Shown piece by piece: positions 1 through 28,834 of a DNA stretch of 28,834 nt (position 1 is its first letter; each line of letters opens with the position of its first letter). Under the pieces are notes generated by a model, which saw nothing but the letters and a program-made list of their open reading frames with translations, was not told the origin of the DNA and did not search any database. The position numbers and the translations under genes were made by a program. The DNA is from Nitrospiraceae bacterium. Its GTDB lineage: Bacteria > Nitrospirota > UBA9217. The stretch is taken from positions 2,779 to 31,612 of the forward strand of contig DMKB01000245.1 in the NCBI GenBank assembly GCA_003454665.1, read 5' to 3'.

Positions 1-2600
1 AATCCATAGTCTGTATATTCCGCCATGATCGGGTCATTCGAGTAGCCGCTTGAGACAATGGCCTTCACGTCCGGATCAAATGCAGCTAATTTCAGGACCG
101 CCTCCTTGCCGCCCATTCCTCCCGGGATCGTGAGGTCCATGATGACCGCGCTGAAGGGCGATCCGGATTCCTTATTTTTCCGATAGACGTCGATAGCTTC
201 TGAACCGTTCTTCGCGAACGCCACGTCATAGCCGAGTTCATTCAACATCGTTCCGGCCACGTTCCGGACAATCTCCTCATCGTCTACGACGAGGATATTT
301 CCGCTGCCCCGAATGGGGCGTTCATCCTCTTCCTTTTCAGCCGGTACCATCTTTTCTGAAGCCCGCAGATACATATAAAATGCCGTACCTGCGCCTAATT
401 TCGATTCTGCCGATATATGTCCGCCATGACGTTTGACGATGGAATATGAGGTCGCCAGACCGAGACCGCTCCCTTTTTGCTTTGTCGTGAAATAGGGGTC
501 GAATATTTTCTGCAGATGATCCTGCGGGATGCCGATACCCTGATCGCGAACCGTTACTCTGGTATAGTTGCCTTTGGCGAGGGGCAACACATCGCCGGAA
601 CCGACAGAAACATTTTCAGCGGTGATCCTGATCGTTCCCCCCTCAGGCATGGCGTCCGCAGCATTGATGATGAGATTGTTGATTACCTGGCTCATCTGTC
701 CTTCATCTACGTCAACGGCCCAGAGGTTCTCGGGAATGGTATACTCACAGGTGACGGAAGAGCCGCGAAGCACGAAGCCGCCGCACTCCCGCAGCAATTC
801 GCCGAGGAAAACCACTTTTTTGACGGGCGCGCCGCCTTTTGCAAAGGTGAGAAGCTGCTGGGTCAGATCTTTTGTCCTGAGCGATGCTTTTTCGGCTTCG
901 TTGAGCATCCGGTACAGGCTGTTGTCAGGCGTGAAATGGGTTTTAACCACGCTGATATTCCCCAGCACGGCAGTAAGGAGATTGTTGAAGTCATGGGCAA
1001 GTCCCCCGGCAAGGGCGCCGAGTGATTCGAGCTTTTGGACTCGTAAGAGCTCTGCTTCAAATTGTTTCTGCTCCATGATGTTCCGGCTGACCGTTGCAAG
1101 CGCTTCAGGCTCGCCGCTCGCCGCGTCCTTTATAAGAAAACCGTTAAAGAGCACGGGAATTTCTTTGCCTGTGGTAACATGCCGGAAGCGGAGTTCGCCT
1201 GACCAGGTGCCGTGTTGTTTCATTGTCGGCAGCACATGGTCACGAAAATACGGCAGGTCATCGGGCGAGAGATAATCCAGCACCGACGTTTGTGTCACGT
1301 CATCAACACCGGCAAGTTCCTTGCCCGCTGTATTGACATACAGAACTGCTCCGTCCAGGGAGGCAATGCCGATAAAATCACTGCTGTTTTCCACGAGCAG
1401 TACTAACTTCCGTCGCTCCTCCTCGGCGCGCTTTCGTTCATCAATCTCGTGTTCCAGTCCTGTTTTCGCCCGTAATAACTCATCGGCATGCTGCCGCGCT
1501 TTCTCCATACGCAAGTGGAATTGCAATATATAGCCGGAGAGGAGTCCGGTGACCAGGAGCCCGGCCGCGAGGATCGCCCATGGCTGCCAGCTCATGCCTG
1601 CTATACCGTGTTTTGGTGAAGGAGCGCATAGTATCTTCCATGTTCGTCCTGCCACGGCAAAAGTCTCCGCGTAGTGCATGCCTGCCGTGAGGTCGGCCTC
1701 GACCGAATGCGGCGTTGCCGTTGCCGCGCGGAGGCGCGATGGGTGAACATACAGAAGACGCCTGCCTTCAGTAGCAGACTCATCGGTCAGAACAATATCG
1801 ATTCCCCGTGGTTGCAGACGGGATATGCTCTTTTCAACCAAATCACCGATCCGGTAGACCCCCAGAACGAACCCTCTCAGGTGCCTGCGCCGGGCTTCAA
1901 CGGAATCCGTGGCCATGCCCTGTCGATAAACCGGTTCAAAGATGAGAACGCCGAATTGCTCCTCTTTTTCCTGTACCAGCCTGATTCGCGCGGTGGCGGT
2001 CTTTAATCCGCTGTCCCGGGATTGTTCAAGTGCCGCGAGGCGCGAGGAGTTCGAGGCGACGTCAAAGCCGAGGGCGTTTTCGTTTCCCTCATAGGGTTCG
2101 ACAAAATAGACGGGATAGTATTCGTCACGGCGGCCGGCCGTCACCATCACACCCTGTTCTTTTCTCTCCGTTATCAGGAAATCGGGATATCCCTCGCTGC
2201 GTGCAGCTGATACGTATGCCGCACGCTTTGTGTGCGGTACGCGGGGTATCCACTCGAGGGCCTGAATTCCTTCAGAGTGCCACAGCAAATACTTTGTGAA
2301 AGTGTGGAACTCGAACCGCTCGACATCGCGGGACGCCGCGTAAAAGGAGGCAATTGCATCGAGTTCGTGCAGGGTATTTTCGAAGGTATTCTTGATGGCG
2401 GAAATACGGTTTTCCGATCCTCGTTCAAAGTCTCCGACGGTCTTTCTTTCTTCCCATCCCCCGGCGGCAATGAACAGAAGGACGGACAGGGTAATGCCCA
2501 TGCACGATACGAGCATCACCATGTACCGCTTCCGTATGAATCCAAATGCCCGGCGCAGCCCACGCTGCAGATTTTGATGCGCAGATTTCTTGATCACCAT
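1..2600 (-). CDS. Membrane hybrid sensor histidine kinase (TM-CHASE-TM-PAS-HisKA-HATPase-REC); 3' end truncated by the window edge
   Basis: Manual translation from ATG at 2600 (AGGTGA RBS-like sequence upstream); the start, middle and end all fall in the same frame. It shows an N-terminal TM, CHASE-type motifs (GIQALEWIPRV, EYYPVYFVEPYEGNENALGFDV), a second TM (WQPWAILAAGLLVTGLL), a PAS domain, H-box LAHDFNNLL, KIFDPYFTTKQKGSGLGL and REC motifs ILVVDDE / MDLTIPGGMGGKEA / IVSSGYSNDP. It is absent from the ORF track because it has no stop codon in the window. Confidence 0.92.
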   Translation of the reverse strand, partial: MVIKKSAHQNLQRGLRRAFGFIRKRYMVMLVSCMGITLSVLLFIAAGGWEERKTVGDFERGSENRISAIKNTFENTLHELDAIASFYAASRDVERFEFHTFTKYLLWHSEGIQALEWIPRVPHTKRAAYVSAARSEGYPDFLITERKEQGVMVTAGRRDEYYPVYFVEPYEGNENALGFDVASNSSRLAALEQSRDSGLKTATARIRLVQEKEEQFGVLIFEPVYRQGMATDSVEARRRHLRGFVLGVYRIGDLVEKSISRLQPRGIDIVLTDESATEGRRLLYVHPSRLRAATATPHSVEADLTAGMHYAETFAVAGRTWKILCAPSPKHGIAGMSWQPWAILAAGLLVTGLLSGYILQFHLRMEKARQHADELLRAKTGLEHEIDERKRAEEERRKLVLLVENSSDFIGIASLDGAVLYVNTAGKELAGVDDVTQTSVLDYLSPDDLPYFRDHVLPTMKQHGTWSGELRFRHVTTGKEIPVLFNGFLIKDAASGEPEALATVSRNIMEQKQFEAELLRVQKLESLGALAGGLAHDFNNLLTAVLGNISVVKTHFTPDNSLYRMLNEAEKASLRTKDLTQQLLTFAKGGAPVKKVVFLGELLRECGGFVLRGSSVTCEYTIPENLWAVDVDEGQMSQVINNLIINAADAMPEGGTIRITAENVSVGSGDVLPLAKGNYTRVTVRDQGIGIPQDHLQKIFDPYFTTKQKGSGLGLATSYSIVKRHGGHISAESKLGAGTAFYMYLRASEKMVPAEKEEDERPIRGSGNILVVDDEEIVRNVAGTMLNELGYDVAFAKNGSEAIDVYRKNKESGSPFSAVIMDLTIPGGMGGKEAVLKLAAFDPDVKAIVSSGYSNDPIMAEYTDYG

Positions 2601-2670
2601 GGTCACCTGTGCTGCGATCCTGTGTCGTCTCGCCTGTTTTCCCGCATCAGCATTCCGGTACGGCGTGACT

Positions 2671-5600
2671 TCAGCGGGGGAGAATTTTTTTGAACTTCCC
2701 CACCACTCTGCTGAAATCCGACACGATTTCGTCTGCCAGCATGCTTCCCGTGTAGGTGTAATGCAATTCTATCACGGATTTCACGGTTGTACGGTCTTTC
2801 TCGGTCAGGCCGCGGCTCGCGACGTACGAGGTGTTGATCTTTTTCTCGATCGAGCCATCCCTGTCGAGGACATAAATAACGCCGCCCGTCATGCCGGCGC
2901 CTACATTGTAGCCGACGTCGCCGAGCACCACGACCGTCCCGCCGGTCATGTATTCGCACAGATGCAGGCCCGTGCCTTCGACGACGGCTGTCGCGCCGCT
3001 GTTTCTGACAGCAAAGCGTTCGCCTGCCATGCCTGCGGCGTAGAACTCGCCGCCGGTGGCGCCATAGAGCACCGTATTGCCGACGATCACGTGTTTGTGC
3101 GGCTCTGCAAGGTCCGCGTGGACGATCGCGAGCCTGCCGCCGAACATGCCTTTGCCCACGTAGTCGTTGGCGTCTCCGATAAGGGTAAGAGAAACCCCGC
3201 AATGGTTGAAGGCGCCGAAGCTCTGGCCTGCCGTGCCGCCGAAGGTGAGGCGGATGGTGTCGGGCGGAAGCCCTGTGTCTCGATATTTCCGGGCAATGGC
3301 GTAGTTGATTTTAGCCGGTATGCTTCGGTCAATGTTCCGGATAACATAATTCCGCTCCACCGGCTTGGCAGCGTCGATAGCGGGCAGAATATCCTCGAGA
3401 ATACGGTCGTTCATGGAGGGTGCGGGGTTGTCGTTCCGTGTGCAGGCGCACATGCGTGGGCCCGCGCCGGCGTTGTCAAGGAGCGGCCCGACCTGGATGC
3501 TCCCTGTGCCCTGCTGGGTGACGGCAGGCGACGTGACCAGGAGGTTGCTCCGTCCGATGATCTCGTCCAGGCCCGTTACCCCCATTTCCGAGAGGATTTC
3601 GCGCACTTCCCGGGCAACGGCCCGGAAATAGGTGGTGATGGAATTCACCGTTCCCCGGAACTTCTTTCTGAGTCTTTCGTCCTGCGTCGCGATGCCCGTG
3701 GGGCACAGATTTGAATGGCACTGCCTGGCCATGACGCACCCCGCGGCGATCATGGTGGCGGTGCCGAACCCGAACTCCTCGGCGCCGAGGAGCGCTGCGA
3801 TCACCACGTCCCTTCCCGTGCGCAACCCCCCGTCCACGCGGAGCCGGATCTTTTCCCTCAGCCCGTTGTTCATCAGCACCCGCTGGGTTTCTGCCAGCCC
3901 GATCTCCCAATAGCTTCCCACATTCTTGATGGAGCTGATCGTGGCGGCGCCGGTGCCGCCCTCACAGCCGCTTATCTGCACGATGTCGGCGTAGGCCTTC
4001 GCCGCACCCGCGGCCACCGTGCCGACGCCGGTCTCGGACACGAGCTTGACGCAGACATGGGCATTGGGGTTCGCCTGCTTCAGGTCGTGAATGAGCTGGG
4101 CGAGGTCTTCGATCGAGTAGATGTCGTGGTGCGGAGGAGGGGAGATCAGTATGCGATGGGGCGTACAATGCCTGAGCGAAGCCACGTACTCCGTGACCTT
4201 GATCGCCGGAAGGTGGCCGCCTTCGCCGGGTTTCGCGCCCTGGGCGATTTTGATCTCCAGGTCAGTTGCCGAGGCAATATACGTCGGCGTAACGCCGAAT
4301 CTTCCGGAAGCGATCTGTTTCATGGCGCTGTTTTTCATGCCGAAGTACCTGGCCGGATCTTCGCCCCCTTCGCCGCTGTTGCTCTTTATGCCGAGGCGGT
4401 TGCACGCCTCGGCAATGGTTTCATGGGCCTCAGGAGAGAGGGAGCCCAGTGACATGGCGCCGGTCACGAACCGTCTGAGGATTGCTTCTTCAGGCTCCAC
4501 GTTCTCGACGGGGACAGGCGTCCCCGTTGCATAGCCGAGAAGGTCGCGGAGAGACGCGGGACGGGCCTGTGCTGCCTTGGAGAAGTCTGCATATGCTGCA
4601 GCGTCTCCGCTTCTCATGAATTTGTTCAGGCCCACGACTGTTGGCGCCGACCACGCGTGATGTTCGCCGTCTCTTCTGAATTTCATATCGCCGCCCTCGT
4701 CCAGGGCCGGTTCCGGCGTCCCGTAGGCCAGGTCGTGTCTCTGTACCAGTGATTGCTCGATTGCATTCAGGCCGTGGGCCTCGATGGTGACGGGCGTGTT
4801 CGTGAAGAAAGCTTCGACAAAATCCCGGTTCAGGCACAGGGTATCAAAGAGCTGCGCAGCATGATAGGAGTTGATCGTGGAGATTCCCAGGCGGGCAATA
4901 ACTTTTAAGAGTCCGCTCTCTGTTGCCTGCAGGTAGTGTTGGGCCGCCCTGTCGAATGACAGCGGTATCTGCCCGCTGTCGCATAGATCCTTGATCGTTT
5001 GAAACACGAGATAGGGATGGACTGCCGAGGCCCCGAATCCGACGAGACAGGCAATGTGGTGAACGTCACGCGCTTCACCGGTCTCGACGATGATGCTCGC
5101 CCGGTGCGTCAGGTTTTCGCGGGCCAGAGCCTTGTACGCAGCCGAGAGTGCGAGAAGGGAAGGGACGGCGAGTCGTTCTTTCGCGATGTCTCCATCGGTG
5201 AGGATAATAATTTCCCTTCCGCTCTGTACCGCGTCAATCACGGTTTTCTGGAGTTCAGCAACGGCACGGGAGAGGTCTGCCCCCTCTTTGGGATAGGTTG
5301 TCGAGATTCTGCCGGCGGGAAATTGCTTCTGCGACTCGATCTCCCGGAGTAGAGGTCCTCCAAGCACGGGAGAATCAATCCCGAAGCGGCGCGCATGGTC
5401 GGGCGATGGCTGGAGGAGATTTCGCTTCGGCCCCATGTTGATCCGGAGGGACATGACCATCTTTTCACGGATCGGGTCGATGGGAGGGTTCGTCACCTGG
5501 GAGAAGCGCTGCTTGAAATACCGGAACAGGAGCTGTGGTCGCTCACAAAGCGGCGGGAGCGGGGTGTCGTCGCCCATGGACCAGACCGGCTGCTTGCCGT

Positions 5601-6984
5601 TCTCTGCCATGGGCCGAAGCGAGAGCCTGATTTCTTCCGCCGTGTAGCCAAAGGCGATCTGCTTTCTCGTGATGTCCCCGCTGGTTTCGGGTGAGGACAT
5701 CGTCCTGTCCTGAAGTCGTAGGAGAAACTTCTCGATCCAGTCCGCGTAGGGATTCTCAGCGGCAAGCGTTCGGACAATTTCATCGGTGAAGCGCACGGTA
5801 CCGGTGGCGAGGTCCACGGCAATGGTCTCGCCGGGGCCGAGCCTGCCTTTTTCCCTTATCCTGCTCTTCCCGAGATCGACCATGCCCATCTCCGATCCCA
5901 GAACGAGGAGGCCCTCTTCCGTGATCGCGTACCGGAGCGGCCTGAGGCCGTTCCGGTCCATGTGAGCGCCGACGGTATTGCCGTCGGTAAAGGCCACGGC
6001 GGCCGGGCCGTCCCAGGGTTTCATGAGCAGGGAATGGTACTCAAAGAAGCCCCGCTCTTTTGCGTCGTGCGGCCCGTTTTCCCAGGCAGGGGGAATGCAC
6101 ATGATCACGGCGTGCTCAGGAGAAAAACCTGACAGTACGAGGAGCTCTACGACTTTGTCGAGGGATGCAGAGTCGCTCTCATCAGGAGACAGGAGCGGGA
6201 CCAGGTGGTCCATCCCGTCCCCGAAAATCTCGTGGCGCATCATCTGCTCGAGGGTCGACATCCAGTTGCGGTTCCCCTGGAGGGTGTTGATCTCTCCGTT
6301 GTGTGCCAGGACCCGGAAGGGCTGGGCAAGCCGCCAGTCCGGTGACGTATTCGTCGAGAAACGCTGATGGAACAGGCAAAAGGCCGATGCAAGATCGCCG
6401 TCGTTCAGGTCAGGGTAGAACTCCGCGAGGTGAGTGGCGACGAGCATGCCCTTGTACACCGTTACCCGGGAGGAGAGGGAAGGCAGGTAAATATCTTCGC
6501 CGAATTCTTTTTCGAGGGCCCGTCGTGCTAAATAAAGCCTCACTTCTCTCGATTCGAGAGCAATCCGGCCGGCGTCCAGGAAAAGCTGACGGATGCGCGG
6601 CTTCGCAGCGAGGGCTGTTTTTCCCGCGGCATCATCATTCGTCGGAACATCCCTCCAGCCGAGGGGAATGAGGCCCTGTTGCTTAATCCGGCTCTCAATT
6701 GCTCCTTCCATGCCCTCCCGGTAGAGAAAGAATACCCCGGCAGCGAGGGCGTTCTCGTCTGCAGGCAGGTGACCGACCTTCTTCAGTTCTTTCAGGAAAA
6801 ATTGCTTCGGAAGCTGGATCAGGATGCCGGCGCCGTCCCCGGTCTTGCCGTCCGCTCCCACGGCGCCCCGGTGGGTGAGGTTTTTGACGGCCTCAACGCC
6901 CTGAGCGACTATTTCATGGCTCGCGACTCCATGGATGTTGCAGATAAAACCGACACCGCATGATCCTGACACGCTGCTGTGCAT
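2671..6984 (-). CDS. gltB: Glutamate synthase large subunit
   Basis: 1437 aa; Ntn nucleophile motif SCGVG near the N-terminus, HQRFSTNT, HNGEINT, DGPAA, SNSGEGGED, QGAKPGEGG, SPPPHHDIYSIEDL, [3Fe-4S] ligands GCVMARQCHSNLCPTG and C-terminal GXGXG repeats (AGERFAVRNSGA). Confidence 0.98.
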   Translation of the reverse strand: MHSSVSGSCGVGFICNIHGVASHEIVAQGVEAVKNLTHRGAVGADGKTGDGAGILIQLPKQFFLKELKKVGHLPADENALAAGVFFLYREGMEGAIESRIKQQGLIPLGWRDVPTNDDAAGKTALAAKPRIRQLFLDAGRIALESREVRLYLARRALEKEFGEDIYLPSLSSRVTVYKGMLVATHLAEFYPDLNDGDLASAFCLFHQRFSTNTSPDWRLAQPFRVLAHNGEINTLQGNRNWMSTLEQMMRHEIFGDGMDHLVPLLSPDESDSASLDKVVELLVLSGFSPEHAVIMCIPPAWENGPHDAKERGFFEYHSLLMKPWDGPAAVAFTDGNTVGAHMDRNGLRPLRYAITEEGLLVLGSEMGMVDLGKSRIREKGRLGPGETIAVDLATGTVRFTDEIVRTLAAENPYADWIEKFLLRLQDRTMSSPETSGDITRKQIAFGYTAEEIRLSLRPMAENGKQPVWSMGDDTPLPPLCERPQLLFRYFKQRFSQVTNPPIDPIREKMVMSLRINMGPKRNLLQPSPDHARRFGIDSPVLGGPLLREIESQKQFPAGRISTTYPKEGADLSRAVAELQKTVIDAVQSGREIIILTDGDIAKERLAVPSLLALSAAYKALARENLTHRASIIVETGEARDVHHIACLVGFGASAVHPYLVFQTIKDLCDSGQIPLSFDRAAQHYLQATESGLLKVIARLGISTINSYHAAQLFDTLCLNRDFVEAFFTNTPVTIEAHGLNAIEQSLVQRHDLAYGTPEPALDEGGDMKFRRDGEHHAWSAPTVVGLNKFMRSGDAAAYADFSKAAQARPASLRDLLGYATGTPVPVENVEPEEAILRRFVTGAMSLGSLSPEAHETIAEACNRLGIKSNSGEGGEDPARYFGMKNSAMKQIASGRFGVTPTYIASATDLEIKIAQGAKPGEGGHLPAIKVTEYVASLRHCTPHRILISPPPHHDIYSIEDLAQLIHDLKQANPNAHVCVKLVSETGVGTVAAGAAKAYADIVQISGCEGGTGAATISSIKNVGSYWEIGLAETQRVLMNNGLREKIRLRVDGGLRTGRDVVIAALLGAEEFGFGTATMIAAGCVMARQCHSNLCPTGIATQDERLRKKFRGTVNSITTYFRAVAREVREILSEMGVTGLDEIIGRSNLLVTSPAVTQQGTGSIQVGPLLDNAGAGPRMCACTRNDNPAPSMNDRILEDILPAIDAAKPVERNYVIRNIDRSIPAKINYAIARKYRDTGLPPDTIRLTFGGTAGQSFGAFNHCGVSLTLIGDANDYVGKGMFGGRLAIVHADLAEPHKHVIVGNTVLYGATGGEFYAAGMAGERFAVRNSGATAVVEGTGLHLCEYMTGGTVVVLGDVGYNVGAGMTGGVIYVLDRDGSIEKKINTSYVASRGLTEKDRTTVKSVIELHYTYTGSMLADEIVSDFSRVVGKFKKILPR

Positions 6985-7074
6985 TATTATATTTGACCTT
7001 TTCGTATTTTACTTGAAACAATGTTATTGCCATGCCTGGACAGGCAACAACGCGCCCCCGAAGAAAAGCCTTTT

Positions 7075-7225
7075 TCGCGCAGAGACGCAAAGAAAGGATA
7101 AAGCGTATAAGAACGTTTTGGCCGTAAAGCCAAAGATAAGCAAAAACCTGGTCTCTGAGCTGCTCATCAAATCCTTCGGACTGTCCGGAGCCTCTGTCGT
7201 TGTTGTTCTTTGCGGCTTTGCGCGA
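7075..7225. repeat. 20-bp imperfect inverted repeat enclosing a 111-bp spacer (REP/MITE-like palindromic element)
   Basis: 7075-7094 tcgcgcagagacgcaaagaa versus the reverse complement of 7206-7225 tcgcgcaaagccgcaaagaa: 18/20 identical. Confidence 0.8.
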
Positions 7226-7308
7226 GACAGGCATTTGCAGTTGCTTTTTACTTTACTATCGCTCAAGCTTTTTCCCGGATCAGGGCACGAGAGGGGAGAC
7301 GCGACAGA

Positions 7309-10260
7309 TCACGATGAATTCGACAATGCCTGTCGAATTGAATCGCTCAATTCCTTGATCTTAAAGGGCTTGGTTACTACACTCGCGAATCCGTATGTAC
7401 GGTATTCAGCCATGACGGGGTCGTGAGAATAGCCGCTCGACACGATTATCCTGGCATTCGGGCTCGCTTCTATCAGTTTTTGCGCGGCCTCCTTGCCCCC
7501 CATGCCGCCGGGTATGGTTAAATCCATAACGACGGCGTCAAAGGGGGCCCCCTGTTCCTGGGCCGCGCCGTACAGTTCCAGGGCTTTCTCGCCGTTGTCG
7601 GCGAATGCTACGGAAAAGCCCAGGTAGGAGAGCATTTCTCCCGCCACGGTCCTGACCGCGTCCTCATCATCCATAACCAGGACCCTTCCTGTTCCCCTGA
7701 ACAGGGTCTCATCATCGCTCCCGGCAGGTGTCGTCCTTTGCATTGATGCGGGCAGGTAGAGATGGAAGGTCGTGCCGGCGCCCATCTCAGACTCTGCTGC
7801 AATGTGGCCTTCGTGTTTTTTTATGATGGAATATGATGTGGCGAGACCGAGTCCGCTTCCCTTCTGTTTTGTCGTAAAGTAGGGGTCGAATATCTTCGGC
7901 AGGTGCTCCCGCGGCATGCCGATCCCCTTATCACGGATCGATATCCGCACATATTCTCCTTCTTTCAACGGGAGGGCGTCCTGTTGACGAACAACGACAT
8001 TCTCGCAGAATACCTTGACCGTCCCTCCGGACGGCATTGCCTGGCTTGCGTTGATGATCAGATTGCTGATCACCTGGGTTATCTGTCCTTCGTCGATTTC
8101 AGCGGACAACAGGTCCTTGGGAATGAAAAATTTGCACCGTACGTTTGAGCCTCGCAGGGCGAACTTGGCTGAATTTTTCACCAATGCTCCCAGGGAAACG
8201 ATTTTTTTTACGGGCTCTCCGCCCCGGGAGAAGGTGAGCAGCTGCTGCGTCAGGTCCTTGGCCCGGGAAAACGCTTGCCCGGCATCGGTCAGTTTTTCGT
8301 ATACTTTGTCTGCCGGGTCGGCATACATCTTCGCCAGTTCGATGTTTCCCAGAATACCGGTCAGGAGATTGTTGAAATCATGGGCAAGGCCGCCGGCGAG
8401 AAGCCCGACGGATTCCAGTTTCTGCGCCTTGAGCAGTTCGTCCTCCATCTTTTTTCGGAGAATGTGGCGCCACATGCCGTTCATCAGCAGGGTGAGCTGC
8501 TGGATGTCCGATTCATCGTATTCCGCCTCCTTGTTTCCCACGACAGCCACACCCACGACGCGGTCCCCCTCCATGAAGGGCAGGCTCAGCACACGCGCCA
8601 GCGGGACGTGGCCGCCGGGCAGACCTTTTTTTTCAGGATGAGGGGTCGAATAATCATTTATGATGATAGGTCTTTTTTCTCTGACGGCGTCCGCCCAGAG
8701 ACCGGCCTCATCCATCGAAAAATGGAGTGGCTGGTCGACGACGGCGCAGTCCTTCATCGCCGGCGAGTACACGGCATGTGTGGCAAGCGCCGTCCCTTCA
8801 TTGTTCATCAGCCCCGTAAAGCCCATGGTGCTGCCCGTGAGTTTTACGCCCTGTTCGAGCATGAATGATGCAATGTCCTGAATCGAGGCGTCTGTCATGC
8901 TGTTCAGTTGCAGCAAGGCTTTGAGTCGTGCCTCGCTGAGTTTCAGCGCGTCCTCGTGCTGTTTTCGTTCGGTGATATCGAGGGCCGTAAAAATCACCCC
9001 GGAAGACAGGTCCGCGGGATTGATCGGCGTTGACTGGAGGAAGATGTCCAGTATATCGCCATCTTTCCGTTGCCAGCGCGTTTCGACTGATCCCGTTCCT
9101 TTCTTATGAATTTCATCGTATTTGTTTTTGCCGACGCGGTTAAATTCTTCGTCACTGGGATAAATTACCCGCGAGCTTTTGCCGATCAGATCTTGACCGG
9201 TATACCCGAGGAGCGTCTGCATATGGTCGTTTACCCAGCTGAACACCCTGTTATGAACGAGGCCGATGCAGATCGGCGCCGCCTTCAGGAGGCCCTTCAG
9301 GGTCGCCTCACTCTCACGAAGAGCTTCCTGGGACCGTTTGCTCTCGGAGATGTCGTAAATTGTGCCCTGGACAGAGACAGGTTTTCCAAAAGCATCACAG
9401 ACGTTGCGAATTAATTCACGGACCCAACATATCTGCCCATCTTTACGCATGATACGGTATTCCCGATCAGCTGAGAAATCTGGAACGGAACGTATATTCT
9501 CAATGCTTTCATGATTCACGCCCATGTCATCCTGGTGTATTATTTGAATCCAACTTGGATTTCCTGAAAGGAAATCCTGCTCGGTATACCCGGTGATTTT
9601 TTCAACAGCTCCATGAAAGAAATCAGGGGTAAAATCCAAGTTGCCGCTAAAAGCTATTCCTTGAAAATTCTCTATGAATAGGCGGTACTGCTTCTCGCTC
9701 TTCTGCTGCGAGTCTTCGGACTGCCTTCGTTCAAGTTCCGCAGAAGCACGGGAAGCGAATATCCGCAGCGTTGATTCGGCGGTGGCCGTATGTCCGAGCG
9801 GCTTGTCGTCCATGACGACCATAAGCCCGATGGCCCGCTGCGCGGAATCGAACAGGGGTGTGCCGATATAACTCTCGATACCCATCTCGACGAGCAGCTG
9901 ATCATGGGGAAATTGCCGTTGAACATCCTGAGGATAGCAGCGAAGGGTCTGTCCGATCACGTTCTCACAGGGTGAATCTTTCAGGGCGTATTCAAAGTTG
10001 TCGGCTCTCTGGCCGCCGTCGAAGACGGCGACGGTCCTGACATGGTCAGGGGTTTTTTTTGACAGCTCCCCGACAAAGGCGAACCGCGTCCCCAGGCTAT
10101 GGGCGAGATGCTCGACGAGAGAATAAAAAAACGCGTCACCCGTCGCTGCCGAAACTCCTTCCGAGATCGTACGGAGCGTTTTTTCAAGCTTTGTGCTCTC
10201 TGATTCCGATCCGTTGTATTGTTTGGTCAGCTGGTTTTCCGTGCTCTTCGTGTTTTTCAT
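7309..10260 (-). CDS. Cytoplasmic hybrid sensor histidine kinase (GAF-PAS-PAS-GAF-HisKA-HATPase-REC)
   Basis: ORF 7309..10290; ATG at 10260 preferred over the GTG at 10290. N-terminal GAF (FEYALKDSPCENV), two PAS domains, a second GAF, LAHDFNNLL, KIFDPYFTTKQKGSGLGL, VLVMDDE, MDLTIPGGMGGKEA. No TM segment seen. Confidence 0.95.
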   Translation of the reverse strand: MKNTKSTENQLTKQYNGSESESTKLEKTLRTISEGVSAATGDAFFYSLVEHLAHSLGTRFAFVGELSKKTPDHVRTVAVFDGGQRADNFEYALKDSPCENVIGQTLRCYPQDVQRQFPHDQLLVEMGIESYIGTPLFDSAQRAIGLMVVMDDKPLGHTATAESTLRIFASRASAELERRQSEDSQQKSEKQYRLFIENFQGIAFSGNLDFTPDFFHGAVEKITGYTEQDFLSGNPSWIQIIHQDDMGVNHESIENIRSVPDFSADREYRIMRKDGQICWVRELIRNVCDAFGKPVSVQGTIYDISESKRSQEALRESEATLKGLLKAAPICIGLVHNRVFSWVNDHMQTLLGYTGQDLIGKSSRVIYPSDEEFNRVGKNKYDEIHKKGTGSVETRWQRKDGDILDIFLQSTPINPADLSSGVIFTALDITERKQHEDALKLSEARLKALLQLNSMTDASIQDIASFMLEQGVKLTGSTMGFTGLMNNEGTALATHAVYSPAMKDCAVVDQPLHFSMDEAGLWADAVREKRPIIINDYSTPHPEKKGLPGGHVPLARVLSLPFMEGDRVVGVAVVGNKEAEYDESDIQQLTLLMNGMWRHILRKKMEDELLKAQKLESVGLLAGGLAHDFNNLLTGILGNIELAKMYADPADKVYEKLTDAGQAFSRAKDLTQQLLTFSRGGEPVKKIVSLGALVKNSAKFALRGSNVRCKFFIPKDLLSAEIDEGQITQVISNLIINASQAMPSGGTVKVFCENVVVRQQDALPLKEGEYVRISIRDKGIGMPREHLPKIFDPYFTTKQKGSGLGLATSYSIIKKHEGHIAAESEMGAGTTFHLYLPASMQRTTPAGSDDETLFRGTGRVLVMDDEDAVRTVAGEMLSYLGFSVAFADNGEKALELYGAAQEQGAPFDAVVMDLTIPGGMGGKEAAQKLIEASPNARIIVSSGYSHDPVMAEYRTYGFASVVTKPFKIKELSDSIRQALSNSS

Positions 10261-10303
10261 ATCAGATGATTTCCTCACCTCCGCAACCAAGCTTTATGCG
10301 TTT

Positions 10304-10951
10304 TCACCGGAGGGTGCTCCTGCCTGCCAGGAGCTTCACGTTGATAGCCTGTTCAAGCTCCTTCTTGAACGATTCCGTATCGCGAAAATGGAGGACCTGC
10401 AGCCCTTCATTCGATGCACGCTGCACGTTATCGGAGTTGTCGTCTATGAACAGCCCCTCATCGGAGCTGATCCCGATGGCGGCGCATACATCGCTGAAAA
10501 CCGAAAGCTCACGTTTGCTTTTCCTGATCCGATAGGAGTTGAAGATGTACTGAAAATGCTGAAAAAACGGCGTCTTTGCGTTGATCTCATCGAGCCAGTT
10601 CGTCTGGTCACTCAATATCGCAAGGAGCAGACCGCGGGCCTTCAGCCGCTCCACAATGGTGAGCATCTCCGGCCGCAGGACGAACCTCCCAAGTATTTCT
10701 TCCCGTAATTCCTCATCACTGCCGGAGACTCCGGTTTTCCCGCGCAGCGCCGTCCAGTACTGCGATTCATTCACCAGACCCGTTACGTAACCGCTCTCGT
10801 GGATGAGTTCGTCGGCGATACTCCGAAACCGCTCCGGATCGAGGCCGTTCTTCTTCCCGATGGCCAGCAGCCCCTCCCGGAACCCCTCTTCAGCAAGGAC
10901 TCCACCGAAATCGAATATGGCCGCCTTGACGGTTTTGCGCGCTCTCTGCAT
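10304..10951 (-). CDS. HAD-superfamily hydrolase (HAD-IA phosphatase-like)
   Basis: Motif I AIFDFGGVL (DxG variant), motif II ILSD, motif III K in IRKSK and motif IV LFIDDNSDNV. ATG at 10951 chosen; the ORF track starts at 10999. Confidence 0.88.
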   Translation of the reverse strand: MQRARKTVKAAIFDFGGVLAEEGFREGLLAIGKKNGLDPERFRSIADELIHESGYVTGLVNESQYWTALRGKTGVSGSDEELREEILGRFVLRPEMLTIVERLKARGLLLAILSDQTNWLDEINAKTPFFQHFQYIFNSYRIRKSKRELSVFSDVCAAIGISSDEGLFIDDNSDNVQRASNEGLQVLHFRDTESFKKELEQAINVKLLAGRSTLR

Positions 10952-11170
10952 GAGAATGGTCCGCCTGCATCTCCCGTTAACCGCGGTGCTGTTGACCACC
11001 TGATAATCACTCTAAAAAAATAATAGCACAATGCTGGGAGAAAACAGGCAACCCTCGAAATTTTAATCGTTTTTTCCTGTTCTTTGTGATAGAATCGTAC
11101 AACAAAAGTCGTAAGGAAAGGCTTTGCTCTGCTCTTGATACACTTCCAAAAACATAACAGGGGGACAACC

Positions 11171-12190
11171 ATGATCGAGAACGACGGGGAAAAGCAGCTC
11201 AGGATGCTGTCGGCAGCAATGACGATTCACCATAGTATCGGCGCTAACCTGGAACTGGACGAGATCAGCGGCATTTTGGTGCAGGAACTTACAGCGATTG
11301 TGCCCTGTGAAGGGTGTGCGATTCTCCTGTTCGACGACAAAAAAGTCAGGATACTGTCGGAGCGCGGCTTCCGCGTGAAGCTTGACGGGAAGGTGCTTAC
11401 CACGGATTTGCCTGCTCTTCAACAGATCGTTTCGACAAAACAGAGCGTCACCACCGGCGACATCGCGAAGAGCCCGCTCTCGTCATGCGTTCCCGAAGAC
11501 TGCGTGATGAAATCCATGATCTGCACGCCGATCACGGTAAACGGCGTGGTGAAGGGAGCGATCCATATCGATTCGCTGAATGAAGATGCCTTCACCACCG
11601 ATGACCTGCATTTTGTCGAACTGCTCACCAAAGAGATTTCCCTCGCCGTAGCGCGTTCGTTACAATATTCTTCTGTAAAGGCCATGGCAATGCGGGACCC
11701 CCTCACCGGATGCTATAATAGAAGAAAGTTTGACGAGGACGTGTCCCTGCTCTTGTCGCGCTGCAGCCGATACGAGAGGCCGCTGTCGCTGCTGATGATC
11801 GATATTGACTGGTTTAAAGCCTATAATGATCATCATGGACATCCCCGGGGCGACGAGCTGATCAGGGAGATAGCAACGCTCTTTTCCCGGGCAATTCGGT
11901 GCTGCGATCAGCTCTACCGGTACGGCGGAGAGGAATTCGTAATCGTCCTCCCGGAAACGGACAGTGAAGGGGCCCTTGTTTTGGCGAGGAGGATCTGTGT
12001 CTTCATTGAGCAGCAGACCTTCGCGGGTGCGAGCGAAAGCCAGCCGGGAAAACGATTGACCGTCAGCATAGGGGTTGCCAACGTTCCCGGAGACGGGAAA
12101 TCACGGGAGGAACTGCTCCAGGCCGCAGATTCCGCACTCTATAAGGCGAAACAGTCCGGACGGAACAGGGTCTGCAGTGTTGGTGACTGA
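11171..12190 (+). CDS. GAF-GGDEF diguanylate cyclase with intact active site
   Basis: N-terminal GAF; DPLTGCYNRR, IDIDWFKAYNDHHGHPRGD, RxxD I-site (RCCD) five residues before GGEEF, and ADSALYKAKQSGRNRV. ATG at 11171 follows GGGG. Confidence 0.95.
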   Translation: MIENDGEKQLRMLSAAMTIHHSIGANLELDEISGILVQELTAIVPCEGCAILLFDDKKVRILSERGFRVKLDGKVLTTDLPALQQIVSTKQSVTTGDIAKSPLSSCVPEDCVMKSMICTPITVNGVVKGAIHIDSLNEDAFTTDDLHFVELLTKEISLAVARSLQYSSVKAMAMRDPLTGCYNRRKFDEDVSLLLSRCSRYERPLSLLMIDIDWFKAYNDHHGHPRGDELIREIATLFSRAIRCCDQLYRYGGEEFVIVLPETDSEGALVLARRICVFIEQQTFAGASESQPGKRLTVSIGVANVPGDGKSREELLQAADSALYKAKQSGRNRVCSVGD

Positions 12191-12220
12191 TGAGTTCGTT
12201 GTCGAGCGGAGGGAGACCGG

Positions 12221-13231
12221 ATGACAAATAAACATTCAGGAGCACCGGTAACGATACCGTCTGCTATCCTCGCCTTGCACCACAGAATAGGAGCGGTCCT
12301 TGAACTCGAGGAAATCGGCCGTATCCTGGTCGACGAGCCGGTATATCTGGAGCGCTATGACGGATACGCGATCCTTCTCGGTGAAGGGAACGAAATGGGT
12401 ATCCTGGCCCAGCGGGACGCCCACCTGATGATTGGTGAAGCCGGGAGCCTGTCCGATGTGCCCGCCGTACAGAGTTGCAGAGAAACGAAGACGACTGTTC
12501 ATGCAGCTGATCATCTGCATCGTGCGACGCCTGAGAATCCTGACGGCAGTTCCCTGCAGTCCATGATCTGCTCTCCTGTCCTGGTCCATGATACGGTAAG
12601 GGGAGTAATCTGCCTGGTTTCATCGGACGGGGATGCTTTGCACAAGGGGGATCTGCAGTTCGCCGAACTGCTCACCCAGGAGTTGTCCATGGCTGTTCTG
12701 CGGGCGGACCAGTATGCGTGGGTCAAGGCGCTGACGTCGAGAGACGCTGGCACGGGATGTTACAATCGCGGTCAATTCAAGGAAGACATCAATGCCTCGC
12801 TGTCCAGCTCCCTGCGCTATGGAAGGCCGCTCTCGCTCCTGATGGTCACGGCCGACGATTCGGGCCGAAGGGCTGACACTCCAGTCCATGGCGATTACGG
12901 CGTGCTCATCAAGAACGTTGCCGATGCGCTCTGCAATTCCATCCGGCTCTGCGACAGACTGTACCGCTATAGTGAACACCAACTTGTTCTCCTGCTTCCG
13001 GAGACCGACCGGGAGCAGGCACACCGTGCGGCAACGAGAGTCAAGCAGCTCGTCGACGGGCGATTGGCGGACGCCGCCGAGGGTGCCGGAGGGAAGCCCC
13101 CTTCGATACACATCGGCGTCGCGAACCTTCCCGTCGATGGGGGCTCCGAGGAAACCCTCGTCCACGCGGCGGAGGCCGCCCTGAGGAAGGCGCCACAGTC
13201 CGGCGGGATCGGCACCGTTGATAGTGCATAG
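12221..13231 (+). CDS. GAF plus degenerate GGDEF-domain protein, probably catalytically inactive
   Basis: Paralog of the upstream gene (TGCYNR, RYGRPLSLLM, LPETD, IGVANLP). GGEEF is replaced by SEHQL and the DxDxFK..ND motif is lost, but RxxD (RLCD) is retained. Confidence 0.88.
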   Translation: MTNKHSGAPVTIPSAILALHHRIGAVLELEEIGRILVDEPVYLERYDGYAILLGEGNEMGILAQRDAHLMIGEAGSLSDVPAVQSCRETKTTVHAADHLHRATPENPDGSSLQSMICSPVLVHDTVRGVICLVSSDGDALHKGDLQFAELLTQELSMAVLRADQYAWVKALTSRDAGTGCYNRGQFKEDINASLSSSLRYGRPLSLLMVTADDSGRRADTPVHGDYGVLIKNVADALCNSIRLCDRLYRYSEHQLVLLLPETDREQAHRAATRVKQLVDGRLADAAEGAGGKPPSIHIGVANLPVDGGSEETLVHAAEAALRKAPQSGGIGTVDSA

Positions 13232-13563
13232 CTCGGGCTTTCAGGAATACCCCGCGCCACCGGCATCGTTTCCCGCCACCCACGCGTTGTCTGTGCCTGC
13301 TTCTGCATGGCCATGCGTGGAGAGAATTACCTTGACAAATAGTTATGCGATGAGGTTAAATAGTAGACACGGAGAACGAATGAACCGTGTGAAAAACGGA
13401 ATGACCCGTCACCGCTCGCCGGCTTCTCTGTGCCGGTAGAGTCTCATGCTCTTCGACCGGGGCGACCGGCCGAAAATAGTTAATCGCCTGGGAAGCTTTA
13501 TCCCCACGGAAATATATAGTGAGATGCGTAATTTTTTGCACGCTACGATCAAGGAGGAAATTC

Positions 13564-13962
13564 ATGAAAAAATTATGTGTGCTGGCCCTGGTTGCTGTGC
13601 TCGCCTCAGCGATCGTTTTCGGATGCGCGAAAGGATATGAATCGCAGCAGAAAGCCGGCGATCTTACCATAACGCTTTCCATCAGGAACTACCCGCTTGT
13701 GCAGGCCGACAATACACTGGATTTTACGATTGCCGATTCCGACGGCAAGGCGGTTACGGATGCAAAAGTGGATGTTCGGTACTATATGCCGCCCTTGCCC
13801 GGGATGGCCCCTATGGATTATGTGAGCGAGGCTTCGGTCAAGGGCGACAGATACTCTATAACGGCACATATTCCTATGGCAGGGAAGTGGATGGTTGAGG
13901 TGGCGGTAAAAAGAACAGGAACGGCCGCGGTCATGACCGCGTTTACGCTTGATGCGCAATAA
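13564..13962 (+). CDS. FixH/YtkA-like exported protein, possible lipoprotein, with a Met-rich motif
   Basis: AAGGAGG RBS; signal peptide ending IVFGC; GKAVTDAKV..YYMPPLPGMAPMDY..GDRY..MAGKWMVEV resembles the FixH/YtkA family. Confidence 0.75.
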   Translation: MKKLCVLALVAVLASAIVFGCAKGYESQQKAGDLTITLSIRNYPLVQADNTLDFTIADSDGKAVTDAKVDVRYYMPPLPGMAPMDYVSEASVKGDRYSITAHIPMAGKWMVEVAVKRTGTAAVMTAFTLDAQ

Positions 13963-13975
13963 GTAAATTCAAAAT

Positions 13976-15079
13976 ATGAACAGGTTGTTCAACAGGCAGG
14001 TCAAGGGGCTGAGAGTATACATTCTGGCGGGCCTGCTTGCGCTTATCACCGTGGTCCATTACCTTCTGGGTGGCGCGCGTGCAGGCCTGCTGCACAGCAT
14101 TTTTGGCCATCTCTATATTGTGCCGATTATCCTGGGTGCCTACTGGTACGGGATCAAGGGCGGTATTTCCGCCTCCATTGCCTCGACGCTCTTTTTTTCT
14201 CCCCATCTGTTTCTCCACTGGCAGGACCCCTTTCTGGACATTTACAATTACGTCGAGATATTCCTGTTTCTTCTCATCGGTGTTGTTACGGGCATCCTGA
14301 GCCAGATGGAACGCAACCAGCGTTCGCGGTACGAGCATGCGCTTCTGAAACTGGATGAATCTCACCGAAAACTGAAGGAACAGACTGCTGTTCTGCTACA
14401 GACCGAGGAGCAGCTCAGGAGGGCCGACCGCCTGTCCGCGCTCGGCGAACTGTCGGCCAGCATGGCCCACGAAATACGGAATCCCCTGGGATCCATCAAG
14501 GGTGTCGCGGAGATTCTGAAAGACGATTCCGGGCCGGAAGACTCCCGGTATGAGTTTGTCCGCATACTCCTGAAGGAAACAGACCGGCTGAACCGCATCG
14601 TTCAGGAATTTCTCGGATTCGCCCGGCCAAAAAAACCCGAGCTCCAGCAGGCAGACATCAATGAGGCCATCGATTCCGTATTGACCCTTACGGCGCAGGA
14701 AGCCAGGAAGGCCGGCGTGACCGTGGACAAACAGTTGAGCCCATCGATGGGAAAACACGACATCGACGCAGGACAGCTGAAGCAGGCATTTCTCAATCTG
14801 GTGCTCAATGCCCTTCAGGCGATGCCGGGCGGCGGCGTGCTGACGGTGAAAAGCGGGCTTCGGCAGAATGCGATCGAGGTGACTGTGGCTGATACGGGTA
14901 CGGGAATACCGGAGGAGAACAGAAAAAAACTCTTCACCCCCTTCTTCACGACGAGGGGAGACGGTACCGGCCTGGGTCTGGCGATAACCTCCCGGATCGT
15001 AAAAAACCACCGGGGCCAGATCGATATGGAGAGTGAGCCGGGAAAAGGGACGACCTTTACGGTGAGAATCCCGGTTTGA
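13976..15079 (+). CDS. Membrane sensor histidine kinase with a four-TM (DUF4118-like) input domain
   Basis: About four hydrophobic segments in the first ~110 aa, H-box AHEIRNPL, NLVLNALQAM, DTGTGI, FTPFFTT and GTGLGL. Confidence 0.93.
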   Translation: MNRLFNRQVKGLRVYILAGLLALITVVHYLLGGARAGLLHSIFGHLYIVPIILGAYWYGIKGGISASIASTLFFSPHLFLHWQDPFLDIYNYVEIFLFLLIGVVTGILSQMERNQRSRYEHALLKLDESHRKLKEQTAVLLQTEEQLRRADRLSALGELSASMAHEIRNPLGSIKGVAEILKDDSGPEDSRYEFVRILLKETDRLNRIVQEFLGFARPKKPELQQADINEAIDSVLTLTAQEARKAGVTVDKQLSPSMGKHDIDAGQLKQAFLNLVLNALQAMPGGGVLTVKSGLRQNAIEVTVADTGTGIPEENRKKLFTPFFTTRGDGTGLGLAITSRIVKNHRGQIDMESEPGKGTTFTVRIPV

Positions 15080-15095
15080 CAAGGACCTGGTGATT

Positions 15096-15286
15096 CACGA
15101 AGGACACGAAGATACAAGGAGCTGGAAATTCCAAATTACAACTAACAAATTGCAAATAAATTTCAACACACCAAATTTCAAAAGGGCTGTTATTTGTTTT
15201 TGAGATTTGGGATTTATTTGACATTTGGTGCTTGGAATTTGGAGTTTATCGTATGTTGTTTCCCCTCCTGCTTCGGCGTCTTCGTG
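15096..15286. repeat. Nested imperfect palindrome: outer 9-mer-unit arms and inner ~50-bp 7-mer-unit arms
   Basis: Inner arms 15126-15175 and 15198-15247 match 37/50 by hand alignment, with 4 of the mismatches being G-U compatible, and show a CAAATnn period. Outer arms cacgaaggacacgaag (15096-15111) and cttcggcgtcttcgtg (15271-15286) match 12/16. Confidence 0.85.
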
Positions 15287-15303
15287 GCAGAGATAATGTT
15301 CGC

Positions 15304-16656
15304 ATGAAAAAACCGCTCATCCTTCTCATAGACGATGACGACAGTCTTCGACGGGTCATTGAGTTCAGCCTGACGGAGGCACGCTACCAGATCCGTACCG
15401 CGGCGAGCGGTGAGGACGGTCTGCGGCTCTTCGAGGAAGAACCCTTCGACGCGGTCATTACCGACATCACGATGCCCGGGATGAGCGGCATGGAAGTCCT
15501 TGCCAGGATACGCCGGGTGAACGCCGGGATTCCGGTCCTGATCATTACGGCGTACGGTACGATAGAGAGCGCCGTCGATGCCATGAAACAGGGCGCCTTC
15601 GATTACATTACCAAGCCCTTTAACCGTGACGAACTCAGACTGACCCTCGACCGGGCTCTCACGATGAGCCGCCTGGCCAGGGAAAACGTCGAACTGCGGG
15701 CGGAAATACAGGGGAAATACCGTTTTGACAGCATCGTCGGCAGCAGTGAAACAATGAACGAAGTCCTTGATATGACGGGGCGGGTGGCTGCAAGCGATGC
15801 GAGCGTGCTGATCACGGGCGAGAGCGGCACGGGCAAGGAACTGCTTGCCAAAGGGATACACTACAACAGTCAGCGGTCCGACGGACCCTTTGTGGCGGTG
15901 AACTGCGCGGCCCTTCCGGAGAACCTTATCGAAAGCGAACTCTTCGGGCATGTCAAGGGGGCCTTCACGGGTGCAACCAGGGATAAGGAGGGCAAGTTTG
16001 AGCTCGCCAGCGGCGGCACCCTGTTTCTGGACGAAATAGGCGATCTCCGGGTCGAACTGCAGGCAAAGATCCTCCGGGCGCTGCAGGAGCGTTCCGTGGA
16101 CCGCGTAGGCGGCAGTCAACCGATCACGGTGGATGTGCGGGTGCTGGCCGCCACGAACAAGGATATTGATCAAGCGGTCAAGGTCGGCAGCTTCCGTGAG
16201 GACCTGTACTACCGGCTGAGCGTCATTGTGCTCCACATGCCCCCCCTCCGCGATCGGCGGGAAGATATTCCGCTCCTGGTGGACCATTTCCTCAAAAAGT
16301 TCAATCCTTCGTCGGACGTTACGGTTGAGCCGGAAGCGCTTGCCGCCCTCAGGGCCTATGGGTGGCCCGGTAACGTGCGCGAGTTGGAGAACGTGATAGA
16401 ACGGGCATCCGTACTCCGGCGGGGAGCGGGCATATCGCTTGCTGAGCTTCCCGAAAAGCTCACCGGGGAACAGACGAGCATCGAGAAAATCATCCTGAAC
16501 CTTCCGGAGACCGGGATTTCACTCGAGGAACTCGAAAAGAATCTCATCATCAAGGCCCTCGAAAAGCACAAGGGCAACCAGACGCGTGCCGCTGAATACC
16601 TGGGGATTACCCGGCCGACGCTCATATACCGGATGGAGAAGTACGGTATGAAGTGA
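15304..16656 (+). CDS. Sigma54-dependent response regulator (NtrC/ZraR type: REC-AAA+-HTH)
   Basis: LLIDDDD, ITDITMPG, Walker A GESGTGKE, GAFTGA loop, Walker B LFLDEIG, WPGNVRELEN and a Fis-type HTH GNQTRAAEYLGITRPTL. ATG at 15304; the longer ORF-track start translates through the repeat. Confidence 0.96.
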   Translation: MKKPLILLIDDDDSLRRVIEFSLTEARYQIRTAASGEDGLRLFEEEPFDAVITDITMPGMSGMEVLARIRRVNAGIPVLIITAYGTIESAVDAMKQGAFDYITKPFNRDELRLTLDRALTMSRLARENVELRAEIQGKYRFDSIVGSSETMNEVLDMTGRVAASDASVLITGESGTGKELLAKGIHYNSQRSDGPFVAVNCAALPENLIESELFGHVKGAFTGATRDKEGKFELASGGTLFLDEIGDLRVELQAKILRALQERSVDRVGGSQPITVDVRVLAATNKDIDQAVKVGSFREDLYYRLSVIVLHMPPLRDRREDIPLLVDHFLKKFNPSSDVTVEPEALAALRAYGWPGNVRELENVIERASVLRRGAGISLAELPEKLTGEQTSIEKIILNLPETGISLEELEKNLIIKALEKHKGNQTRAAEYLGITRPTLIYRMEKYGMK

Positions 16657-16685
16657 TTTACAAACATTCCGGTATATGGGATAAT
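16657..16685 (+). promoter_or_regulatory. Sigma70-type promoter for copZ
   Basis: TTTACA (16657-62), 17-bp spacer, GATAAT (16680-85). Confidence 0.5.
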
Positions 16686-16777
16686 ATGTCATACTGCTTT
16701 TGCCGATCCCGTAACCGCTGGCGGCAAAAGACTATCTCTGCATCCGGTACAATGTGCGTATCATGAGGAGGGCAATA

Positions 16778-16996
16778 ATGGGACAATCAACACTCAAGAT
16801 TCAGGGAATGACGTGCAGCCACTGCGTGATGCGTGTGGCGAATGCACTGAAGCAACTCGCCGGCGTGCAGGACGCGGTGGTGGATTTGCAGAAAGGCGAG
16901 GCCGTGGTGACCTATGACGATGCCGCGGTATCCAAGGAGAAGCTCTCCTTTGCCGTGGTAGAGGCCGGGTATCAGGTTACGTCACAGAGCGAATAG
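16778..16996 (+). CDS. copZ: Heavy-metal-associated (HMA) domain copper chaperone
   Basis: 72 aa with the GMTCSHC motif and C-terminal AGY; GAGGAG RBS before ATG at 16778. Confidence 0.9.
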   Translation: MGQSTLKIQGMTCSHCVMRVANALKQLAGVQDAVVDLQKGEAVVTYDDAAVSKEKLSFAVVEAGYQVTSQSE

Positions 16997-17017
16997 CGGT
17001 ATGCACGCCCGGAGGGC

Positions 17018-17047
17018 TTGACATCGTAGGTGTCCTGATTGTATAAT
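17018..17047 (+). promoter_or_regulatory. Sigma70 promoter for the aldolase gene
   Basis: Perfect TTGACA (17018-23), 18-bp spacer, TATAAT (17042-47). Confidence 0.8.
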
Positions 17048-17102
17048 TTCACCGTTTTTCAATGATACTTCGATACTTCATAATCACCCTGTGGAGGATG
17101 GA

Positions 17103-18179
17103 ATGGCCAAGACGCTCCAGGAACTGATGCCGGCAAATGCGAGAAAGAAACTGGGCAGCGCGAGCAAGCTGAACGTGCTCTCTTCGCACGATGTTTTCCG
17201 CGCACTCAAAGATGACAAGGTCATCATCATGGCGTGCAACACGAGGATCAAGCACGTGATCCCCGGTATCATGCGGGCGGCAGAGGAGCTGGACGCGATC
17301 GTCTGCTTCGAACTCGCGAAAAGCGAAAGCAGTCTCAAAGGCGGTTATACGGGAATGGACCCCAAGGCGTATGCGGAAACGGTCTTCGGGTATGCTGAAG
17401 CGGTGCGGCTCTCGAAGCCTTTTTTCATACACGGTGACCATGTCACCACCAAGAGCCCGGATCCGGCCGTGGTCGGCGAATCGCGCGATCTCATCAAGGC
17501 GCAGCTCGAGAACGGTTATACCTCGGTGGCAGTTGATGCCTCGTTCAATGAGACGCCGGACAATATCAAGATCAGTTCAGAGCTGGGGCGCATGGTGATC
17601 GACGCCGGCGCCGGGCTCGAAGCAGAGGTTGGAGAGATCAAATCGACGAAAGAAGGCGGAGAGATCACCACGGTGGAGGAAGCGGTGGAGTTCATCGAGG
17701 GTATCGAGAAGAACGGAATCCATGCCGACCTCCTGGCAACGAACAACGGATCGAAGCACGGTAACTACAAGCCCGGCGAAGAGGTCCATATTGAGCTCAA
17801 TCGAACGGGCGAGATCTACGAGGCTATCAGGAAGTGGGGTGTCTGCATTGCCCAGCATGGTATTACCGGAACTCCTCTGAACCAGATGGGCCAGTTTGCC
17901 GATTACGGAATCCGGAAAGGAAACGTCGGTACGAATTGGCAGAATATCGCCCATGCCGGCCTCCCCGCTGACCTCATGAAAACGATGCGCGACTGGGCGC
18001 AGAAAGAAGGCAAGGACATCAAGTTCGCCACCAAGCAGTTTCTGGGCGACATTAATTCTCTTCCGGCCGAACAGGTCAAGAAGATCGAGGAAGCGGCCTA
18101 CGCTTCTGCCGCTGAATTTATTACCGCGTTCCGGGCCAAGGGCACCGCATCGCTCGCGGCACAGCGGCTGTTGAAGTAG
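17103..18179 (+). CDS. fba: Class II fructose-bisphosphate aldolase
   Basis: Zn-ligand motifs IHGDH, NGSKHG and AQHGITG, plus EAEVGEI and KGNVGT; GGAGGA RBS before ATG at 17103. Confidence 0.9.
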   Translation: MAKTLQELMPANARKKLGSASKLNVLSSHDVFRALKDDKVIIMACNTRIKHVIPGIMRAAEELDAIVCFELAKSESSLKGGYTGMDPKAYAETVFGYAEAVRLSKPFFIHGDHVTTKSPDPAVVGESRDLIKAQLENGYTSVAVDASFNETPDNIKISSELGRMVIDAGAGLEAEVGEIKSTKEGGEITTVEEAVEFIEGIEKNGIHADLLATNNGSKHGNYKPGEEVHIELNRTGEIYEAIRKWGVCIAQHGITGTPLNQMGQFADYGIRKGNVGTNWQNIAHAGLPADLMKTMRDWAQKEGKDIKFATKQFLGDINSLPAEQVKKIEEAAYASAAEFITAFRAKGTASLAAQRLLK

Positions 18180-18294
18180 GGTGCGGCTGTTCCGTGCGGA
18201 GTGAGCAGGCGTTTACTCGTTACCTTTAGCCAGGGTCTCCGGGAATTCTGAGGGCGGCCCTTGTCGTTCCTCCGTTCCTTGATCCCCTGCGGTA

Positions 18295-18303
18295 TGCTAT
18301 AAT
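18295..18303 (+). promoter_or_regulatory. Extended -10 promoter element
   Basis: TGCTATAAT ending 22 bp upstream of the GTG at 18326; no good -35. Confidence 0.5.
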
Positions 18304-18325
18304 AAATCCTAGGGGAGGTGGAACC

Positions 18326-19093
18326 GTGGACAGCCATTCCAAATGGAAATACGTCATAGCAAGATTCAGTACCAGAAAGCAGATACCCTTCGACGCTGAT
18401 CATTGCTCACCGCTGACCCTTCGGCATATGCTCCTCGATGTGCGGACCCCTTCCTCAATCCTTGACAACATCGCGCGGGCATATTGTGATGACGGGGATG
18501 TTCTGTGCGACCTTGTCCGCTGCCCCAACCTGTCCGAACCGACCCTCGCCTTTATTGCCCTGGCCGGACCTGAAGAAATAAAAAAATTTATTTCCGGTAC
18601 CCGCTGCGTGGATGTCGTTGCCCAGGATGCTCCGGACAACAAGGCAGCTGATGGAGGCAGGGATACCAAGAAGCTGAACGTGATGCAGCAGATCAACCGG
18701 ATGACGAAGCCCCAGAAAATAAAGCTTGCCTTGTCAGGACCCAAGGAGGCCCGGGGCCTGCTCATCAGGGAGAAGAACAAGCAGATTTCGCTGTCCGTGC
18801 TGGAAAACCCCCGGCTGACTGACGGCGAGGTGGATTTTTTCGCAAAATCGACGAGTCTGGGCGAGGACGTTCTGCGAAAAATCGCCGCGAATCCTGAATG
18901 GTCCAGAAAGTACGCCATCGCACAGGCCCTGGTATACAACGCGAAGACGCCGCCCGGCATTTCCGTTCCTCTCGTAAACAGGATGAACGACCGGGACCTT
19001 GGCATGCTCGAGAAGAACCGCAACGTCAGTGAGGCGGTACGGAAGGCGGCGAGAGGCATCTTCACGAGGCGGAAGCATAGCATGCGAAGGTAG
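18326..19093 (+). CDS. Conserved hypothetical protein with helical repeats
   Basis: 255 aa, GGGAGG RBS. The C-terminal block (KIKLALSGPKEARGLLIRE..SVLENPRLTDGEV..NPEWSRKY..LVYNAKTP) is a recurrent helical-repeat pattern. No function can be assigned. Confidence 0.75.
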   Translation: MDSHSKWKYVIARFSTRKQIPFDADHCSPLTLRHMLLDVRTPSSILDNIARAYCDDGDVLCDLVRCPNLSEPTLAFIALAGPEEIKKFISGTRCVDVVAQDAPDNKAADGGRDTKKLNVMQQINRMTKPQKIKLALSGPKEARGLLIREKNKQISLSVLENPRLTDGEVDFFAKSTSLGEDVLRKIAANPEWSRKYAIAQALVYNAKTPPGISVPLVNRMNDRDLGMLEKNRNVSEAVRKAARGIFTRRKHSMRR

Positions 19094-19186
19094 CGGATAA
19101 AAGCGTCGTTGTGTATGCCCACCGCAGGCTGGCTGCTATGTGCGTTCTCCCGGCGATAGGGCGATCCCCTCCATAGTGAATTGACC

Positions 19187-20185
19187 ATGATCCGAAACAG
19201 AAGAATCGTACAGTATTCCCTCATTATCGTTGTATCGTCCCTCCTCATTTTCTCCTGTGCCAGGAAAAGGACGGTGAAAAAAACCGAGACCATCATGGGT
19301 ACGAACGTCACCATTACGGTGGTGGCGGATACGTCGAAGGAGGGAGATGCGGCGATCGGTGCTGCCATGGATGAGATCAGGCGGCTCGACGAGATGATGT
19401 CCCTGTACAAAGAAAATAGCGAAGTCACCCGCGTGAACATGGCGTCGGGAAAACATCCCATAGCGGTATCGCCGGAAATGATCGAGGTCGTGGAGAACGC
19501 CGTCGCCGTAGCGAAGCTGACGGACGGAGTGTTCGATATCACCATGGGCCCGCTAATCGTTCTGTGGCGAATGCGCACCGCAGAAGGGGATATCCCCACG
19601 GAAAAAGAAATCGCCCGTATTCTTCCCCGCGTCAATTATAGGAATATCATCGTCAATAAAAAAAAATCCACCCTCTTTCTCCGAAGACCCGATATGATCA
19701 TCGATCTCGGCGGTGTGGCCAAGGGGTACGCCGCAGACAGGGCGGCAGGAATCCTGAAACAGCATGGCATCATGAGCGCTCTCGTGGCAGTTGCCGGCGA
19801 TATCAGGGCCCTGGGCGCCCGGCCGGATGGGAGTCCCTGGCGGATCGGTGTGCAGCACCCCCGCAAGCCGAAAACAACCCTTACCGTCCTTGACCTCAGG
19901 GACACCTTCATCTCCACGTCCGGCGATTATGAGCGGTTCGTCATCAAAGCCGGAAAACGGTACCATCACATCATCGATCCGCGCACCGGAAAGCCATCAA
20001 CAGGCATCATTTCAGCGACCATCATCGGCGACCGCGGCGCGATCGTCGATCCTCTCACGACGGCACTCTTTGTCCTCGGAAGGGAAAGGGGCATGGAGAT
20101 CGTGAACAAGCTTGGATACGAGGCGGTGGTCGTTGACGAGGACGGAGGGGTGTCGCATACGGCAGGGATCGACGTATCAGAGTAG
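19187..20185 (+). CDS. apbE: FAD:protein FMN transferase (lipoprotein)
   Basis: Lipobox LIFSC, MGTNVTI, DLGGVAKGYAAD, ISTSGDYER and HHIIDPRTG. Confidence 0.95.
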   Translation: MIRNRRIVQYSLIIVVSSLLIFSCARKRTVKKTETIMGTNVTITVVADTSKEGDAAIGAAMDEIRRLDEMMSLYKENSEVTRVNMASGKHPIAVSPEMIEVVENAVAVAKLTDGVFDITMGPLIVLWRMRTAEGDIPTEKEIARILPRVNYRNIIVNKKKSTLFLRRPDMIIDLGGVAKGYAADRAAGILKQHGIMSALVAVAGDIRALGARPDGSPWRIGVQHPRKPKTTLTVLDLRDTFISTSGDYERFVIKAGKRYHHIIDPRTGKPSTGIISATIIGDRGAIVDPLTTALFVLGRERGMEIVNKLGYEAVVVDEDGGVSHTAGIDVSE

Positions 20186-20241
20186 CACGGTTTATCCTTC
20201 ACCTTCCCGCCTTGTCATACCGCAAACCGCTGAAATTACTC

Positions 20242-20290
20242 TTGACATACAGAATTCTCCTGGTTAATATATAAAAATTATTTGATATAT
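20242..20290 (+). promoter_or_regulatory. Sigma70 promoter with a candidate ArsR/SmtB-type operator over the start site
   Basis: TTGACA (20242-47), 17-bp spacer, TAATAT (20265-70). An imperfect AT-rich palindrome atatataaaaattatttgatatat (20267-20290) overlaps the -10 and the expected start site. Confidence 0.6.
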
Positions 20291-20313
20291 AAGTTGAGAG
20301 CGGGAGAAGCATA

Positions 20314-21264
20314 TTGAAGAGTTTTGCTCACTACGTAGTCTATTCCGTGTTAAACTTACAGGAGGGTTCGCGCCTTGCGGACGCCGTTGAATTCTTTATT
20401 TACGACACGATAAAGATATTTTTCCTTCTTGCCCTTATCATATTCGTCATATCGATCCTCAGGAGCTATTTCCCGCCTGAACGGACGAAGCGCATCCTGT
20501 CTCATAAAAAGGAATTTATCGGTAACATCCTGGCGGCGTTCCTCGGTGTTGCTACCCCTTTCTGTTCATGCTCCGCAGTACCACTCTTTATCGGATTTGT
20601 TGAAGCAGGGATACCGATTGGCGTGACGTTTTCGTTCCTCATCGCCTCTCCCATGGTGAACGAAGTGGCGGTGGTATTGCTCTGGGGCATGTTCGGGTGG
20701 AAGATTGCTTTGCTGTACATTGCGGCAGGGCTGTCTATCGCCATTATCGGCGGCATAATCATCGGCAAGCTCAAGGTCGAAAAGTGGGTTGAGGAGTATG
20801 TATTCAAGATCCAATCTCTTCAAATACAGCAGGACACGGCGCGGCAGCAGTTCCGGGAGCGGCTCGTCTCTGCGCGGGCCGGTACCGTCGACATCCTGAA
20901 AAGAGTGTGGCTGTTCGTTGTTATCGCCATCGGCATCGGCGGGTTCATCCACGGTTATGTGCCACAGGATTTCCTGGCCCGTTACGCCGGAGCGGACAAT
21001 CCTTTTGCCGTGCCCGTTGCCGTTGCCATGGGAGTGCCCCTGTATTCGAATGCAGCCGGCGTCATTCCCATTGTCTACGCCCTCATGGAGAAAGGCATGA
21101 GCCTGGGGTCCGTACTCGCCTTCATGATGGCGGTGACGGCGCTCTCGCTCCCGGAAATGATTATTCTCAGAAAAGTATTGAAACTGCAACTCATTGGCGT
21201 ATTTGTCGGGATCATGACAATGGCGATTATTGCCGTAGGGTATTTGTTTAATATGATTTTATAA
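20314..21264 (+). CDS. arsP: DUF318/ArsP-family permease
   Basis: Multi-TM; TPFCSCSAVPLF, FLIASPMVNE, GVPLYSNAAG, AVTALSLPEMIIL; TTG start after GGGAG; ars neighbourhood. Confidence 0.85.
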   Translation: MKSFAHYVVYSVLNLQEGSRLADAVEFFIYDTIKIFFLLALIIFVISILRSYFPPERTKRILSHKKEFIGNILAAFLGVATPFCSCSAVPLFIGFVEAGIPIGVTFSFLIASPMVNEVAVVLLWGMFGWKIALLYIAAGLSIAIIGGIIIGKLKVEKWVEEYVFKIQSLQIQQDTARQQFRERLVSARAGTVDILKRVWLFVVIAIGIGGFIHGYVPQDFLARYAGADNPFAVPVAVAMGVPLYSNAAGVIPIVYALMEKGMSLGSVLAFMMAVTALSLPEMIILRKVLKLQLIGVFVGIMTMAIIAVGYLFNMIL

Positions 21265-21273
21265 CCACATATG

Positions 21274-21325
21274 CCACGAAGGCGCCAAGGCGCATAGAAA
21301 AAATCGTGTCATTGTGAATTCGTGG
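21274..21325. repeat. Short imperfect palindrome with 8-mer-unit arms
   Basis: ccacgaa (21274-80) pairs perfectly with ttcgtgg (21319-25); 13/22 identity over the full arms plus 3 G-U-compatible positions. Same cacgaag unit as at 15096. Confidence 0.6.
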
Positions 21326-21346
21326 TTACCATGAGGAGGATTCAAC

Positions 21347-21589
21347 ATGGAAATCAAGGTGCTCGGTCCCGGGTGTGCCAACTGCCAGACCATGGAGGAA
21401 ATGACCAAAACCGCGGTTCAGGAGCTGGGCCTCAGCGCATCCGTCGAGAAAGTGACCGATATCGCGGAGATCGCGAGGCACGGTATTCTCACGACTCCCG
21501 GGCTCATCGTCAACGGCAAGATCAAGCATTCGGGCAAACCGCTGCCAACGCTGGAAAAGGTAAAAGAATTGATCGGATCTGAGGTCTAA
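21347..21589 (+). CDS. Small thioredoxin-family (redox-active disulfide) protein
   Basis: 80 aa; IKVLGPGCANC (CxxC) and GILTTPGLIVNG; GAGGA RBS. Confidence 0.92.
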   Translation: MEIKVLGPGCANCQTMEEMTKTAVQELGLSASVEKVTDIAEIARHGILTTPGLIVNGKIKHSGKPLPTLEKVKELIGSEV

Positions 21590-21707
21590 TTGGGAAAGGG
21601 ATGCTGCGGAGAAGCGGTGAAGGGATGGGGGTATGAAAACATCCTTGTTTAGTGGCATCAGGAAGCGATTTGTCGAGTAACCAATTTACCCATTCACCGG
21701 TATTGAT

Positions 21708-22088
21708 ATGAATGAACTGGTCAGCATATTCAAAGCCCTGTCGGACGAAACAAGGCTCAGGATCGTGAAGCTTCTGGAGCAGGGAGAACTTTGCGTCTGC
21801 GACCTTGTCGCGGCCCTCGGCATGGTCCAGCCCAAAGTGTCCTTTCACCTCAGCGTGCTGAAGGAAGCGGGATTCATCACGGACAGAAAGCAGGGCAGGT
21901 GGATTCACTACCGTCTTGACGATTCCGACATGATGCGAAGAATGCTGCTGCTGTCGGTCTGCGAACGGATTTCAGACGGTGCGGCCGCAGAAGACCGGAA
22001 GCGGCTTTCCCGCTTTCTTCTCAAAAAAAGGCCTCAGGTATCTGTTGTCGACCTGAGAGCCGGGATGAAAGAAAGCCACGGGAGATAA
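21708..22088 (+). CDS. arsR: ArsR-family metalloid-responsive repressor
   Basis: FKALSDETRLRI, alpha3 site ELCVCDL, VSFHLSVLKEAG and RKQGRWIHYRL. Confidence 0.93.
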   Translation: MNELVSIFKALSDETRLRIVKLLEQGELCVCDLVAALGMVQPKVSFHLSVLKEAGFITDRKQGRWIHYRLDDSDMMRRMLLLSVCERISDGAAAEDRKRLSRFLLKKRPQVSVVDLRAGMKESHGR

Positions 22089-22091
22089 TCG

Positions 22092-22517
22092 ATGCTCAAG
22101 GTACTGTTTCTCTGCACCGGAAATTCGTGCAGGAGCCAGATGGCGGAAGGAATCGGGCGAGAGTACGGAAGGGGCCTCATAGAAGTACACAGCGCTGGAT
22201 TACTGCCGGCAGGGGTAAATCCCTATGCGATCAGGGTCATGAACGAGATTGGGATAGATATCTCCGGCCAAACGTCCAAGGCCATCGATGCAAAAATTCT
22301 GGGAGGGATGGATGTGATTATCACGCTCTGCGGCCATGCAGAGCAGCTATGCCCGACAACGCCTCTGGAGAGCAAACGCCTCCACTGGCCCATAGACGAC
22401 CCTGTCGGCACCGTGGGCACGGAGGAGAAGATACTCCGCGAGTTCAGGAGGGCGAGAGACGAAATATCTGCCAAAATTAAGGAATTTCTTCTCAAGGCAA
22501 AGAATGGGCAGGAATAA
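22092..22517 (+). CDS. arsC: Thioredoxin-coupled arsenate reductase (LMWP fold)
   Basis: P-loop CTGNSCRSQMAEG and resolving pair TLCGHAEQLCP; HWPIDDP. Confidence 0.92.
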   Translation: MLKVLFLCTGNSCRSQMAEGIGREYGRGLIEVHSAGLLPAGVNPYAIRVMNEIGIDISGQTSKAIDAKILGGMDVIITLCGHAEQLCPTTPLESKRLHWPIDDPVGTVGTEEKILREFRRARDEISAKIKEFLLKAKNGQE

Positions 22518-22635
22518 TAGTGAAAAAAAGGAAAGGTTTTGCACTTTTTAGGTTGCCGTTATCTTAAAGTGGTAATCTCAAAAATGGAATGGCGTTTGAT
22601 TTTTTCCATCTAAGTCCTTGGAAAGTAAAAAATAT

Positions 22636-22664
22636 TTGCACTTAGAGAAATATACTGGTATTAT
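22636..22664 (+). promoter_or_regulatory. Sigma70 promoter for the HesB-like gene
   Basis: TTGCAC (22636-41), 17-bp spacer, TATTAT (22659-64), with extended TG at 22656-57. Confidence 0.55.
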
Positions 22665-22735
22665 ACAAATATATCGAGTTTCATAACCGTTGGATTACAG
22701 GACAACGTGTTTTGGGATGAAAACAGGGAGGAAGC

Positions 22736-23044
22736 ATGATAAGCTTGACAACGAGCGCAGTAAATAAATTCAAGGAAGTTGTGGAGCAGCAGGGGACCGC
22801 TGGTGATGGCGTGCGGATATTCCTCATGCCAGGCGGCTGAAGGCCTTCCCTGGCTATGGACATAGCCAAAGACGCCCAGCCCGGCGATGCCACTGTTGAA
22901 GAAGACGGACTGCGGGTATTTCTCGAGCAGCGGGCCCAGGAAATGCTCGTGAATACGACCATTGATTTTCAGGACAAGCGCGGTTTCGTACTGAGCGGCG
23001 GTGTGCCGCAAGACTCATGCAGCAGCTCGTCCTGCAGTTGCTGA
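22736..23044 (+). CDS. HesB/IscA-like protein, predicted selenoprotein (102 aa, Sec at codon 35)
   Basis: GGGAGG RBS, then MISLTTSAVNKFKEVVEQQGTAGDGVRIFLMPGG-(TGA 22838-40)-RPSLAMDIAKDAQPGDATVEEDGLRVFLEQ...TIDF...GFVL...CSSSSCSC. The TGA falls at the conserved GG[C/U] position, HesB-like similarity continues in frame on both sides, and a SECIS-like hairpin follows. Confidence 0.88.
22851..22868 (+). promoter_or_regulatory. Candidate bacterial SECIS element
   Basis: Perfect 7-bp stem TGGCTAT/ATAGCCA with a GGAC loop. The stem starts 10 nt after the UGA and the loop 17 nt after it, with G in the first two loop positions. Confidence 0.75.
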
Positions 23045-23109
23045 TCTATCGTAATCCGGACGCAAGCGACAGCGTGTTGCACTGCTTCCGGCCTTAACCG
23101 CATCTTACC

Positions 23110-23139
23110 AGCCACGCCCTAGGCGTGGCTCTTTTTTTT
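23110..23139 (+). terminator. Intrinsic terminator after the HesB-like gene
   Basis: agccacgcc-cta-ggcgtggct followed by c and eight T. Confidence 0.85.
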
Positions 23140-23522
23140 CCTCACGGCATAGAGTGGCGATCCCTTTCCGTGCGAGCAGCACCCATTGAAGGCACGGAGA
23201 AGAAACATCACAGATCCAGCTCACGAGCGACGTGCGGCGCGCTACGCGTTATTTCCTCCCCCATACATTCTTCTGCACGGTACGTCACTCTTTTGTTTTT
23301 GCATCTCCATCCATTGGTGTACTTCCGGGAATAAAATCCATCCTTCAGCCGATTGAATAGATCTCTCTTTCCGTCAATACTAAGCTTATCCATAGGAGTG
23401 TGTATTGCATGACCGGGAAGGGAGGGAGTTACCCGTATCAGTTGCTCGGAAAGGTTAATCGGTAATATTTGAAAAAGCGGCAGTAATAGGGAGTGAATTT
23501 TAAAATCGAAAGGAGAGACAGA

Positions 23523-24314
23523 ATGATATATCATAGCCTGTCTGTTAGCAGAAGAGTCACAAGAACGGCGATACGAATTGCTTTGGCGATTCTGGTTGTG
23601 CTGGGTGCCGTGTCGGCAGCCATGGCTGCAAGTGACGCCCAGTCCGCGCTGCAGGTACCCGTCTCCGTACACGCAAGGATAAACAGCAACTCCTGCGACA
23701 ACAGCCCCGGGCCCTACATCACCCTTTCCGGAGAGCTGATGCTTGGAGGGATGGACGGAGCGCTGATTTTCCGGAATAACCGGAAGGGTACGCATACCCA
23801 CACAGAGGACGTCAAGGTGGGCGTCGAAATCCTGCCTCCCGGGGAGACCATCCGCTTTGCCAAGCAGCCGTCCCGTGGGGGAGTGGGCGGTAACCCCTTC
23901 ATCTATGTCCAGTTTCTCGACGATTCAGGGGGCGCCATTTCTGACGAAATCTTCGTCGGCCGCTGTGTTCAGGGACTGGACCAGATGGTCTCGTTCGACT
24001 TTTTCCACAATGCTGTTGCGAACGCATCAATCACAGCCGGCGAATGCAACAACACCTCCGGTCCGTACATCACCCTCTCCGGTGAGCTGATACTCAGCGG
24101 AATACAGGCAAAACTCATCTTCCGGAACAACGAGGACGGTCCTCACGAATACGAGAAGGACGTCGAAGTCGGCGTCGTTATCCTGCCCCCCGGGGAGACC
24201 ATCAGTTTTGCCAAACAGCCACCTCAGGGAGGAGCGGGCGGTAATCCGCTCATCTATTTTCAGTTCGAGGACAGCGGTCCGGAATTCTTTATGGGACGGT
24301 GCACTCAGCTGTGA
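23523..24314 (+). CDS. Secreted hypothetical protein with two tandem ~90-aa Cys-bracketed repeats
   Basis: AAGGAG RBS; signal peptide ending SAAMA; repeats start at 23694 and 24045, with 51/76 aligned residues identical by hand count. Confidence 0.85.
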   Translation: MIYHSLSVSRRVTRTAIRIALAILVVLGAVSAAMAASDAQSALQVPVSVHARINSNSCDNSPGPYITLSGELMLGGMDGALIFRNNRKGTHTHTEDVKVGVEILPPGETIRFAKQPSRGGVGGNPFIYVQFLDDSGGAISDEIFVGRCVQGLDQMVSFDFFHNAVANASITAGECNNTSGPYITLSGELILSGIQAKLIFRNNEDGPHEYEKDVEVGVVILPPGETISFAKQPPQGGAGGNPLIYFQFEDSGPEFFMGRCTQL

Positions 24315-24374
24315 TCGAGCAAGAACGGTAATGAGTTGATGAACACAACGATGTATTCACTCTGCTGTACCTTG

Positions 24375-24415
24375 GAACCCGCCGGCTCCGGTGAGGGGCC
24401 GGTGGGTTCTTTTTT
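24375..24415 (+). terminator. Intrinsic terminator
   Basis: 15-bp stem gaacccgccggctcc/ggggccggtgggttc (two G-U pairs), ggtga loop, then six T. Confidence 0.85.
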
Positions 24416-24517
24416 GGCGAAAGTGAAGAAAAGTACAGAGGGGATCATCTGCAGAAAAAGGATGTCACGTAAAAGGCAGGACAAAAGTCGGGCCAGCCTC
24501 GGAACCGCTCTTTTGTT

Positions 24518-25756
24518 TCATGAGAGTTTCTTCATTACCAGCGAAGCGTTGATGCCGCCGAAGCCGAGTGAATTGGTCAATGCTGCTCGGATATCCTGTT
24601 TGCGTGCTTTGTTCGGGACATAGTCGAGGTCACATTCCGGGTCCGGATGCTCGTAATTAATGGTCGGCGGGATAATGCCTTCATGCAGCGAAAGTGCGGT
24701 CACGGCGGCCTCGACTGCACCGGCGGCGCCGAGCATGTGGCCGAGCATGGACTTCGGAGCGCTTACGGCGACCCTGCCGGCATGCGCACCGAAGGCCTTC
24801 CTTATTGCCCGTGTCTCTATCCTGTCGTTTTGCAGGGTCGACGTCCCGTGTGCGTTAATGTAGTCTATTGCTTCCGGTTCGAGCCCTGCATCGGCGAGTG
24901 AGCTGGCCATCGCCCGGTAAGGTCCGTCGCCCGCCGGATCGGGCTGCGTATAGTGGAAAGCATCAGAGGTCAGTCCGTACCCCACGAGTTCCGCATAGAT
25001 CGTCGCCCCCCGCTTCTCAGCCCCGCTTAGCTCCTCGATGACAAGGACGCCGGCCCCCTCGGAAAGGATAAAGCCGTCCCGCTCCCGGTCAAAAGGCCTG
25101 CTTGCCTGCGTGGGCTCGCTGTTTCTTTGAGAGAGCGCCCGTGCCTGGCAAAAACCGGCAAGGATGAGCGGCGTAAGCGCTGCCTCGGTGCCGCCGGCAA
25201 TGACGACGTCTGCATCGCCTCGCTGGATGATCTTCATGGCCTCTCCCAGGGCGTGCGTGCCCGTGGCGCAGGCTGTCGATACGTTGATGCAGGGTCCTTT
25301 CGCCCCCAGTTTCATCGAGATGTACCCCGAAGTCATGTTCACGAGGGACATGGGTGTGTAGAAGGCGGAGACGCCTTTCGGGCCCTTTGCCAGATAGGCG
25401 GCCGCATTTCTCTCCGTCGTTGTTACCCCGCCGCGCCCGGAACCGACAACGACACCGACACGGTGTGCAGGATACCCGCTCTTTTCCAACCCTGCGTCGT
25501 GGGCCGCCATGAGCGCCGCGGCCAGACCGTACTGAATACAGGGATCGGTTCGGTATGCTTCCTTCGGCGTCATATAATCACGGGCATCGAAATTCCTGAC
25601 CTCTCCGGCCATACGGCAGGAAAAGGCTGAGGCATCAAACCGGCTGATAGGCCCGACTCCGGAAACAGCCGAGATCAGCGCGTTCCATGTCGATGTAATC
25701 GTGTTGCCGAGAGGTGTTATTGCACCAAGGCCGGTGATGGCGACCCGCACGTTCAT
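24518..25756 (-). CDS. fabF: Beta-ketoacyl-ACP synthase II
   Basis: VAITGLGAITPLG; catalytic Cys in STACATG; His in NAHGTST and GHMLGAAG; NSLGFGGINA. ATG at 25756 preferred. Confidence 0.93.
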   Translation of the reverse strand: MNVRVAITGLGAITPLGNTITSTWNALISAVSGVGPISRFDASAFSCRMAGEVRNFDARDYMTPKEAYRTDPCIQYGLAAALMAAHDAGLEKSGYPAHRVGVVVGSGRGGVTTTERNAAAYLAKGPKGVSAFYTPMSLVNMTSGYISMKLGAKGPCINVSTACATGTHALGEAMKIIQRGDADVVIAGGTEAALTPLILAGFCQARALSQRNSEPTQASRPFDRERDGFILSEGAGVLVIEELSGAEKRGATIYAELVGYGLTSDAFHYTQPDPAGDGPYRAMASSLADAGLEPEAIDYINAHGTSTLQNDRIETRAIRKAFGAHAGRVAVSAPKSMLGHMLGAAGAVEAAVTALSLHEGIIPPTINYEHPDPECDLDYVPNKARKQDIRAALTNSLGFGGINASLVMKKLS

Positions 25757-25824
25757 GCGGTGCAGTATAAGACGTTTGCACATTTTTGTCAAAAAAATGC
25801 CTGCCTGAGGTTTCCGCGCTCAGT

Positions 25825-25852
25825 TTGACAACAGCGGATATTATGCTATAGT
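25825..25852 (+). promoter_or_regulatory. Sigma70 promoter for the DUF4912 gene
   Basis: TTGACA (25825-30), 16-bp spacer, TATAGT (25847-52), with extended TG. Confidence 0.65.
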
Positions 25853-25893
25853 TTTACCAGACTTAACCGAACTTGGAGAAAGGGGATTTGAAT

Positions 25894-26766
25894 ATGGAAA
25901 AGGCAGAATTGACGTCACTGCGTATGGATGAACTCAAAGCCCTGGCCAAGAAGATCAATATGGCACTCCCCGCAAAGGCGACGAAGGGGGACATCGTGAA
26001 TGCACTCCTGACAGCCGGACCTGCAAAGGGCAGGAAAGGGCCGGCGAAGAAGTCCGGAGTTTCGAAGAAACCGGCGGCAAAGAAGCGTTCAGGAAGCAAG
26101 CCTGCTGAAAAGCCTGCTGAAACTCCGAGCCATGAATGGAATATTCCCCCGGGCGTTGAGGAGCCTCTCCTGGCTCGGGAGCGCGCGGCGGGAGCAAAAT
26201 ACTATACCGGATCGGTGGAGCAGGGACCGGTCTCCTCCTATGATGAACTGCCTGAGGGCTACGGCGAGGAAAAGATCGTCCTGATGGCGCGGGACCCGTC
26301 CGTGGCGTACACCTACTGGGAGGTGACGCAGGCGAGAATCGAGAAAGAGAAGGCATGGCTCGGCTGGGACAGTCGGCTCTCGTTGCGGATCTACGATATT
26401 ACGGGCATACAGTTTGACGGTACCAACGCAAACGCCTATTACGATCAGGACGTGAGCGAGAACACCGGCACCTGGTACTTTGACCTTGACCGGCCGTCCC
26501 ACTCGTTCTGCGCCGATCTGGGACTGCTTTCGCCGAAAGCGAGATTTCTGACCCTCGCCCGTTCGAATTATATCACCATGCCGAGAGACAGCGTATCCGA
26601 TGAAATCGATGCAGAGTGGATCCTCATGGATGAAGAGTATTGGAAGCGGTACGGCTTCCCGGGCGGGCTCTCTTCTCCGGAGATGCAGGAGATGTGGAGG
26701 CGCCGGCACCTGCAGGAGATCACGTCTCCGGGATTCTTTTCCGTCGGAAGGCGTAAAGGCAAGTAG
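25894..26766 (+). CDS. DUF4912 domain protein with an N-terminal Rho_N-like helix-extension-helix and a Lys/Ala-rich linker
   Basis: LTSLRMDELKALAKKINM..KGDIVNALL (Rho_N-like), then ELPEGYGEEKIVLMARDPSVAYTYWEV..LRIYDITG..WYFDL..ADLG..LARSN (DUF4912 pattern). It sits in the usual position upstream of a GH57 gene. Confidence 0.85.
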   Translation: MEKAELTSLRMDELKALAKKINMALPAKATKGDIVNALLTAGPAKGRKGPAKKSGVSKKPAAKKRSGSKPAEKPAETPSHEWNIPPGVEEPLLARERAAGAKYYTGSVEQGPVSSYDELPEGYGEEKIVLMARDPSVAYTYWEVTQARIEKEKAWLGWDSRLSLRIYDITGIQFDGTNANAYYDQDVSENTGTWYFDLDRPSHSFCADLGLLSPKARFLTLARSNYITMPRDSVSDEIDAEWILMDEEYWKRYGFPGGLSSPEMQEMWRRRHLQEITSPGFFSVGRRKGK

Positions 26767-26824
26767 CTGTCCCTGCCGGCGATGTTTCCATGATACACGT
26801 GGCGCAATGGTACACAGGCATATT

Positions 26825-26854
26825 GTCCATCCTCTTTCGGATGGACTTTTTTTT
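26825..26854 (+). terminator. Intrinsic terminator between the DUF4912 and GH57 genes
   Basis: gtccatcc-tctttc-ggatggac followed by eight T. Confidence 0.8.
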
Positions 26855-26963
26855 GGGGGAACGTCACGGCACGAGGGGGTACATGAACTTCACCGGACAA
26901 GCACCCCATCCCGGAGACATCCAGCGCTGCAATCTGTAACCGTCCAAAACCGAGCGCGTTGCC

Positions 26964-26985
26964 GCATACGGCATCTTCCGTATGC
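26964..26985. other. 8-bp perfect hairpin in the GH57 leader
   Basis: gcatacgg-catctt-ccgtatgc, with no U-tract. Confidence 0.5.
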
Positions 26986-27025
26986 TTCGTCACTTCGCGA
27001 TTAATCATGGTTGCGTGGAGGTTGC

Positions 27026-28612
27026 ATGGAGAAGGGCTATCTCGCTCTGGTTCTGCACGGACACCTGCCTTTCGTAAGGCACCCGGAGCATGACCAGTTT
27101 CTCGAAGAGGACTGGCTGTACGAGGCCATCACCGAGACGTACATCCCGCTCCTCAACGTGTTTGAGGGACTGGTTAATGACGGCATTGACTTCCGCATTA
27201 CTATGAGTGTTACGCCCACTCTCGTCTCCATGCTTACGGACCCCCTGCTGCAGGAACGGTACCTGCGCCATGTCGACAAACTCGCAGAGTTGTCTCTGCG
27301 GGAACTAGAGCGCACGCGGACCCAGCCGGCTTTTCATCGCATCGCCCGGATGTACCACCATATGTTCGCACAGGCCCGCTCCGTCTTCGATGAGCAATAT
27401 GGCCGGAACCTGGTCGATGGGCTGAAGAAATTCCAGGACCGCGGCGTGGTGGAGTTCATCACCTGCGCGGCGACGCACGGATTCCTGCCGCTCATGCAGA
27501 CCCGTAATGCCGTACGGGCGCAGGTCATGGTCGCCGTGGAGCACCATACAAAACACTTCGGCCGCGCCCCCCGGGGCATGTGGCTGCCGGAGTGCGGATA
27601 TTACGAGGGGCTCGATGAAATCCTGAAGGAAGCGGGCATTCGTTACTTCTTTACCGACGCCCACGGTCTGTTCCATGCCTCACCGAGACCATCATACGGC
27701 GTCTACGCGCCTGTCACCACGCCCGCTGGTGTGGCCGCTTTCGGAAGAGATATCGAGTCGTCGGAACAGGTGTGGAGCACCAAGGAAGGCTATCCCGGAG
27801 ACGAGCGTTACCGTGATTTTTACCGTGACGCGGGCTTTGATCTGGACTATGATTATATCCGCCCCTATCTCCATGGCGACGGCATGCGAACAAACCTTGG
27901 TATCAAGTATTACAGAATTACGGGCCCGACGAACCGGAAAGAGCCCTACGTCCCGAAGGAGGCGCTTGGTGCGGCGGAGGAGCATGCAGAGGATTTTCTT
28001 GCGAGCCGTGAGCAACAGGCTGAGGAGCTTTTGAGCACCTTCCAGGTCAGGAAGCCGGTCATTGTTGCTCCCTATGACGCCGAGCTGTTCGGCCACTGGT
28101 GGTTCGAGGGCCCGCTCTGGCTCAATGCCCTCATGCGTAAAATTTATACCGGGCAGAAGACGATACGGATGATAACGCCGGGCGAGTATCTGGACGAGAA
28201 CCCTGGCTGTCAGGTTTCCTCGCCTTCCCCGTCGAGCTGGGGATATAAGGGGTATGCGGAAGTGTGGCTCGAAGGCTCGAACGACTGGATATACCGCCAC
28301 CTGCATAAAGCCGAAGAGAGGATGAGTGAACTCGCGCGGCTCCATCGGCACGCCGGGGGGTTGCTGGGCAGGGCGCTCAATCAGGCGGCGCGGGAGCTGC
28401 TTCTGGCGCAGAGTTCGGACTGGTCTTTTATCATGAAGACACAAAGCCACGTGGAGTATGCTGTCAGGAGAATCAAGGACCATCTGCTCGGCTTCACGCG
28501 ACTCTACGAGGAAATAAAAGAAAACCGTGTGGACGAAAACCATCTCCACGGTCTCGAGTCCAAAAATACCCTGTTCCCGGACATTGATTATCGCATCTAT
28601 GCCTCATCATAG
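27026..28612 (+). CDS. GH57 1,4-alpha-glucan branching enzyme (DUF1957 type)
   Basis: LVLHGHLPFV, THGFLPL, nucleophile GMWLPECGY, acid/base PYDAELFGHWWFEG and ELLLAQSSDWSF; GGAGG RBS before ATG at 27026. Confidence 0.94.
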   Translation: MEKGYLALVLHGHLPFVRHPEHDQFLEEDWLYEAITETYIPLLNVFEGLVNDGIDFRITMSVTPTLVSMLTDPLLQERYLRHVDKLAELSLRELERTRTQPAFHRIARMYHHMFAQARSVFDEQYGRNLVDGLKKFQDRGVVEFITCAATHGFLPLMQTRNAVRAQVMVAVEHHTKHFGRAPRGMWLPECGYYEGLDEILKEAGIRYFFTDAHGLFHASPRPSYGVYAPVTTPAGVAAFGRDIESSEQVWSTKEGYPGDERYRDFYRDAGFDLDYDYIRPYLHGDGMRTNLGIKYYRITGPTNRKEPYVPKEALGAAEEHAEDFLASREQQAEELLSTFQVRKPVIVAPYDAELFGHWWFEGPLWLNALMRKIYTGQKTIRMITPGEYLDENPGCQVSSPSPSSWGYKGYAEVWLEGSNDWIYRHLHKAEERMSELARLHRHAGGLLGRALNQAARELLLAQSSDWSFIMKTQSHVEYAVRRIKDHLLGFTRLYEEIKENRVDENHLHGLESKNTLFPDIDYRIYASS

Positions 28613-28713
28613 CAATGAAGGAACGGGGTGCGTGTACCGCACTCAAGCGCCGAGTATTTGGAAGTAAGAAAAAAGTCGGCCATATGTACGGTTTTATGAT
28701 AGGATTGTATCGT

Positions 28714-28834
28714 CAGGAGACAGGAGATCAGAGCACAGACATCAGAATACAGACAACAGATGTGAGACGAGAGACTACGGATAAAAGACAGTAGGCAGTG
28801 CTAAACTTTTAGGCATCAGGCATCAGGCATCAGG
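28714..28834. repeat. Degenerate heptamer tandem array, truncated by the window edge
   Basis: caggaga caggaga t cagagca cagacat cagaata cagacaa cagatgt gagacga gagacta cggataa aagacag taggcag ... taggcat caggcat caggcat cagg. Confidence 0.8.

Follow-up and report, generated by a model that had tools for sequence, protein, structure and literature searches.

A predicted HesB/IscA-fold selenoprotein encoded next to arsC in a Nitrospirota genome

HesB-like selenoproteins have been recorded in selenoproteome surveys (PMC1794560), and a 2026 inventory places them under the TIGR01911 model with the motif UxGP (PMC13188914). A HesB-like selenoprotein of Methanococcus maripaludis has been identified by mutagenesis and 75Se labelling, and its function was stated to be unclear (PMC11097638). 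HesB-like genes have also been described in arsenic-resistance (ars) operons, namely orf7 of Bacillus sp. CDB3 (PMC4562236) and a hesB gene of Exiguobacterium (PMC8779447), and in both cases their function was untested. Among the papers searched, we found none linking HesB-like selenoproteins to arsenic.

Here, we analyzed a 28,834-nucleotide stretch of DNA (hereafter, the window) from a Nitrospirota metagenome-assembled genome (MAG; 388 contigs, 85.7% complete), in which a hidden HesB/IscA-like selenoprotein gene had been predicted from the nucleotide sequence. Positions 22736–23044 of the window are, with high probability, best explained as a whole by one gene for a 102-residue selenoprotein of HesB/IscA fold. 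HesB-like selenoproteins as a kind are already known; the Nitrospirota branch is unannotated and differs from them in motif, model membership and ars association.

The in-frame UGA codon and its hairpin

The gene is located on the forward strand at 22736–23044, including its stop codon, TGA 23042–23044. From ATG 22736 it runs through 34 sense codons to a TGA at 22838–22840 (codon 35) and then through 67 more sense codons. Its translation reads ...VRIFLMPGG-U-RPSLAMDIAK... and ends in CSSSSCSC. A ribosome-binding site, GGGAGGA, is present at 22726–22732, and an AGGAGG-like site was found at the equivalent place in nearly all of 20 orthologues. Downstream of the gene, an intrinsic-terminator-like hairpin (23110–23130) is followed by a T run (whole feature, 23110–23140). 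A hairpin at 22851–22868 (TGGCTAT-GGAC-ATAGCCA) lies within the coding sequence, separated from the UGA by a 10-nt spacer; it has a perfect 7-bp stem (22851–22857 with 22862–22868) and the apical loop GGAC (22858–22861). Gene, internal TGA, terminator and hairpin had all been described in the original prediction and were confirmed. The gap between the upstream arsC-like gene and the selenoprotein gene is 218 nt and contains a promoter-like site identified by consensus match only (TTTGCA, 18 nt, TATTAT, with TG; 22635–22664, forward strand). Three 7-nt inverted-repeat pairs at 22599–22672 (e.g. ATATTTG/CAAATAT) overlap this site; they could be an operator, the case for an ArsR operator being too weak to make.

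To see how the TGA column behaves among relatives, we consider three sets of sequences. Forty related genomes, searched in all six frames, yielded 22 orthologues with 57–74% identity, each of which has exactly one in-frame TGA. In the orthologue loci that were fetched and aligned, the TGA column is identical in 20 of 20 and is embedded in PGG-U-[S/R]PSLAMDIAK. When a profile was run against 400 genomes from the phylum, the TGA form was detected in 55 of the 63 sampled genomes of the window's Nitrospirota family, and several other families also had it. Cys forms, which were seen in other Nitrospirota families, started only at lower scores. The dN/dS ratios (Nei-Gojobori) were 0.13 for codons 2–35 and 0.17 for codons 47–92, and thus both halves are under purifying selection and protein-coding. 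For the predicted read-through, the conservation of the TGA across orthologues is the decisive evidence.

Two matches may be mentioned for their layout. In one genome (G061), which had four matches in all in the phylum profile search, two HesB-like genes, one of the Sec form and the other of the Cys form, occur in tandem on contig C28 (locus L052, 3004–3285 and 3327–3635). In another (G303:C24:27346–27627, locus L054), two TGA codons were reported within the match, one of them at the Sec column in the context GGG-U-GPS, whereas the other could be either a second Sec codon or the stop that ends the gene.

The spacing rule for bacterial SECIS elements comes from studies of E. coli fdhF. In the window, as in bacterial SECIS elements, the stem-loop is located just 3' of the UGA, its loop starts with G, and selection is detected at the RNA level. 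Hairpin codons 41–45 (GCT ATG GAC ATA GCC) are each represented by one codon in 19–20 of the 20 sequences, while 3–5 codons are used at other four- and six-fold degenerate sites. The dS value over codons 37–46 is reduced from about 1.4 to 0.39, and the clustering of frozen codons over the hairpin had a permutation p of 0.004. When 29 sequences including distant families were examined, the stem was paired in 99.5% of cells. In three of the 29 sequences, both partners of one stem pair are substituted, turning G-C into A-U with two coordinated amino acid changes (Ala to Thr and Ala to Val), and U-G wobbles occur at two other stem pairs in distant relatives. Because the three changed sequences form one clade, the change is probably a single compensatory event, and because the hairpin is invariant within the close family, the covariation support amounts to this one clade. 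The predicted minimum-free-energy structure has this hairpin as its core. However, the single-sequence fold energy did not differ significantly from that of shuffled sequences (z = -1.28), and an Rfam scan of the window found no family at the gathering score, so the RNA case rests on comparison. In the mechanism we propose, the hairpin at 22851–22868 would recruit SelB and Sec-tRNA(Sec) to the UGA at 22838–22840.

The predicted selenoprotein implied Sec machinery elsewhere in the genome, which was looked for and found. selA (592 bits), selB (372 bits) and tRNA-Sec (59.9 bits) are located together on contig C146 (tRNA-Sec, 5114–5208; selB, 7580–9466; selA, 9734–11122), and ARAGORN assigned the anticodon TCA to this tRNA. 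The selD gene is broken between the ends of two contigs (C227:5626–6264 and C155:5–487); its N-terminal piece contains one in-frame TGA, and SelD itself is probably a selenoprotein in this organism. Contig C146 also carries an ordinary Cys-containing HesB/IscA paralogue beside the sel cluster, about 3 kb from tRNA-Sec (1656–1970, forward strand; 1501–1815 of locus L039). It has the pattern GGGCCGSQ...GGGSCGC and scores 47.3 bits with PF01521.

In the 400-genome sample, the TGA form was found only in families in which selA was also found. No selA was detected in any genome of six families (f3, f5, f8, f9, f10 and f17; 174 genomes), and no TGA form was listed for them; five of the six (162 genomes) had no selenoprotein match, and f3 had three weaker ones. 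Within the window's own family, a selA match was absent in nine TGA-bearing genomes, all of which are MAGs with 63–96% completeness.

An alternative is that the TGA is a true stop, so that the region would represent a pseudogene, a sequencing error, or a 34-aa peptide followed by a 62-aa protein translated from ATG 22856. ORF calling with translation table 11 indeed listed at 22736–23044 only a 62-aa ORF (22856–23044), and public protein sets contain only such pieces. These are 62-aa C-terminal ORFs in NCBI and ENA, with four matches in a word-indexed search, all of them fragments; an exhaustive profile search of a 1.84-billion-protein library returned C-terminal pieces of 55–66 aa and stubs ending at residue 34 (34–71 aa). 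Truncation by gene callers had been anticipated in the original prediction, and the libraries bear it out. A true stop is difficult to reconcile with a TGA column kept in more than 60 independent genomes, with purifying selection on both halves, which jointly make one IscA fold, and with the hairpin being conserved at synonymous sites in an organism that has Sec machinery. In addition, there is no conserved ribosome-binding site before ATG 22856, where the orthologues have TGAAGCCC. We consider a true stop very improbable, and decoding of the UGA as selenocysteine, as originally predicted, nearly certain on this comparative evidence. The use of TGA as a genome-wide sense codon was also considered and was ruled out: the selenoprotein gene itself ends on TGA before the terminator. 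Thus, context and not a changed code tells the two TGAs apart.

Fold and family membership

The predicted HesB/IscA identity was supported at the level of both domain and fold. The protein passed Pfam PF01521 (Fe-S_biosyn) with 34.8 bits against a cut-off of 26.3. An AlphaFold model based on a 20-sequence alignment had a pLDDT of 81.8, with tail residues 93–102 disordered (pLDDT below 50), and Foldseek matched it to E. coli IscA and SufA with probability 1.00 and TM 0.72–0.74. In a profile search of PDB sequences, the Sec column corresponded to the ligand Cys of the GGC motif in Aq_1857, HI1723 and E. coli IscA, in agreement with the earlier placement of Sec at the first Fe-S-ligand Cys, and the tail aligned with the C-terminal Cys motif of the same three proteins. 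Homologues with TGA and homologues with Cys at the Sec column were both looked for and both found, the latter including GGCC(G)PS proteins of the protein library and the A-type carriers in PDB (GGCSG). Compared with GGCSG, the window protein has a one-residue deletion, and Pro replaces Gly.

Both the GGU-RP context and the Cys tail had been described as atypical. This is correct for the Arg, which follows Sec only in this genome and in one relative; Ser is found there in 19 of the 20 aligned orthologues. The rest is better viewed as the signature of a subfamily: as read from the alignment, the family motif is GG-U-S/R/G-P-S-L, U being the predicted Sec, and the tail is C-x4-C-x-C. In the window protein this tail is C95-x4-C100-x-C102 (23018–23041), and its three Cys are invariant in the family. 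A predicted soft selenolate/thiolate ligand site, composed of Sec35 and the flexible tail with C95, C100 and C102, is strongly supported.

Curated models for related families were also examined. For TIGR01911 (HesB_rel_seleno; cut-off 66.35 bits, motif UxGP), the window protein had no match at E ≤ 10, and three of the 20 orthologues matched at E about 0.004. NF038090 (IscA_HesB_Se) aligned protein residues 1–101 with model positions 1–100 of 101 in hmmscan, with 40 bits against a cut-off of 85. This cut-off was reached by no orthologue (best E 1.6e-12) and by no tested ars-linked relative, and a search of the genome with the NF038090 profile missed the window gene, probably owing to the in-frame stop codon. 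A search of the entire MAG with NF041239 (CC/Se motif family; cut-off 40 bits) returned nothing at E ≤ 10, and the A-type carrier model TIGR00049 was not passed (49.5 bits against 58.8). Since TIGR01911, NF038090 and NF041239 all failed, we assign these sequences to a separate subfamily of the HesB/IscA superfamily, with the predicted Sec at the homologous position.

Gene neighborhood and possible function

Upstream of the selenoprotein gene and on the same strand, an ApbE gene (19181–20185) precedes a gene for an ArsP_1-type permease (20314–21264). The latter shows a weak likeness to the efflux transporter SaoE (NF040736, 123.9 bits against a cut-off of 325) and also resembles SO_0444-type Cu/Zn efflux proteins. 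Directly after the permease is a gene for a Thioredoxin_3 protein of 80 aa with a GCANC motif (21347–21589; sequence starting with MEIKVLGPGCANC). An overlapping 86-aa ORF in another frame (21322–21582) had no family match and was dismissed as spurious. Next are an ArsR/SmtB metalloregulator gene (21708–22088) and a thioredoxin-type arsC-like gene (LMWPc; 22092–22517), which scored 169.8 bits with TIGR02691 against a cut-off of 174.3. Neither of the ORFs downstream of the selenoprotein gene (23208–23801, reverse strand, and 23493–24314, forward strand) had a family match, and neither arsD nor arsA was seen in the window.

When 20 orthologous loci of the family were inspected with 1.5-kb flanks, arsC was the adjacent 5' gene, in the same orientation, in 12 and was not seen directly upstream, within the 1.5 kb fetched, in the other eight. 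In other Nitrospirota families, arsC or arsR was located within 3 kb, in differing orders, in six of nine Sec-form loci. In 12 of the 20 loci, a co-oriented gene for an ABC-transporter ATPase follows the selenoprotein gene at 450–1100 nt downstream (e.g. L021, L030 and L038), and ApbE directly precedes arsC in five of those 12 loci (L027, L030, L031, L034 and L036).

The closest full-length Cys homologues in the exhaustively searched protein library have the pattern GGCC(G)PS...CC. Six of the eight closest are encoded between arsD and arsA; of the remaining two, one is beside a SAM methyltransferase gene and one is on a contig too short to tell. In a maximum-likelihood tree, a branch with support 99/96 separated all of the Sec forms, together with every arsD/arsA-linked Cys form, from the ordinary paralogues, including C146:1656–1970, and Sec and Cys forms were interleaved within the ars-linked clade. 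These phylogenetic data strongly support the assignment of the selenoprotein to a HesB-like clade of arsenic-resistance operons. The clade is an informal one, for which we found no curated model, and both the tree grouping and the adjacent ars genes place the window protein in it.

Neighborhood and phylogeny together suggest, by guilt by association, an arsenic-linked role of some sort, and we are slightly inclined to favor it. The adjacency to arsC and the arsD/arsA-linked relatives make such a role no less likely than a conventional Fe-S carrier function. It should be noted, however, that the selenoprotein gene has a promoter-like site and a terminator of its own, which speaks against the arsenic link, as do the eight loci with no arsC seen directly upstream and the window's lack of a visible arsD or arsA. 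The most likely mode of an arsenic-linked role, although one we hold as plausible rather than probable, is As(III) binding at the Sec/Cys site. As(III) made by the neighboring ArsC would be bound there, and it would then be buffered or passed on towards efflux. With this mode, the protein would not be a general Fe-S carrier. Our most specific proposal is tentative: the protein might be an IscA-fold chaperone or buffer for As(III) that contains Sec and would take arsenite from ArsC to efflux, and its Cys relatives might act likewise in an ArsD-ArsA relay.

The original prediction had offered an Fe-S carrier or a redox protein. The Fe-S carrier is now one option only, as neighborhood and phylogeny tie the subfamily to arsenic-resistance operons, a connection absent from that prediction. 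As an A-type Fe-S carrier, the selenoprotein would bind a [2Fe-2S] or [4Fe-4S] cluster with Sec35 and the C-terminal Cys, and a possible variant is that it keeps up Fe-S delivery or repair under arsenic or oxidative stress. Such a carrier would account for the PF01521 match, the predicted IscA/SufA fold, the Sec exactly on the first ligand Cys, the C-terminal C-x-C as in IscA and the near-threshold TIGR00049 score; since the ligand pattern of A-type carriers is retained, the protein may bind Fe-S. Nevertheless, every curated A-type carrier model failed, the Gly after C-S in GGCSG is replaced by Pro next to a one-residue deletion, and the genome has a separate ordinary paralogue. Moreover, the adjacent genes are ars genes and not isc, suf or nif genes, and the closest relatives are flanked by arsD and arsA. 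On balance, we regard the Fe-S carrier function as rather unlikely.

A selenol/thiol redox protein is still less probable in our view. It might, for example, be a dedicated reductant that recycles the neighboring ArsC, with Sec35 and one of the tail Cys forming a selenenyl-sulfide; the disordered, Cys-rich tail could reach Sec35 for this purpose. Most bacterial selenoproteins are redox proteins (PMC13188914), and the gene directly follows that of a thioredoxin-coupled type of ArsC in the 12 loci described above. However, a thioredoxin fold and a UxxC/CxxU motif are both absent from the protein, a Thioredoxin_3 protein is already encoded in the window, and the location of the Cys relatives between arsD and arsA points to As(III) transfer and not As(V) reduction.

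Significance and comparison with known systems

The analysis describes a Sec-bearing, unannotated branch that is widespread in anaerobic Nitrospirota, occurs next to arsC and falls, according to the tree, in one clade with Cys forms embedded between arsD and arsA. Two long-noted groups are thereby joined, the HesB-like selenoproteins, which have been without a function for about twenty years, and the HesB-like genes of ars operons, and a testable hypothesis is provided in the form of a soft-ligand site for As(III). If the As(III) chaperone proposal is true, it would supply a function for the uncharacterized HesB-like genes found in ars operons and provide a case of a dedicated protein in which selenium serves as a ligand for arsenic. 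There is also an annotation gap. In public protein sets the family is represented only by pieces of 34 and 62 aa, and none of the curated models captures it; surveys of selenoproteomes and of arsenic resistomes therefore miss it.

Among described selenoproteins, those of the TIGR01911 family share with the window protein a length of about 100 residues, a relationship to HesB/IscA and a single Sec at the first-Cys position; as in the window gene, the SECIS element is directly 3' of the UGA, and Cys homologues exist. The window protein differs from them in having GG-U-S/R/G-P-S and not UxGP, in its C-x4-C-x-C tail, in its occurrence in Nitrospirota and in its ars linkage. The NF041239 family likewise consists of small IscA-fold-like (seleno)proteins, of which the window protein is not a member by model. 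IscA, SufA and ErpA (PDB 1S98, 1R94, 2D2A, 1X0G, 1NWB and 2APN) have the same fold (TM 0.64–0.74); the Sec is aligned with the equivalent of their Cys35, and the C-terminal C-x-C is shared. The window protein has about 20–25% identity to these A-type carriers, carries an extra tail Cys and fails all equivalog models.

ArsD binds As(III) through vicinal Cys pairs; its fold is thioredoxin-like and unrelated to that of HesB. By analogy, the vicinal Cys pairs of the Cys relatives (GGCC...CC), which are encoded beside arsD and arsA, might be compared with those of ArsD.

The Firmicute ars HesB genes, compared here by published description, resemble the window gene in that a gene of HesB fold is found among ars genes. 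The ars1 operon of Bacillus sp. CDB3 has the order arsRYCDAT-orf7-orf8 (PMC4562236) and that of Exiguobacterium arsR-arsD-arsA-hesB-arsB (PMC8779447), and in the metagenomic Cys relatives of the window protein the order is arsD-hesB-arsA. Whereas the Firmicute proteins contain Cys, the window protein is predicted to contain Sec, and its partners are arsC, arsR and an ArsP-type permease gene in place of arsD and arsA.
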